In this document: in pieces, positions 1 to 60,880 of the stretch
How the letters are laid out: every line of letters begins with the position of its first letter
Position numbering within the stretch: the stretch's first letter is position 1
Source: Eubacteriales bacterium
GTDB taxonomy: Bacteria; Bacillota; Clostridia; Oscillospirales; CAG-272
Length of the DNA stretch: 60,880 nt
Direction of reading: 5' to 3'
Assembly (NCBI GenBank): GCA_045638385.1
Contig: JAZUBI010000123.1
Span: 1 to 60,880 of the forward strand
Notes under the pieces: generated by a model
The model's database searches: none
What the model saw: the letters and a program-made list of their open reading frames with translations, nothing else
What the model was told of the DNA's origin: nothing
Program-made: the position numbers and the translations under genes

Positions 1-4
1 CTTG

Positions 5-263
5 GCGTTAGCCTTCCCTTGTGAGGGAAGGGGGACAACACGCCACACGGCGAGTAGTGAAGCTATCCTCCTACGCTTTGCGTTTTGTGGTGGATGAGTA
101 GAATACGCCACCGTGGCTACCGTTAAACACGCGTGAGCATAAAGCCCTTATGTCGTAAGACTTTTTCTTGGATTAAAGACAGTTAAAATCGTTAGCCTTC
201 TACTCATCCGTCTTTTGCCGCAAGCGTCAAAATCCACCTTCCCTCACAAGGGAAGGCTAACGC
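5..263. repeat. REP/MITE-like non-autonomous palindromic element with 27-bp terminal inverted repeats
   Basis: gcgttagccttcccttgtgagggaagg (5-31) is the exact reverse complement of 237-263. Each end is itself a hairpin (ccttccct..agggaagg). Inner inverted repeat ggatgagtagaa (92-103) / ttctactcatcc (198-209). No ORF. Confidence 0.75.
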
Positions 264-336
264 AAAGCGTGCTATGAGGGGAATTTGTAGCCATGAAATA
301 CAAATTAAACAGTTCGACAAATCAAAATTTGAAATT

Positions 337-368
337 TCAAACGGAAAGGAAAAATCCTTTCCGTTTGA
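337..368 (-). terminator. Putative intrinsic terminator of valS
   Basis: tcaaacggaaagga-aaaa-tcctttccgtttga, a 14-bp stem just after the valS stop codon. Confidence 0.75.
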
Positions 369-381
369 TTATTAACGCATT

Positions 382-3027
382 TTAGCCGAGTTTTGCAAGA
401 GCGGCAACAATTCCTTCGAGATTTTCACGGTATTTTGCCATTTTTGCCTTTTCGCCGTCAACGACAGCCGCAGGAGCCTTTGCAACGAAGCCTTCGTTGG
501 AGAGCTTCTTCTCAATGCGCTCGATCTCGCCCTCAAGTCTCTTCTTCTCGCCCTCAAGTCTTGCCTTTTCCTTTTCGAAATCAATGATGTCGGAGAGGGG
601 AAGGAAGATTGTTGCAGAGTCGGTGATGATCTGTACTGCGTTATCTGCGCTGACCTCGTTCTCATCGAAGCTGTCTGCTACAACGAGAGAGGATGCGGAT
701 GCAAGACGTGCGAAGAATGCCTCTGCAGATGCAAATACTTCGGCATACTTGGTTGCAAGATAAACCTTTGCCTTCTTGGACGGAGGAACGTTCATTTCGC
801 TTCTTCTTGTTCTGATAGCCTTGATAGCATCGATTATCTTAGTCATATTCTCTGCATCAGCAGGGAACGCGCGGCAATCGCAAGCCTTGGGATAATCTGC
901 GATCATAATGCTTTCTGCATCGTGGGGAAGAGCCTGATAGATCTCATCTGTGATAAAGGGCATAAAGGGATGGAGGAGCTTCAAGATACCCTCAAGAACG
1001 TATGCGATAACGTTCTGGCAAACGAGATTTGCCTCGGTATCCTTTTCGTTGAGTCTTGCCTTTGCAAGCTCAATGTACCAGTCGCAGAAGATGTCCCATG
1101 CAAAGCCATAGATCGCGCCAAGCGCTACGCCCACCTCGAAGTTATCAAGATTGGTTACTACGTTTTCGCAAAGCGAATTGAACTCGTTGAGGATCCACTT
1201 ATCCTCAAGCGCGAGCTTGTCGCTGTCGGGGAGCTTGATCTCGTCTATTGTGAGATTCATACGAACGAATCTTGATGCGTTCCAAAGCTTGTTTGCGAAG
1301 TTTCTTGCTGCCTCGATCTTCTCGTCGGAGAATCTCATATCGTTTCCGGGGGAGTTACCGGTTGCAAGCGCAAAGCGGAGTGCGTCTGCGCCGTACTGCT
1401 TGATTATTTCAAGAGGATCTATTCCGTTTCCGAGAGACTTTGACATCTTACGTCCCTGCGCATCACGTACGAGACCGTGAATGAATACGGTTGAGAAGGG
1501 CTTTGCATCCATATGCTCAAGTCCCGAGAAGATCATACGCGATACCCAGAAGGTGATGATGTCGTAGCCTGTAACGAGAACGTCGGTGGGGTAATATTTC
1601 TTAAGGTCGTCAGTGTTTTCGGGCCATCCGAGAGTGGAGAAGGGCCAGAGAGCAGAGGAGAACCATGTGTCAAGAACGTCCTCGTCCTGTCTTACCTTTG
1701 CGCCACACTTGGGGCACTTTTCTATATCGGTTTTGGAAACCGTCATCTCGCCGCACTCGTCGCAGTAGAATGCGGGGATTCTGTGTCCCCACCAGAGCTG
1801 ACGGGAGATACACCAGTCAAGGATGTTGTTCATCCAGTTAAAGTAGTTCTTGGAGAAACGCTCGGGAACGAAATTGATGTCACCGTCCTCAACTGCCTTG
1901 ATTGCAGGCTCTGCAAGGGGCTTCATCTTAACGAACCACTGGTCGCTCGTCATAGGCTCAACGGTAGTTCCGCAACGGTAGCAAACGCCAACGTTATGGT
2001 CGTGGGGCTCTGTCTTAACGAGGTAGCCCTCTGCCTCAAGGTCTGCAACGAGAGCCTTACGGCAGGCGTATCTGTCCATACCCTCATACTTGCCGGCATA
2101 TGCGTTCATAGTTGCATCGTCGTTCATAACCTTGATCTGCTCGAGGTTGTGTCTTTGGCCCACCATAAAGTCGTTGGGGTCGTGCGCGGGAGTGATCTTA
2201 ACACAGCCGGTACCGAAGCCGATCTCAACGTAATCGTCGGCAATAACAGGGATCTCGCGGTTTACTATGGGAAGAAGAACCTTTTTACCGATAAGGTGCT
2301 TGGTGTTCTCGTCCTCGGGGTTTACAGCAACTGCGGTATCACCGAACATTGTCTCGGGACGGGTGGTAGCTACCTCAACGTAGCCGTCCTCACCGATAAT
2401 GGGGTACTTGATGTGCCAGAAATTGCCGGGCTGATCCTTGTACTCGACCTCAGCATCCGAAAGTGCGGTCAGGCAACGGGGACACCAGTTTATGATACGG
2501 TAGCCACGGTAGATAAGACCCTTGTCGTAGAGGTTTACAAACACCTCGCGAACTGCCTTTGAACAGCCCTCGTCCATTGTAAATCTCTGTCTTGTCCAGT
2601 CGCAGGACGCGCCGAGCTTTTTGAGCTGACCCGTAATGCGAGCCTCGTATGTGTCCTTCCAGCCCCAAACACGCTCAAGGAACTTTTCACGACCGAGGTC
2701 GTAGCGGGTAAGACCCTCGTCAACGCGGAGTCTCTCCTCGACCTTGATCTGAGTGGCGATTCCCGCGTGGTCTGTTCCGGGGACCCAGAGGGTATTGAAG
2801 CCCTGCATTCTCTTATAACGAACGAGAATGTCCTGGAGAGTCTCGTCAAGCGCGTGACCCATGTGGAGCTGACCCGTGACGTTCGGAGGGGGAATAACTA
2901 TAGAGAATGAGGGGTTTGTGTTGTTTTTGTCGGGTGTGAAATATCCCTTTTCACACCATTCTGCGTAAATCCTGTCCTCAAATTCGGAGGGGGAATACGT
3001 TTTCGGTAATTCGTTGTAGGAATTCAT
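382..3027 (-). CDS. valS: Valine--tRNA ligase
   Basis: [13 protein letters not shown] (HIGH) and KMSKS motifs, [13 protein letters not shown]-terminal coiled coil, upstream Val T-box. Confidence 0.99.
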
Positions 3028-3068
3028 TTTTTTCTTCCTTTCATTTATGTTCTGAATTTTAAATCAAA

Positions 3069-3437
3069 TAAAAAACGCCCGAAATGCGATTGCATTTCGG
3101 GACGTAAATATACGCGGTACCACCCAATTTGTGTTTGCGAAATTTTTCCGCATACGTCGTTGCTCATCAAAAGCGTCTTGACGTAGGAAACTACGCCTTC
3201 GCCTTGCTTTTTGCGGTGCGCCTTGTCTGCGAAACAATTTCATCAAACACGGTGCGGCAAATTAAACAAACACCACTTTCTCGGCTCTAACGTTGCCACC
3301 GTTGAAGGCTACGCAGGGAAGACCCCTTCGCCAACACCGCTCGCGAGCTACCTTCGACAGCTCTCCTTACGCGCTCACACCTGCCGCGCGCTCTCTTTAA
3401 AGGAACTACTGTTTACTCCTCTCGGTCAAAGCGTTTT
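3069..3437 (-). promoter_or_regulatory. T-box riboswitch (valine) with terminator
   Basis: Minus strand has AATTGGGTGGTACCGCG (3113-3129), terminator acgtcccgaaatgc-aatc-gcatttcgggcgtttttt (about 3069-3105), Stem I elements AGAGA and GGTGTGA, and specifier GUA (Val) at 3351-3349. Confidence 0.92.
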
Positions 3438-3450
3438 TATATTACGATAC

Positions 3451-3479
3451 ATTTTAACACAGTTTTTCTCATTTGTCAA
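3451..3479 (-). promoter_or_regulatory. sigmaA promoter for the valS leader
   Basis: TTGACA-17bp-TAAAAT with extended TG on the minus strand. Confidence 0.8.
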
Positions 3480-3513
3480 CTGTTTTTTTATTCTTTATTA
3501 TACAATAATAAAT

Positions 3514-3548
3514 AAAAGATGCCCACGGCGAAGAGCCGTGGGCATCTT
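3514..3548 (-). terminator. Intrinsic terminator after the lipoprotein gene
   Basis: aagatgcccacggc-gaaga-gccgtgggcatctt, 14-bp stem with a T-rich tail on the minus strand. Confidence 0.8.
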
Positions 3549-3604
3549 ATGCGGATGTGCATATGTATTTTTAAATGATGTAGATTCTCTTATGTGTCAG
3601 AGGA

Positions 3605-4189
3605 TTACTTCTTTGCGTCCTCAATTGCCTCAAGAACGGTCTCGATAAGACCCTCATCTCCGCAGAATACAACGTTGCCCTTTCTCTCGACAACGAAGTC
3701 CTTGGGGAGAGATTCTTCGATCTCATCAGCAGCTTCTTTCTTCCATTCCTTCATAGCTTCCTTGATCTCAGAGCTATCCATTCCCATTTCCTCAAGGTAT
3801 GCCTCATAGGAAGCTGCGGAAATCTCGATCATGAGGTCAACGATGCTGTCCTCGAGATCCTTAGCAACCTTCTTTGCGTCAGCTGCCTTTTCAAACTCTA
3901 CAGCCATAACCCAAGGAGCATCCCCGTCCTCAATCTCATAGAGCTCAGCAGCGCCTTCAATTCCACCCTTGATGCCGAAAAGGGACTCAAAAGCAGCCAA
4001 GAGAGCATCTTCCATGTCGCCGTCAACTTCAGCTATTTCGTACTTTTCATCATCCTCGTCAACGAGGTCTTCCATAGCATCCTCTACGTCGCCGATCTCG
4101 ATCTTGTTGAAGAGTGCGCAAGAAGCGAGAGAGAGAGCCATTACAAGCGCGAGAGCGCTTACAGTCATAAGTCTAAGAAATTTTTTCAT
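3605..4189 (-). CDS. Acidic predicted lipoprotein of unknown function
   Basis: Start moved to the ATG at 4189 because GGAGG precedes it. MKKFLRLMTVSALALVMALSLASC is a signal peptide with a lipobox. The mature part is very D/E-rich. Confidence 0.8.
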   Translation of the reverse strand: MKKFLRLMTVSALALVMALSLASCALFNKIEIGDVEDAMEDLVDEDDEKYEIAEVDGDMEDALLAAFESLFGIKGGIEGAAELYEIEDGDAPWVMAVEFEKAADAKKVAKDLEDSIVDLMIEISAASYEAYLEEMGMDSSEIKEAMKEWKKEAADEIEESLPKDFVVERKGNVVFCGDEGLIETVLEAIEDAKK

Positions 4190-4240
4190 AATTGCCTCCA
4201 AATGTTTGAATATTATTTGTTGACACATCCGTCAATGTAA

Positions 4241-4269
4241 AGTATAGCACTATTGGAAGGCTTTGTCAA
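4241..4269 (-). promoter_or_regulatory. sigmaA promoter for the lipoprotein gene
   Basis: TTGACA-17bp-TATACT with extended TG on the minus strand. Confidence 0.75.
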
Positions 4270-4357
4270 GCGATTTAAGTTTATTTAAGAATTTATCACA
4301 AATTCTGAATGAACTTGAAATAAAACAAAAACCCCGAACGCTATTGCGTTGCGTGTT

Positions 4358-4474
4358 TGGAGCTGGTAATCAGAATCGAACTGCGAAGTTTGCAAAGCAA
4401 ACTCGGTGGTGAGCGAAGCGAACGTAAATGACACTCGTCATTACCAATGACGTGCTCTACCGACTGAGCCATAC
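4358..4474 (-). pseudogene. Degenerate tandem copy of tRNA-Thr(GGT) with a 44-bp insertion in the T-stem
   Basis: Matches the intact tRNA except that the 5' GCTG is missing, 4384-4427 is inserted, and there is one extra base at 4433. The downstream terminator region is duplicated too (4322-4357). Confidence 0.85.
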
Positions 4475-4484
4475 ATTTCCTGAA

Positions 4485-4519
4485 AAAACAAAAACCCCGA
4501 ACGCTATTGCGTTCGGGAT
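4485..4519 (-). terminator. Terminator after tRNA-Thr
   Basis: Minus strand cccgaacgc-aata-gcgttcggg followed by gtttttgtttttt. Confidence 0.8.
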
Positions 4520-4520
4520 T

Positions 4521-4596
4521 TGGAGCTGGTAATCAGAATCGAACTGATGACCTCGTCATTACCAATGACGTGCTCTACCGACTGAGCCATACCAGC
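4521..4596 (-). tRNA. tRNA-Thr (anticodon GGT)
   Basis: GCTGGTATGGCTCAGTCGGTAGAGCACGTCATTGGTAATGACGAGGTCATCAGTTCGATTCTGATTACCAGCTCCA: 76-nt cloverleaf with encoded CCA. Confidence 0.98.
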
Positions 4597-4624
4597 AAAG
4601 GTCGCTTTTCTTGACGACCTTTGT

Positions 4625-4653
4625 ATTATACCAAACAAAAAACGATTTGTCAA
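4625..4653 (-). promoter_or_regulatory. Consensus sigmaA promoter for tRNA-Thr
   Basis: TTGACA-17bp-TATAAT with TG. The -35 element overlaps the ylbJ stop codon. Confidence 0.88.
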
Positions 4654-5795
4654 TACCTTTTTTTGATTTTTTCTCTTATATTTTTGAAAAATTTTCCCGA
4701 ATACAGCATTTTCACTCCGGCACATATGACCGTGACCGCGAAAAGCGCATGAAATATCAAAGTCAAGACGCCTAAGGACAGATCATCCTTTTGCAAATAC
4801 ACTGTCAGATCATCTGTCAGCAGTGAGGGGAAGAGGAGCTTTACCGAAATATAGGCAAAGGCGGCGCAAAGGACTCCTTGAACTGCCTTTGAAACAAAAT
4901 AGGGCTTAAATGATACATCCCGATTTGCGCAGACCGACATTATCTGAAAGTGTACCGATAATCCCGACCAGCCGAGGAAGAGGGCGCATAAAATTATCCT
5001 TTCTATATTACCGTCAAGCGCGGATGCCGCGCTCGCACCGCTTGATAGCTCGAAAAATCCGAATATCGATGCTATAAGCTCATCGGGAAGGGAGAAGTGC
5101 GCAAGCAACGCCCCGACACATCCGATAAACGCGGAAAAGAAGACCACGTACGCGCACACGGACAGCATGGAAAGCGCGGAGGCTTGTATTGCGTTTGTGA
5201 CGGAGCTTGCAAAATGACATCCTTTGCAAGGGATATGATATATTTTTTCTGTCTTTTCCTTTTTCATAAACAGCTTTCCAAGAGCCCCGACGGCAAGCGA
5301 GGAGAGAATAACGCACACATAGAGCAATATACCGAGCTTTTTACTTCCAAGCAGAGAAACTCCAACCGCACTTATTACGAATGCAGATCCCGGATTGTTG
5401 CAAAACGTGAGAAGACGTTCGAGCTCGCTTTTTGAAATGTCACCTCGGTCATACATAGATGCGGCGGCTTTTGCACCGATGGGAAATCCGCAGATCGCGC
5501 CGAGAAAATAGACCGCCGCACCGGATTCACCGATCCCGAAAATATACCGCATGGGCTTTGCGAAGATTTTTGACACCCTTATCCCGATTCCGCTTGATAC
5601 TATAAGCTCGGATATTATCATAAACGGGAAAAGCGCGGGAATGACAGTGGCTGCGCATAGTCTGAGCCCTTTTTTCATATACTCTATTGCTATATCCGAG
5701 GAGCAAAGCACAAGTAAAAAGGCGGCAAGAATACCGGCTCCCGCCGCTGTGTTGGGGTTGAATATTTTGAATGTTGATCCTTTTTTACCGTCCAT
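4650..5795 (-). CDS. ylbJ: Sporulation integral membrane protein YlbJ (nucleoside-recognition gate domain)
   Basis: VIPALFPF, GFPIGAK, NNPGSAF, FFELSSG and GLSVHFQ motifs; multiple TM segments; divergent from yqfC. Confidence 0.85.
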   Translation of the reverse strand: MDGKKGSTFKIFNPNTAAGAGILAAFLLVLCSSDIAIEYMKKGLRLCAATVIPALFPFMIISELIVSSGIGIRVSKIFAKPMRYIFGIGESGAAVYFLGAICGFPIGAKAAASMYDRGDISKSELERLLTFCNNPGSAFVISAVGVSLLGSKKLGILLYVCVILSSLAVGALGKLFMKKEKTEKIYHIPCKGCHFASSVTNAIQASALSMLSVCAYVVFFSAFIGCVGALLAHFSLPDELIASIFGFFELSSGASAASALDGNIERIILCALFLGWSGLSVHFQIMSVCANRDVSFKPYFVSKAVQGVLCAAFAYISVKLLFPSLLTDDLTVYLQKDDLSLGVLTLIFHALFAVTVICAGVKMLYSGKFFKNIREKIKKRY

Positions 5796-5852
5796 GTTAT
5801 TTCTCCCCCAAAAAATAGCTTTGGTAATTTATATTTTTTCAGAGGTCATAAT

Positions 5853-6161
5853 ATGAGCAACAAAAGAGAAAAAGGAAGCGGCCGCGGCCTAATTGAGTAC
5901 TTATCTGCAAAAGCGGAGCTTTCAAGCGATGCGCTTGCGGGAGAGGTCAGGATCGAGCTGAGGGGGAGAAGCTCTCTTTTTCTCGGCGGTTGTAAAAAAA
6001 TCCTCAAATATTCACCTGAGGAGATGATAATTGAGGGCAAGGGGGATACGATAAAAATAAAAGGAGAAAGATTGATCTGTACGTCATATCACGCGGGGAA
6101 TATCAGCGTTGATGGGTCGATCATTTCGGTAAGCTTTGGCGATGCGGAGGAAAACAAATGA
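5853..6161 (+). CDS. yqfC: YabP/YqfC family sporulation protein
   Basis: KKILKYSPEE...IKGERL motif; directly upstream of yqfD. Confidence 0.8.
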   Translation: MSNKREKGSGRGLIEYLSAKAELSSDALAGEVRIELRGRSSLFLGGCKKILKYSPEEMIIEGKGDTIKIKGERLICTSYHAGNISVDGSIISVSFGDAEENK

Positions 6162-7342
6162 ATCCGTCTTATTTTTTTCTCGGAGCGGTGAAAATATCCG
6201 CCGATTATGAAAATATAACTCCTCTTTTGAATCTCTGCATGCAGCAGTGTATTCCGTATTCGAATTTTGAATCGGAGAAGGAGAGCGTGGCTCTGACATT
6301 CACCCTTGCCGCGTTCAGAAGAATAAAAAAAGAGGCGGCATTACGCAGCATAAGCTATCGGATAATTGAAAAAAGAGGTATTCCCGTAATTTTTGAGAGA
6401 TATAAATACAGATTCGGTATTTATATCGGTTTTATTTGCGCCTTTGCGCTTATTGTTGCATCGCACAGCTTTGTGTGGGATATTGAGGTTACGGGAAATC
6501 AAAGCGTGACTACTGCGGAGATTAGGGAGCTTTTGAGCTCTCACGGCTTTGGCGTGGGGAGCTATATTCGGAGCGTTAACACCGATAAGATAGAAAACCT
6601 GATACTCATTGACAATGACAAAATATCATGGATATCCATAAATATTGTCGGATCGGTAGCAAGGGTGGAGGTGCGCGAGAACACAAGCTTTGAACAAAAT
6701 GACGATTCGAAGAGACCTGCAAATCTGATCGCGAAAAAAAGCGGAATAGTTGAGGAGGTGCGGATACTTAACGGAAACGTGATGGTCGGCGCGGGAAAAT
6801 ACGTTCATAAGGGCGAGCTGCTTGTCAGCGGACTTTACGACAGCGTTCAGGAGGGATTCAGATATACAAGGGCAGAGGGCGAGGTCTTGGCGCGCACGGT
6901 TGAGGAATTTATCATCGAAATTCCCTATGAGTATGAGACTAAAGAGTACACGGGAGTGGAATATTACGATAAATATTTAATTTTTTTTGACTATTCGATG
7001 AACATTTCTAAAAACAGTGGAAAAGAGGGAGTGTTTTATGATAAAATAAGTATAGTGGAGAATTATAGCCTTTTTGGCAGAATCCCGACTCCTTTTTCTT
7101 ATAAGACCGAAAAATATCTTGAATATAAAACGGTTTTGAAAACGAGGAGTGCAGAGGCTGCGGAAAATCTTGCATACTTTGAGCTTGAAAGAAGACTCTC
7201 GTCGATTTCTGCCGATGCAATACTTATAAAAAAGACGGTCACGCCCTACGCGCGCGACGACCGATTTATGCTTCACTGTACGGTAGTGCTTATAGAAAAC
7301 ATTGCCGAGACCTCTGAGTTTGAGGTCGATCCGGGCGAATAA
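6158..7342 (+). CDS. yqfD: Stage IV sporulation protein YqfD
   Basis: VWDIEVTGN, ISWISINIVG, NLIAKKSG and GELLVSG motifs; yqfC-yqfD-phoH synteny. Confidence 0.9.
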   Translation: MNPSYFFLGAVKISADYENITPLLNLCMQQCIPYSNFESEKESVALTFTLAAFRRIKKEAALRSISYRIIEKRGIPVIFERYKYRFGIYIGFICAFALIVASHSFVWDIEVTGNQSVTTAEIRELLSSHGFGVGSYIRSVNTDKIENLILIDNDKISWISINIVGSVARVEVRENTSFEQNDDSKRPANLIAKKSGIVEEVRILNGNVMVGAGKYVHKGELLVSGLYDSVQEGFRYTRAEGEVLARTVEEFIIEIPYEYETKEYTGVEYYDKYLIFFDYSMNISKNSGKEGVFYDKISIVENYSLFGRIPTPFSYKTEKYLEYKTVLKTRSAEAAENLAYFELERRLSSISADAILIKKTVTPYARDDRFMLHCTVVLIENIAETSEFEVDPGE

Positions 7343-7361
7343 AACTTAAGGAAAGGTGCAT

Positions 7362-8399
7362 ATGAGCAACAAGATAATCAGAGTGGAGAGCTCGGATATC
7401 GTTTCGGCGGTATTCGGAAGCTACGATACAAATCTTGATATTATCGAAAAGAAATTCAGCGTATCGGTTCACAACAGGGTCGCTGAGGACGGCGGCGAGG
7501 TGATCGTCGTGTCGGGTGAGGACGAGGACGCATTGGCACTCGCATCCGAGACGGTAAGATACCTTGTAAAGATGGCGAAATATAACGGAAATATTACCGA
7601 TCAGAGCGTTATTTACGTTTGCGATACCGTTATGTCGGGCAGGTCAAGCGAGCTTGAAAGCCTTGGAGACGACACGATATGCGTGACTATGAAGGGAAAG
7701 CCGATAAAGGCAAAGACCGTTGGACAGAAGCAATACGTCAACGCAATCAAGAAAAATACCATCGTTCTCGGAGTAGGACCTGCGGGAACGGGTAAGACCT
7801 TTCTTGCAGTTGCGATGGCTGTAAAGGCATTGCGCGAAAAGCAGGTGTCGAGGATAATTCTCACCCGTCCGGCTATCGAGGCGGGAGAGAAGCTCGGATT
7901 TTTGCCGGGCGACCTGCAAAGTAAGATAGACCCCTATCTCCGTCCGCTCTACGACGCGCTTTTTGAAATGATGGGCGCGGAGAACTATCAAAGACAGGTC
8001 GAGAAGGGAGTAATTGAGGTTGCGCCGCTTGCGTATATGCGCGGACGAACTCTTGATGACTCGTTTATAATTCTCGACGAGGCGCAGAACTGTACTCCCG
8101 AGCAGATGAAGATGTTTTTGACTCGACTCGGATTCAATTCAAAGGCGGTTGTCACGGGAGACCTTACTCAAACAGACCTCCCGAGTGGTCAGAAAAGCGG
8201 ACTTGCGGAGGCCGTAAAGATCCTTTCCGACATTGAGGATATTGAGATCCACGCCTTTACCGAGAGAGACGTTGTTAGACATAAGCTTGTACAGAAAATA
8301 ATACTCGCGTACGAAAAATTCGACCGAGAAAAGAAAGAAAAGGCCGAGGCAAGAAAGAACGCCGACAGCAAAAGAACGTTTGTGAGAAAGGATAATTGA
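7362..8399 (+). CDS. phoH: PhoH family ATPase
   Basis: GPAGTGKT, LGFLPGDL, MRGRTL, ILDEAQN. Confidence 0.96.
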   Translation: MSNKIIRVESSDIVSAVFGSYDTNLDIIEKKFSVSVHNRVAEDGGEVIVVSGEDEDALALASETVRYLVKMAKYNGNITDQSVIYVCDTVMSGRSSELESLGDDTICVTMKGKPIKAKTVGQKQYVNAIKKNTIVLGVGPAGTGKTFLAVAMAVKALREKQVSRIILTRPAIEAGEKLGFLPGDLQSKIDPYLRPLYDALFEMMGAENYQRQVEKGVIEVAPLAYMRGRTLDDSFIILDEAQNCTPEQMKMFLTRLGFNSKAVVTGDLTQTDLPSGQKSGLAEAVKILSDIEDIEIHAFTERDVVRHKLVQKIILAYEKFDREKKEKAEARKNADSKRTFVRKDN

Positions 8400-8423
8400 T
8401 ACAGAGTATCAAGGAGCAAAAAA

Positions 8424-8918
8424 ATGAACAGAAAAATGAATCTAAGAATATATTTTGAAAACGAACAGGATAAATACCCCGTTTCATACTATTTAAAGCT
8501 TCTTTTGCGTGAGGCAATAGAAACAACACTTGATTTTGAGGATTACGGCGCTGTATGTGAGGTGTCCGTAACCTTTACCGATAACGAGGGCATCCGTGAA
8601 TTGAACAAGAAATTCAGAAATATGGACAAGCCCACTGACGTGCTTTCATTCCCGCTCCTCGATTTTGAGGGCGAGTATGAGGAGCCTCCCATCAACGAGA
8701 TAATAAGCAATCTCGGAGACATTGTCATTTCACTTGAAAAGGCAAAGGCTCAGGCGGAGGAATTTGGACACAGCTTCAAGCGCGAGGTTGCCTTCCTTGC
8801 AGTGCATTCCATGCTCCATCTTCTCGGATATGACCACGAGAGAGGCGAGGAAGAGGACAAGGAAATGAGAGCAAAGCAGACCGAGATAATGAGAATAATG
8901 GGTCTTGAGGTAAAGTGA
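8424..8918 (+). CDS. ybeY: rRNA maturation RNase YbeY
   Basis: PTDVLSFP and HSMLHLLGYDH. Confidence 0.97.
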   Translation: MNRKMNLRIYFENEQDKYPVSYYLKLLLREAIETTLDFEDYGAVCEVSVTFTDNEGIRELNKKFRNMDKPTDVLSFPLLDFEGEYEEPPINEIISNLGDIVISLEKAKAQAEEFGHSFKREVAFLAVHSMLHLLGYDHERGEEEDKEMRAKQTEIMRIMGLEVK

Positions 8919-8941
8919 TCCAAAATACAGGAGGATTATAG

Positions 8942-9544
8942 ATGAAACCCAGCGAAAGAAGAGCTCTTCAAGAGGCAAAGCGCGCTCAGAAGATAGCCGA
9001 GCTGAATGAAAAAGAATCCACAACAGACAACGGTGCTCCGGAGGAGCCAACGTACGAATATAAGAACGATGCGAGTGCAACGAAAGAGAATGCAAAGCCG
9101 TATAAGCGACGCGAGGGCTTCTTTCAGAGCAACGTAAGGCTTATTACGTTTATAATTGCCGGCGCGCTTGTGTTGTTTGTCTTGGGACCTCTCGGAATAG
9201 ACATGCTCATAGCTTCGAGAAACGCGCAGACCGTGAGCAACAAGCAGGACATCAGCATAAATGCCGTTTGCGCCATATATGACAAGGGCGGAAATATAAC
9301 TTGGGATTATTTTGATAATTACAACTATACCGACTACAGCGATAAGAGTAACGGTGTCAGAACAAGAGAATATCCGATAAAGGATTCACGCTTGGTGCTA
9401 AGAGTTCAGGGTGATGCCGACAGCAATCATTTCGTCTATGCGCGCCTTATAGATTACACCGGAAACGGTGACGGAGTCGATCAGTACATAGACGTGCTTA
9501 TTGAGGATCCGAGAGACTTTTTTGAAGCAACAATGAATGATTAA
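8942..9544 (+). CDS. Hypothetical single-pass membrane protein
   Basis: GGAGG RBS; one hydrophobic segment (LITFIIAGALVLFVLGPLGI); sits in the operon between ybeY and era. Confidence 0.75.
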   Translation: MKPSERRALQEAKRAQKIAELNEKESTTDNGAPEEPTYEYKNDASATKENAKPYKRREGFFQSNVRLITFIIAGALVLFVLGPLGIDMLIASRNAQTVSNKQDISINAVCAIYDKGGNITWDYFDNYNYTDYSDKSNGVRTREYPIKDSRLVLRVQGDADSNHFVYARLIDYTGNGDGVDQYIDVLIEDPRDFFEATMND

Positions 9545-9557
9545 CGAGGAAAATAAA

Positions 9558-10442
9558 ATGAAAAGAACAGGATTTATTGCAATAGTGGGCAGACCGAACG
9601 TTGGAAAATCCACACTGCTCAATACTATGCTGGGAGAAAAGGTAGCGATCGTTTCCTCCAAGCCCCAGACGACGAGAAACAGAATAATCGGTATACATAC
9701 CAAGGGTGAGGATCAGTTCGTATTTCTTGATACGCCCGGTATTTTCAGACCTAAGAACACCCTTGGAACCTTTATGGTCAAGACCGCAAACAGCTCCATG
9801 CAGGATTCGGATGCGATAATTCTCGTGACTGATACAGGAAAAAACATAAGCGAGGTCGAAAAGAACGTTATAAGCTACGCAAAAAAGACCGAAACTCCCA
9901 TCGTGCTTGCGCTCAACAAGATAGATCTTTACCGCCGCGAGCAGATAGCAGAGACAATAGCGGCATATGCCGCGCTTCACGACTACGCGGCCGTAGTTCC
10001 GATCTGCGCAAAGAACGGCAAGGGTGTTGACGCTCTGCTTGATGAGTGCTCTCCCTTCCTTCAGGAGTCGGATTTCTTTTTCCCCGAGGATATGGTTACA
10101 GATCAATCCGAAAGACAGGTTGCCGCGGAGGTTATAAGAGAGAAGCTTCTCCGTACTCTTGACAAGGAGATACCGCACGGTGTGGCGGTTGCGATAGAGG
10201 CCTTCAAGGATGAGGGAAGTCTTATAAGCATCCGCGCCGAGATATTCTGCGAGAAAGCATCGCATAAGGGCATCATAGTCGGCAAGGGCGGCGAGGAGCT
10301 CAAGCGCGTAGGCTCATATGCGAGAGCAGATCTTGAAGCGATATTCGGTACAAAGGTATTCCTTGATCTTTGGGTAAAGGTAAAGGAAAATTGGCGCGAC
10401 AGCCAAAGAGGAATAACAGACTTCGGATATTCCGAGGAGTAA
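9558..10442 (+). CDS. era: GTPase Era
   Basis: GRPNVGKS, PQTTR, DTPG, NKID and a KH domain (KGIIVGKGG). Confidence 0.98.
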   Translation: MKRTGFIAIVGRPNVGKSTLLNTMLGEKVAIVSSKPQTTRNRIIGIHTKGEDQFVFLDTPGIFRPKNTLGTFMVKTANSSMQDSDAIILVTDTGKNISEVEKNVISYAKKTETPIVLALNKIDLYRREQIAETIAAYAALHDYAAVVPICAKNGKGVDALLDECSPFLQESDFFFPEDMVTDQSERQVAAEVIREKLLRTLDKEIPHGVAVAIEAFKDEGSLISIRAEIFCEKASHKGIIVGKGGEELKRVGSYARADLEAIFGTKVFLDLWVKVKENWRDSQRGITDFGYSEE

Positions 10443-10479
10443 TTTCTGCGCCGCAACAAATCTTTTAGGGGGGAATAGC

Positions 10480-11274
10480 GTGCAATTTGCTACCAATGGC
10501 GTGATAACTCGCGTTTATGACGTGGGGGCGAGCGACAAGATGCTGAACATCATAACTCAAGACCGTGGGCGAATAGGCGTTATGGTAAAGGGTGGACGAT
10601 CTCCCGCCAGCAAATTGCTCTCGATATCCCAGCTTTTTACATATGCTAACTTTGAAATAAATCAAAAGGGTAACCTTTATTGGCTCAGGGGAGGAGAGGT
10701 CATAAATCCGTTTTACGATCTTTCATCAGACATTGTAAAGGTGTCGCTTGCGGTGTATCTTTGCGACCTTGCAAATGAGCTTACCGATGAGGGCGAGGAG
10801 GATGACAGCATAATGAGGCTTCTTCTCAATTCGCTTCATCTAATCGGAAAGGGAAAAAAGGACGTCAGGCTGATCAAGGCGGTCTTTGAGATGCGCGCGG
10901 CGGCAATATCGGGATACTGTCCCGAGCTTTCGTATTGCGCCTATTGCAAGGAGCCGTATTCGGATTTCACCTATCTTGACGTTATGGGAGGAAAGCTTAT
11001 TTGCACCGATTGCCTTTCAAAAAAGAGCGGCAAGAGGGTAGAGATATCAAAGGAGTTTGAGGATATGCCAGAGGCGAGCATTCTTTGCGGATTGTCTCCG
11101 TCTGCGCTTGCCGCCATGCGATATATCGTTACCGCACCGTCGAGTAAAATATTTTCATTTGATATAAATGATGATGGCGAAAAAAATGAGCTTGCAAAGG
11201 CTACCGAAAGCTTTTTGTTAAACCATCTTGAGCGCGGCTTTGATTCGCTTGATTTTTATAAATCGGTAAAATAA
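10480..11274 (+). CDS. recO: DNA repair protein RecO
   Basis: N-terminal OB fold, CxxC..CxxC zinc finger, era-recO synteny. Confidence 0.93.
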   Translation: MQFATNGVITRVYDVGASDKMLNIITQDRGRIGVMVKGGRSPASKLLSISQLFTYANFEINQKGNLYWLRGGEVINPFYDLSSDIVKVSLAVYLCDLANELTDEGEEDDSIMRLLLNSLHLIGKGKKDVRLIKAVFEMRAAAISGYCPELSYCAYCKEPYSDFTYLDVMGGKLICTDCLSKKSGKRVEISKEFEDMPEASILCGLSPSALAAMRYIVTAPSSKIFSFDINDDGEKNELAKATESFLLNHLERGFDSLDFYKSVK

Positions 11275-11300
11275 AAAAGCAACCCCACGGTTGCTTTTTT
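11273..11300. terminator. Bidirectional terminator
   Basis: aaaaaagcaacc-ccac-ggttgctttttt between convergent genes. Confidence 0.85.
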
Positions 11301-11302
11301 TG

Positions 11303-11812
11303 TTATCTGCCAAAGCGTTTTTTCTTTTTTATATTTTTTTGAGGCTTATATCTGCCTGCAAAGGACCCGAAAATACAAAACAGAGCACTCGCCGCATGTA
11401 GCAGTATGCTTTGCCAGAGAGCATAGCTTGACGAAGGGATTTTGAATAGGCAAAGTGAGAAGATAAATGCTGCTGTCAACCAGATCGCCGCAGTGACCGC
11501 TCCGCAGGCAAGAGGAGAAGAGCCTGATTTTTTGGATGCCACAAGCCCACCGAGAAAATTTGACGGGAGCAGGGCAAGCAGGGACAGGGGCGCTATCATT
11601 GATAACGGATCCTCGCAGGATAAGGCAATAAAGCAAACGATGCTCAAAAGAAGAAGTCCGCATCCGGCAATTACCCCGACTCCGATAAGGGAAGAGCAAA
11701 CTATGCGTTTTACCGGCGAGTCTTCATCCGTTGGTACGACCCTCTGCGAGGGCAAGCTTCTTTTATGAGGGATGGGCATAGCGCTCCTTTGATTTTTTCT
11801 TTCATTATACAT
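11303..11812 (-). CDS. Membrane protein, TIGR04086-like
   Basis: Four TM segments, GG..AS motif, basic C-terminus. The ATG at 11812 follows GGAGG. Lies downstream of yajC. Confidence 0.65.
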   Translation of the reverse strand: MYNERKNQRSAMPIPHKRSLPSQRVVPTDEDSPVKRIVCSSLIGVGVIAGCGLLLLSIVCFIALSCEDPLSMIAPLSLLALLPSNFLGGLVASKKSGSSPLACGAVTAAIWLTAAFIFSLCLFKIPSSSYALWQSILLHAASALFCIFGSFAGRYKPQKNIKKKKRFGR

Positions 11813-11843
11813 AAAAAGCCTCCGCAACATATATTCGTACAGA

Positions 11844-11872
11844 AATATATGCACGCGAAGGCTTTTTTATTA
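11844..11872 (-). promoter_or_regulatory. Putative sigmaE promoter overlapping the yajC terminator hairpin
   Basis: Minus strand TAATAAA-14bp-CATATATT matches the sigmaE consensus spacing. Hairpin spans 11813-11867. Confidence 0.6.
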
Positions 11873-11880
11873 CGTTGTTA

Positions 11881-12195
11881 TCAGTCGATAGCGTCCTCTG
11901 CCTTAACGTCAACGTGGCTGATGGCAGACTTGAGAATACGGATCTTTGTTCCGTCGCGGCTTGTAACGATAACACAGGTCTCTTCCTTGATGCTGACTAT
12001 CTTACCGATGATACCGCCGATCGTAGTGACCTCGTCACCTACGCTGAGATTGTTTCTCATATTAGCGATCTCTGCATCCTGCTTTTTCTGCTTTCTCATA
12101 GGGAGCACGAACATAAGTATCATTACACCTGCAAGAAGGATAAGCATGAGGCCGCCTCCGCCGCCGGTTCCGAGAATCATTGTTGCACTGTTCAT
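11881..12195 (-). CDS. yajC: Preprotein translocase subunit YajC
   Basis: TM followed by PMRKQKK and GDEVTTIGGIIGKI. Confidence 0.95.
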   Translation of the reverse strand: MNSATMILGTGGGGGLMLILLAGVMILMFVLPMRKQKKQDAEIANMRNNLSVGDEVTTIGGIIGKIVSIKEETCVIVTSRDGTKIRILKSAISHVDVKAEDAID

Positions 12196-12358
12196 TTTTC
12201 TGGTCCTTTCTTTTTAAAAAAAGTTCAATCATCCTATGTATTATACTCATAAACCCTCAACAATTCAATTAACTAATTGTAAATTTTTTGTTTTGCCGGA
12301 GCCTTATCATATTATGCACGCCCTAAAAACTAAATTTTTAAAAAATTCGGCTAATCTG

Positions 12359-12387
12359 TTGCATTTTTCAGGGGTGTGTGTTATAAT
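12359..12387 (+). promoter_or_regulatory. sigmaA promoter for rimM
   Basis: TTGCAT-17bp-TATAAT with extended TG. Confidence 0.7.
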
Positions 12388-12427
12388 TACCTTGTGTTAT
12401 TATAATTTCTTATAGAGAGTGTACAAA

Positions 12428-12943
12428 ATGGAAAAGAAACAGTATCTTGAATGTGCTTTGATAATAAATACACACGGTGTGCGCGGTGACGTTAAGCTTG
12501 AATCTCTTTGCGACACGCCGCAGGTGTTGGCGGGACTCAAAAGAGTGTATTTCCTTGAGAACGGAGAATACAGAGAGACTCGAGTGCTTCATGCCTCGGT
12601 GTTTAAAAGCTTTGTCCTCGCAACGCTTGAGGGCATTGACGATATGGATAAGGCGATGGCAGTCAAGGGAAAGACTCTTTATGCCGCACGCGGTGACTTT
12701 AAGCTTAAGAAGGGAGACTTCTTTATAGTTGATCTTATCGGTCTTGAGGTTATAGATCATGAAAGCGGAAAGGTCTACGGTAAGGTTAGTGACGTGATAA
12801 ACAGAGGCGCATCCGACATTTACGTTGTTAAGACCGAGAGCGGAGAGAGAATGATGCCCGCGGTTAAGGAATTTGTTAAAAACATAGACGTGGAGCGCGG
12901 TATATTCGTTAAGACGATCCCCGGACTCTTGTCAGATGACTGA
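12428..12943 (+). CDS. rimM: Ribosome maturation factor RimM
   Basis: HGVRGDVK, DLIGLEV, GASDIYVV, MPAVKEFV; upstream of trmD. Confidence 0.96.
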   Translation: MEKKQYLECALIINTHGVRGDVKLESLCDTPQVLAGLKRVYFLENGEYRETRVLHASVFKSFVLATLEGIDDMDKAMAVKGKTLYAARGDFKLKKGDFFIVDLIGLEVIDHESGKVYGKVSDVINRGASDIYVVKTESGERMMPAVKEFVKNIDVERGIFVKTIPGLLSDD

Positions 12944-12959
12944 GCTTTAAGAGGCAGAT

Positions 12960-13661
12960 ATGAGATTTGATATAATGACGCTTTTTCCCGATATGGTCAA
13001 TAATATCTTGGGAGAGAGTATAATAGGCCGAGCGCAGAAGAGCGGAGCGGTCGATATTAACCTTTATAACATAAGGGATTATTCCGAGGATAAGCACAGA
13101 CGTGTTGACGATACTCCGTACGGTGGCGGCAAGGGAATGCTTATGATGGCACCGCCGATTTACAATTGCTATTCGCACATTCTTGCGGAGCAGGAGGGCG
13201 CGGGATTCAAACCCGAAAGCCGCCGTGTTATATACATGTCACCTGCGGGAAAGGTCCTCAATCAGAAAAAAGCAGAGGAGCTTTCAAAATACGATAACAT
13301 TATAATCCTTTGCGGACATTACGAGGGTGTTGACAGACGAATTATCGACGAAATAGTTGATGAGGAGGTCTCGATAGGAGATTTCGTTCTCACGGGGGGC
13401 GAGGTGCCTGCGGCGATATTGGTCGACTGCGTATCAAGGCTTTTGCCCGGAGTTCTTTCGGATCCCGAGTGCTATGAGAAGGAAAGCATATCCTCCGGAA
13501 TGCTTGAATATCCGCAATATACAAGACCGTATGAATTTCACGGGGTAAAGGTTCCGGATATACTGATCTCGGGACACCACGCCAATATTGATAAATGGCG
13601 CGATGAGAGGGCGAGAGAGCTCACAGAGCAAAACCGCCCCGATCTATTAGATAACAAGTAA
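12960..13661 (+). CDS. trmD: tRNA (guanine37-N1)-methyltransferase
   Basis: DDTPYGGGKGM, CGHYEGVD, SIGDFVLTGGE, LEYPQYTRP. Confidence 0.99.
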   Translation: MRFDIMTLFPDMVNNILGESIIGRAQKSGAVDINLYNIRDYSEDKHRRVDDTPYGGGKGMLMMAPPIYNCYSHILAEQEGAGFKPESRRVIYMSPAGKVLNQKKAEELSKYDNIIILCGHYEGVDRRIIDEIVDEEVSIGDFVLTGGEVPAAILVDCVSRLLPGVLSDPECYEKESISSGMLEYPQYTRPYEFHGVKVPDILISGHHANIDKWRDERARELTEQNRPDLLDNK

Positions 13662-13688
13662 GCCTAAAATGGGCGGAAAGGAGGAAGC

Positions 13689-15665
13689 ATGGCAGACAGA
13701 AAAGGGAAGCGTAAGCATCGCAGATCGCTGATATTCAGCGCGATCGACAGACTTACCGCTATCATATATTCATTTTTTACCAACGGAAGAATCGGCGATA
13801 TGCTTTCCTCCAAAGATACTCTTTGCAAGAGAAGCTTTTTAGCAAGTAAGATCTCCGCAAAGAGGAAAAACGGTTCAAAATCAACGCTGAAAAGATCTGA
13901 GATAGTTATGGAAGAGAGCGTGGCTTCACGCGCAATGGTGTTTATAAGGTCGTTTTTAGCATCCTTGAAGCTTAACGTTTACGGCGTATTCTTCGCGTTC
14001 TTTGGATTGACGTCCGCCGTAATAACGCTGATCCCCGTGCTGTCGGGCGGATTCAGCGCGGTGAACGAAAGCGCACTGATAATATGCGCTACTATCACGC
14101 TTTGCGCATTACCGCCTATGTTCTCGTCTCAAACGGCGTCCGAGGCAATATTTAAAAGTAAGTTTATGAGCAAGGTGATGCTCAATGTTCTTTGTATACC
14201 CGAAGAAAAGTTTAAGACGAAAAAACAGTATGGCGGAACCGTTTACGTTTTCATGTCCGCGATCCTCGCAATGCTGCTCGGTGCGATTTCGTACTACGTT
14301 CACGTTTTGTTCGTGCCGCTTGCCTTGCTTTGTATTTTTATCTTATTCCTGATCTTTTCAAGTCCCGAGGCAGGTGTTATTATAACTCTCGCGCTCATTC
14401 CGTTTATGCAATACATTCAAAGACCCAGAGTTATGATCCTGGTTTTGATAATTGCAACCGCAACATCATACTTTGCAAAGGTAATTCAGAGAAGAAGACG
14501 CATTATGCTTTCTCCCGAAATATGTATGGTTCTTCTGTTTTGCGGATTTGTATTTATGGGAGCATTCTTCTCGCACGGATGCCTTGAGACCTTGATCGAC
14601 TCGGTGAGCACGATAGTCATTATTCTCGGCGGATTTATGCTTACTTACAATTTGATAAATTCCGAAAAACTTTTGTCGGCGGCATTTAAAACCTTGACCT
14701 TCTCATTCGTATTGCTTTGCTCGATGGGAGTCTGGGAGGGCGTGTTTTACGGAATTTCAAACAGAATAATCGATAAGTCTACGCTTGATATAGCACGGAT
14801 TGCCGGTGATAAAATAATTTATATTGCGGACAACGGCGTTGTTTTCGGACTGTTTGCAATTTTGATGTTCCCGATGCTTTTCGCGTATGCAGTAAAGAGA
14901 AAGAGTGTTAAAAGCGCCGCGGCACTATCGATCCTTTGTCTTCTTGCCGTATGCGCCGCATGGATGTGCAGTCACTATGAGATCATGGTCGCGCTCGTAA
15001 TTGAGATCATTATTTACTGGTTGATGTACAGTCATAAGACACTGACTACTGTTTTGATAGCACTCATTCCGGTAGGAATAATAATGCTGCTTTACCCCTA
15101 TGCAGTGACCTACTTTAATTTCCCCAACATATCCGAATTGTTGGCAGAGTATATGCCTGCCCGTATTCCCGATTCCGAGATGCATCCCAGCGTTGTAAAG
15201 GATGTTGTTTTGATGATTCGTGACGGACATATGGCGGGTATCGGAGCAGGAGAGCATGCCTTCGTTTCTGAATTTGCGCAGTATGTCAGCGCAAGCTCCG
15301 AGGGCGCTAAAAACCCGATGTCGCTCTGGCTTGAAATACTTTGCTGGTCGGGCATATTCGGATTTATATCGTTTGCCGCGTTCGTGGTATTCTTATTCAA
15401 GAGAAGCTGCGGATCTTTGATCAATCAAAGATCTAATGAGCTCAGGGCTCGCACGCTTTCTCTTTTTACGGGACTTTTTGCCGCAATGCTCTTCGGATGC
15501 ATCTACGGAATTTGGACAGACGTGAGAATACTATATTTGTTCTGGGCTTGTACAGGTCTGCTTATGGGATATATCAGACTTGGTCAGGAGCAGGAGGATA
15601 TAAGAAGTGCGCAGTTTGACGATCTTGGAGACAGTAAGGACGTAGAAGTGATATTCTACGAGTGA
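13689..15665 (+). CDS. Polytopic membrane protein, distantly O-antigen ligase/Wzy-like
   Basis: Many TM helices; C-terminal GIGAGEHAF and SLWLEILCWSGIFG resemble the O-antigen ligase loop; followed by DUF4330-like genes. Confidence 0.55.
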   Translation: MADRKGKRKHRRSLIFSAIDRLTAIIYSFFTNGRIGDMLSSKDTLCKRSFLASKISAKRKNGSKSTLKRSEIVMEESVASRAMVFIRSFLASLKLNVYGVFFAFFGLTSAVITLIPVLSGGFSAVNESALIICATITLCALPPMFSSQTASEAIFKSKFMSKVMLNVLCIPEEKFKTKKQYGGTVYVFMSAILAMLLGAISYYVHVLFVPLALLCIFILFLIFSSPEAGVIITLALIPFMQYIQRPRVMILVLIIATATSYFAKVIQRRRRIMLSPEICMVLLFCGFVFMGAFFSHGCLETLIDSVSTIVIILGGFMLTYNLINSEKLLSAAFKTLTFSFVLLCSMGVWEGVFYGISNRIIDKSTLDIARIAGDKIIYIADNGVVFGLFAILMFPMLFAYAVKRKSVKSAAALSILCLLAVCAAWMCSHYEIMVALVIEIIIYWLMYSHKTLTTVLIALIPVGIIMLLYPYAVTYFNFPNISELLAEYMPARIPDSEMHPSVVKDVVLMIRDGHMAGIGAGEHAFVSEFAQYVSASSEGAKNPMSLWLEILCWSGIFGFISFAAFVVFLFKRSCGSLINQRSNELRARTLSLFTGLFAAMLFGCIYGIWTDVRILYLFWACTGLLMGYIRLGQEQEDIRSAQFDDLGDSKDVEVIFYE

Positions 15666-15703
15666 AGTGATTATAAAAACCTTTGATGTGAAAGGAAAAT
15701 AAT

Positions 15704-16309
15704 ATGTCAGAAAATAAGAAGCATTCCCTTGGCGAAAGGGAACCTAACCTGAAAAGGGCAGACCGAAAAAAGTCTCACGGAGGCTCCGAGGTCGGCCAGT
15801 CACACGGATCGGAGCTTTTCAGCGGTAAAAAACTATCGGACAAGGTCCTTGTGGGCTCAAATGTCAAGGTGAAGAAGAGACTTCCTTTGGCGGTTGATAT
15901 TATAATAGGAATATTGATGCTTGCACTCGTATGCGCGATCATCGTGGGTGCTTACATTCTTTTCAGATATTACGCTAACGACTACGAAACGAGAAACGTT
16001 ACCTATACGGTCATTTTCGATGCGGAGGACGTTAAAAAATGCGCTTCGATGAAGGATCAGGATCTATTTTTGGACGTTGATGGAAATTCGGTGTATTTCG
16101 GCAAGATAAAAGAGGTATTGCTCCCCGAGAATACAGACGGAGCGGGACAGGTCATTTTAACTGTTAACGCAAGCGTTAAATACCGTAGCGGCGAGGGATA
16201 TTTTATTGGAGATAGCCGAGTTGCTGTCGGAAGCACTCATACGCTCCGTTACATTGAAAATTCCATTACTGTAACAGTGGTCGATCTTTACGAGATGGGA
16301 GGAAAATAA
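15704..16309 (+). CDS. Membrane-anchored protein, DUF4330-like
   Basis: VDIIIGILML TM anchor, VTYTV, FGKIKEV, RVAVGS beta domain. Confidence 0.55.
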   Translation: MSENKKHSLGEREPNLKRADRKKSHGGSEVGQSHGSELFSGKKLSDKVLVGSNVKVKKRLPLAVDIIIGILMLALVCAIIVGAYILFRYYANDYETRNVTYTVIFDAEDVKKCASMKDQDLFLDVDGNSVYFGKIKEVLLPENTDGAGQVILTVNASVKYRSGEGYFIGDSRVAVGSTHTLRYIENSITVTVVDLYEMGGK

Positions 16310-16310
16310 A

Positions 16311-16823
16311 ATGAGTAGCGGCAACAAAAAAGTAAGACGCAAGATAAACGTTGTAGACGTTATTATCATTTTGTTAGTGCTTGCCCTGATCGGTACTGCG
16401 GTCTATAAGATAGTTTCCGAGCTCAGCAAGAGTCCTTCCGCAAAGCACAGCAAGTATATTGTAACGTTTGAATGTGACGAGGAATACAATAGCCTTATAA
16501 AGCACCTTAAAGCCGGAGATGCTGTATATTTCAGTGCAAACGGAACACTTATAGGATATATTTATGATGCTCCCGGAGATGAAAAGGGCGCGGTTTATGA
16601 ATTGACAAACGGTGAAGAGACCCTGAATGCCGATGAGAGCGTATACGCTAAGGTCAGACTTGGAGGTATGATGAGATTGGCTTCCAATGCGGTAAAGGTC
16701 AAGAACGGCGAATATTATACGATCGAGAACGTCACCCTTTCAAAGGGAAGTAAGATAAAGGTGTACACCGAAAAGGCTGTTTTCACTCTGACAGTTAAAG
16801 ATGTCAGCGAGGAAGCAGAGTAA
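16311..16823 (+). CDS. Membrane-anchored protein, DUF4330-like
   Basis: KINVVDVIIILLVL N-terminus typical of DUF4330; similar layout to the previous gene. Confidence 0.6.
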   Translation: MSSGNKKVRRKINVVDVIIILLVLALIGTAVYKIVSELSKSPSAKHSKYIVTFECDEEYNSLIKHLKAGDAVYFSANGTLIGYIYDAPGDEKGAVYELTNGEETLNADESVYAKVRLGGMMRLASNAVKVKNGEYYTIENVTLSKGSKIKVYTEKAVFTLTVKDVSEEAE

Positions 16824-16909
16824 TAAAAGAGCGCTAAAATACAACTTTTTTGTGCAAAATGCAACAAAACCACGCTTGCGTGTAGTGAAAAATGTATAAT
16901 TATTACCCC

Positions 16910-16938
16910 TTGATTTTGGTTGAAATTTCTGTTATACT
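16910..16938 (+). promoter_or_regulatory. sigmaA promoter for ptsH
   Basis: TTGATT-17bp-TATACT with TG. Confidence 0.6.
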
Positions 16939-16993
16939 TAATTATAACCGAAATAGTGCAATAATGTGGAAAGAGATAAATTGAGGTAATTAT

Positions 16994-17257
16994 ATGAAAA
17001 CATGCGAGATAATGATAACCAATTCCAGCGGGCTTCACGCACGTCCCGCCACCTTCTTTATTCAGAAGGCAAATTTCTATAAAAGCACCATTCTCATTGA
17101 AAAGGATGACCGCAAGGTGAATGCAAAGAGCCTTCTCGGAGTGCTTTCACTTGGAATTGCAAAGGGAATGACCGTTAAGCTTTCCGCTGAGGGTCAGGAT
17201 GAAGATGCGGCTATTGACGGTCTTGTTTCTCTCATCAATTCGGGATTTAATGAATAA
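16994..17257 (+). CDS. ptsH: Phosphocarrier protein HPr
   Basis: GLHARPA (His15) and NAKSLL (Ser46). Confidence 0.95.
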   Translation: MKTCEIMITNSSGLHARPATFFIQKANFYKSTILIEKDDRKVNAKSLLGVLSLGIAKGMTVKLSAEGQDEDAAIDGLVSLINSGFNE

Positions 17258-17265
17258 TTAAAAGG

Positions 17266-17306
17266 ACGGGGCTTTGATCAATGTCAAAAGCCCCGTTTTT
17301 GTTTTT
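17266..17306 (+). terminator. Terminator after ptsH
   Basis: acggggctttga...tcaaaagccccgt followed by a T tract. Confidence 0.75.
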
Positions 17307-17329
17307 AAAAATTTATCAGGAGGCAGAAT

Positions 17330-19168
17330 ATGGCTATTAAAGAGTCTGAAAATAAGGTATTGCTTGAAAAAGCCAATAGTCTGCCCTTGCGTCCGGGCGT
17401 TTATATAATGAAAAACGCATCGGGCAGTGTAATTTATGTAGGAAAGTCGCGAAAGCTCAAGAACAGGGTGTCACAGTATTTTCAAAACAGTGAAAAAAAC
17501 ACAAAGACCGCCAACATGGTTCGTCAGGTCAAGGATTTTGATTATTATGTGTGTGACACCGAGATAGAGGCTCTTTCGCTTGAAAATACTCTGATAAAGC
17601 AATATTCTCCGAAATACAATATAAGATTGAAGGATGCAAAATCATATCCTTATATAAAGATCACCGAAGGCGAATATCCAAGACTCGTTATGACGAGGAA
17701 AAGGGAAAAGGACGGCGGAAAATATTTCGGACCTTATTCGGGCACTTCGACGGTATATTCGGTCATAAATGCGCTTTCAGCGGTTTTGGGATTGCCAACG
17801 TGTTCAAGGAAATTCCCAAAGGATATTGGACGTGAACGCCCCTGCCTTTATTATCAGCTCAAAAAGTGCTGCGGAGTCTGTACCGGCTCTGTAAGTGCAG
17901 AGGAATACGCGGAAAAAATAAAATTGGCCGCGGATATTTTGCGTGGAAATACTGTTTTGGTAAAGGGCGAGCTTTCTGAAAAAATGTACGATGCCGCAGA
18001 GAAGGAAAACTTTGAGGCGGCCGCAAGATACCGTGATACGATCGCCGCGCTTGACCGACTCGGACAAAAGCAGAAGGTGGTTGCCGCGCCCGGCACGGAA
18101 TACGATGTGATCGCACTGTATAACGATGACGTCTGCTCGTGTATCTCCGTATTTTATATCCGTGACGGTGCTGTAAGCGATAAATCCGAATACGTTTTCG
18201 GATCTGACAGAATAGTTGACGAGAGTAATATTTCTGCTTTTATATGCGAGCTTTACAGAATACGTGAATATATCCCCAAGAGCATTCTCATGTCGTTTGA
18301 TATGGATAGCGAGGATTCGGATGCGGTAGGCGAGTATCTTTCGGGTCTTGCGGGAAGAAGAATCAGCCTGCGCACACCCGAGCGCGGCGAGATGAAAACA
18401 CTGTGCGATATGGTACGTGACAATGCCGCGGAGAAGGCGAAAAACTATAAAGCCGAGGCTGAAAAGGATGAAAGGATCCTTTTGCGGCTTGCGGAGATTC
18501 TTGGGCTTGAAACCTATCCCGAAAGAATTGAGGCGTATGATATTTCAAACCTCGGCAAAGAGCATATTACTGCGGGAATGATAGTTACGGACGGAACGAA
18601 ATTTAAGCGCTCCGATTACAGAAGCTTTAAAATAAAAACAGTTACCGACGGTACAGACGATTATCAAAGCATGCGTGAGGCGCTGAGCCGCAGATTTGCA
18701 CATCTTGATGACGGTGAGGGCTCGTTTGCCGCCTTGCCCGATCTTATTCTTTTGGACGGCGGTCGCGGACACGTTTCGGTTGCAAGGGAATTGCTGGCGG
18801 AAATGGGTCTTGATCTTCCTGTTTTCGGTATGGTCAAGGATGATTTTCATAAAACGCGCGCACTCTGTACCGACACCGAAGAGATCAGTATAGCAAAGGA
18901 AAATGCTCTGTTTGTGTTTATCTACAAGATTCAGGAAGAGGTGCATAGATTCACCGTTTCCAAGATGAGCCGAGCAAAGAGCAAAACTCTTACAAAATCG
19001 TCGCTGACAAAGATCAAGGGCATAGGTGACGCGAAGGCGAGGACACTACTCAAGGCCTTTGGCGGATTTGCCGGAGTGAAAAAATCAGGATTTGAGGAGC
19101 TTTTGAAGGTCAAGGGAATAAGCCGGGCGGATGCCGAGAATATAACTCAGTATTTTAAGGAAAAATAG
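17330..19168 (+). CDS. uvrC: Excinuclease ABC subunit C
   Basis: GIY-YIG (PGVY..IYVGKS), RIEAYDISN, PDLILLDGGRG, HhH C-terminus. Confidence 0.98.
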   Translation: MAIKESENKVLLEKANSLPLRPGVYIMKNASGSVIYVGKSRKLKNRVSQYFQNSEKNTKTANMVRQVKDFDYYVCDTEIEALSLENTLIKQYSPKYNIRLKDAKSYPYIKITEGEYPRLVMTRKREKDGGKYFGPYSGTSTVYSVINALSAVLGLPTCSRKFPKDIGRERPCLYYQLKKCCGVCTGSVSAEEYAEKIKLAADILRGNTVLVKGELSEKMYDAAEKENFEAAARYRDTIAALDRLGQKQKVVAAPGTEYDVIALYNDDVCSCISVFYIRDGAVSDKSEYVFGSDRIVDESNISAFICELYRIREYIPKSILMSFDMDSEDSDAVGEYLSGLAGRRISLRTPERGEMKTLCDMVRDNAAEKAKNYKAEAEKDERILLRLAEILGLETYPERIEAYDISNLGKEHITAGMIVTDGTKFKRSDYRSFKIKTVTDGTDDYQSMREALSRRFAHLDDGEGSFAALPDLILLDGGRGHVSVARELLAEMGLDLPVFGMVKDDFHKTRALCTDTEEISIAKENALFVFIYKIQEEVHRFTVSKMSRAKSKTLTKSSLTKIKGIGDAKARTLLKAFGGFAGVKKSGFEELLKVKGISRADAENITQYFKEK

Positions 19169-19183
19169 AGGAAAAACGCGAAT

Positions 19184-19753
19184 ATGATGCGAATAATTAC
19201 AGGTAAGGCAAGAGGAATAAAGCTTGAGACTTTGCAGGGGGATGCTACACGCCCGACGAGCGAAAGAGCCAAAGAAGCTGTATTCTCAATGCTGCAATTT
19301 GATATTGAGGGCAGAGAGGTGCTCGACCTTTTTGCGGGATCGGGACAGATGGGTCTTGAGGCTGTTTCAAGAGGAGCTGCAAGCGCGACGTTTGTTGAAA
19401 AATCCAAGCAGGCGGCGGCGGTTATTTCTAAAAATATTGAGAAAACAAGGCTTTCCGAATCATGTCGATTGCTTTCTTCGGACGTTACCGACTTCATCAG
19501 AGCTTTCAAGGGTAAAAAGAAATACGATATAGTTTTTATTGACCCTCCGTATGCTCTCAGAGCGGTGGCACCTACTCTTAAGGCGTTGCTTGACGCTGAT
19601 ATGCTCAAAGCGACCTCAATAGTCGTTTGTGAGAGCGAGGAAGAGGATGTCTTTGAAAAAGGTCTTGATGTTAAAGAAAAATTTGAGATTATTAAGGTTG
19701 CAAAATACGGAGCGGCGCACGTTACCGTGCTTGCTGTCAGAAAGGAAGATTAA
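19184..19753 (+). CDS. rsmD: 16S rRNA (guanine966-N2)-methyltransferase
   Basis: MRIITG, TRPTSE, LDLFAGSG, DPPY. Confidence 0.96.
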   Translation: MMRIITGKARGIKLETLQGDATRPTSERAKEAVFSMLQFDIEGREVLDLFAGSGQMGLEAVSRGAASATFVEKSKQAAAVISKNIEKTRLSESCRLLSSDVTDFIRAFKGKKKYDIVFIDPPYALRAVAPTLKALLDADMLKATSIVVCESEEEDVFEKGLDVKEKFEIIKVAKYGAAHVTVLAVRKED

Positions 19754-19758
19754 GGACG

Positions 19759-20256
19759 ATGGTAGCTTTGATTCCCGGTAGCTTCGATCCGATAACGCTG
19801 GGTCACGTTGACATTATTGAGAGAGCCGCAGGCAAGTTTGAAAAGGTTGTGGTTGCCGTTATGAATAACGATTCCGCAAAGCACGACAAAACCTTATCAT
19901 CAAAGACTTATTTGTTTGATATGGCAATGCGAATGGAGTTTGTGAAGCTTTCGACGGAGCATATAGAAAACGTTGAGGTCATTTCTTCATCGGGGATGCT
20001 GATCGATCTTTTTGATGAGGTCGGCGCGGACGTGATAGTCAAGGGAGTAAGAAATGGGGAGGACCTTGAATATGAGATGAAGCACGCCAAGTGGAATAAG
20101 GAGCACAACGGTAGAGTTGAGACCTTGTATTTGCCTGCGAATGAGAGATTGGTTAGTGTGAGCTCAACGGCGGTAAGAAAAATGCTGTGCGAAAAGGATT
20201 TTGAAGGGCTCGAATCTGTACTCTCGCAAAATGTAATTGAATATTTGAAAAAATAA
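19759..20256 (+). CDS. coaD: Phosphopantetheine adenylyltransferase
   Basis: PGSFDPITLGH, KGVR, VSST; rsmD-coaD synteny. Confidence 0.95.
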   Translation: MVALIPGSFDPITLGHVDIIERAAGKFEKVVVAVMNNDSAKHDKTLSSKTYLFDMAMRMEFVKLSTEHIENVEVISSSGMLIDLFDEVGADVIVKGVRNGEDLEYEMKHAKWNKEHNGRVETLYLPANERLVSVSSTAVRKMLCEKDFEGLESVLSQNVIEYLKK

Positions 20257-20261
20257 GTCTG

Positions 20262-20290
20262 AAAGCCTCGTTTGCACGGGGCTTTTATTT
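20262..20290 (+). terminator. Terminator after coaD
   Basis: aaagcctcgt-ttgc-acggggcttttattt. Confidence 0.7.
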
Positions 20291-20353
20291 TACATCGCGG
20301 GGAAAATAATCCTGCGGAGCCGTATTTTTTAACAAAAAACTTGTGAAAATATC

Positions 20354-20409
20354 TTTACACTTATCTGTATATATGGTATAATATAATGATGAATTGTGAA
20401 CAGAAGTTT
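20354..20409 (+). promoter_or_regulatory. sigmaA promoter plus putative LexA (SOS) box for uvrB
   Basis: TTTACA-17bp-TATAAT (20354-20382). GAAC-AGAA-GTTT (20398-20409) is one mismatch from the Firmicute GAAC-N4-GTTC box. Confidence 0.65.
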
Positions 20410-20432
20410 TGTTTTGAAAGGGGGAGACGAGA

Positions 20433-22415
20433 GTGTCGGGATTCAAGCTGAAAAGTGAATACAAGCCGACGGGAGATCAGCCCGAGGCTATTGCCAACAT
20501 TGTTCGCGGAATCCGCGAGGGGCAGAGAATGCAGACTCTGCTCGGTGTTACGGGTTCGGGTAAGACCTTTACCATGGCAAATGTTATTGCCGAGATAAAC
20601 CGTCCTACTCTTGTGCTTGCGCACAACAAGACGCTTGCGGCTCAGCTTTGCTCCGAGTTTCGTGAGTTTTTCCCCGAAAACGCTGTTGAATATTTCGTGT
20701 CCTATTACGATTACTATCAGCCTGAGGCATATATTCCCGGAAAGGACATGTACATCGAAAAGGATGCGCTTGTAAACGAGGAGATAGACCGTCTCCGCCA
20801 TTCTGCGACAAGCTCGCTTTTTGAGCGCAGAGACGTTATTATTGTGGCGTCGGTCTCCTGTATCTACTCTCTCGGCGAGCCCGATGAATATAAGGATCTT
20901 GTTATTTCGCTTCGCCCCGGCATGCTGATGTCGCGCGAGGAGTTGATCAAGAGACTTATCTCGATAAGCTACACGCGAAACGATCTCAATTTGGTGCGTG
21001 ACACATTCCGTGTGCGCGGTGACGTTGTTGAGATAATCCCCGCGAGCATGGATTCAAAGGCTATACGCGTTGAGTTCTTTGATGATGAGATAGACAGAGT
21101 GTCCGAGATAAATATTGTGACGGGTGAGCTTATCCGTCAGCTTTCCTATGCTCCGATATACCCCGCAACTCACTACGCTGTGTCCGATGAAAAGCGCGAG
21201 GCGGCTATCGCGGAGATACTTCAGGAGATGCACGAGAGAGCGGCTTATTTTGAGTCCGAGGGCAAGCTTATTGAGGCGCAGAGGATAGTTGAGCGCGTTA
21301 AATACGATATGGAGATGCTTTCCGAGATCGGATTTTGCTCGGGCGTTGAGAACTATTCAAGAATACTCTCCCGCCGCCCCGCAGGCTCGACTCCTTATAC
21401 CTTGCTCGACTATTTTCCGAAGGATTTTCTGCTCTTTGTGGATGAGTCGCACGTTACGCTTCCGCAGGTGCGCGGTATGAGCGGCGGTGACACCGCAAGA
21501 AAGAAAAACCTTATAGATTACGGCTTCCGTTTGCCGTCTGCATACGATAACAGACCTCTGTTCTTCGATGAATTTGAGAATAGGATAAATCAGGCGGTAT
21601 TTGTAAGCGCAACGCCCGGAGATTTCGAGGGCGAGCACTCCGAGCAGGTGGTTGAGCAGATCATAAGACCTACCGGATTGCTTGATCCCGAGGTCGAGAT
21701 AAGACCTATTGAGGGACAGGTTGATGATCTTATGGGCGAGATACGCATCAGAGCCGAAAAGGGCGAAAGAGTGCTTGTTACAACCTTGACTAAGAAGATG
21801 GCGGAGGATCTTACCGACTACCTTGAAAATAACGGCATCAAGGTGCGTTATATACACTTTAACATCGACACGATCGAAAGAATGGAGATAATTCGAGATC
21901 TGAGGCTTGGAGTTTTTGACGTCCTTGTGGGTATAAATTTGCTTCGTGAGGGACTTGATATTCCCGAGGTCTCGCTTGTGGCTATTCTCGATGCGGACAA
22001 GGAGGGATTTCTGCGCGCGGAGAGGTCGCTGATACAGACCATCGGACGTGCGGCGAGAAATGCCGATGGTAAGGTCATCATGTATGCAGACACCATTACC
22101 GGATCTATGGAGCGCGCGATAGGCGAGACTAACCGCCGCCGCAAGATACAGGATGATTACAATAAGGCGCACGGTATAGTTCCCAAGACCATTATAAAGG
22201 GTGTGCGAGATATTATAGATATGGGCGCTTCGAGCGAGGATCGCGGAAAGAGCAGACTTGATAAGAAGAAGTCGCAAAAGAAGCTTACGGCGTCCGAGCG
22301 CGAAAAGCTTATTGAGCAGTACACGCGCGAGATGAAGGAGGCGGCAAGGTCGCTTGAATTTGAAAAGGCGGCTTATTTGCGCGATGAGATAAAGAAGCTG
22401 AGGGAAGGCAACTGA
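20433..22415 (+). CDS. uvrB: Excinuclease ABC subunit B
   Basis: [18 protein letters not shown] beta-hairpin, DESH, C-terminal UVR domain. Confidence 0.99.
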
Positions 22416-22421
22416 TCATTT

Positions 22422-25259
22422 ATGGAAAAAAACGTAGTTATAAAGGGCGCGCGCGTCCACAATCTGAAAAATATTGACGTTGCGATACCGAGAGACAAGC
22501 TCGTAGTTTTGTCGGGACTTTCGGGATCGGGAAAGTCGTCTCTTGCTTTTGATACCGTGTATGCCGAGGGGCACAGACGGTTTGTCGAGTCGCTTTCAAG
22601 CTACGCAAGAATGTTTCTCGGTCAGCTGGACAAGCCTGACGTTGATTCAATAGACGGGCTTTCGCCTGCGATCTCGATAGACCAGAAAACAACATCGAAG
22701 AACCCGCGCTCAACGGTTGGAACTGTTACGGAAATATACGATTATCTCCGCTTGCTTTACGCGAGAATAGGTATTCCTCACTGTCCGATCTGCGGCAAGG
22801 AGATCGTAAGACAGAGCGTTGACACGATAATAGAGAGAATTTTAAAGCTTCCCGAAGGCGAAAGATTCCTTGTTCTGGCTCCTGTTGTAAGGGCACAAAA
22901 GGGAATGCACGAAAAGGTATTTGAGAGCGCGAAAAAGGGCGGCTTTGTCCGTGTGCGCGTTGACGGAAGTCTTTATGAGCTTTCCGAAGAGATAAAGCTT
23001 GACAAAAACAAAAAGCATTCGATAGAGATAGCTGTCGACCGTCTTGGAATGCGAGAGGGCATACGTGCCCGTCTTGCCGATTCGGTTGAGACTGCGCTGA
23101 ATCTTGCAGACGGTCATCTCGTTATTTTGCCCGTTACCCGTGACGGCGAGGAAAAGGAGAGCGAGATGCTTTCATTCTCGCAGTCATACGCGTGTGAGGA
23201 GCACGGAATTTCTGTGGGCGAATTTGAGCCGAGAATGTTTTCGTTCAACAATCCGCAGGGCGCGTGTCCGCATTGCTCGGGTCTCGGTCAGACGAGAAAA
23301 ATTGCGATAAATCGCGTGATCCCCGACGAAAAGCTTTCTCTTTCCGAGGGCGCTATAAACGTAAACGGATTTAAGTCGCTTGAGGAAGAGAGCTGGAACG
23401 GACCTCTTTTCCGAGCTGTCGGTGAGAGATTCGGCTTCACTCTGGAAATGCCTATAAAGGATTACTCCAAGGAGGCGTATGACGTGCTCCTCAACGGATC
23501 CGGAGCTGAAAGCTATGACGTTGTGAGATATTTCGGCGGAGAGGCTCACAAAAAGAAGACTGTTTTCGAGGGCGTTATCAAAATGATGGAGCAGAGGCTT
23601 CAGTTTGGAATGAGCCCCGATTATTACGAGCAATTTATTGAAGAGACCGATTGTGAATTTTGCCACGGGCAGAGACTTAACCCTATGTCTTTGGCGGTCA
23701 CTGTCGGCGGTAAAAATATACACGAATTTTGCGCTATGTCAGTTAAGGGCGCGCTCGATCACGTCAATTCGCTTGAATTGACAGATACCGAGCAGGCTAT
23801 CGCACGCGAGATACTCAAGGAGGTGCGCGCAAGGCTTGGATTCCTTGTGAGCGTTGGACTTGATTACCTCACTCTTTCAAGAAGAGCGGGTACGCTTTCG
23901 GGCGGTGAGGCGCAGAGAATAAGACTTGCGACACAGATAGGCTCGTCGCTCGTTGGAGTGCTTTACATTCTTGACGAGCCGAGCATAGGACTTCACCAAA
24001 GAGATAATTCAAAGCTTATCGCAACGCTTAAAAAGCTACGCGATCTCGGAAATACGGTAATCGTTGTTGAGCACGACGAGGAGACGATGGAGGAGTCGGA
24101 CTATATCATAGATATAGGACCCGGCGCGGGAATACACGGCGGACAGGTGGTTGCGGCCGGAACTCCCGACGAGATCAAGCAAAATGCCGATTCGGTCACC
24201 GGTGCATATCTTTCGGGCAGAAAGAGAATAGCCGTGCCGAGCAATAGGCGCGAGGGCAACGGAAGCTTTATTACCGTAAAGGGCGCGGCAGAGCATAATC
24301 TTAAAGGAATAGACGTTAAGATACCTTTAGGCAAATTCGTTTGCGTTACAGGTGTTTCGGGAAGCGGAAAGTCCTCTTTGGTAAACGGAATACTCTATCC
24401 GAAGCTTGCTCACGACCTCAACAGAGCAATAGCATACCCCGGAAAGTGCGAGTCTGTTGAGGGACTTGAGGCGCTTGACAAGGTGATTTGCATAGATCAG
24501 AGCCCTATCGGACGCACTCCGAGATCCAACCCCGCGACATACACGGGACTTTTCACCGATATCCGTGAGCTTTTCGCATCAACGAAGGATTCGAAGGCGA
24601 GAGGCTACAAGGCGGGCAGATTTTCGTTTAACACAAAGGGCGGTCGTTGCGAGGCTTGCGAGGGTGACGGAGTTAAGTGCATAGAGATGCACTTTTTGCC
24701 CGACGTTTACGTGACGTGTGACGTCTGTAAGGGAAAAAGATACAATGCTGATACGCTTGAGGTGAGATATAAGGGAAAGAACATTTTTGACGTTCTTGAC
24801 ATGACTGTTGAGGAGGGATTAAATTTCTTTGACGGTCTGCCGAGGATCACGAAAAAGCTCAAGACACTTTACGATGTCGGTCTTGGATATATCAAGATAG
24901 GACAGTCGTCAACCACGCTGTCGGGCGGCGAGGCTCAGAGAGTAAAGCTTGCAACAGAGCTTGCAAAGCGCAGTACGGGAAAGACCATATACATTCTCGA
25001 TGAGCCGACGACGGGACTTCACACCGCAGACGTATCAAAGCTGCTTGAGGTGTTGCAGATGATCTGTGATGCCGGAAACACGGTTCTTGTAATAGAGCAC
25101 AATCTTGACGTTATCAAGTGCGCAGATCACATCATAGACCTCGGTCCAGAGGGAGGAGATGGCGGCGGCTTGATAATTGCCGAGGGTACTCCCGAGGAGG
25201 TTGCGCTCGTTGAGGGATCTTATACCGGACAGTATTTGAAAAAGTGGCTCAAAAAATGA
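22422..25259 (+). CDS. uvrA: Excinuclease ABC subunit A
   Basis: Two ABC ATPase cassettes ([24 protein letters not shown]) and zinc fingers. Confidence 0.99.
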
Positions 25260-25275
25260 GCACTTGCGAGGATAT

Positions 25276-26196
25276 ATGAAGATATACACAATAACACTCA
25301 ATCCCGCGTTTGACCTTCATGCAAGTGCCAAAAAGCTTGAAATAGGTCATGAAAATCTTGCCGAAATGACAAGCCGCGATGCGGGCGGAAAGGGAATCAA
25401 TATTTCCCGTGCACTTTGCGCAAACGGCGTTGAAAATACTGCGATCGTTGTTCTCGGTCAGGAGAACGGAGCAGATTTCAGAGCTCTGCTCGATGAGTAC
25501 GGAGTTAATTATATCGCAGTCGAAAAGCAAGGCAGAATAAGGGAAAATCTGACTATGCACACCGATGGCGGTGAGACGAGAATAAGCTTTTCGGGCTTTT
25601 CTCTCGATAGCTCAGTGCTTCGCGAGATCAAGTCGCTTATCGATTGCGACAAGTATACCGTGGTGACATTCACGGGTAGCGTTCCTTGTGGCATCAGTAT
25701 TTCGGACTGCAAAAAATTCCTGATAGAGCTCAGAGCTTGCGGAGCGAAGGTCGTTGTCGATTCAAAATCATTTTCGCCCGACGACCTTATAGAGGTAAAG
25801 CCGTGGCTGATAAAGCCTAACGGCGAGGAGATCTCTGCGTATCTTAAGAGAGATATAGCTGATTTTTCAGACTGTGCGGATGCCGCTTGCGCGCTTTGCG
25901 ATAAGGGAATCGAAAATGTGATGGTGTCGCTCGGAGAGCGCGGCGCAATGCTGATAAACAGCAATTTTTCCGCCGTTGCCGAGCCTCCGACGATCTCTGC
26001 GATCTCAACCGTAGGAGCAGGGGACAGCACGCTTGCAGGCTTTATTTCGGCGTATATCGAAGGTGCCGATGACGGTGAGATGCTTAGCAGAGCCGTGGCT
26101 TTTGGGTCTGCCGCGTGTCTTTTGGATGGCACGGCGCCACCGCATTCTTCGAGTGTGGCAGAGCTGAGCGAAAAAATTAAAATTACGTCACTTTGA
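25276..26196 (+). CDS. 1-phosphofructokinase family hexose kinase (PfkB)
   Basis: TLNPAFD, GGKGINIS, IKPNGEE, STVGAGDS. Confidence 0.9.
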   Translation: MKIYTITLNPAFDLHASAKKLEIGHENLAEMTSRDAGGKGINISRALCANGVENTAIVVLGQENGADFRALLDEYGVNYIAVEKQGRIRENLTMHTDGGETRISFSGFSLDSSVLREIKSLIDCDKYTVVTFTGSVPCGISISDCKKFLIELRACGAKVVVDSKSFSPDDLIEVKPWLIKPNGEEISAYLKRDIADFSDCADAACALCDKGIENVMVSLGERGAMLINSNFSAVAEPPTISAISTVGAGDSTLAGFISAYIEGADDGEMLSRAVAFGSAACLLDGTAPPHSSSVAELSEKIKITSL

Positions 26197-26247
26197 CAGG
26201 TGAATCAAAGCTAAAAGATATAGCTTCCGAAAGGACTTTACGAAAAA

Positions 26248-27048
26248 ATGATAGCAAATTACCATACCCACACATTCAGATGCGGTCACGCATCAATGGA
26301 GAGTGAAAAAGAATATGTGGAGGCGGCGATCAAGGCGGGATACAAGGAGCTCGGATTTGCCGACCACACGCCTATGCCGTTGCCCATAGATGCCGATCCT
26401 GCCGATTGCGCGAGATTTATGGGTATAAGAATGGCGATGGACGAGACAGAGGATTATGTCCATAAGCTTCTTGCCTTGCGCGAGGAATACAAGAACGATA
26501 TTAAGATACACATAGGCTTTGAGGTTGAATATATCCCCGAGGTCTTTGATACGCTTATAAGCTTTCTTGCGCAGTTTCCTACGGATTACATTATACAAGG
26601 ACAGCATTTCAACTCGATTACCGTTGACAAATTAGTGTATTTTGGCGCGGAGACACGCTCAAAAACCGTCCTTGCAACATATGCGGAGATGGTTTGCAGA
26701 GGAATTGAAACGGGAAAGTTCAGCTACGTAGCTCATCCTGATCTCTGTAATTTTCATGGACCTATCGAGGTTTACGAAAGAGAAATGTCCAAAATAATCG
26801 AGTGCGCAAAGCAGCACGACGTGCCGCTTGAAATGAATCTTCTCGGTCTTGATAGCATGCGCCATTATCCCAATACGGTGTTCTGGTCGCTTGCTAACGA
26901 CATAGGCTGTGACGTGATAATTGGAAGCGATGCGCACGAATCGAGCGGTATGAAGCCCGAAAGAGCTTTGTACTATGCCGAGAAAATACTTGAGAATAAA
27001 AAGGGTCTCAGACTTCTTGATACTCTTACGCTAAGATCGATCAAATAA
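26248..27048 (+). CDS. PHP-domain phosphatase (histidinol-phosphatase family)
   Basis: NYHTHT..CGHA, ADH, AHPD, GSDAH. Confidence 0.88.
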   Translation: MIANYHTHTFRCGHASMESEKEYVEAAIKAGYKELGFADHTPMPLPIDADPADCARFMGIRMAMDETEDYVHKLLALREEYKNDIKIHIGFEVEYIPEVFDTLISFLAQFPTDYIIQGQHFNSITVDKLVYFGAETRSKTVLATYAEMVCRGIETGKFSYVAHPDLCNFHGPIEVYEREMSKIIECAKQHDVPLEMNLLGLDSMRHYPNTVFWSLANDIGCDVIIGSDAHESSGMKPERALYYAEKILENKKGLRLLDTLTLRSIK

Positions 27049-27076
27049 GAAAAAAGCATTGAAAGGAAGCTTCACT

Positions 27077-27634
27077 ATGGCTCACCCCATAAAGCATTTC
27101 AGAACTATTACAAAGCATCGACACAAGGTCATTTCTCACTGCTTTAAGGCCGGAATAGGCTGGCAGGGGCTTGGACATGATCTTTCGAAATACAGTCTGA
27201 CCGAATTCATCCCCGGAGCTAAATATTATCAGGGCACGAGAAGTCCAAATGAGCAGGAGAGAGATCTTTTCGGTTACTCGATTGCGTGGATGCATCATAA
27301 GGGAAGAAACAGACATCATTTTGAATATTGGAACGATCTTAATATGCAGACTCGCAGATATGAGCCTGTACCTATGCCGCTCCGTTTTATTACCGAAATG
27401 TTTTGCGACAGAGTTGCCGCAAGCAAGATATATAAGGGCAAGGATTACACCGATTCCTCGGCTCTTGAATATTACCTGCGCGGTAACGCGAGAGCGAAAA
27501 TGCACGAAAGCACTGCCGACATTCTTGAGGAATGGCTCAATATGTTAGCCGAAAAGGGAGAAAAGGAGACCTTTGCTCACATCAAGGCCTTTAACAGAGA
27601 AGCGAGAAAAAAGAAAAATAGGACAAACTGTTGA
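27077..27634 (+). CDS. DUF5662-like HD-related protein
   Basis: HDLSKYS, AWMHHKGRNRHHFEYW, EMFCDRVAA. Confidence 0.75.
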   Translation: MAHPIKHFRTITKHRHKVISHCFKAGIGWQGLGHDLSKYSLTEFIPGAKYYQGTRSPNEQERDLFGYSIAWMHHKGRNRHHFEYWNDLNMQTRRYEPVPMPLRFITEMFCDRVAASKIYKGKDYTDSSALEYYLRGNARAKMHESTADILEEWLNMLAEKGEKETFAHIKAFNREARKKKNRTNC

Positions 27635-27639
27635 TACAT

Positions 27640-27685
27640 AACATCACCTCTTACCGAAGTATAATTGGGTAAGAGGTGATGTTTT
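27640..27685 (+). terminator. 16-bp hairpin (terminator / RBS sequesterer) before dacF
   Basis: aacatcacctcttacc (27640-27655) pairs with ggtaagaggtgatgtt (27668-27683). The 3' arm contains the dacF SD. Confidence 0.7.
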
Positions 27686-28888
27686 ATGTTTTTAAAAAGG
27701 AAAAATCAAAGACTTGCGGTGATTATTCTGTTTCCGCTTTTAGTTGTCCCGCTGCTTGGCTTATCCTCGTTTGCGGTCTTCTCTCAGCCTATATCCGCAG
27801 AGAGTGTCGCAACGGTTGAGGAAAAGGTGGATCTTGGTCTTGAATGCAAAAGCGCGATACTCATGGAGGGTACGACCGGTGAGGTGCTTTACGAGCAGAA
27901 TGCGGACGAGGCGCTCCCGCCTGCATCTGTAACAAAGATAATGACGCTTTTGCTGGTTATGGAGGCTTTGGAGGATGGCAGGATCGCTCTTGAAGACACA
28001 GTAAGGACCAGCGCGCACGCAGCGAGCATGGGAGGCTCACAGATATTCCTTGAGGAAGGCGAGGAGATGAGCGTTGAGGACATGATCAAGAGCGTTGTTA
28101 TCGCATCGGCAAACGATGCGGCGTGCGCCCTTGCCGAGCACGTATACGGCAGTGAGGACGCCTTTGTTGCAAGGATGAACGAGAGAGCCGCAGAGCTTGG
28201 GATGACGAACACAAGCTTTGAAAACACTAACGGTCTTGACGATACCGCCACAAATCATCTGACAAGCGCTCGCGATATTGCGATAATGTCACGGGAGCTT
28301 ATAAAGCACAAGAAGATCCTTGAATACAGCTCGGTGTGGATGGATACGGTAAGAAACGGGCTTTTCGGACTGACAAATACAAACAGATTGGTTCGTTTTT
28401 ACAAGGGCTGTACGGGTCTTAAAACCGGCTCAACGAGCAAGGCGGGATTTTGTGTCAGCGCAACAGCTGAGCGTGACGGCGTTTCTCTGATATGCGTCAT
28501 CATGGGAGCGGAGAGCGGTGACAAGCGCAACGCGGTTGCGGCAAGTCTTCTTGATTGGGGATTTGCGAACTACGGTGTTTATTCGTATGCTCCGACTACG
28601 CTCGATTCCGTTAAAGTAAACGGAGGAGTGACGGATAAGGTAAGAGTGTCTGCACAGGGCTTTTCTTGTGTTGTTAAAAAGGGCGAGGTCGGTAAGGTGA
28701 CGGTTACCTTCAACATCCCCGACACTCTAAAAGCACCTATAGTGAAGGGCGGACGTATTGGAGAGGTGATTTTTTCATGCCAGGGACGAGAGATAGGCAG
28801 AGCCGACGTTGTAGCGCTTGATGGCGTTGAAAAAATCAGCTATTTCGGTCTTTTTGGAAGACTGCTTGCGGGATTCCTTCTGAAATGA
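27686..28888 (+). CDS. dacF: D-alanyl-D-alanine carboxypeptidase (DacF-like, peptidase S11)
   Basis: PASVTK (SxxK), SAN, KTG, MGGSQIFL, NTNRLVRFY. Confidence 0.85.
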   Translation: MFLKRKNQRLAVIILFPLLVVPLLGLSSFAVFSQPISAESVATVEEKVDLGLECKSAILMEGTTGEVLYEQNADEALPPASVTKIMTLLLVMEALEDGRIALEDTVRTSAHAASMGGSQIFLEEGEEMSVEDMIKSVVIASANDAACALAEHVYGSEDAFVARMNERAAELGMTNTSFENTNGLDDTATNHLTSARDIAIMSRELIKHKKILEYSSVWMDTVRNGLFGLTNTNRLVRFYKGCTGLKTGSTSKAGFCVSATAERDGVSLICVIMGAESGDKRNAVAASLLDWGFANYGVYSYAPTTLDSVKVNGGVTDKVRVSAQGFSCVVKKGEVGKVTVTFNIPDTLKAPIVKGGRIGEVIFSCQGREIGRADVVALDGVEKISYFGLFGRLLAGFLLK

Positions 28889-28930
28889 TGCAAAAAGGGC
28901 AAAAAGTTTGATTTATTGATAAAAAAACAC

Positions 28931-28959
28931 TTGAAAAATAAGGGAAGCTGTGCTATAAT
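28931..28959 (+). promoter_or_regulatory. sigmaA promoter for pgi
   Basis: TTGAAA-17bp-TATAAT with TG. Confidence 0.8.
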
Positions 28960-29005
28960 AAGTTCAATAACAATTTAGCGCATACAATGCTAGGAGGATT
29001 TTAAA

Positions 29006-30343
29006 ATGGCAATCAAATTAAGCGATAAGTATTTGAAGGACTTTATTGCAGAGCATGAATATGAAAATATACAGACCGCTGTAAGCGCGGCTCACCGCCA
29101 GATCATTGACAGAAACGGCGCCGGAAATGATTTTCTCGGTTGGATCGACCTCCCCGAAAATTATGACAAGGAAGAATTTGCAAGAATCAAGGTTGCGGCT
29201 GAAAAGATCAAAAAGAGCTGTGATGTGCTTGTTGTTATCGGTATCGGCGGATCCTACCTCGGTGCTCCTGCCGCTATCGAGTTTTTGAAGTCTGATAAGT
29301 ACAACTGCCTTAAGAAGGACACACCCGATGTCTACTTTGCAGGTTGCGATATAAGCGCGGTTTCTATGGCTGAGATTCTCGAGGTCTGCGAGGGACGCGA
29401 CGTTTGCATTAACGTTATCTCGAAGTCGGGAACCACCACCGAGCCCGCAGTTGCGTTCAGAGTATTCCGTGAGCTTCTTGAAAACAAGTACGGCAAGGAT
29501 GGAGCAAAAGAGAGAATTTTCGTTACCACCGATAAGGCAAGAGGAACTCTTAAGAGCTTCTCCGACGAGGCGGGATACGAGACATTCGTTGTTCCGGATG
29601 ACGTTGGAGGCCGTTTTTCTGTTCTCACCGCGGTAGGACTTCTTCCCATTGCTGTTGCAGGTATTGACATTGACGAGCTTATGAAGGGCGCGGCTGATGC
29701 ACGTCTTGCATATCGCGACGAGGATATAAACAAGAACGACGCTTACAAGTATGCGGCTATCAGAAACATTCTTTACAGAAAGGGTCTGACTACCGAGATC
29801 CTTGTTGGTTACGAGTCTTACGCAAAGATGCTCAACGAGTGGTGGAAGCAGCTTTACGGTGAGAGCGAGGGTAAGGACAAGAGAGGAATTTTCCCCGCAT
29901 CGGTTATCTTCTCGACAGATCTCCACTCTCTCGGGCAGTATATACAGGACGGTGTCAGAAATCTCTTTGAGACAGTTCTTGCTGTTGAGGATAACGGAGT
30001 CGAGTTCAAGATCCCTCACGATCCCAATAACATTGACGGACTCAATTTCCTTTCCGGCGTTGATCTCAACGTTGTAAAGAAGACAGCCATGCAGGGAACA
30101 CTTCTTGCTCACGTTGACGGCGGTGTACCCAACATTCTTATCGAGCTTAAGGACAGAAGCGCATACTCGCTCGGATACATTTTCTACTTCTTCGAGCTTG
30201 CTTGCGCACTCTCCGGCTATATGCTGGGCGTTAACCCCTTTAACCAGCCCGGTGTTGAGGCGTACAAGAAAAACATGTTCGCGCTTCTCGGCAAGCCCGG
30301 ATATGAGGATATGAAGGCTGCTCTTGAGGAAAAGTTGAAATAA
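29006..30343 (+). CDS. pgi: Glucose-6-phosphate isomerase
   Basis: [40 protein letters not shown]. Confidence 0.98.
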
Positions 30344-30368
30344 TTTTGCACAAATTTTCAAAAAATAC

Positions 30369-30397
30369 TTGCAAGTTATTGTAAACTATGCTATAAT
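30369..30397 (+). promoter_or_regulatory. sigmaA promoter
   Basis: TTGCAA-17bp-TATAAT with TG. Confidence 0.75.
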
Positions 30398-30472
30398 ATA
30401 TCCACGGAAGATAAATTTCGTAAGAAATCCAAAAATAAACAAAGCCGTAACGTACGGCAGAGGAGGACATTT

Positions 30473-30880
30473 ATGCTCAAATTGATCATTGGCGTTAAGG
30501 GAACGGGCAAGACAAAGACACTCATTTCTATGGTAAACGAGGCTTCTGAAAAGTCTGAGGGAACTGTTGTATGTGTTGAAAAGGGAGTAGGACTCCGCTT
30601 TGACGTTAAGTATACTGTACGTCTTATCAATACTAACGATTATCTCATTTTTGATGCTCAGTCTCTCTATGGATTTGTAGCAGGTATGCTTGCCAGCAAC
30701 CATGACGTAACAGATCTCTTTATAGATTCGGCACTTAAGATTGCTAACAATGACATCGCAGGCTTCGAGAGCTTTGTAAAGGCTGTTGACGAGCTTTCAA
30801 ACAAGCTTGGTGTTAATGTTGTTATTACCTCTTCCATTCCTGCTGAAGAGGCAAGTGATCTCGTAAAGAAGTACATCTGA
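30473..30880 (+). CDS. Small P-loop protein of unknown function
   Basis: N-terminal GVKGTGKT (Walker A), LFIDS (Walker B-like), strong GGAGG RBS. Confidence 0.75.
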   Translation: MLKLIIGVKGTGKTKTLISMVNEASEKSEGTVVCVEKGVGLRFDVKYTVRLINTNDYLIFDAQSLYGFVAGMLASNHDVTDLFIDSALKIANNDIAGFESFVKAVDELSNKLGVNVVITSSIPAEEASDLVKKYI

Positions 30881-30974
30881 TAACAGAATAGGCATTGGCT
30901 AAAATGCCATGCTGCCAAGGGGTGCGAGCAGATGACTGTCCGCACCCCTCAAGCGTTTAAATGGGGGAGTTCAA

Positions 30975-31457
30975 ATGAATACTAAGATACTTAAAATACT
31001 TGCAAAAAATGCCCGCACCTCGGTTGAGGATATTGCTCTTATGACGGGCATGGCTGAAAATGAGGTAGCTAATGAAATGCGTGAGCTTGAGGAGGCAGGG
31101 CTTATAAGAGGATACAAGACCGTTATCGACTGGGAAAAGCTTGATAATGCTTACGTTTCCGCGCTTATTGAGCTTAAGGTTGTTCCTCAGGACAAATACG
31201 GCTTTGAGAAGATAGCGGAAACCGTTATGAAATACCCCGAGGTAGAGAGCGTTTATCTTATGTCGGGAGCATATGACCTTTGCGTTATAGTAAAGGGCAA
31301 GACCTTTCAGGAGGTCGCTATGTTCGTAGCAAAGGAGCTTGCGACCATGTCCTGTGTGACCGGCACATCTACCCACTTTGTCCTCAGAAGATACAAGGAG
31401 CTTGACGTAGAGCTTATCAAGACAGAGGATGATGACAGAGGCGCGTATTCATTATGA
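30975..31457 (+). CDS. Lrp/AsnC family transcriptional regulator (YugG-like)
   Basis: N-terminal HTH (LAKNARTS), YLMSGAYDL, THFVLRRYK. Confidence 0.92.
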   Translation: MNTKILKILAKNARTSVEDIALMTGMAENEVANEMRELEEAGLIRGYKTVIDWEKLDNAYVSALIELKVVPQDKYGFEKIAETVMKYPEVESVYLMSGAYDLCVIVKGKTFQEVAMFVAKELATMSCVTGTSTHFVLRRYKELDVELIKTEDDDRGAYSL

Positions 31458-32629
31458 TGGATTACAGCAAGGTTTTAAATCCTACGGTTGCGAATGACAT
31501 AAAGCCTTCCGGTATAAGGAAATTTTTTGATATTGCCGCCAGCATGGAGGGCGTTATTTCGCTTGGAGTCGGAGAGCCCGATTTTCCAACACCATGGCAT
31601 ATCAGGCGCGCAGGAATAAGATCGCTTGAAGAAAGCAAGACAAGGTACACCTCTAACGCGGGAATACTCGAGCTTCGCACGGAGATCTGCGCGTTTTTAA
31701 AGAGGAGGTATTCACTTGAATACTCGCCTCGGGACGAGGTGCTTATAACAGTTGGCGGAAGTGAGGGTATAGATACCGCTATCAGAGCCTTGGTAGGCTT
31801 TGGAGACGAGGTGATAATTCCTCAGCCAAGCTTTGTTTGCTATGAGCCTATCGTCAGATTGGCGGGCGGTATTCCTGTTATAGTGGAGCTTAAGGAGGAA
31901 AACGAGTTCAGACTCACTGCCGAGGAGCTTCGTGCGGCTATAACCGATAAAACAAAGCTTTTGGTATTTCCTTTTCCATGCAATCCTACCGGAGCTATAA
32001 TGGAACGGGATGATCTTGAGAGCATTGCTGAGGTCTTGCGCGGCACAGACATATGTGTTTTGTCGGATGAGATATATTCTGAGCTTACATACGGTGATTC
32101 AAAGCATATCTCGGTCGCATCGATTGACGGTATGAAGGAGAGGACCGTGGTTATAAACGGTTTTTCAAAAACATATTCAATGACGGGATGGAGAATGGGG
32201 TATGCCTGCGGTCCTGCACCCATAATAGCGCAGATGACCAAAATACACCAGTTTGCCATTATGAGCGCTCCCACAACGTCGCAATACGCGGCTGTTGAGG
32301 CAATAAGAAACGGAGACGCGGATATAGAGAATATGCTCGGCGAATATGATATGAGGCGCAGGCTTATGGTAGGCGGATTTAATAAAATGGGTCTATACTG
32401 CTTTGAGCCTAAGGGGGCGTTTTACGCCTTTCCGTCCATCAAAATTTCGGGTATGGACAGCGAGACGTTCTGTGAAACGCTTTTGCGTGAAAAGAAGGTT
32501 GCACTTGTGCCCGGAAATGCCTTTGGAGACTGCGGAGAAGGGTTTGTGAGAGCCTCGTATTGCTACTCCACGTCACATATAAGAGAAGCTCTGTCAAGAA
32601 TCGAAGAGTTTTTAAAAGAAATAAAATGA
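31454..32629 (+). CDS. PLP-dependent aminotransferase class I/II (YugH-like)
   Basis: LGVGEPDF, PCNPTG, SDEIY, FSKTYSMTGWRMG. Confidence 0.93.
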   Translation: MMDYSKVLNPTVANDIKPSGIRKFFDIAASMEGVISLGVGEPDFPTPWHIRRAGIRSLEESKTRYTSNAGILELRTEICAFLKRRYSLEYSPRDEVLITVGGSEGIDTAIRALVGFGDEVIIPQPSFVCYEPIVRLAGGIPVIVELKEENEFRLTAEELRAAITDKTKLLVFPFPCNPTGAIMERDDLESIAEVLRGTDICVLSDEIYSELTYGDSKHISVASIDGMKERTVVINGFSKTYSMTGWRMGYACGPAPIIAQMTKIHQFAIMSAPTTSQYAAVEAIRNGDADIENMLGEYDMRRRLMVGGFNKMGLYCFEPKGAFYAFPSIKISGMDSETFCETLLREKKVALVPGNAFGDCGEGFVRASYCYSTSHIREALSRIEEFLKEIK

Positions 32630-32664
32630 GAAAAGAGCCGCTTTGCGGTTAAGAGGAAATTTCA

Positions 32665-33450
32665 ATGAAAAAGGCGGATAAGTCCGTTTTGAAAAAATGG
32701 ATATGGTTGGCTGTGATTGTCTCGGTCGTTTTGTATTCGATCAACGGATTTGCTATTGCAAAGATAGTGGAGATCGCATCCAATAACGTTGTATATGCCG
32801 AAAGTGCGGCTCCGATCTTGCTTGAATTTTTGGGTGAGATATTTGAGGTGTGCGCGATATCACTTTGTTACGCAATTCTTTTGCTTGCAATTTACAAGTG
32901 GGAAACTCAGGGAGTCGGCAAGGTATTTGTAATGTTCGGATCGGTTACGTTCTATAAGTACTGCACCACGGTTGTAATGGGATGGATAGGGAACGGAAGT
33001 GTTCCGCTTCTCTGGTTAGTGGACCTCGTTTGGATACTGCTCTATACCGGACTTGAGCTCATACAGCTGATGATCATATACAAAATATCCAAGAAGATCA
33101 TACTCAAGTTTACAGAGGAAAGAAACTTTGTAAAAAGAGCGGCAGAGCGTATAACATCATCAAACGTGGAGGTGCCACCCCACGCATATCTTTTTGAAAA
33201 GGTGTTTGATAAGAAAAATTGCCTTTTGAAATCTGCGTATGTTTGTGCATTGGTTACCTATATTGCAAAGTTTGCAGGAACCTTGATCTCGGATGTTTTG
33301 GTCATAATAGAATCAGGATTTCCTAAAGAGTCAGTAACGTGGCTTTTCTTGGCAATAGTGTACATATCGCAAATAATATTTGGATTTATGTGTTACTTTT
33401 TCGTTTATGCATCACTCTCATCTCTTTCTCAAAAATTAGAAAAAAATTAA
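32665..33450 (+). CDS. Hypothetical multi-pass membrane protein
   Basis: About six hydrophobic segments, GAGG RBS, followed by a terminator. Confidence 0.7.
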   Translation: MKKADKSVLKKWIWLAVIVSVVLYSINGFAIAKIVEIASNNVVYAESAAPILLEFLGEIFEVCAISLCYAILLLAIYKWETQGVGKVFVMFGSVTFYKYCTTVVMGWIGNGSVPLLWLVDLVWILLYTGLELIQLMIIYKISKKIILKFTEERNFVKRAAERITSSNVEVPPHAYLFEKVFDKKNCLLKSAYVCALVTYIAKFAGTLISDVLVIIESGFPKESVTWLFLAIVYISQIIFGFMCYFFVYASLSSLSQKLEKN

Positions 33451-33454
33451 AGGA

Positions 33455-33490
33455 AAATTGCCTCCGATGGAGGCAATTTTTTTATTTTTT
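33455..33490 (+). terminator. Intrinsic terminator
   Basis: aaaattgcctcc-gat-ggaggcaatttt followed by a T tract. Confidence 0.85.
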
Positions 33491-33708
33491 TGTAAATTTT
33501 TCAAAAACTTTTTCAAAGCTGTAAAATATTGGTCGGAAAAGCGAGAAAAAGTGCAAATTATTTCGTGAGAAATGAAGAAAACTCTTGACTTGACGGCCTA
33601 TTATCTGTTATAATATACTGAATAGTATATATTTATAATTAAAATCGCGTAGTGTGCGCACGCGCGAGGATGACAATAAACACTCGTATTGACGAAAGGA
33701 AAAAGAAG

Positions 33709-34668
33709 ATGTTTGGACGGATAGGCGATCTTTGGGAGCGAATAACCGATTTTTTTATGGATTACATTGTATTTCCATTTGCTAATGTCACTGTTATCAA
33801 TGTGCTTGATATTGTGATATTGGCTTGCTTGCTGTATATCTTGTACAAGTTCATAAGGGATAGGCATGCGTCAAGAATACTTACGGGATTCGCATTGCTT
33901 CTTGTGTTATACGTTCTCAGTGACATATTGGATATGGTTGCGATAAATTCTATCCTGCAGACATTCTATGCTGTCGGAATTATAGCGCTCTGTATCATCT
34001 TCCAGCCCGAGCTTCGCGATATGCTTGAGGAGTTTGGATCGACTACATCTGCTAATCTTAAAAGAATAGGTCACAGACAGTCTGTCGATCAGGATGCGGT
34101 TTTCCACACGGTTGAGGAGATATCCGCTGCTGCGTTTGAGCTTTCAAGTAAGGGAGAGGGCGCGCTTATTGTCATTGAGAGAACGGGTAGACTTCACAAC
34201 CAGATGACAGAAGGCACTCCGATAGATGCGATAGTTTCCCGTCAGCTTCTTTGCAATATTTTCGTAAACAGATCCCCTCTTCACGACGGTGCTGTGATAA
34301 TCAGAAATGACAGAATCGTCTCGGCGTCCTGCAAGTCGAAAACAATTTCGGGAGCAGAGAACGTTGCAGAGGGTCTTGGTACCCGTCACCGCGCGGCGAT
34401 CAGAATAAGCGAGATAAGCGATGCGATCGTGGTGGTTGTTTCAGAGGAGACCGGAAATATATCGATCGCCAACAACAAGCTGCTCAATCGCGATTACAAC
34501 GATATCGGTAAGGGCGGCAAGCACAAGTCAAACGATTTGAGAGATGACCTTTACAAGCTTATGACGGGTAAGCAGATAACAGAGGACGGTAACATTGAAA
34601 AAACCGAAACCGTCAAAACACCCGGAAGAAAAAAGAAGAATGTGAAAGGAGAGGATAAAGCGGAATGA
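33709..34668 (+). CDS. cdaA: Diadenylate cyclase CdaA
   Basis: Three N-terminal TM segments, FQPELR, HDGA and GTRHRAA catalytic motifs, VSEETG. Confidence 0.95.
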   Translation: MFGRIGDLWERITDFFMDYIVFPFANVTVINVLDIVILACLLYILYKFIRDRHASRILTGFALLLVLYVLSDILDMVAINSILQTFYAVGIIALCIIFQPELRDMLEEFGSTTSANLKRIGHRQSVDQDAVFHTVEEISAAAFELSSKGEGALIVIERTGRLHNQMTEGTPIDAIVSRQLLCNIFVNRSPLHDGAVIIRNDRIVSASCKSKTISGAENVAEGLGTRHRAAIRISEISDAIVVVVSEETGNISIANNKLLNRDYNDIGKGGKHKSNDLRDDLYKLMTGKQITEDGNIEKTETVKTPGRKKKNVKGEDKAE

Positions 34669-35639
34669 AGCGATACGACTTTATAAAAGAAAAAGACGAG
34701 AACGGAAATGAGAGCATAAGCGTATCGGATAAGCCGAAGAGAAAGCTTGATCTTTTCCCGAGACTTATTTGTCTTCTTGTCGCGGCGGTCATTTGGCTGT
34801 GGATGGTCAATTTCAATGACACCGATGTTGCCGAGACTATGGTCCTTGATATTCAGATAGTGGGACTTGAATCGCTTGAGGATAACGGTATGATGATTTA
34901 CGGTCTTGATAAAAAGGAGATCACAGTTACCGTTACCGGATCAAACAGAGATCTTAAGAAATACAGCAAGGGCGAGTATCAGGTTACTGTTGATGTGAGC
35001 GGAATAAGAGAGGTCGGTCACCACACGCTTCCTCTTTCGATAATTACTCCCGAAGGAAGCAGCTTGACTCTTTCAGAATCCGAGATCCCGAACGTCAGCT
35101 TCTATGCGGACGAGATCGGAACATACACTGTTCCATTGACTGTGGTAACTCCCGACGTGCTTGAGCAGGGAACTCTGAAATACTCATACGAGTGCGCGTT
35201 TGTAGGAGAGATCACCATAAAGGGTGCAAAGAGCCAGCTTAAGCATATTGTTTCCGCAAGATTCAACGTTGACGGAAGCTTTGCACAGTACGAGGATTCG
35301 AGAACGTTCTCAGGATTTATGCCCACGTTCTACGATACAAACCTTATTCCCGTGGTTGTCGATGAGAGTGCGATCATAGAGTGCTCGACAGACGGAATCG
35401 AGGTTATAGTTAATGCTATTGAGCATAAGAACGTTGACGTATACGTTAACGGAGAGAAGCTTGTCGGACAGTCTGTTGAGATATGGGGAGCTCCGTCTGT
35501 TATAAGAGAAGTGAATGCATGCAGAATATCGGTAGATCTTGGCGAGTCCGGCACGGTAACCACATACACGGTATCTGATAAGGACTTCCCGAACGGTGTA
35601 TATTTTAAGGAAAATACAGTTATAACGATCGAAGGCTGA
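34665..35639 (+). CDS. cdaR: CdaR/YbbR-like regulator
   Basis: TM (LICLLVAAVIWLWMV), YbbR-like beta repeats, overlaps the cdaA stop codon. Confidence 0.8.
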   Translation: MKRYDFIKEKDENGNESISVSDKPKRKLDLFPRLICLLVAAVIWLWMVNFNDTDVAETMVLDIQIVGLESLEDNGMMIYGLDKKEITVTVTGSNRDLKKYSKGEYQVTVDVSGIREVGHHTLPLSIITPEGSSLTLSESEIPNVSFYADEIGTYTVPLTVVTPDVLEQGTLKYSYECAFVGEITIKGAKSQLKHIVSARFNVDGSFAQYEDSRTFSGFMPTFYDTNLIPVVVDESAIIECSTDGIEVIVNAIEHKNVDVYVNGEKLVGQSVEIWGAPSVIREVNACRISVDLGESGTVTTYTVSDKDFPNGVYFKENTVITIEG

Positions 35640-35644
35640 GTGGT

Positions 35645-37261
35645 ATGAAGAAGGTATTTGTCATTGACGGAATTGCGATATCTCCGTTTGAGAGCGAGGA
35701 TAAGGTTTTACAGCTCGCTCGCAAGAAGCTTAACAGCGTTGGAATTTCGCATTCGGATTATGAGTTGAATATATACAAAAAGAGTGTAGATGCTCGAAAA
35801 AAAGATAATATAAGGCTCGTCTATTCCGTCTGTGCCAAGTCCCTTGAGGATTCCTCTGCCGACACCGACAGATTTTTGCGTCTCGGTGCGAGAGCGATAG
35901 AGGTGGACGAGCTCCTGATAACGACAGGAAAGGAAAGCATGAATGCGCGTCCTCTTGTCGTAGGAATGGGACCTGCGGGGCTTTTCTGCGCTCTTATACT
36001 TGCCGAAAACGGTTACAGACCGATAATTATCGACCGCGGTGACAGTATTGCGGACAGAGTTCGTTCTGTTGAACGCTTTTGTACAGAAAGAGTGCTTGAC
36101 ACCGAGTCGAACATTCAATTCGGTGCAGGCGGTGCGGGCACGTTTTCTGACGGCAAGCTGCTCACAAGAATAAACGACCCCAAATGCACTTACGTTCTTG
36201 AGACGCTCCGCCGTTTCGGTGCGCCCGATGAGGTTACCGTGAAGGCGAAGCCTCACATCGGTACCGATATTCTTAGGAACGTTGTAGATAATATGCTTGG
36301 ACATATTGAGAAGCTTGGCGGAAGTGTAATTTACCGTTGCAAGCTTACTGACATTGTTGACAAGGGAGAGACCTGCGTTGCGAAGACCACAAAGGGCGAC
36401 TTTGAGTGCTCTGCTTTGGTCTTAGCCCTCGGACACAGTGCCAGGGATACATATGAGATGCTCCTGGGTAATAATTTCAGCCTGATCGCGAAGCCTATCT
36501 CGGTCGGAGTGAGAATAGAGCACAAGCGCAGCTTTATAGAGGAGATGCTTTACGGCAGACTTGCAGGTCATCCTTCGCTTGGCGCAGCTGAATACGCTTT
36601 GTCCGATACGAAGAGTGACAGAGGAGTTTACACCTTCTGCATGTGCCCCGGAGGCGAGGTCGTTGCCGCCGCGAGCGAGGAGGGTGGAGTTGTTGTAAAC
36701 GGTATGAGCTCCTACGCGAGAAGTGGTGAAAATTCCAATTCCGCAGTTGCGGTTTCTATAAAGACAGAGGATTTTGAAGCTGTTGACGGAAGCGAGGTCT
36801 TGGGAGCCATAAAATATCAAAGAGACATAGAGAGAGCCGCATTCAGAGCGGGTGGCGGAGATTACCGCGTTCCCGTGCAGACGGTGGGCGATTTTATGTC
36901 GGGCAAAAGGGGAAGTGAGCCGACTTCCGTTATGCCGTCTTATATGGGAGGAAACAGCTATAAGCTTTCGTCTATGGATGATATCTTCCCAAGCTACGTT
37001 ACAAATTCGTTGAGATATGCACTCGGCTCATTCGATAAAAAAATAAAAGGCTTTGCAATGAATGAGGCAGTACTGTCCGGAGCTGAAACGAGAACATCAT
37101 CTCCCGTACGCATACTTCGTACGGAGGATATGAGAGCATTGGGCAAGGCCAACATATATCCCTGCGGAGAAGGCGCGGGATATGCGGGAGGAATTACGAG
37201 CGCGGCGGTTGACGGTATAAAGACCGCTATTGCCATTGCATCGAGATTTTCACCCTTTTGA
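35645..37261 (+). CDS. FAD-dependent oxidoreductase
   Basis: GMGPAG, GAGTFSDGKL, FCMCPGG, ETRTSSP, GEGAGYAGGI. Confidence 0.9.
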   Translation: MKKVFVIDGIAISPFESEDKVLQLARKKLNSVGISHSDYELNIYKKSVDARKKDNIRLVYSVCAKSLEDSSADTDRFLRLGARAIEVDELLITTGKESMNARPLVVGMGPAGLFCALILAENGYRPIIIDRGDSIADRVRSVERFCTERVLDTESNIQFGAGGAGTFSDGKLLTRINDPKCTYVLETLRRFGAPDEVTVKAKPHIGTDILRNVVDNMLGHIEKLGGSVIYRCKLTDIVDKGETCVAKTTKGDFECSALVLALGHSARDTYEMLLGNNFSLIAKPISVGVRIEHKRSFIEEMLYGRLAGHPSLGAAEYALSDTKSDRGVYTFCMCPGGEVVAAASEEGGVVVNGMSSYARSGENSNSAVAVSIKTEDFEAVDGSEVLGAIKYQRDIERAAFRAGGGDYRVPVQTVGDFMSGKRGSEPTSVMPSYMGGNSYKLSSMDDIFPSYVTNSLRYALGSFDKKIKGFAMNEAVLSGAETRTSSPVRILRTEDMRALGKANIYPCGEGAGYAGGITSAAVDGIKTAIAIASRFSPF

Positions 37262-37293
37262 ATAATACGGAATAATAAAAAATTGGAGATATA

Positions 37294-39495
37294 ATGAACG
37301 AAAATCTAAAGAAGAAGGTGTGGTCGCGGAGGTATACGCCGGGAAACACCGAGACAGATGCCTTGATCGGAAATTTGGCTCGTGACTTGAATATTTCAAG
37401 GATTGCGGCAACTCTGATTTATAACAGAGGATTTTCCGACTCAAAGCGAGGAAGAGAATTTATGAATCCGTCAGAGGAGATCTTGCACGATCCCTTTCTG
37501 ATGAAGGATATGGACAAGGCGGTAAGGAGGGTGTCCGAGTCGATTGAGCGCGGAGACAAAATAACCGTGTACGGAGATTATGACGTGGACGGAGTTACCT
37601 CGGTGACCTTGCTATATCTTTACCTGAAGTCCTTGGGTGCAGACGTGGATTATTACATACCGCTTCGCGCCAAGGAGGGATACGGCGTCTCAAAGGGCGC
37701 TATTGAAACGCTTGCCGAAAACGGTACAAAGCTGATAATTACGGTTGACACCGGCATAACCGCCAACAAGGAGGTTGAGTTTGCCAAGGAGCTTGGAATC
37801 GATACCGTAATAACAGATCACCACGAATGTCACGGAGAGCTTCCTCTGGCCTGTGCGGTGGTCAATCCTCACAGACCTGATTGCAATTATCCCTTCTGCG
37901 AGCTTGCGGGAGTTGGAGTTGTCTTTAAATTCGTGTGCGGATATGAGATCGCGAGATCTCCCATGATCGATCCCATCGAGGCTGTCAGATGCATATGCTC
38001 ACAGTATATCGATCTTGTGGCGGTCGGTACGGTTGCCGATGTAATGCCTCTTATCGATGAGAACAGAGTTATCGTTAAGTACGGTCTTGCTACGATCGAT
38101 TCGGGCGCGCGAATCGGTCTCGCCGCGCTTATTGAGGCGGCGAACAATGCCAGTAACGCTAACAGCGTAAAGAGCACTGCGGATAAGAACGCTAAAAAGC
38201 GCAAGATCAATTCAGGATATATAAGCTTCTCGCTGGCTCCGAGAATCAATGCGGCCGGACGAATAAGCTCCGCATCAAAGGCGGTCGAGCTTCTTTTGTC
38301 TGATGATGAGGAGATAGCATATTCACTTGCAGAGGAGCTTTGCGAGATAAACCAGATAAGACAGCGCGTTGAGAACCATATAGCCGATGAAGCATACCAG
38401 ATGATCGAAGAATCGCACGATTTTAAGCGTGATAAGGTCATAGTTCTTGAAAATGACGAATGGGAGCAGGGAATAATCGGAATAGTATCCTCGCGAATTA
38501 CTGAAAAATACGGCCTCCCGTCAATTCTTATTTCCTTTGCGGGCGCAACCACCGGTGACAGCAATCCTTTGGATGTGGGAAAGGGATCGGGAAGAAGCGT
38601 TAAAGGAATGAATCTCGTTGATGCGCTTGGTCATTGCAGAGAGCATCTCGTTCAATTCGGAGGACACGAGCTTGCGGCAGGACTTTCGGTTATGAGATGC
38701 AATATTGCCGACTTCCGCAAAATGATAAACGATTATGCAAGAGAGAGCTTTTCCGACGATCTTTTCGTTATGAAGTACGAGGCGGATTGCGATATTCCCA
38801 CCGAGGAGCTTTCAATGGATATTGTTGATGAGATCAGCGCTCTTGAGCCGTTCGGAATTGCCAACCAGACACCTACGTTTATCGTGTCTGATCTGATGCT
38901 TGATAAGGTCATATCGATGGGAGGGGGCAAGCATTCAAAGCTCATGCTCACCTCTAAGGGAAAGACATACACCGCAATATATTTCGGAATGTCTCCAATG
39001 ACATTCGAGTATAGGTTCGGCGAGAGAGTCGACGTTCTCTGTCAGCTTGCGATCAATGAATTCAGAGGTCAGAAGAGCCTTCAGCTGATAGTTCAGGATA
39101 TAAGGCTTTCGTCTGAGTTTGAAGCGGAGCGCAACAGACAAAAGGCGAGATACGCCGAGATAATGAACGGTGCTAATATATCGCGAGACGAGGATATTAT
39201 TCCAACGAGAGCGGACGTGGCGCACGTTTATAAATTTCTGAGATATGAAGGAATGTGCGGACGCAAGGTTTTAACATGCAGAAATTTGCGCTCGGCAATT
39301 TTAGAGCAGACAAGCGTTGATATAAACTATATTAAGCTCAAATTTATTTTAAATATCTTATCCGATATGAAGGTCTGCGAATTCGATTTCTACGCTGAAG
39401 AGATTTTTGAGTTCGAGGTTTGCAAAAACGTACAGAAGAGCAATATCGAGTCGACAGATACCTTTAAAATGCTTGAGAGCATTTGCATATCATAA
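37294..39495 (+). CDS. recJ: Single-stranded DNA exonuclease RecJ
   Basis: GDYDVDG, TVDTG, TDHH, PRINAAGR, GGHELAAG. Confidence 0.98.
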   Translation: MNENLKKKVWSRRYTPGNTETDALIGNLARDLNISRIAATLIYNRGFSDSKRGREFMNPSEEILHDPFLMKDMDKAVRRVSESIERGDKITVYGDYDVDGVTSVTLLYLYLKSLGADVDYYIPLRAKEGYGVSKGAIETLAENGTKLIITVDTGITANKEVEFAKELGIDTVITDHHECHGELPLACAVVNPHRPDCNYPFCELAGVGVVFKFVCGYEIARSPMIDPIEAVRCICSQYIDLVAVGTVADVMPLIDENRVIVKYGLATIDSGARIGLAALIEAANNASNANSVKSTADKNAKKRKINSGYISFSLAPRINAAGRISSASKAVELLLSDDEEIAYSLAEELCEINQIRQRVENHIADEAYQMIEESHDFKRDKVIVLENDEWEQGIIGIVSSRITEKYGLPSILISFAGATTGDSNPLDVGKGSGRSVKGMNLVDALGHCREHLVQFGGHELAAGLSVMRCNIADFRKMINDYARESFSDDLFVMKYEADCDIPTEELSMDIVDEISALEPFGIANQTPTFIVSDLMLDKVISMGGGKHSKLMLTSKGKTYTAIYFGMSPMTFEYRFGERVDVLCQLAINEFRGQKSLQLIVQDIRLSSEFEAERNRQKARYAEIMNGANISRDEDIIPTRADVAHVYKFLRYEGMCGRKVLTCRNLRSAILEQTSVDINYIKLKFILNILSDMKVCEFDFYAEEIFEFEVCKNVQKSNIESTDTFKMLESICIS

Positions 39496-39573
39496 AAGCG
39501 ATACGGCGTCGCAGAAAAGTCTGAAAAGCCGACAAACAGTGCCGGTGCAATAGTGCCGGAAGGAGAATCATCT

Positions 39574-41805
39574 ATGGAAACCAATTCAGCTATTACCCAG
39601 GAATTTAACCCTAATAGGTTACTTGATCTTTTGCGCGTGTCGGGCAAGAGCTACGACCTTGAAAAGATCAAAAAAGCCTATGACTATGCCGACGAGCTTC
39701 ACCGCGGACAGTTCCGTCAGAGCGGTGAGCCCTATATTTCACACCCTCTCGCAGTCGCGGAGATAGTCGCGGGACTCGGACTTGATACCGATTCTATATG
39801 CGCGGCTCTTCTTCACGACACGGTGGAGGATTGCTCCGACAGGGTGGATATCAAGGATATCGAAAAGAACTTCGGTGCAGACGTTGCTCACCTTGTTGAC
39901 GGATTGACGAAGATCGTCTTTATGCAGGTAGAGGACAAGGAAGAGGAGCATATAGAGAACCTAAGAAAGATGCTTCTTGCAATGCATGAGGACGTAAGAG
40001 TCATATTTATTAAGCTCTGTGACAGACTCCACAATATGCGTACTCTTGACGCTAAGGCGGAAAACAAGAGAAGACTTACCGCGCTTGAGACGATGCAGGT
40101 GTATGCACCCTTGGCGCACAGGCTTGGAATACAGAAGATCAAGCAGGAGCTTGAGAATATCGGTATACAGCACCTTGACCCCATAGGATATAAGGAGGTC
40201 AAGGATTCGATCGAGAATAAATACGGACAGAGCTTGGACGTGATTGAGAGCATACGCTCGATTATATCCGACAAGCTTACCGAAAATCATATAAACTTCA
40301 CTCTTGAAGGACGAATCAAGACGGTTTACAGCATCTATAAGAAGATGTACACCCAGAATAAGAGTTTTGATGAAATATATGACTTTTATGCGGTTAGAGT
40401 CATAGTTGAGACCGAGCTTGAGTGCTATACCACGCTTGGATTGATACACGAGATGTTCAATTCGATCCCCGGTCGCTTCAAGGACTATATTTCTACGCCT
40501 AAGCCGAATATGTACCGTTCGCTTCACACGACGGTTATCGGACGCGACGGAATACCGTTTGAGGTACAGATAAGAACCCGTGACATGCACCATTTTGCTG
40601 AATACGGTATCGCGGCGCATTGGAAATACAAATCCGGCGCATCCTCAAAGGAGGATATGGACAAAAAGCTCGAATGGATATCCAAGCTTATCGAGACCGA
40701 GGGCGAGGCGCGTGACCATGATGAGTTTATGAACGCGCTTAAGACCGACATATTCCAGGATGAGGTCTTTGTGTTCACTCCTAAGGGTGACGTTATTGCG
40801 CTCCCGCAGGGAGCAACCGTTATAGACTTTTCGTATGCCATCCACTCCGCTGTCGGAAACAAGATGATAGGCGCAAAGATAAACGGAATGATAGTTCCGA
40901 TAGATCGCGTGGTGCAGAACGGAGAGATCGTAGAGATACTTACATCAAGCACGACAAAGGGCCCGAGCAGAGACTGGCTTAACATCGTTAAGACGAGTGA
41001 GGCTCGCTCGAAGATCAAGCAGTGGTTCAAAAAGGAAACCAGAGCGGAGAACATTTCACTCGGACGCGCGATGGTTGACGGAGAGTTCAGAAAGCAGAAC
41101 ATTAAGCTTGATGAGCAGGGAAGATTTGAGGTCGTAAACGCTGTTGCCGCAAGGATCGGATTTGCAAGTGCTGACGATCTGTATAACGGCGTTGGATACG
41201 GCGGAATTTCAATAAGCAAGCTTGTCAATAAGATCAAAGAAGAATCAGCAAAGCTTGTTGAACCCGAGCACGACGTTGAGGAGATTACCGAGGAGAGTCT
41301 TTCACAAAAGACCGCTAAGCCCAAGAATCTTAAATCGAACAGCGGAATCATTGTTGACGGAGAGAGCGGTTGTCAGGTTAAATTTGCAAAATGCTGTAAC
41401 CCGCTTCCCGGTGACGAGGTTATAGGATTTATTACCAAGGGTTACGGTATATCAATACACAAAAAGGATTGTCCCAATGTAATAGAGGGCAGAAAGCTTG
41501 AAATAAATCGCGACAGATGGAAGGAGGCTCATTGGGAGACCGATGGGCAGGACAGCTCCAGAAACGTTTACGAGGCTTTGCTCCAGCTCTTTACCGAGGA
41601 CAGAGTCGGAATGCTTGCCGACGTTGCGGTCGCACTTGCGGATATGAAGGTTGCTATATTGCAGGTCAATTCTCAAAAGAGAACAAACGGCAGATGTATA
41701 ATCAGCCTTAAGATCAGCTGCAAGAATATCGACCATTATAACTCAATAGTTGCAAGACTTCGCGGACTCAACGGAGTTGAAAGCGTTGGCAGAGGCTTCT
41801 CGTGA
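39574..41805 (+). CDS. relA: Bifunctional (p)ppGpp synthetase/hydrolase Rel
   Basis: HD motif (LLHDTVED), RFKDY, EVQIRT, TGS, CCNPLPGD, ACT domain. Confidence 0.98.
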   Translation: METNSAITQEFNPNRLLDLLRVSGKSYDLEKIKKAYDYADELHRGQFRQSGEPYISHPLAVAEIVAGLGLDTDSICAALLHDTVEDCSDRVDIKDIEKNFGADVAHLVDGLTKIVFMQVEDKEEEHIENLRKMLLAMHEDVRVIFIKLCDRLHNMRTLDAKAENKRRLTALETMQVYAPLAHRLGIQKIKQELENIGIQHLDPIGYKEVKDSIENKYGQSLDVIESIRSIISDKLTENHINFTLEGRIKTVYSIYKKMYTQNKSFDEIYDFYAVRVIVETELECYTTLGLIHEMFNSIPGRFKDYISTPKPNMYRSLHTTVIGRDGIPFEVQIRTRDMHHFAEYGIAAHWKYKSGASSKEDMDKKLEWISKLIETEGEARDHDEFMNALKTDIFQDEVFVFTPKGDVIALPQGATVIDFSYAIHSAVGNKMIGAKINGMIVPIDRVVQNGEIVEILTSSTTKGPSRDWLNIVKTSEARSKIKQWFKKETRAENISLGRAMVDGEFRKQNIKLDEQGRFEVVNAVAARIGFASADDLYNGVGYGGISISKLVNKIKEESAKLVEPEHDVEEITEESLSQKTAKPKNLKSNSGIIVDGESGCQVKFAKCCNPLPGDEVIGFITKGYGISIHKKDCPNVIEGRKLEINRDRWKEAHWETDGQDSSRNVYEALLQLFTEDRVGMLADVAVALADMKVAILQVNSQKRTNGRCIISLKISCKNIDHYNSIVARLRGLNGVESVGRGFS

Positions 41806-41870
41806 TCATAGCTGACCGAAAAGGTTGGTGTTGATTTGCCTTACTGTCCGCAAGGGAAGGATCAAGGATA

Positions 41871-42332
41871 ATGAAAGCAGTAATACAAAGAGTAAAAAAC
41901 GCACACGTCAAGGTGGGCGGTGAGATGGTCGGAGAATGCGCAGAGGGACTTATGATCCTTTTGGGTGTTGCAAAGGGCGACTGCGAGGAGGATGCAGATC
42001 TTTTAGCCGCCAAAATATGCAATTTAAGAATATTCACCGACGAAAACGATAAAATGAACCTCTCTGTAAAAAACATTGACGGCGAGGCTCTGGTAATATC
42101 GCAGTTCACGCTTATGGCGAATTATAAGCACGGAAACAGACCCGACTTTATGGAAAGCGCTCCTGCAAATGAGGCTAACAGACTTTATGAGTACTTCGTT
42201 TCATTGATGAGAGCGGAGCTTAAGCAGGTAGGGACGGGAGTTTTCGGTGCTCATATGGAGGTCGGACTTGTGAATAACGGTCCGGTTACCATTGTGATGG
42301 ACAGTGAGGTCCTTAAAAAGAAAAAACAGTAA
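41871..42332 (+). CDS. dtd: D-aminoacyl-tRNA deacylase
   Basis: MKAVIQRV, SQFTL, NNGPVT. Confidence 0.97.
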   Translation: MKAVIQRVKNAHVKVGGEMVGECAEGLMILLGVAKGDCEEDADLLAAKICNLRIFTDENDKMNLSVKNIDGEALVISQFTLMANYKHGNRPDFMESAPANEANRLYEYFVSLMRAELKQVGTGVFGAHMEVGLVNNGPVTIVMDSEVLKKKKQ

Positions 42333-42361
42333 AAAATTAAGAAAGTCAGGAACAGATTAAA

Positions 42362-43867
42362 ATGAAGCTTAACGTAAGCGGAAATATAAATCAGTACTAC
42401 GTTCAGACACTTTGCATGATATTTTTCCCCGGGGAGAGATTTTCGGCAGAGGAGCAGAGTGAGGATGCCGAGGGGCTTGCCGTTCCGGAGCTGTCCTTGA
42501 CTCTTGAGGAAAGCGAGGACGGTGTAAAGGTCTTTGCAGAGCTCACTCTTGATGAAAAGTATGCTTCAAGCGAAAAGATATATCAAAACAGAGAGGATAT
42601 AACGCGCGACAGACTGAAAAAGATCGCGGTTGGCGATGCTATACTTTCTGTTTGCGGAGAGGTAATAGGCTACCGACCCTCTTGGGGAATGCTGGTAGGT
42701 GTCAGACCATCTAAGGTCGCGACAGAGATGCTTGAGAGCGGAATGTCTAAGACAAAGGTCAAGAAGACACTCGTCAGCGATTACTTCGTGATACCCAAAA
42801 AGGCGGCTCTCGCAACTGAGGTTGCGTTGAACGAGACAGAATTTGTTAAGGGCGCGGATGCAAAGGATTGCAGTGTGTATATATCTATCCCGTTCTGTCC
42901 GACGAGATGCGCATATTGCTCGTTCGTTTCATATACCTCGAAGAAGCTCCTTGCAACGATACCGGATTATCTTGTAGCGCTCGGCGATGAGATCAATAAG
43001 ACCTTTTCGCTCATAAGAGAGCTTGGATTGAACGTAAAGACGGTATATATAGGCGGAGGCACACCTACTATTCTTGATAATGCTCAGCTTGATTGGCTTT
43101 TGGCTACCGTTGAGAGCAACGTGGATCCTTTGTCTCTTGCAGAATATACGCTTGAGGCGGGTCGCCCCGATACAATAACAGAAGAGAAGATGAAGATAGC
43201 GATCTCTCGCGGAGTAACGAGAATAAGCGTAAATCCGCAGACGCTGAACGATGATGTTCTCAGAATTATAGGACGCTCGCACACCGCAGAGGATTTTCTT
43301 AAGGCATATCAGATAGCGAGGGATGCGGGAATAAAGATCATCAATACCGACGTTATTGCAGGTCTGCCCGGAGATAAATTTTCAAGCTTCGCATCGTCAT
43401 ACGACAAGATAGTTTCGCTTCGCCCCGAAAATATTACGATACATACCTTTAGCGTAAAGAAGGCGAGCGATTTTCTTAAAAACAGTACACATATATACTC
43501 TATCAGAGGCGGTGACGTTGGAAAATGCGTTGATTACTCGCAGATAACGGCACAGCATGAAGGGTATGAGCCTTACTATATGTACAGACAGAAAAACACC
43601 GTTGGAAATTACGAAAACGTCGGTTTTTCGCTTGACGGATATAAAGGACTGTACAATATATACATGATGGAGGAGATACATTCCATCTTTGCTTGCGGCG
43701 CAGGCGCGGTTTCGAAGTTTGTTGACTATAACCCCAAGGACGGAAGCCCGAGAGTTATAGAAAGATTTTTTAACCCGAAATATCCGTATGAGTATCTTTC
43801 GGATAACAAGACCGAGCAGAAGATAGCGGCGGCGCTTGAATTTTACCGCAGAAGAAATCTATCATAG
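42362..43867 (+). CDS. hemZ: HemZ-like radical SAM protein
   Basis: WGMLVGVRP, CPTRCAYCSF, GGGTPT, PYYMYRQKN; rel-dtd-hemZ synteny. Confidence 0.9.
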   Translation: MKLNVSGNINQYYVQTLCMIFFPGERFSAEEQSEDAEGLAVPELSLTLEESEDGVKVFAELTLDEKYASSEKIYQNREDITRDRLKKIAVGDAILSVCGEVIGYRPSWGMLVGVRPSKVATEMLESGMSKTKVKKTLVSDYFVIPKKAALATEVALNETEFVKGADAKDCSVYISIPFCPTRCAYCSFVSYTSKKLLATIPDYLVALGDEINKTFSLIRELGLNVKTVYIGGGTPTILDNAQLDWLLATVESNVDPLSLAEYTLEAGRPDTITEEKMKIAISRGVTRISVNPQTLNDDVLRIIGRSHTAEDFLKAYQIARDAGIKIINTDVIAGLPGDKFSSFASSYDKIVSLRPENITIHTFSVKKASDFLKNSTHIYSIRGGDVGKCVDYSQITAQHEGYEPYYMYRQKNTVGNYENVGFSLDGYKGLYNIYMMEEIHSIFACGAGAVSKFVDYNPKDGSPRVIERFFNPKYPYEYLSDNKTEQKIAAALEFYRRRNLS

Positions 43868-43878
43868 GAGAAAGAAAA

Positions 43879-45168
43879 GTGAGTATATTATTTAAAAACG
43901 TCAGATTGCTTGAAGAATACGGATACGGCGAGAGCACGGTCAACGTTCTTGTAAACGGCACGTCTGTGTACTACGTTGGAAAAAATATTCCCGATGAAAA
44001 GGCAGACCGTGTTGTAGAGGGCAACGGTAACCTTCTTATGCCTGCATTTTACAACACTCACTGTCACAGCGCGATGACGCTCTTCCGCGGTTACGGTGAC
44101 GATCTCCCGCTTCAAAGATGGCTCACTGAAAAAATCTTTCCTGCAGAGGATAGACTCAACGGAGAAAGAGTTTACTGGGGATCGATGCTCGCAATAGCAG
44201 AGATGATAAAAAACGGAGTGGTCTCGTTTTCGGATATGTATTTCTTCCTCGATGAGACCGCAAGAGCGGTTGAGGAGACCGGAATCAAGGCTAACCTTTC
44301 AAGATCCATCGTTTCCTTTGATAAGGATGCGGATTTTTCGCTTGATCAAAGGGTTCTTGAGTCTGTGGACATATTTAACAGATGGCATGGCAAGGCTGAC
44401 GGCAGGATCAAAATAGATATGTCTCTCCACGCAGAATATACAAACGTTGAGGGATGCTTCAGATACGTTGCCGGACTTACGAAGGAGTTTGGCACAGGAT
44501 TCCAGATCCACGTCTCCGAGACAGAGAGCGAGCACTTGGAGTGCATTGAAAGACACGGAATGACACCGACACGCTTCTTGGACTATTGCGGCGTACTTGA
44601 TAATCCCGTTACTGCCGCACACTGTGTCTACGTCAGCGACGATGATATAAAGCTCATGGCTCAAAAGGGCGTGAGCGTTGCTCACAACGCTGTCAGTAAC
44701 CTTAAGCTCGGAAGCGGCGTAATGCCTTACCGCAAGATGAAGGATGCAGGTGTAAACGTTACGCTCGGTACAGACGGTGTTGCATCAAACAACAGATTGA
44801 GCATACTCAGAGAGCTTCAGTTTGCTACCCTTATTCATAAAGGCGTTGAGCGCAATCCCGCAGTTACGATCGCTTCTGATATGATCAGATGCGCTACGAA
44901 AAACGGAGCCTTGGCGCAGGGAAGAGTTGATGCAGGTGAGATCAAGGTCGGAAATAGGGCAGACCTTATCCTTATCGATATGAACGCTATAAATAACATT
45001 CCCGCATATAGCATAGATTCGGCTGTTTGCTACAGTGCAAATGACGACAATGTGCTCATGACGGTTTGTGACGGTAACATACTTTACGAAAACGGCTCAT
45101 ATACTACGATTGATGAAGAATTCTTGAAATGTAACGCTAAAAACGTTATAAATCATTATTTCGACTGA
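43879..45168 (+). CDS. mtaD: Amidohydrolase, 5-methylthioadenosine/S-adenosylhomocysteine deaminase-like
   Basis: HCH, HVSET, AAHCV, SNLKLGSG, LGTDG. Confidence 0.75.
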   Translation: MSILFKNVRLLEEYGYGESTVNVLVNGTSVYYVGKNIPDEKADRVVEGNGNLLMPAFYNTHCHSAMTLFRGYGDDLPLQRWLTEKIFPAEDRLNGERVYWGSMLAIAEMIKNGVVSFSDMYFFLDETARAVEETGIKANLSRSIVSFDKDADFSLDQRVLESVDIFNRWHGKADGRIKIDMSLHAEYTNVEGCFRYVAGLTKEFGTGFQIHVSETESEHLECIERHGMTPTRFLDYCGVLDNPVTAAHCVYVSDDDIKLMAQKGVSVAHNAVSNLKLGSGVMPYRKMKDAGVNVTLGTDGVASNNRLSILRELQFATLIHKGVERNPAVTIASDMIRCATKNGALAQGRVDAGEIKVGNRADLILIDMNAINNIPAYSIDSAVCYSANDDNVLMTVCDGNILYENGSYTTIDEEFLKCNAKNVINHYFD

Positions 45169-45183
45169 TAATCGGAGGGAAAA

Positions 45184-46812
45184 TTGACTGAAAGAGCGGT
45201 AGGAACAGGGCCAAGCATAAAAAGAAGGACTCCAAAAAAGAGTGAGAAGAAAAGGCGTGACGGAGGATTCCTGTCGGGCGTGATGGTTCTGTCGCTTTCC
45301 GCGATAGCAGTTAAAATAATCGGACTTATATACAAAATTCCTATGCTCGGACTCTTAGGGAGCGAGGGCATGGGATATTTTAATTCAGCATATGAGATCT
45401 ACGCGCTTTTTTGCGCAATATCAACGGCGGGCTTGCCGATAGCGGCATCGCTTTTGATATCCCGTTGCAATAGCAGGGATGGCGCGGCGCAAGCGGTGTT
45501 CGGAATATCATTAAAGCTGTTTGTAGTGATCGGCAGTGTATCTACCGCGATAATGATCGCGCTTGCTTATCCTCTGGCGAAATTTCTCGGGAACGGCAAC
45601 GGAGTATATCCTATATTGGCTATTGCGCCGACATTGCTTTTTATATGTGCTGTCAGCGCTTACAGAGGATATTTTCAGGGGATGTCAAGAATGGCTCCTA
45701 CTGCCGTCTCTCAGCTTATCGAGGCTTTGGGAAAGCTTGTTTTCGGAATCGTGTTGGCATTATTAGCCTTGCGATTGGGGCTTGAAACAGAAGAGGTTGC
45801 CGCATTTGCCGTGCTTGGACTTTTGCTCGGTAGCGTGATTTCGCTTGTTTATATGATATTGACGAAGAAGCGCGACGTGACCGAGATCAGCTCTCCAAGA
45901 CTTGAAATCGAGCGGGGGATCGTGAAGGATCTTTTAGAGATCGCTATTCCCGTAACGGTTTCCGCGGCGGTCATCAACATAACGAAGATGGTTGATATGA
46001 CTATGATATTGCGCCGTCTCCAAAGCATCGGATATAAGAGCGAAGAGGCGTTTTCCGCCTACGGAAGCTATACTACCCTGGCCGTTCCTCTTTTTATGCT
46101 TGCTCCCGCGCTCATAAGCTCGGTGGCTTTGCCTATTATACCGAGATTAAGTCGGGCTGTCGCAAAAGGGGACACCGATTCCCAGATCGATTCGGTAAAC
46201 GACGGGATCAGGCTTGCGTGTATCATATCAATGCCGATAGGAGCAGGGCTTTCGTTCTTTTCAAAGCCGATCCTTAAGCTTATTTTTTCCGGACAAACCG
46301 AGGCTGTTGAGCTTTGTGCGCCACTTTTGTCAATGCTCGGATTGTCGGTTACACTATCCTGCCTTGTGACGGTGGGGAATTCTATCCTGCACGCCTTTGG
46401 GCATGCGGTGATTCCTTTGGTGTCAATGACACTCGGAGCGATACTTAAAACATTGGTCGCGTATATACTGATCGGAAATCCTAAGGTGAACATTGCGGGA
46501 GCACCGATAAGCACATTTGCTTGCGATCTTGTTATAAATATTGTGAATTTTAAATACATATGCAAGTATATCCCGGGACGGATGAGCGTAGGGAAAATAC
46601 TTGTAAGACCGTTTTTGGCATCAATTATAGCTGTTGTTGCAGCGCGACTATTTTACGGTGCTTTCCGTCAAAGCGGCGGCTCAGATACGGTCGGCACGCT
46701 TATATCAATAGCTGTCGCGGGGATTTTATACGCCGTGCTGTGCGTTGTATTGCGTGTAACAGATAAAAAAGAATTGTGCAGATTACGCCACACGGATGCT
46801 GTTGGCGAATAA
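45184..46812 (+). CDS. MOP-family polysaccharide flippase (YabM/SpoVB-like)
   Basis: KIIGLIYKIP, STAGLP, RGYFQG, SQLIE; yabM-yabN synteny. Confidence 0.88.
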   Translation: MTERAVGTGPSIKRRTPKKSEKKRRDGGFLSGVMVLSLSAIAVKIIGLIYKIPMLGLLGSEGMGYFNSAYEIYALFCAISTAGLPIAASLLISRCNSRDGAAQAVFGISLKLFVVIGSVSTAIMIALAYPLAKFLGNGNGVYPILAIAPTLLFICAVSAYRGYFQGMSRMAPTAVSQLIEALGKLVFGIVLALLALRLGLETEEVAAFAVLGLLLGSVISLVYMILTKKRDVTEISSPRLEIERGIVKDLLEIAIPVTVSAAVINITKMVDMTMILRRLQSIGYKSEEAFSAYGSYTTLAVPLFMLAPALISSVALPIIPRLSRAVAKGDTDSQIDSVNDGIRLACIISMPIGAGLSFFSKPILKLIFSGQTEAVELCAPLLSMLGLSVTLSCLVTVGNSILHAFGHAVIPLVSMTLGAILKTLVAYILIGNPKVNIAGAPISTFACDLVINIVNFKYICKYIPGRMSVGKILVRPFLASIIAVVAARLFYGAFRQSGGSDTVGTLISIAVAGILYAVLCVVLRVTDKKELCRLRHTDAVGE

Positions 46813-46836
46813 TACACAAATAAGAAGGAAAATAAT

Positions 46837-47676
46837 ATGAAGGCATTTACCGAAAGTGAAAGACAGGAAAAAATAAACTACCTCCTCTCGTGTGAGAAAT
46901 ACGGCTTTGAGGATCTTGTGCTTATAGTCAGCATTCTTCGCGGCGAGGGCGGTTGCCCGTGGGATAGAGAGCAGACACACAAGAGTATCAGACGCGACTT
47001 TATCGAGGAGACCTACGAGGTGATCGAGGCTATCGATACGGAGGATCCGGTTCTTTTGAGAGAAGAGCTTGGTGACGTTATGCTCCAGGTGACCTTTCAT
47101 GCTCAGATCGAGCGTGAGGAGGGAAGATTTGATATAGAGGACGTTGCAAATGACGTTTGCGCAAAGCTTATACACCGTCATCCCCACGTTTTTGGAGAGC
47201 TGAAGCTCGACAACAGCGCGGACGTTCTTGAGAATTGGGATAAGATAAAGGGAGTTGAGAAGCAGAGAAATACGCTTACTGATAAGCTACGCTCGATCCC
47301 CCCTATGCTGCCCGCACTTATGAGAGCGCAGAAGGTAGGAAAGAAGGCATCGTTCTTCGATTTCGAAACGACCGAAGCGGTCTATGAAAAGCTTTACGAG
47401 GAGATAGCCGAGGTCAAGGAGGCGCATGCCGGTAAGGATGCCGATGCTGTTGCAGAGGAGATCGGAGACCTCTTGCTTACCGTAACGAGCCTTGCGCGCA
47501 AGCTTGGAGTCGATAGTGAGAAGGCACTTTACGATGCGACCAATAAATTTATCGACCGTTTTGAAAAGGTTGAGAATGCCGTTACAGCACAAGGAAAAAG
47601 CGTTGAAAATATGACTATGACCGAGCTTGATGCCGTTTGGGATGGCATAAAGCACAAAAATAGTCAAAAAAACTAA
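46837..47676 (+). CDS. mazG: Nucleoside triphosphate pyrophosphohydrolase MazG
   Basis: GCPWDREQTH, EELGD, RHPHVF, EEIGD. Confidence 0.96.
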   Translation: MKAFTESERQEKINYLLSCEKYGFEDLVLIVSILRGEGGCPWDREQTHKSIRRDFIEETYEVIEAIDTEDPVLLREELGDVMLQVTFHAQIEREEGRFDIEDVANDVCAKLIHRHPHVFGELKLDNSADVLENWDKIKGVEKQRNTLTDKLRSIPPMLPALMRAQKVGKKASFFDFETTEAVYEKLYEEIAEVKEAHAGKDADAVAEEIGDLLLTVTSLARKLGVDSEKALYDATNKFIDRFEKVENAVTAQGKSVENMTMTELDAVWDGIKHKNSQKN

Positions 47677-47726
47677 AAAAAATTGATATTTTTTTGAATT
47701 TTAGCCTATTTTTTTGCAAAAAACTA

Positions 47727-47755
47727 TTGCAAAGTAAAAGAAAATATGGTATAAT
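47727..47755 (+). promoter_or_regulatory. sigmaA promoter for hup
   Basis: TTGCAA-17bp-TATAAT with TG. Confidence 0.75.
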
Positions 47756-47852
47756 TAACTAAACAAATAAAGTGAATTTGCCGTTTAGGTGGTACTTTTG
47801 ACCACAGTTTTGCAGATTCAAAAAAATTTATAAAAAAAGAAAGAGGTTTATC

Positions 47853-48128
47853 ATGAAGAAATTACAGCTTACAGAAGCAGTAGCAGCAAAGGCACAGATC
47901 AGCAAGAAGGTAGCAGCAGAGGCAGTTGACGCAGTTCTCGAAGTTATCGCAGAGGCTCTCGCAGCAGGCGACGACGTTAAGATCACCGGCTTCGGTGGAT
48001 TCGAGGTTAAGGCTCGTGCAGCAAGAACAGGTAGAAATCCCAAGACCGGCGAGACCGTTGAGATCCCCGCTTCCAAGTATGTTGCTTTCAGCGCAGGCAG
48101 CACCCTTAAGGACAAAGTTAACGGCTAA
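47853..48128 (+). CDS. hup: DNA-binding protein HU
   Basis: GFG.F, ARTGRNPKTGE, FSAG..LK. Confidence 0.97.
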   Translation: MKKLQLTEAVAAKAQISKKVAAEAVDAVLEVIAEALAAGDDVKITGFGGFEVKARAARTGRNPKTGETVEIPASKYVAFSAGSTLKDKVNG

Positions 48129-48131
48129 TAA

Positions 48132-48374
48132 ATGAGACTTGATAAATATCTGAAGGTTTCAAGAATCATAAAGAGACGTACGGTTGCTAACGATGCGTGC
48201 GATACCGAGCATGTAACCGTTAATGGCAGATCCGCGAAGGCATCATACGATGTCAAGGTCGGCGATGTTATTGAGGTTACCTTTGGGCAGAGAACGCTCA
48301 AGGTCAGGGTTTTGGATGTTCGCGAATTTACCGCAAAGGCAGACGCGTCTTCTCTTTATGAGGTAATTGAATAA
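48132..48374 (+). CDS. yabO: RNA-binding S4 domain protein (YabO/RqcP-like)
   Basis: MRLDKYLKVSRIIKRRTVA; yab cluster synteny. Confidence 0.9.
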   Translation: MRLDKYLKVSRIIKRRTVANDACDTEHVTVNGRSAKASYDVKVGDVIEVTFGQRTLKVRVLDVREFTAKADASSLYEVIE

Positions 48375-48429
48375 CCTTAGAGATCTCCGCATATAATGTA
48401 CCATTCGGTGCTATATGCGGAGGTTTTTT
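48369..48429 (+). promoter_or_regulatory. Putative sigmaE promoter overlapping a terminator/RBS-sequestering hairpin
   Basis: GAATAAC-14bp-CATATAAT (48369-48397). Stem ctccgcatata (48385-48395) / tatatgcggag (48412-48422), then a T tract. Confidence 0.65.
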
Positions 48430-48708
48430 ATGCTCGGAACAGAACAGGAGAGGGTACATGCGTTTTCCTCGAAATCAAGAGAGGGTATTCGGATAAGCGG
48501 TGTTTGTGACGTGATAAGCTTTGATGAGGTTGGTATATCGCTTGAAACCTTGTGCGGAAGCATGGGAGTAGAGGGGGAGGGACTTCGCGTGAGAACTCTC
48601 AATACCAACGAGGGAATAGTTGAGATAGACGGAAAGATAAGCGGTGTGTATTATTTTGATAATAAGCCCCCGCAAAGACGAGGTCTTTTCGGCAGACGGT
48701 CAGATTGA
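48430..48708 (+). CDS. yabP: Sporulation protein YabP
   Basis: ISGVCDVISFDE, GEGLRV, IDGKI; ATG after GGAGG. Confidence 0.88.
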   Translation: MLGTEQERVHAFSSKSREGIRISGVCDVISFDEVGISLETLCGSMGVEGEGLRVRTLNTNEGIVEIDGKISGVYYFDNKPPQRRGLFGRRSD

Positions 48709-48723
48709 CGGGGAGATGCTATC

Positions 48724-49317
48724 TTGATAGATCTGACACAGCAGCAGCTTTTTTTAATGCTTTGGAGTGCCTTTTTGCTTGGTGGGGGGCTGGGGCTGCT
48801 CTATGAATTTATAAGACTTTTCAGATTCGCATTTGGGGGTGGAAACCGCGGGAAAATCAGAATGGCGGTTTCACACGTAGTGACCTTTATAGGAGATGCG
48901 TTCTTTATTATTATTTTTGCTATTGCGGCCATATTGCAGACCTTCAAAATAAGCGGAGGCGTTTTCAGAGGGCTGACCTACATCGGAATGAGCGTGGGAT
49001 TTATGACCTATTATCTTACGATAGGCAGACTTATGCTTAAGCCCTGCAAAAAAATGGCCGCTTTCATAAAAAAAGCGGCTCGTTTGATTTTAAAGGTTAT
49101 ATTTACACCGTTGCGTTTACTTTTTTTGCTTGTCTTTAAGATATACGTCTTGACAATAGGAAAAATACTTGGTAAAATAATATATAGAATAAAAGAGAAA
49201 AATTCGGCAGATCGGGTCGCGCAGGAAAACGAGATTTCCGGTGATAAAGCCGATTGCGAATTGAAGGGATATAAAAAGGAAGGGAGGATCAGCTTTGGAG
49301 GAAAAGGAATTTCTTGA
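48724..49317 (+). CDS. yabQ: Spore cortex biosynthesis protein YabQ
   Basis: GLLYEFIRLFR, GD.FF, GVFRG; sits between yabP and divIC. Confidence 0.8.
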   Translation: MIDLTQQQLFLMLWSAFLLGGGLGLLYEFIRLFRFAFGGGNRGKIRMAVSHVVTFIGDAFFIIIFAIAAILQTFKISGGVFRGLTYIGMSVGFMTYYLTIGRLMLKPCKKMAAFIKKAARLILKVIFTPLRLLFLLVFKIYVLTIGKILGKIIYRIKEKNSADRVAQENEISGDKADCELKGYKKEGRISFGGKGIS

Positions 49318-49654
49318 TGATGGCGAGGTTGGCGAAAAGAAGCTTGACAGAGCCGTAAAAAAGGGAATGAAGACGCCGCATATCAAGGTTATGGCGAGAC
49401 TTCTTCTTGCTACGCTGGTCATCGCTTCGATAGCAATATTTGCAAGCGGAATTATGAAGTATAACGAGCTTCAAAGAGAAAAACAGGCTCTTGAGCAAAA
49501 GGTTGAGGAATACGAGGCCGAGGTTGAGGAGCTTGAGTATTTTTTGAATTCTCCCATGGATTACGATTATGTAGTCCGCCTGGCAAAGAAAAAGCTCAAT
49601 CTCTATCTTCCCGATGAGATCATATACCACAGCGACAGCGACACAAACGAATAA
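49295..49654 (+). CDS. divIC: Septum formation initiator DivIC/FtsB
   Basis: TM, coiled coil, then YVVRLAKKKLNLYLPDEIIY. Confidence 0.85.
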   Translation: MEEKEFLDDGEVGEKKLDRAVKKGMKTPHIKVMARLLLATLVIASIAIFASGIMKYNELQREKQALEQKVEEYEAEVEELEYFLNSPMDYDYVVRLAKKKLNLYLPDEIIYHSDSDTNE

Positions 49655-49693
49655 AAAAGAACGGATAAGCTTGATTTATCCGTTCTTTATTTT
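49653..49693. terminator. Bidirectional terminator
   Basis: aaagaacggataa (49656-49668) / ttatccgttcttt (49676-49688) between convergent genes. Confidence 0.85.
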
Positions 49694-50668
49694 CTAAAGC
49701 GCTAATATCCATTGCGCTATCATCAGTGTGAATGGGAGCGAGAGCACGGAAAGCACGGACGATGTGCCTACTATGAGTGATGAATAACCGGAGTCGAGTC
49801 CGTATGTTTCGCTCATCATTGTCACAGATGATGCCGCAGGCAGAGCCGCAGCCGCCGTTACGAATACAGCGTAGGTCTCAAGACCTTCAAAGGGGAGTAT
49901 TATCAAAAGAAGCTTTGAAATAACGCAAATGATCAAGGGGAGCACAAAAAGCTTCATTATATTGAAATAATAGAGCTTCCATGTGCAGAATATCTTTTTC
50001 GGCGTTTGCGTTGCTATGAGAGCGCCGGTGATAAGCACAGAGATTGGTGTGCATAGGTTTGAGAGATATCCCATGCCTTTCATTAGGAAGGTGGGAATCT
50101 CGATTCCGACCGAGGGATTCTTTAAAAGATAGAATATCAAGCCTATAATGCAGGGAACCGTTCCGAAATTAAGAAATACCTTTTTGAGGTTGACCTTTAT
50201 GTCTTGTCTGCCGCGTGCGAATATTCCAAGTCCCCACGTCCAGAGCAATATATTGAAGCTGAAGGTCAAAAAGGACGCCATTAAAAGTCCTACACCGGGG
50301 ATAAGTGCATCAAATATCGGGAATCCGATAAACGCGCAGTTTGCAAACATAAATGAAAACTCGCTGATCTTTTTCTCGTCGGGCACTTTTTTGTACGGCA
50401 TTGCCATAAAATAAGAGATTCCGGCAAGCACGATATGAAATGCAAAGCCGAGTCCGAGCATTACAAGCGCGATGTTTACGTTTTCGGTCGAATACTCGGT
50501 GCTTGACATCGAATAGATTATCATTGCGGGCTGTCCGACCATGAGTATAAGCTTTGAGAGCCTTTTTGATGCTACGTCGTCAATTATGCCAACCTTTCGG
50601 CAAAGAAAGCCGATGGCGAGCAGAACGGTAAGCGTGGCAACTACGATATAAAGTTGGTCAAAATTCAT
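49694..50668 (-). CDS. AEC (auxin efflux carrier) family transporter
   Basis: About ten TM segments; NCAFIGFP, TPISVLITG, LPAA motifs. Confidence 0.88.
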   Translation of the reverse strand: MNFDQLYIVVATLTVLLAIGFLCRKVGIIDDVASKRLSKLILMVGQPAMIIYSMSSTEYSTENVNIALVMLGLGFAFHIVLAGISYFMAMPYKKVPDEKKISEFSFMFANCAFIGFPIFDALIPGVGLLMASFLTFSFNILLWTWGLGIFARGRQDIKVNLKKVFLNFGTVPCIIGLIFYLLKNPSVGIEIPTFLMKGMGYLSNLCTPISVLITGALIATQTPKKIFCTWKLYYFNIMKLFVLPLIICVISKLLLIILPFEGLETYAVFVTAAAALPAASSVTMMSETYGLDSGYSSLIVGTSSVLSVLSLPFTLMIAQWILAL

Positions 50669-50673
50669 TTTTA

Positions 50674-51222
50674 TCAGTTCTCCAAAAGCTTATCCTTTAT
50701 TTTTTTCATATCCTCAAGCATATCCTCTTTTTTGCGCGGATCACGCAAGAGGGCAGCGGGGTGATATACAGCAGTCATAAGATAGTTTCCTTTTTTAAAC
50801 CATTGACCGTGCTCCTTGGTTATCTTGAAATCCGGCTTTATAAGTCTCATAGCGGAGATTCTGCCAAGACAGACAATTACCTTGGGGTTTATCAGCGCGA
50901 CCTGCTCACGAAGGTATCCTATGCAAGCGTCCTCCTCCTCGGGAAGGGGATCGCGGTTTTTCGGGGGACGGCATTTTAAAATGTTCGCTATATACACATC
51001 CTCACGCGCGATGTCTACCGCATAGAGGAATTTGTCAAGCAGCTGTCCTGCGCGCCCGACAAAAGGAGTTCCCGAAAGATCCTCCTGCTCACCGGGAGCC
51101 TCGCCGACGAACATTATATCCGCATTTTCGTTTCCCACGCCGAAAACGCAGTTGGTGCGAGTATTGCAAAGCTCACAATTCCTGCATTCGGCGCATGCTT
51201 TTTTTAGCTGTTCCCAATTCAT
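50674..51222 (-). CDS. Uracil-DNA glycosylase family 4
   Basis: CxxCxLC Fe-S motif, GEAPG, PFVG.AG, KCRPP.NR, HPAALLR. Confidence 0.95.
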
Positions 51223-51263
51223 ATATTTAACATTCCTTTCAAGTTATAAGCATCATTTAAAAT

Positions 51264-51303
51264 ATTATAGCAGAAAAGCCCCCCGATTTCAAGTATCGGG
51301 GAG
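51264..51303 (-). promoter_or_regulatory. sigmaA promoter for the UDG gene overlapping the mecA terminator
   Basis: Minus strand TTGAAA (51292-51287)-17bp-TATAAT (51269-51264). Hairpin gctccccgat-acttgaa-atcggggggc followed by tttt. Confidence 0.65.
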
Positions 51304-51322
51304 CATTTTTTTGCGACAAACG

Positions 51323-51970
51323 TCAATATTTCGCAAGAATCGATATTGCATCTGAGTTGCATATCTTGGTTGCGTGTTCTGTAAGGTATGTAGACGCATG
51401 CTCCGAATGCTCGCGAACTCCAAGCTCGATAAGAAATGTCATTTTGTCAAGACGCATATATGCAGAGCTGTTGGCGTTTTCAAGCATAAGATAAAATTTC
51501 CCCTGCTCACATTTGTATGCACGGCTCTGTATAGCCTCTGCCCTTTGGGAGAGGATCTTACAAGCGAGACAAAGATCCTTTAATGTATCAAAGGAAAAGA
51601 TCATTTTTCCAAAATTGCCGTTAATGCCGCTCATTTGTGTCTCCCCACGCGCCGCAAGCGCTTGACATTCTTCGCCGTCGAGTGATCTTTTTACTTTTTT
51701 TATCCGTTTTTCATCTCTTGCGACGGGCGGATCGCTCTTTGTAACAAAAAGCTCGCATCCGCCATGCTTTGAGGTGTAGAGCTGAACAAAAATTTCCGAC
51801 CCTTCGGTATTGAAGCCGATCTTATCCTTGGCGCAATCAAGTATGTGTCTTATCGCAAGCCTTGTCGCGCTGTTAGCGCAGTCCGCCTCGTCTCCTATAT
51901 TATATTCCTTCATATCGTTTTCATCGAGCATTATTTTAAGCTTTGAATTGTTTATAGGTATGAGCTCCAT
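51323..51970 (-). CDS. mecA: Adaptor protein MecA
   Basis: [38 protein letters not shown]...AI. Confidence 0.85.
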
Positions 51971-52098
51971 ATTGTTTACCTCCCGTAGATTTCCGCATCA
52001 TCGCTACACTATTATTATAATACGGAAGGGGTGAAAATGTAACCCCTAAAAATATGGTAATTTTCAAGCCTAACAATGGCGTGCAGATCAGAAATCAG

Positions 52099-52127
52099 TT
52101 GACAATTTTGTCCTCTGATGCTATAAT
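52099..52127 (+). promoter_or_regulatory. Consensus sigmaA promoter for the helicase gene
   Basis: TTGACA-17bp-TATAAT with TG. Confidence 0.85.
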
Positions 52128-52160
52128 GTATCTGTAAATGTAAGGAAGGGAGGAGCCTTT

Positions 52161-54578
52161 ATGAGATATAACCGTGAAACCGACGTTATAGAGCTTACGG
52201 CGGAGGAGCTTTGTTTGTCCTCGGTCGTTGGAGAAGGTATAGACACAAGCCAGGTACACAGGCGCTTTCACGGCAGAACGGCTGATAGGTCGCGTGCGTT
52301 TGAAAGGCTGCATCTTTCCTTTGGAATGAGATACTATGACAAGGTAGAGCTCACGAATACCTGCAAGCTTGAGGAGATACAGTTCACCGTTTTCGGACAT
52401 GCTGACGGCGTGCTTTGCCGCGATGACGGATACGCTGTTGATGAGGTGAGAATGGCCTCGCGGAATAAGAGATACGGAGCCCTTGACGAGCAATATCACA
52501 GAGCAAGGCTTGCGGTTTACGCTTACTTTTTGTGCGTGGCAAAGGAATGCGAAAGCGTTGAGACAAGGCAGGTGTTCTATGATGCCGAGGATAGCGATTT
52601 CGAGGTGCGCAAGGATCGGGCGAGCAGAGCAGAGCTCAGGGAAATCTATTGCTCTATGTTATCCGGACTACTCTGGCGTGCTCGCATTATAAGAGATAGG
52701 GCCCTGGTTCGGATCCCGAGTGCCGCTAACGCTGTATTCCCGTATAAGACTCTGCGTGACAGCCAAAGCGAGATGATAAAGGAATGCTACCGCGACATAA
52801 AGCACGGCTCAAGACTTTTCTGCCAAGCTCCTACGGGAATAGGCAAGACGGTGTCAACCCTTTATCCTGCGGTGAAGTGCATCGGAGAGGGCGTGGCGGA
52901 TAAGGTATTCTATCTTACATCAAAGCAAAGTATACGCCGAGAAGCGTTTTCTGCAATGAAAAAGATGAATAACGTGGGAGTTGGATTACGCACGGCGGTC
53001 ATCTCCTCTCGCGAGAGTATGTGTAGGAATGCCGCCGCAAAGCTTCGCGGAGGTAAGCTGTCATCAAACTGCAATCCCGAGCTTTGTCCGTATGCCGCGG
53101 GTTACTACGATAGGTCAAGCTTTGCGCTTGCCGATCTTATGGCATCGGGCGACGCATACGATCCCCAAACGATCATCGCGGTCGCTGAAAAGCATAGAGT
53201 ATGTCCGTACGAGCTTTCCCTTGATCTCAGCGAGCTTTGCGACGTTATAATTTGTGATTACAATTATGTTTTCTCGCCAACGGTTTATCTTAAGAGATAC
53301 TTTGAAGAAAACAGAGAAGAAAAGTATATATTCCTTGTTGACGAGGCGCATAATTTGCCGGACAGAGCGAGGGAAATGTTCTCCTCGAAGATATCCAAGC
53401 GTGATTTTGAGGTCTTGTTGGATTTACTTGGAGAGAGCTCTGAATTGTCAACGCCTTGCCTTTCGGTGATCACGGAATTTGATCATGTCGGAAGAATATG
53501 CGAGGATGACTCCAAAATGACGGAGGACGGAGGACGGGTAGGCTTTAACGTCTCGCGGTCTCTGCCCGAAAAGCTCGGAGAGACGCTTGCCATCTTTGCC
53601 AAAAAGTGCGATACGTGGATGAAGGGAAATGCCGATTCGGGCGCATATGCGATAATAGAGGATGTTTGCTACAAAATATATGAATACGGAAAGATCTCCG
53701 AGAGATATGGCGGGGGATATATAACATTCCTGACTAAGAGTCAAGATGACGTATCAGTACTGCTGTACTGCCTTGACCCTGCGGACGAGCTTTCAAGAGC
53801 GCTTTCAAGGGCGCACGCATCGGTGCTTTTCTCCGCAACGCTTACACCGACAGAATATTTTGCGGATATACTCGGAGGAGGGAAGAAAACCGTGTCGGTC
53901 AGCTTCCGTTCACCGTTCCCAAGTGAAAATCTATGCGTTGCGATAGTGGACAAGATCAGCACAAGATACGAGGACAGAGAAAAGTCATATAAGAAGATCT
54001 CATCCTGTATTGCCGCCACCGCAAGCGCAAAACGCGGCAACTACATGGTGTTTTTCCCATCGTACGGTTATATGAACGAGGTTAAAAGGATCTTTGCCGC
54101 GAAATATCCCAAGGTGCAGATAATAGAGCAGACCAAGAATATGACCGCGCGACAAAAGGAGGAATTTATGTCCTCGTTTGTCGATGACGGAAAGCTGAGA
54201 GTGGCTTTCTGTGTCCTTGGCGGATCCTTCTCGGAGGGAATAGACCTGCCGGGGGATAAGCTGATCGGAGTTATATGCGTTGGCGTTGGCTTGCCGGGTC
54301 TTTCAAGTGAAAATAACATACTTCGTGATTATTACGATGAGAAAAACAGCTGTGGATACGACTATGCCTACACCTATCCCGGGATGAACTCTATTCTTCA
54401 GGCGGTCGGACGTGTTATCAGAACAGAGACCGATAGAGGAATCGCAGTTTTGATAGATGACAGATATGCCGATCCAAAGTACAAAACTATGTTCCCGAAT
54501 GAGTGGAAAGGAGTAAAATTTGCAGGAAATGCTCAATCTCTTGCAGAAATTGCTTCAAAGTTTTGGAATTTATCATAA
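52161..54578 (+). CDS. DinG/XPD-family Fe-S DNA helicase with N-terminal PD-(D/E)XK-like domain
   Basis: Q motif, APTGIGKT, Fe-S cysteines, VDEAH, SAT, FFPSY, SEGID, QAVGRVIR. Confidence 0.9.
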   Translation: MRYNRETDVIELTAEELCLSSVVGEGIDTSQVHRRFHGRTADRSRAFERLHLSFGMRYYDKVELTNTCKLEEIQFTVFGHADGVLCRDDGYAVDEVRMASRNKRYGALDEQYHRARLAVYAYFLCVAKECESVETRQVFYDAEDSDFEVRKDRASRAELREIYCSMLSGLLWRARIIRDRALVRIPSAANAVFPYKTLRDSQSEMIKECYRDIKHGSRLFCQAPTGIGKTVSTLYPAVKCIGEGVADKVFYLTSKQSIRREAFSAMKKMNNVGVGLRTAVISSRESMCRNAAAKLRGGKLSSNCNPELCPYAAGYYDRSSFALADLMASGDAYDPQTIIAVAEKHRVCPYELSLDLSELCDVIICDYNYVFSPTVYLKRYFEENREEKYIFLVDEAHNLPDRAREMFSSKISKRDFEVLLDLLGESSELSTPCLSVITEFDHVGRICEDDSKMTEDGGRVGFNVSRSLPEKLGETLAIFAKKCDTWMKGNADSGAYAIIEDVCYKIYEYGKISERYGGGYITFLTKSQDDVSVLLYCLDPADELSRALSRAHASVLFSATLTPTEYFADILGGGKKTVSVSFRSPFPSENLCVAIVDKISTRYEDREKSYKKISSCIAATASAKRGNYMVFFPSYGYMNEVKRIFAAKYPKVQIIEQTKNMTARQKEEFMSSFVDDGKLRVAFCVLGGSFSEGIDLPGDKLIGVICVGVGLPGLSSENNILRDYYDEKNSCGYDYAYTYPGMNSILQAVGRVIRTETDRGIAVLIDDRYADPKYKTMFPNEWKGVKFAGNAQSLAEIASKFWNLS

Positions 54579-54613
54579 TTTTTGAAAATTTTTGCAAAAA
54601 ATCAAAAAACATC

Positions 54614-54642
54614 TTGCTTTTTCCATAACATTGTGGTATAAT
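54614..54642 (+). promoter_or_regulatory. sigmaA promoter
   Basis: TTGCTT-17bp-TATAAT with TG. Confidence 0.7.
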
Positions 54643-54695
54643 AACGCATATGCTTTGAATATAGCGAGAATATTTGATTTTGGAGAAGAATTTTG

Positions 54696-55973
54696 ATGAA
54701 ATACCGTGACATGAACCGCGCGGAAATCAGCGCGGAATATGATCAGCTTAAAAAGGAATATGAGAGCATAAAGTCAATGGGAATGTCGCTTGACATTTCA
54801 AGAGGAAAGCCCTGTACCGCACAGCTCAATCTTTCCGACGGACTTCTTACCGTGCTCAACGGTGCGGAGGATTGCAAGACCGAATCGGGCTTTGATTGCA
54901 GAAACTACGGTCTTTTCGAGGGCGTACCGGAAGCACAGAAAATGTTTTCCGAGCTTCTTACGATCCCCTCTGAAAATATACTTCTTGGCGGAAGCTCGTC
55001 ATTGAATTTTATGTACGACACACTTGCTCGCGCTATGATATACGGTGTGCGCGGAAGTGAGAGACCGTGGTGCAAGGAGGGAAAGGTAAAGTTTATCTGT
55101 CCCGTGCCCGGATATGACCGACATTTCAGGGTAACAGAATCTCTCGGTATTGAGATGATCAATGTTAATATGACTCCCACGGGTCCTGATATGGATGCTG
55201 TTGAGGAGATCGTAAAGGACAGTATGGTAAAGGGAATCTGGTGTAACCCGAAGTATTCAAACCCCGACGGTATTACCTATTCCGACGATACTGTACGTCG
55301 CCTTGCAAGAATGAAAACTGCCGCGCCCGATTTCCGTATTATGTGGGATAATGCGTACGCGGTTCACGATCTTTACGATAAGACCGACGAGCTTATAGAC
55401 ATCATTGCCGAGTGCTGTGATGCGGGACATCCCGACAGAGTGCTTTGCTTCTATTCAACAAGTAAAATAACCTATCCCGGCGGCGGTGTTGCGCTTATGG
55501 CGGCGAGTGAAAACAACCTCAAGCAGATCAAGGAGGTTATGAGCGCGCAGACCATTAACTTTGATAAGCTCAATCAGTTGCGCCACGTCAGATATTTTAA
55601 GAATGCAGATAATATCAAGGCGCATATGAAGAAGCACGCGGAGATAATCGCGCCCAAATTCGCACTTGTAAAGAAGTATCTCAACGAGGAGCTTGGTGAT
55701 CTCGATATAGCGAGATGGACAGATCCCAACGGAGGTTATTTCATAAGCTTCTTTGCAGAGAAGGGATGCGCTAAGAGAATCTATGCGCTTGCCAAGGAGG
55801 CAGGACTTACTCTTACAACAGTCGGTGCGACATATCCTTACGGATACGACCCCGATGACTCCAATATCAGAATAGCCCCTACATTCCCCTCGCTTGACGA
55901 TCTTGACAAGGCGATGAAGCTGTTTGTGATATGCGTAAAGATGGCGACCTGCGAAAAATATCTTAATGCTTAA
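54696..55973 (+). CDS. PLP-dependent aminotransferase, Rv3722c/Corynebacterium AspAT-like
   Basis: [42 protein letters not shown]. Confidence 0.8.
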
Positions 55974-55987
55974 ATAATAATGAAGAT

Positions 55988-56016
55988 CAGGCGACTTTAA
56001 GGGTCGCCTGTATTTT
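55988..56016 (+). terminator. Intrinsic terminator
   Basis: caggcgact-ttaag-ggtcgcctg followed by tatttt. Confidence 0.7.
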
Positions 56017-56046
56017 ACAGAAAAGGAATTTTTGAAGGATTACATT

Positions 56047-57021
56047 ATGAAGGAAACTCAGGTAACAAAAAATCCCTATAAAAACAGCGATACAAACAAG
56101 CGGTATTATACCTATGATTACTATCTCCGCCGCACCTTTGGCTCGAAGTGTATGAAGATCCCGATAGACGCGGGCTTTACCTGCCCGAATATTGACGGAA
56201 AATGCGCTGTCGGAGGATGTATATACTGTTCTCCGCGCGGCAGCGGAGATTTTGCCGCGGCAGCAAATATCCCCACGGACGAGCAGTTTGAGATAATCAA
56301 ATCACAGCTCTCCTCAAAGTGGAAAACGGATAAATATATCCCGTATTTTCAAGCTCATACAAACACCTATGCGCCAACCGAGCTTATACGGAGCAAAATA
56401 GAGCCCGTTATGAAAAAGGAGGGCGTTGTCGGCTTGAACATTGCGACACGCGCGGATTGCCTTGAGGACAGCACGCTTGAATATCTTTCCGAGCTTGCCG
56501 AGCGCACGACACTTACCGTGGAGCTTGGACTTCAATCCTCAAACGATGAAACCGCAGATCTCATAAATCGCGGACACAGCTTTGCGGATTTTCTTGATGG
56601 ATACCGCAGGCTTCGATTGGCATCGGACAGGATAAATATTTGCGTTCATATAATATTCGGACTTCCCGGGGAGAGCAGAGAGACTATGCTTGAAACGGTG
56701 AGAGCCGTTGCGGCTCTTAAGCCCGAGCAGGTGAAGATACATCTTCTGCACGTGATACGCGGAACAAGACTTGCGCAAATGTATGAAAGAGGGGAGTATT
56801 CGCCGCTTACTATGGAGGAATACGTTTCGCTCACTGCCGAGGCTCTTACGCTGATGCCGCCCGATACGGTTATAGGCAGACTTACGGGCGACGGTATGCA
56901 AAGTGAGCTTTTAGCTCCCGAATGGAGCAGAAAGAAAACTGTCGTTATAAATAATATCGATAAGCTGATGTTTGCAAATGATTGGGTGCAGGGAAAAAAC
57001 TATAATCAGATCATTTGTTGA
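56047..57021 (+). CDS. Radical SAM protein, TIGR01212/YhcC family
   Basis: GFTCPNIDG...GGCIYC, YFQAHTNTY, VELGLQS, RLTGD. Alternative TTG start at 56032. Confidence 0.92.
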   Translation: MKETQVTKNPYKNSDTNKRYYTYDYYLRRTFGSKCMKIPIDAGFTCPNIDGKCAVGGCIYCSPRGSGDFAAAANIPTDEQFEIIKSQLSSKWKTDKYIPYFQAHTNTYAPTELIRSKIEPVMKKEGVVGLNIATRADCLEDSTLEYLSELAERTTLTVELGLQSSNDETADLINRGHSFADFLDGYRRLRLASDRINICVHIIFGLPGESRETMLETVRAVAALKPEQVKIHLLHVIRGTRLAQMYERGEYSPLTMEEYVSLTAEALTLMPPDTVIGRLTGDGMQSELLAPEWSRKKTVVINNIDKLMFANDWVQGKNYNQIIC

Positions 57022-57063
57022 TTTATCCAAAAAAGTAAGGATAAAATTATACAATTTTGCGTA

Positions 57064-57092
57064 TTTACAAGATGTTGATTTTATTGTAAAAT
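57064..57092 (+). promoter_or_regulatory. Putative sigmaA promoter
   Basis: TTTACA-17bp-TAAAAT. Confidence 0.55.
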
Positions 57093-57126
57093 ATAAGTGT
57101 AAGAAAATACACAAGGAGATACTGAT

Positions 57127-58830
57127 ATGAAAAAAATTTTATCGCTGTTTGTTGCGGCAGCAATGATCCTCTCGTTAATGTTTGTGTGTGTTATCACCGC
57201 GAGCGCCGCCGGTGAGGGTGATTGGGATGTTTACTCAAGTCGCGGAAGCTATGAGGACAAGGACGACCCCAATAAAAGGCCTGTTCCGGGATATGAATAC
57301 ACCGAGGACGGACTGCATATGATCCCTGCAGATTGGAGCGAGTCTACACCTTGGGGAATTTTCCAGACCAAGGAGCAGGTCAATTTGCGCGAGGGTGTTT
57401 ATATGGAGGTCAGAATAGACAACTTCACATACGAGGGCGACAAGTGGTTTGCGTTTAATATCTGGGAGGAAAAGATTGATGAATTCCCGGATGCGAGCGA
57501 CAAGAGCGCGATCGGTCTCGAGGCACTTGTTCGTGTGGACGGAAACAAGAAGATCACAAGCGTTCCGCTTAATATCCATACAAAGTACGGCGAGTCCACA
57601 ACACTCTCATACATGGGTATGATGGACGTTAAGAATGTATATGACGATAACGGATGTCCTATCGTGACATTGCAGATCACCTGGGACGAGACGACCGGTT
57701 ACAGCATGTATGTAAACGGTGCTACGCTCTCGACTAAGGATGCGCAGACCATGACAGATATATTTGACGGTGAGGACAACGACGGATACGCATACATAAG
57801 CTTTTCCTTGCAGAACAGCACAAAGGGCGGAACTGTAGAATGTACAGTGCTTAAATTCGGAACCTCTCCCGAGGATTGCGAAAAGCCCACGGGTAGCGAT
57901 AGCGCAAAGCCTGTTGATAACAAGATAACCATTGCCGATATCGCTGATCCGAGCACAGTTCCTGCAGGCGAGCCCGCAGTTTTTCTTAACGGAAGTGTCG
58001 GAGATTCCGACATTATGTCAAAGCCCTCATCTACTAACAATAGTACTATAATCATAAATGATGATAACTCTGTCACCGTAAACACCACTACAACGTGGGC
58101 ATCGGTGTCGATGTCGGTAAATAACGATGTGTCATACGATGCGGCAGATTTCCCGATGATGCTGATAATCGCGAGAAATCTCTGTACCTGCGTATGGCAG
58201 GACGGAACGCCGAGCTGCGATTGCTCCGAGATGCCCGGTGTTATAACTATGGCGGGAGATACCATTGCGGCGGACAGCGCCAATACCATAAAGGCGTATT
58301 CGTATATCTGGGAGCCCATCTGCGATGAAGATGGAAATATGTATTCGTATTTTATTGCCGATTGGTCGGACTTTAGCGGTAGAATAAACGGCTTCAGAAT
58401 CGACTTGCAGGGCATGAAAACGACAGAGGCGGGAAGAACCGGATTTGACATTATGGGCGTTGGCTTTTTCCGTACCGATGTCGAGGCTCAGGAATTCTTT
58501 GAGGATTATCTCGTTGAGATCGGTGTTTTAGAGGGCGAGGATGATCCCGCGCCTTCCGAAAGCGAGGAAACAACCGACGTTGGAGAATCGGAGTCCGAGA
58601 CGGTGAATGCAGATACCGAAACAGAGGGAAAATCGGACGAGGTGTCTGTCGAAGAGACCGAAGAAGAGAAGACCGAGGGCGAGAGCGCAACTGAAGGAGA
58701 GACGAAAAAAGCAAAAGAGCAGACCACAGCCAAAATTGGCTGCGGTGGCGTTATAGGCACCGGCTCTGTTGCTTTGATTATCGCGCTTATGGCATCGGTA
58801 TTACCTGTGTTAAAAAAACGCGAAAAATAA
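57127..58830 (+). CDS. Secreted acidic surface protein with E/T-rich linker and GCGG-TM-basic tail (paralog 1)
   Basis: Signal peptide ending ASA; beta-rich body; C-terminus GCGGVIGTGSVALIIALMASVLPVLKKREK. Confidence 0.85.
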   Translation: MKKILSLFVAAAMILSLMFVCVITASAAGEGDWDVYSSRGSYEDKDDPNKRPVPGYEYTEDGLHMIPADWSESTPWGIFQTKEQVNLREGVYMEVRIDNFTYEGDKWFAFNIWEEKIDEFPDASDKSAIGLEALVRVDGNKKITSVPLNIHTKYGESTTLSYMGMMDVKNVYDDNGCPIVTLQITWDETTGYSMYVNGATLSTKDAQTMTDIFDGEDNDGYAYISFSLQNSTKGGTVECTVLKFGTSPEDCEKPTGSDSAKPVDNKITIADIADPSTVPAGEPAVFLNGSVGDSDIMSKPSSTNNSTIIINDDNSVTVNTTTTWASVSMSVNNDVSYDAADFPMMLIIARNLCTCVWQDGTPSCDCSEMPGVITMAGDTIAADSANTIKAYSYIWEPICDEDGNMYSYFIADWSDFSGRINGFRIDLQGMKTTEAGRTGFDIMGVGFFRTDVEAQEFFEDYLVEIGVLEGEDDPAPSESEETTDVGESESETVNADTETEGKSDEVSVEETEEEKTEGESATEGETKKAKEQTTAKIGCGGVIGTGSVALIIALMASVLPVLKKREK

Positions 58831-58972
58831 GAAAAAATCGTGTCGAAAAAGCATTGGATATTGTGAACGTTGCTTGACATTCAAGGGCATTTTGTGAATG
58901 TCGCATAAAAGCGCAAATATCCTTTGTATAAATAGCACAATTAGGGTTGATTTATTTTGTCAATATTGCGAA

Positions 58973-59001
58973 TTTACATTTTTTGCGAAATATGATAAAA
59001 T
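58973..59001 (+). promoter_or_regulatory. Putative sigmaA promoter
   Basis: TTTACA-17bp-TAAAAT with TG. Confidence 0.6.
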
Positions 59002-59055
59002 GTTATAGAGCAAAAGAAGGCTTTTGCCAAAAAAGTTTCTAAAGGAGAAAAAGCT

Positions 59056-60843
59056 ATGAAAAAGTTTCTTTCAGTAATGCTTGCTGCTGCATTGGTTGTT
59101 GCAACTCTCGTTGTTGTAACCATTGTTCCCGCAGCTGCAGCTGACGAGGGTGACTGGTCGGTATATGCGATCAAGTCACAGTATCTTGACGGTTATGCAG
59201 ATATTATGCATGACGTTCCCGGATACGAGTACACAGAGGAGGGTCTTAGAATGATCCCCGCAACATGGAAGGATTCCAACCCTTACGCAACCTTCCAGAC
59301 CACCGATCCCGTTAATTTGAAGGATGGTGTTTACCTCCAGGTAAGAGTTGACGAGTTCACATACGACTCAGGCGACAGATGGTTCGGATTCAGCATCTGG
59401 GATCAGCAGAACGTTGAGCTCGGTAAGCAGGGTGATGACTACGGTTACGGCGTCGAGACTCTTATTCGTATTGTTGGTACACTCGAAGCTGATCTCGCAC
59501 AGTACAATCCTGAAGACCAGTCCACTTGGCCAGGCGCATACAGAAGCCTTGAGTGGTACAAGGACCTTGAAGAGGGACAGAGAATCAAGTGCACAAACTC
59601 TGCAAACGATAAGCTCTTCGTAAACAACTTCGTAGAGAAGAAGGATGCAGACGGCAACGTTGTTACCGATGAGAACGGCAACACCGTTTACTGCCCTGTT
59701 CTTACTCTTGAGATAGTTTGGGACGTTGATTCCGAGACCTATGCGATCTCTATCAACGGCGTACCCGCTCCCGATGCATACAACCGTGCTGCTACCGATT
59801 ACTTCGGCGAGCGCGGTGATGAGGCTTATATCGGTTTCTCGCTCCAGAACAACACTCTCGGCGGAACCGCTGGCTGTACCATCCTTAAGTGGGGTACTTC
59901 TGCAGAGGATGCAGAGGTTCCTGAGGGCGATGACAGCGCAGAGCCTGATGAATACTTCAACGAGAAGGCTCCCTTGGCTGATCCCGATGGCATTCAGGCA
60001 GGCGCTCCCGCAATCACACTTAACGGTGTTCGCGGCGAATCCAATGTAGCAGGTAAGCCCTCTTCCGTTTTGGGTAACAAGATCGTTGTTAATGAGGACG
60101 GTTCTGTTAACCTTCAGGCATCTGCAGATAACTCTGCTAACATTAAGTTCGTTGTTGACAACGGAACATCTTACGCAGTTGCAGATTTCCCGATTGTTGT
60201 TATGATCACGAGAAACTTCTGCACATGTACATATACCGATGAGGATATGGACGGTGTTCTCGATGAGTACTGTAAGTGCACAGAGACTGTAAATACCCTC
60301 GCACTTGTTGGTGATATCGTACAGGAGGCAAGCCAGTACTCCGCAAAGAGCAACGCTCTTGCATACTGGGAGCCCTACACTGTAGGTGATGACTTCTATC
60401 ACTACTTCATTTTCGACTGGTCCACTATTGCCGGTGTTGAAGGAAGAATTAACGGTCTCCGTGTTGACTTCGCAGGCATGAAGGGTACCGATGCTGAAAG
60501 AAACAATCTCGATATTTGCGAGATCGCGTTCTTCAGAACACAGGCTGAGGCTGAGGCTTACTTCGCAGCATACCTCGAGGAGCTTGGCGGTGAGGTTGAG
60601 AATAATACAGATACAACCGAGCCCGACACCGGTGATAACGGTGGCAACGTAACCACTGAGCCCGGTTCAACCCCTGTTACCGAGCCCGAGAGCGAGACTA
60701 AGTCTGAGACCTCCGATTCCGGAAGCTCAGATAAGACCACAACTGAGAAGAAGGGTTGCGGCGGTGTAGTTGGCGTTGGTGCAATCGCAGTTGTTGCTCT
60801 TGCAGCAGCAGGTCTTGTTTCCTTCAAGAAGAAAGAAGACTAA
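59056..60843 (+). CDS. Secreted acidic surface protein with T/E/P-rich linker and GCGG-TM-basic tail (paralog 2)
   Basis: Signal peptide ending AAAA; colinear with paralog 1 (VPGYEYTE.GL.MIPA.W, GRING.R.D); C-terminus GCGGVVGVGAIAVVALAAAGLVSFKKKED. Confidence 0.88.
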   Translation: MKKFLSVMLAAALVVATLVVVTIVPAAAADEGDWSVYAIKSQYLDGYADIMHDVPGYEYTEEGLRMIPATWKDSNPYATFQTTDPVNLKDGVYLQVRVDEFTYDSGDRWFGFSIWDQQNVELGKQGDDYGYGVETLIRIVGTLEADLAQYNPEDQSTWPGAYRSLEWYKDLEEGQRIKCTNSANDKLFVNNFVEKKDADGNVVTDENGNTVYCPVLTLEIVWDVDSETYAISINGVPAPDAYNRAATDYFGERGDEAYIGFSLQNNTLGGTAGCTILKWGTSAEDAEVPEGDDSAEPDEYFNEKAPLADPDGIQAGAPAITLNGVRGESNVAGKPSSVLGNKIVVNEDGSVNLQASADNSANIKFVVDNGTSYAVADFPIVVMITRNFCTCTYTDEDMDGVLDEYCKCTETVNTLALVGDIVQEASQYSAKSNALAYWEPYTVGDDFYHYFIFDWSTIAGVEGRINGLRVDFAGMKGTDAERNNLDICEIAFFRTQAEAEAYFAAYLEELGGEVENNTDTTEPDTGDNGGNVTTEPGSTPVTEPESETKSETSDSGSSDKTTTEKKGCGGVVGVGAIAVVALAAAGLVSFKKKED

Positions 60844-60880
60844 TTTGAATTGATATTCAAATAACAAAAATCCCCGATGC

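Follow-up and report, generated by a model that had tools for sequence, protein, structure and literature searches.

By Haft's criteria, tripartite C-terminal sorting signals occur in several copies per genome on unrelated proteins with signal peptides, consist of about three near-invariant motif residues followed by a hydrophobic helix and a basic cluster, and have homologues elsewhere with a different tail or none. The Cys-containing signal MYXO-CTERM is found together with the myxosortases MrtX, MrtC and MrtP in Myxococcota and Bradymonadales (TIGR03382/TIGR03901, NF040914; Haft bioRxiv 10.1101/2023.06.07.544157; PMC11980579). MrtX cleaves MYXO-CTERM in a Cys-dependent manner; the lipidating enzyme was stated to be unidentified, with Lgt as the leading candidate despite the inverted topology (PMC11980579). 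JDVT-CTERM and Synerg-CTERM are single-Cys tripartite signals paired with CPBP proteases, and the accessible part of the literature on them reports no Lgt neighbour. A description of a Gly-Cys signal or of an Lgt-CPBP sorting pair was not found in the literature covered, which includes few subscription papers.

The Gly-Cys tail and its carriers

The window, i.e., the whole stretch of 60,880 nucleotides analysed here, encodes on its forward strand two paralogous secreted surface proteins. The N-terminus of each resembles a signal peptide, and an acidic linker rich in Thr and Glu precedes the C-terminal Gly-Cys tail. Paralog 1 (57127 to 58830, 567 amino acids) starts with a predicted Sec signal peptide (57127 to 57207; basic start, hydrophobic core and A-S-A end, cleavage site placed by eye). 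Its low-complexity acidic linker is rich in Glu, Thr and Ser (58537 to 58737, start approximate) and is followed by the Gly-Cys signature (58738 to 58743), whose Cys codon (58741 to 58743) encodes the predicted lipidation site, by an uncharged stretch including a predicted transmembrane helix (58744 to 58812; mean hydropathy 2.78 over the best 15 residues) and by a Lys/Arg cluster with the stop codon (58813 to 58830); the C-terminus thus reads KIGCGGVIGTG, a hydrophobic run and KKREK. Paralog 2 (59056 to 60843, 595 amino acids) has the same layout, with a predicted Sec signal peptide (59056 to 59139, cleavage site by eye), a Thr/Glu/Pro/Ser-rich low-complexity linker (60598 to 60753, start approximate), the Gly-Cys signature (60754 to 60759; Cys codon and predicted lipidation site 60757 to 60759), the uncharged stretch with the predicted helix (60760 to 60825; 2.62 over the best 15 residues) and a Lys cluster with the stop codon (60826 to 60843), and it ends in KKGCGGVVGVG, a hydrophobic run and KKKED. 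The tails reported at 58738 and 60754 in the preliminary description are indeed present, the Gly of Gly-Cys starting at these positions, and the sequences of both paralogs lack LPXTG, as was stated there.

The shared tail of the two proteins alone proves little, since they are paralogous and identical at 38% of 580 aligned residues. No family was found for their bodies in Pfam or NCBIfam scans of both proteins, and an Atlas feature search with residues 29-515 returned only hypothetical clusters (0.91) and, below 0.9, leads that resemble carbohydrate-binding proteins. The paralog 2 family is present in 24 of 24 genomes of the same genus and in none of 16 genomes of other families. In the source genome (G000), however, four of the 30 ORFs with a tripartite tail have the Gly-Cys tail and belong to three unrelated families; the two carriers besides the window paralogs are a CHAP amidase and an endonuclease I. 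These two unrelated secreted proteins, together with the wider counts, place the tail beyond chance.

The tail profile matches 592 protein clusters at E<=1e-3, and at least 16 unrelated body clusters among the matches bear the Gly-Cys tail. The passengers of such tails include CHAP, endonuclease I, Ig-like, FIVAR, GLUG and lectin-like domains. The preliminary description had proposed to search with a tail model among unrelated signal-peptide proteins and had named confinement to the paralog family as a refutation; the spread found here contradicts such confinement. A simple hydropathy rule, not a trained predictor, found a signal-peptide-like start in 64 of 77 long matches beginning with Met. 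Gly-Cys stands 25-30 residues before the C-terminus in 149 of the best 150 matches, and across 255 distinct tails the Cys lies 24-34 residues before the end. G000 has four tails, and 2-15 tails per genome were counted in 23 of 121 genomes of the family.

The composition was determined from 146 non-redundant tails, which had been chosen on Gly-Cys; every paralog-family tail examined without such a filter still had Gly-Cys, and a few tails carry Ser-Cys instead. Position +1 after the Cys is mostly Gly (97) or Lys (21), followed by Ala and Ser (9 each), and position +2 is Ser in 125 tails, against a background of 10%, and Gly in 17, so that one of the two stands there in 142 of 146. The uncharged run has a median of 21 residues and leads into a Lys-rich end (412 Lys to 84 Arg). 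The motif K-x-GCGG given in the preliminary description is thus too narrow in its K-x and in the second Gly of GCGG. Positions +3/+2/+1 read backwards from the Cys fit a lipobox pattern in 55 of the 146 tails (1000 shuffles gave 22 on average and at most 39), which is suggestive only; a forward lipobox was found in none of them. Among the loci covered by the comparison, two homologues of Gly-Cys carriers (42.6% over 427 amino acids; 29.6% over 280 amino acids) have other C-termini, one a Cys-less anchor (L048) and one a PVTG-type tail (L047). In its C-terminal placement, its several copies on unrelated carriers, its motif-helix-basic design and its exchange among homologues, the tail agrees with Haft's criteria, and it is very likely a portable, uncatalogued Cys-containing C-terminal sorting signal.

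A match to an existing CTERM model, which the preliminary description had named as a further refutation, did not emerge: none of these models reaches its cut-off. TIGR03382 (MYXO-CTERM) matched two of 44 tails with a best E of 0.11, the MYXO-CTERM domain model and the JDVT-CTERM, CGP-CTERM and GlyGly-CTERM models had no tail match at E<=0.03, and the best Synerg-CTERM score was 17.7 against a cut-off of 22.5. Like MYXO-CTERM, the tail has an invariant Cys which abuts a membrane helix and a basic cluster, is carried by many unrelated signal-peptide proteins per genome and co-occurs with one single-copy CPBP clade. In contrast to MYXO-CTERM of Myxococcota with its Arg-rich end and frequent second Cys, the tail is found in monoderm Clostridia, its end is Lys-rich and a second Cys within four residues was seen in 0 of 146 tails. 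The DP motif of JDVT-CTERM and the Cys-Gly-Pro of CGP-CTERM are likewise absent from all 146 tails, and the helix Pro of Synerg-CTERM is present in only 13.

The tail shares its tripartite design and the kinds of passengers with LPXTG proteins, and one homologous body has a PVTG-type tail. It might be processed, as a variant, by a sorting enzyme already known, either sortase or a rhomboid of the GlyGly-CTERM type; Gly-Gly precedes the Cys in 61 of 149 tails, and two of 44 tails pass the LPXTG_anchor cut-off. However, these two pass on their helix and basic part only, the tails have no LPXTG-like motif or spacer, the window tails score 14.5-15.2 bits (cut-off 15.9), the invariant element is the Cys rather than Gly-Gly, and no sortase turned up in 15 of the 24 genomes with tails or the operon, which makes this explanation very improbable. 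The predicted anchor is a membrane lipid and not peptidoglycan. The preliminary description also had the tail replacing LPXTG. Sortase is depleted in tail or operon genomes (9 of 24, compared to 70 of 97 other family genomes), in keeping with this view, but strict replacement has to be rejected, since sortase was found in these nine genomes. G000 has a sortase gene that adjoins genes with LPETG/IPSTG tails, and this genome also encodes four proteins with APxTG/SPDTG tails.

The Lgt2-CPBP gene pair

No processing enzyme had been seen in the window, and candidate genes were indeed located outside of it: a divergent second Lgt gene (Lgt2) lies at G000:C79:21289-22086 and is directly followed by a gene for a Rce1-type CPBP protease at G000:C79:22100-22897. 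Lgt2 is located directly upstream of the CPBP gene in 80 of 80 loci examined, the gap is 30 nt or less in 61 of 65 measurable loci, and the genes overlap in 44; an apparent fusion in G186 was rejected as an N-gap artefact of the assembly. In 18 of the 80 loci, a tail gene precedes Lgt2 by no more than 450 nt, and these tail genes stem from four unrelated protein families; by our own estimate, based on 1-15 tail genes among about 1500-2500 genes per genome, the chance of such an arrangement is well under 1%. Such adjacency of substrate and protease genes is also found for JDVT-CTERM. In G184, a genome of another family, the gene order is tail, tail, Lgt2, CPBP, tail; in G000 the pair is unlinked to tail genes. 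A FtsK-like gene adjoins 46 of the 80 loci.

Lgt2 of G000 belongs to the Lgt family (PF01790: 109.6 bits, cut-off 24.9), while four Lgt2 proteins reach only 70-103 bits with the housekeeping Lgt model TIGR00544 (cut-off 118.9; canonical copy 188.7). A canonical Lgt is retained in all ten operon genomes checked; Lgt2 is thus an extra copy. In a quick tree, 21 Lgt2 proteins form one branch (SH-aLRT 99). The fold is that of Lgt (5AZB, E 1.5e-14), and the Lgt2 model aligned with E. coli Lgt 5AZC in a VIA search (Z 19.3, rmsd 3.4, 237 aligned); a Foldseek search with the model gave no Lgt match. The equivalents of Y26, R143, G154, Y235, R239, E243 and R246 are invariant in 20 of 20 Lgt2 proteins. 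The E. coli enzyme has six essential residues, and four of them are kept. The other two are changed, H103 to Tyr, Ala or Phe (16, 3 and 1 of 20) and N146 to Cys (20 of 20); Lgt2 carries N146C/E151C. Changes of the H103/N146 type have been reported in natural Lgt proteins, yet one N146C homolog was described as of "presumed low activity" (PMC13251419).

The protease of G000 falls into the CPBP/Rce1-like family (PF02517: 57.1 bits, cut-off 22.4). EExxxR and both His residues are kept in 23 of 23 CPBPs of the clade, and the Asn of HxxxN is Asp in 11 of 23. The best fold match was MmRce1 (4CAD, probability 1.00, E 0.058); a sequence search of the PDB with the CPBP profile returned nothing real, and the predicted CPBP-tail complex scored 0.01, which carries no weight either way. 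Four members of the clade stay below all myxosortase cut-offs (Mrt_core, MrtX, MrtC, MrtP, MrtJ, MrtS and MrtA; at most 28 bits versus 75-250), for instance with 16-22 bits against 100 for Mrt_core, at most 28 against 75 for MrtJ and 20.5 against 130 for MrtS.

A dedicated Lgt paralog coupled to the protease further separates the Gly-Cys system from MYXO-CTERM. The lipid could nevertheless have another source, be it the housekeeping Lgt or some further enzyme, or be absent, so that the CPBP cleaves the tail and Lgt2 is a mere neighbour serving other lipoproteins. MrtX works in E. coli without a dedicated partner (PMC11980579), and the CPBP genes of G425 and G495 lack an adjacent Lgt2, both genomes having a more distant Cys-Cys-type Lgt elsewhere. 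This type, which is related to Lgt2, is also present in G197, G248 and G251, where no tail was found, and no other Lgt turned up in G251 and G495. We nevertheless regard this alternative as unlikely, since Lgt2 proper was found only coupled to the CPBP clade, at all loci, and was always additional to the canonical Lgt where checked.

Distribution of tail and enzymes across genomes

Of the G000 CPBPs, the C79 copy alone was profiled, as it had been seen beside tails; the other three (two on C21, one on C151) were left out. Clade members score at least 179 bits (next score 65), and the tail and enzyme profiles were seeded from positive genomes. In the family draw, 22 of 121 genomes contain the clade CPBP, and all 22 have tails. 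The order draw yielded four of 161 genomes, exactly those four with at least two Gly-Cys tails, and the class draw added to G000 only G425 (14 tail hits, one unread) and G495 (one tail), so that in both draws the clade is confined to tail-bearing genomes. Neither CPBP clade nor tail was found in 290 other genomes of the phylum draw. The tail scoring did not include G389, and a hit in G500 (24-codon frame) was unread. Lgt2 accompanies the CPBP in the family draw as a complete gene in 20 of the 22 genomes and at a contig end in one; in the last, the CPBP gene is at a contig start. Phylogenetic profiling, which the preliminary description had called for, thus revealed a co-occurring protease and a lipid transferase, although the genome counts are not independent, as most positive genomes are kin.

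Five genomes have tails but no clade CPBP: G201 (three tails; 97% complete, 8% contaminated), G283 (15 tail hits; 90% complete, with the operon in a congener), G204 and G274 (a single tail each) and G210 (a 39-codon tail remnant). A more sensitive tail model was positive in three of 33 genomes drawn from the 97 first-pass negatives of the family, and further exceptions of this kind probably exist. The tail counts leave out weak hits which on reading were not Gly-Cys tails, namely single hits of the first model in G036, G082, G113, G141, G147, G149, G160, G202, G231, G237, G238, G265 and G279 and later hits in G190, G197, G248, G373 and G480.

The exceptions bear on the possibility that a Cys-Cys-type Lgt lipidates the Cys and the helix is normally kept, the anchor consisting of helix plus lipid, with the CPBP merely trimming some substrates or clearing membrane peptides. 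G201, G204 and G274 would fit, as they have tails and a Cys-Cys-type Lgt, and loss of MrtX in M. xanthus leaves surface localisation not abolished (PMC11980579). On the other hand, tails are present wherever the clade CPBP is, G184, G425 and G495 included, the occurrence of the tail in different orders is matched more closely by the CPBP than by Lgt2, and the catalytic motifs of the CPBP are invariant; we therefore grant this explanation a small though appreciable probability. It is very unlikely that the tail is a plain stop-transfer anchor which stays uncleaved, with a Cys that is unmodified or in disulphide-linked dimers, and that its co-occurrence with the enzymes reflects shared ancestry of one clade. 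One family does hold most positive genomes, and Cys-less helix-plus-lysine anchors occur on homologous bodies and other proteins, but the trio recurs in another family (G184), G425 and G495, from two families of other orders, have both tail and CPBP, unrelated tail genes stand upstream of the pair far more often than expected, and Ser at +2 is strongly enriched.

A possible route to lipid anchoring

By the positive-inside rule and the signal peptide, the helix would keep the exported protein membrane-bound, its Cys on the outer side. This Cys is the predicted acceptor of a diacylglyceryl group from Lgt2. Judging from MrtX and Rce1, the CPBP would then cleave directly behind the lipidated Cys, so that the surface protein stays tethered by its lipid. 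All of this, from the topology through lipidation and cleavage to the order of the two reactions and the cleavage site, is inferred. Cleavage of the tail by the clade CPBP appears quite probable and lipidation of the Cys by Lgt2 probable; the whole route, in which the tail marks secreted proteins for lipid anchoring by Lgt2 and subsequent cleavage, is the reading we favour with reasonable confidence.

The favoured route resembles the Lgt-LspA pathway in the Lgt fold with most catalytic residues kept, in a Cys that marks where a membrane helix ends on the outer side and in the predicted order of lipidation before helix removal. It differs in that the helix comes after the Cys, giving an inverted topology without a forward lipobox, in that the protease would be a glutamic CPBP instead of LspA, and in the divergence of Lgt2 from the housekeeping enzyme. 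The eukaryotic CAAX pathway of prenyltransferase and Rce1 is comparable in the Rce1-family fold, EExxxR and the predicted cut C-terminal to a lipid-modified Cys; in the Gly-Cys tail, however, the Cys lies 24-34 residues before the end with a whole helix behind it, and Lgt would supply diacylglyceryl in place of prenyl.

The coupling of an extra Lgt to a sorting-type protease, and often to substrates, turns the guess at Lgt into a two-gene experiment. With the tail profile, hundreds of surface-protein clusters in animal-gut Clostridia can be annotated; under current models, some of them are wrongly labelled LPXTG proteins. If the proposed route is true, Lgt2 would fill the lipid-attachment gap in cysteine-type protein sorting, Lgt could act on a reversed helix, and myxosortase-like sorting would extend to monoderm Firmicutes, where sortase is usually credited with surface anchoring. 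The case is evenly balanced for the boldest version, in which monoderm Clostridia have an "inverted lipoprotein" pathway that is complete and self-contained: a specialised Lgt would recognise, on a helix at the C-terminus, a lipobox in mirror image (C-G-S-V) and add diacylglycerol, a new CPBP clade would remove the helix, an Lgt-family enzyme would be the missing lipidation step of cysteine-type signals generally, and the pathway would take over the role of sortase in many carriers.

The Gly-Cys tail and its carriers

Two open reading frames (ORFs) of the window, 57127-58830 and 59056-60843, encode signal-peptide-bearing paralogs with 38% identity, and re-reading of the sequence bore out the coordinates and layout assigned to them in the preliminary description: an acidic linker is followed by a Gly-Cys motif (at 58738 and 60754, respectively), an uncharged run and a Lys cluster. 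Neither the proteins nor their tails reached a cut-off in Pfam or NCBIfam. The paralog family is present in 24/24 genomes of the same genus and in 0/16 genomes of other families, and Gly-Cys is found in every tail of the family among the fetched loci. Both bodies keep a Cys-rich motif (C-T-C ... C-x-C-x-E; 58177-58230 and 60214-60290), a possible disulphide or metal site, and no known family was found for the body that holds it. The ORF upstream of the paralogs (56032-57021) contains what we take to be a radical-SAM-like Cys motif; nothing was seen that ties it to the tail system.

When 9760 ORFs of G000, the genome to which the window belongs (79.6% complete), were scanned without a motif for helix-plus-basic ends, 30 ORFs were obtained, four of which have a Gly-Cys tail; carriers outside the window are a CHAP plus List_Bact_rpt protein (contig C172, 30346-31911) and an endonuclease I plus OB-fold protein (C181, 10130-12829). 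A tail profile made from 44 sequences (A5) was searched against 1.84 billion representatives and matched 592 clusters at E ≤ 1e-3. Gly-Cys lies 25-30 residues before the end in 149 of the 150 best matches, the remaining one being a repeat artefact, and the 78 long sequences among these 150, together with the four G000 carriers, form 16 body clusters. Thus, the tail HMM suggested earlier as a check finds unrelated secreted proteins, and the signal is not confined to the paralogs. According to a hydropathy rule, 64 of the 77 long matches starting with Met look secreted, and 18/49 scanned carriers have a Pfam match at E ≤ 1e-5, with domains including FIVAR, GLUG, Ig-like, laminin-G, F5/8, PPC and endonuclease I. 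The consensus of 146 non-redundant tails is G-C-[G/K/A/S]-[S/G]-[V/T/S/A]-[I/V/L], followed by an uncharged run of about 21 residues and then Lys. Bodies homologous to a Gly-Cys carrier can have other ends: in genome G149 the tail is Cys-less (42.6% identity over 427 aa), and in G036 it is of the PVTG type (29.6% over 280 aa). Variant tails were also seen: the Gly-Cys motif is doubled in G204 (locus L145, contig C37), and Ser-Cys replaces Gly-Cys in loci L235 and L237, both beside the operon described below.

A match to an existing CTERM model, which the preliminary description had named as grounds for abandoning the idea, was not found among 44 tails: cut-offs were reached by 0/44, and the best scores were 17.7 for Synerg-CTERM (cut-off 22.5) and an E-value of 0.11 for TIGR03382. 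DP, CGP and a second Cys, which are diagnostic of known Cys signals, each occur in 0/146 tails. Two of the 44 tails (loci L075 and L077) pass the cut-off of the LPXTG_anchor model TIGR01167 with their helix part only and have no LPXTG motif; automatic annotation may therefore mislabel members. The tail is a real cysteine-type sorting signal that is absent from the catalogues.

An Lgt paralog encoded next to a CPBP protease

A search for a co-occurring intramembrane protease, such as a CPBP, or an acyltransferase had been proposed, and a CPBP and a lipid transferase were found beyond the window, in an operon unlinked to it (C79:21289-22897). The operon consists of the genes for an additional, divergent Lgt (Lgt2, 21289-22086) and an Rce1-type CPBP (22100-22897); G000 as a whole encodes four CPBPs and one sortase and carries two Lgt genes. 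The neighbours of tail genes in G097 and G134 include an Lgt-like gene and, after it, a CPBP gene, and G184, which belongs to another family, has the gene order tail, tail, Lgt2, CPBP, tail. One CPBP pattern, scanned against 185,579 species genomes, gave 350 relatives, the best 80 of which were examined; their record titles name Clostridia, Clostridiales, Clostridium sp., Eubacteriales, Oscillospiraceae or Lachnospiraceae MAGs. Lgt2 is directly upstream of CPBP in all of these best 80 loci, with a gap of at most 30 nt in 61/65 measurable loci and an overlap in 44. In 18 of the 80, a tail gene lies at most 450 nt upstream of Lgt2, and these genes represent four unrelated protein families (11, 4, 2 and 1 loci). 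In the family draw, 9/22 genomes have the pair beside a tail gene, a set that may overlap with the 18 loci and is not independent of them. In locus L097 of G000 (C79:18280-26217), the pair is flanked by what are presumably an FtsK/SpoIIIE-like gene and spoIIIA-like genes, and 46/80 related loci contain a homolog of the C-terminal part of the FtsK-like protein. An apparent Lgt2-CPBP fusion in G186 (locus L114, contig C90) was rejected, since the two genes share one frame only owing to a run of N between them, which calls for caution with fusion claims.

Members of the C79 CPBP clade (scores of at least 179 bits, the next best being 65) were found in 22 of the 121 genomes of the family draw, including G000. 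With the first tail model, 21 of these 22 have two or more tail matches, and G267 has one tail with a broader model. Lgt2 adjoins the clade CPBP in 20/22; a contig end cuts Lgt2 in G261, and its position would fall off the contig in G263. Tails without a clade CPBP occur in G201 (three) and G283 (15 matches). Of the 97 other genomes, 64 were scored with the first model only and 33 re-scored with the broader one, which revealed one tail each in G204 and G274 and a 39-codon remnant in G210. In the order draw (161 genomes, first tail model only), the clade CPBP (at least 302 bits, followed by 76) is present in G000, G097, G134 and G184, the only four genomes with at least two Gly-Cys tails. The class draw (250 genomes scored for tails, with CPBP sought afterwards) gave tails in G425 (14 matches; 13 read, all Gly-Cys) and G495 (one), and the clade CPBP was found in these two (336 and 219 bits) and otherwise only in G000 (next 105). 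G425 and G495 have no Lgt2 adjoining CPBP; both encode elsewhere a more distant Lgt of the Cys-Cys type (N146C/E151C, E. coli Lgt numbering). The 290 other genomes of the phylum draw contain no tail and no clade CPBP (best 119.7 bits). No p-value is given, since related genomes do not count as independent cases and positive genomes served as seeds for the profiles; the co-occurrence draws its weight from the cases in other families and orders and from the four independent families of tail genes found adjacent to the pair. Lgt2-CPBP is strongly implicated as a two-gene processing module for the tail.

Features of the two enzymes

CPBP passes PF02517, scores at most 28 bits on myxosortase models, and its predicted structure (pLDDT 90.9) best matches MmRce1. 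All 23 sequences examined share EExxxR and two His; the final motif reads HxxxN in 12 of them and HxxxD in the other 11. Lgt2 passes PF01790, not TIGR00544, and its predicted structure (pLDDT 89.0) matches E. coli Lgt with a Z-score of 19.3 (next match 7.1). Residues were mapped by alignment to known Lgt and the motif numbering in PMC13251419: Y26, R143, G154, Y235, R239, E243 and R246 are invariant (20/20), H103 is replaced by Y, A or F (16, 3 and 1 of 20), and N146 and E151 by Cys. According to the same source, E. coli Lgt requires H103 and N146, Tyr occurs at H103 in Firmicutes and Cys at N146/E151 in distant Lgt proteins, and two N146C enzymes function weakly. All 10 operon genomes checked retain a canonical Lgt, and 21 Lgt2 proteins group on a single branch in a quick tree, separately from the canonical and the remaining Cys-Cys-type Lgt proteins. 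The sole Lgt found in G251 (locus L170, contig C24) and G495 (L300, C6) is of the Cys-Cys type, so that this class can apparently serve as a housekeeping enzyme; this suggests that the class is catalytically active and shows that it is not specific to tails.

Sortases, other anchors and the proposed processing

The view that the tail replaces LPXTG held in part: a sortase was found in 9/24 tail or operon genomes compared to 70/97 others; however, G000 keeps its single sortase, which clusters with LPETG/IPSTG-tailed genes. Tail and sortase systems often coexist, and many carriers have no detectable sortase. G000 also encodes four tandem secreted paralogs with APATG/APKTG/SPDTG-helix-RRK tails (locus L042, C73:1439-6998) next to a putative serine-recombinase-like ORF. 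The C43 cluster contains the sole sortase detected in G000, which is 80% complete, so that the enzyme for these four proteins is either absent or not assembled. In genomes without the operon, some secreted proteins end in a Gly-Gly anchor that lacks Cys or in a plain helix followed by Lys (loci L048, L049, L090, L091 and L321); one of these genomes, G149 (L048), has no sortase match either. These ends are possibly uncleaved anchors or another orphan signal.

From what was observed of the tail and the proteins that carry it, the coupling of the two genes, their co-occurrence with tails, and the folds and motifs of the enzymes, we consider the following mechanism probable. The signal peptide would export the tail protein, and the helix would retain it in the membrane with the lysines inside and the Cys at the outer face. 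Lgt2 would then transfer diacylglyceryl to the tail Cys and CPBP would cut after the modified Cys, so that the protein would be displayed on a lipid anchor at the end of a flexible linker. This order of steps is modelled on Rce1 and MrtX, the myxosortase acting on MYXO-CTERM, as presented in the Haft preprint (bioRxiv 10.1101/2023.06.07.544157) and PMC11980579. A dedicated Lgt makes sense because the tail helix runs in the opposite direction to a lipoprotein signal peptide. With a lipobox pattern, the forward motif was found in 0/146 tails and the reversed one in 55/146, compared to an average of 22 in shuffles; as this excess comes largely from conserved Ser and small residues, a reversed lipobox may serve as a lead only.

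The words Firmicutes, Bacillota and Clostrid are absent from the main text of the Haft preprint, and no description of the tail signal or an Lgt-CPBP sorting pair was found in the literature searched, which comprised openly available main texts. Cysteine-containing signals with CPBP enzymes are a known kind of system, with four signals, one of which is proved; the novelty lies in the tail signal, the clade to which CPBP belongs, the monoderm host and, chiefly, the Lgt paralog coupled to the protease.
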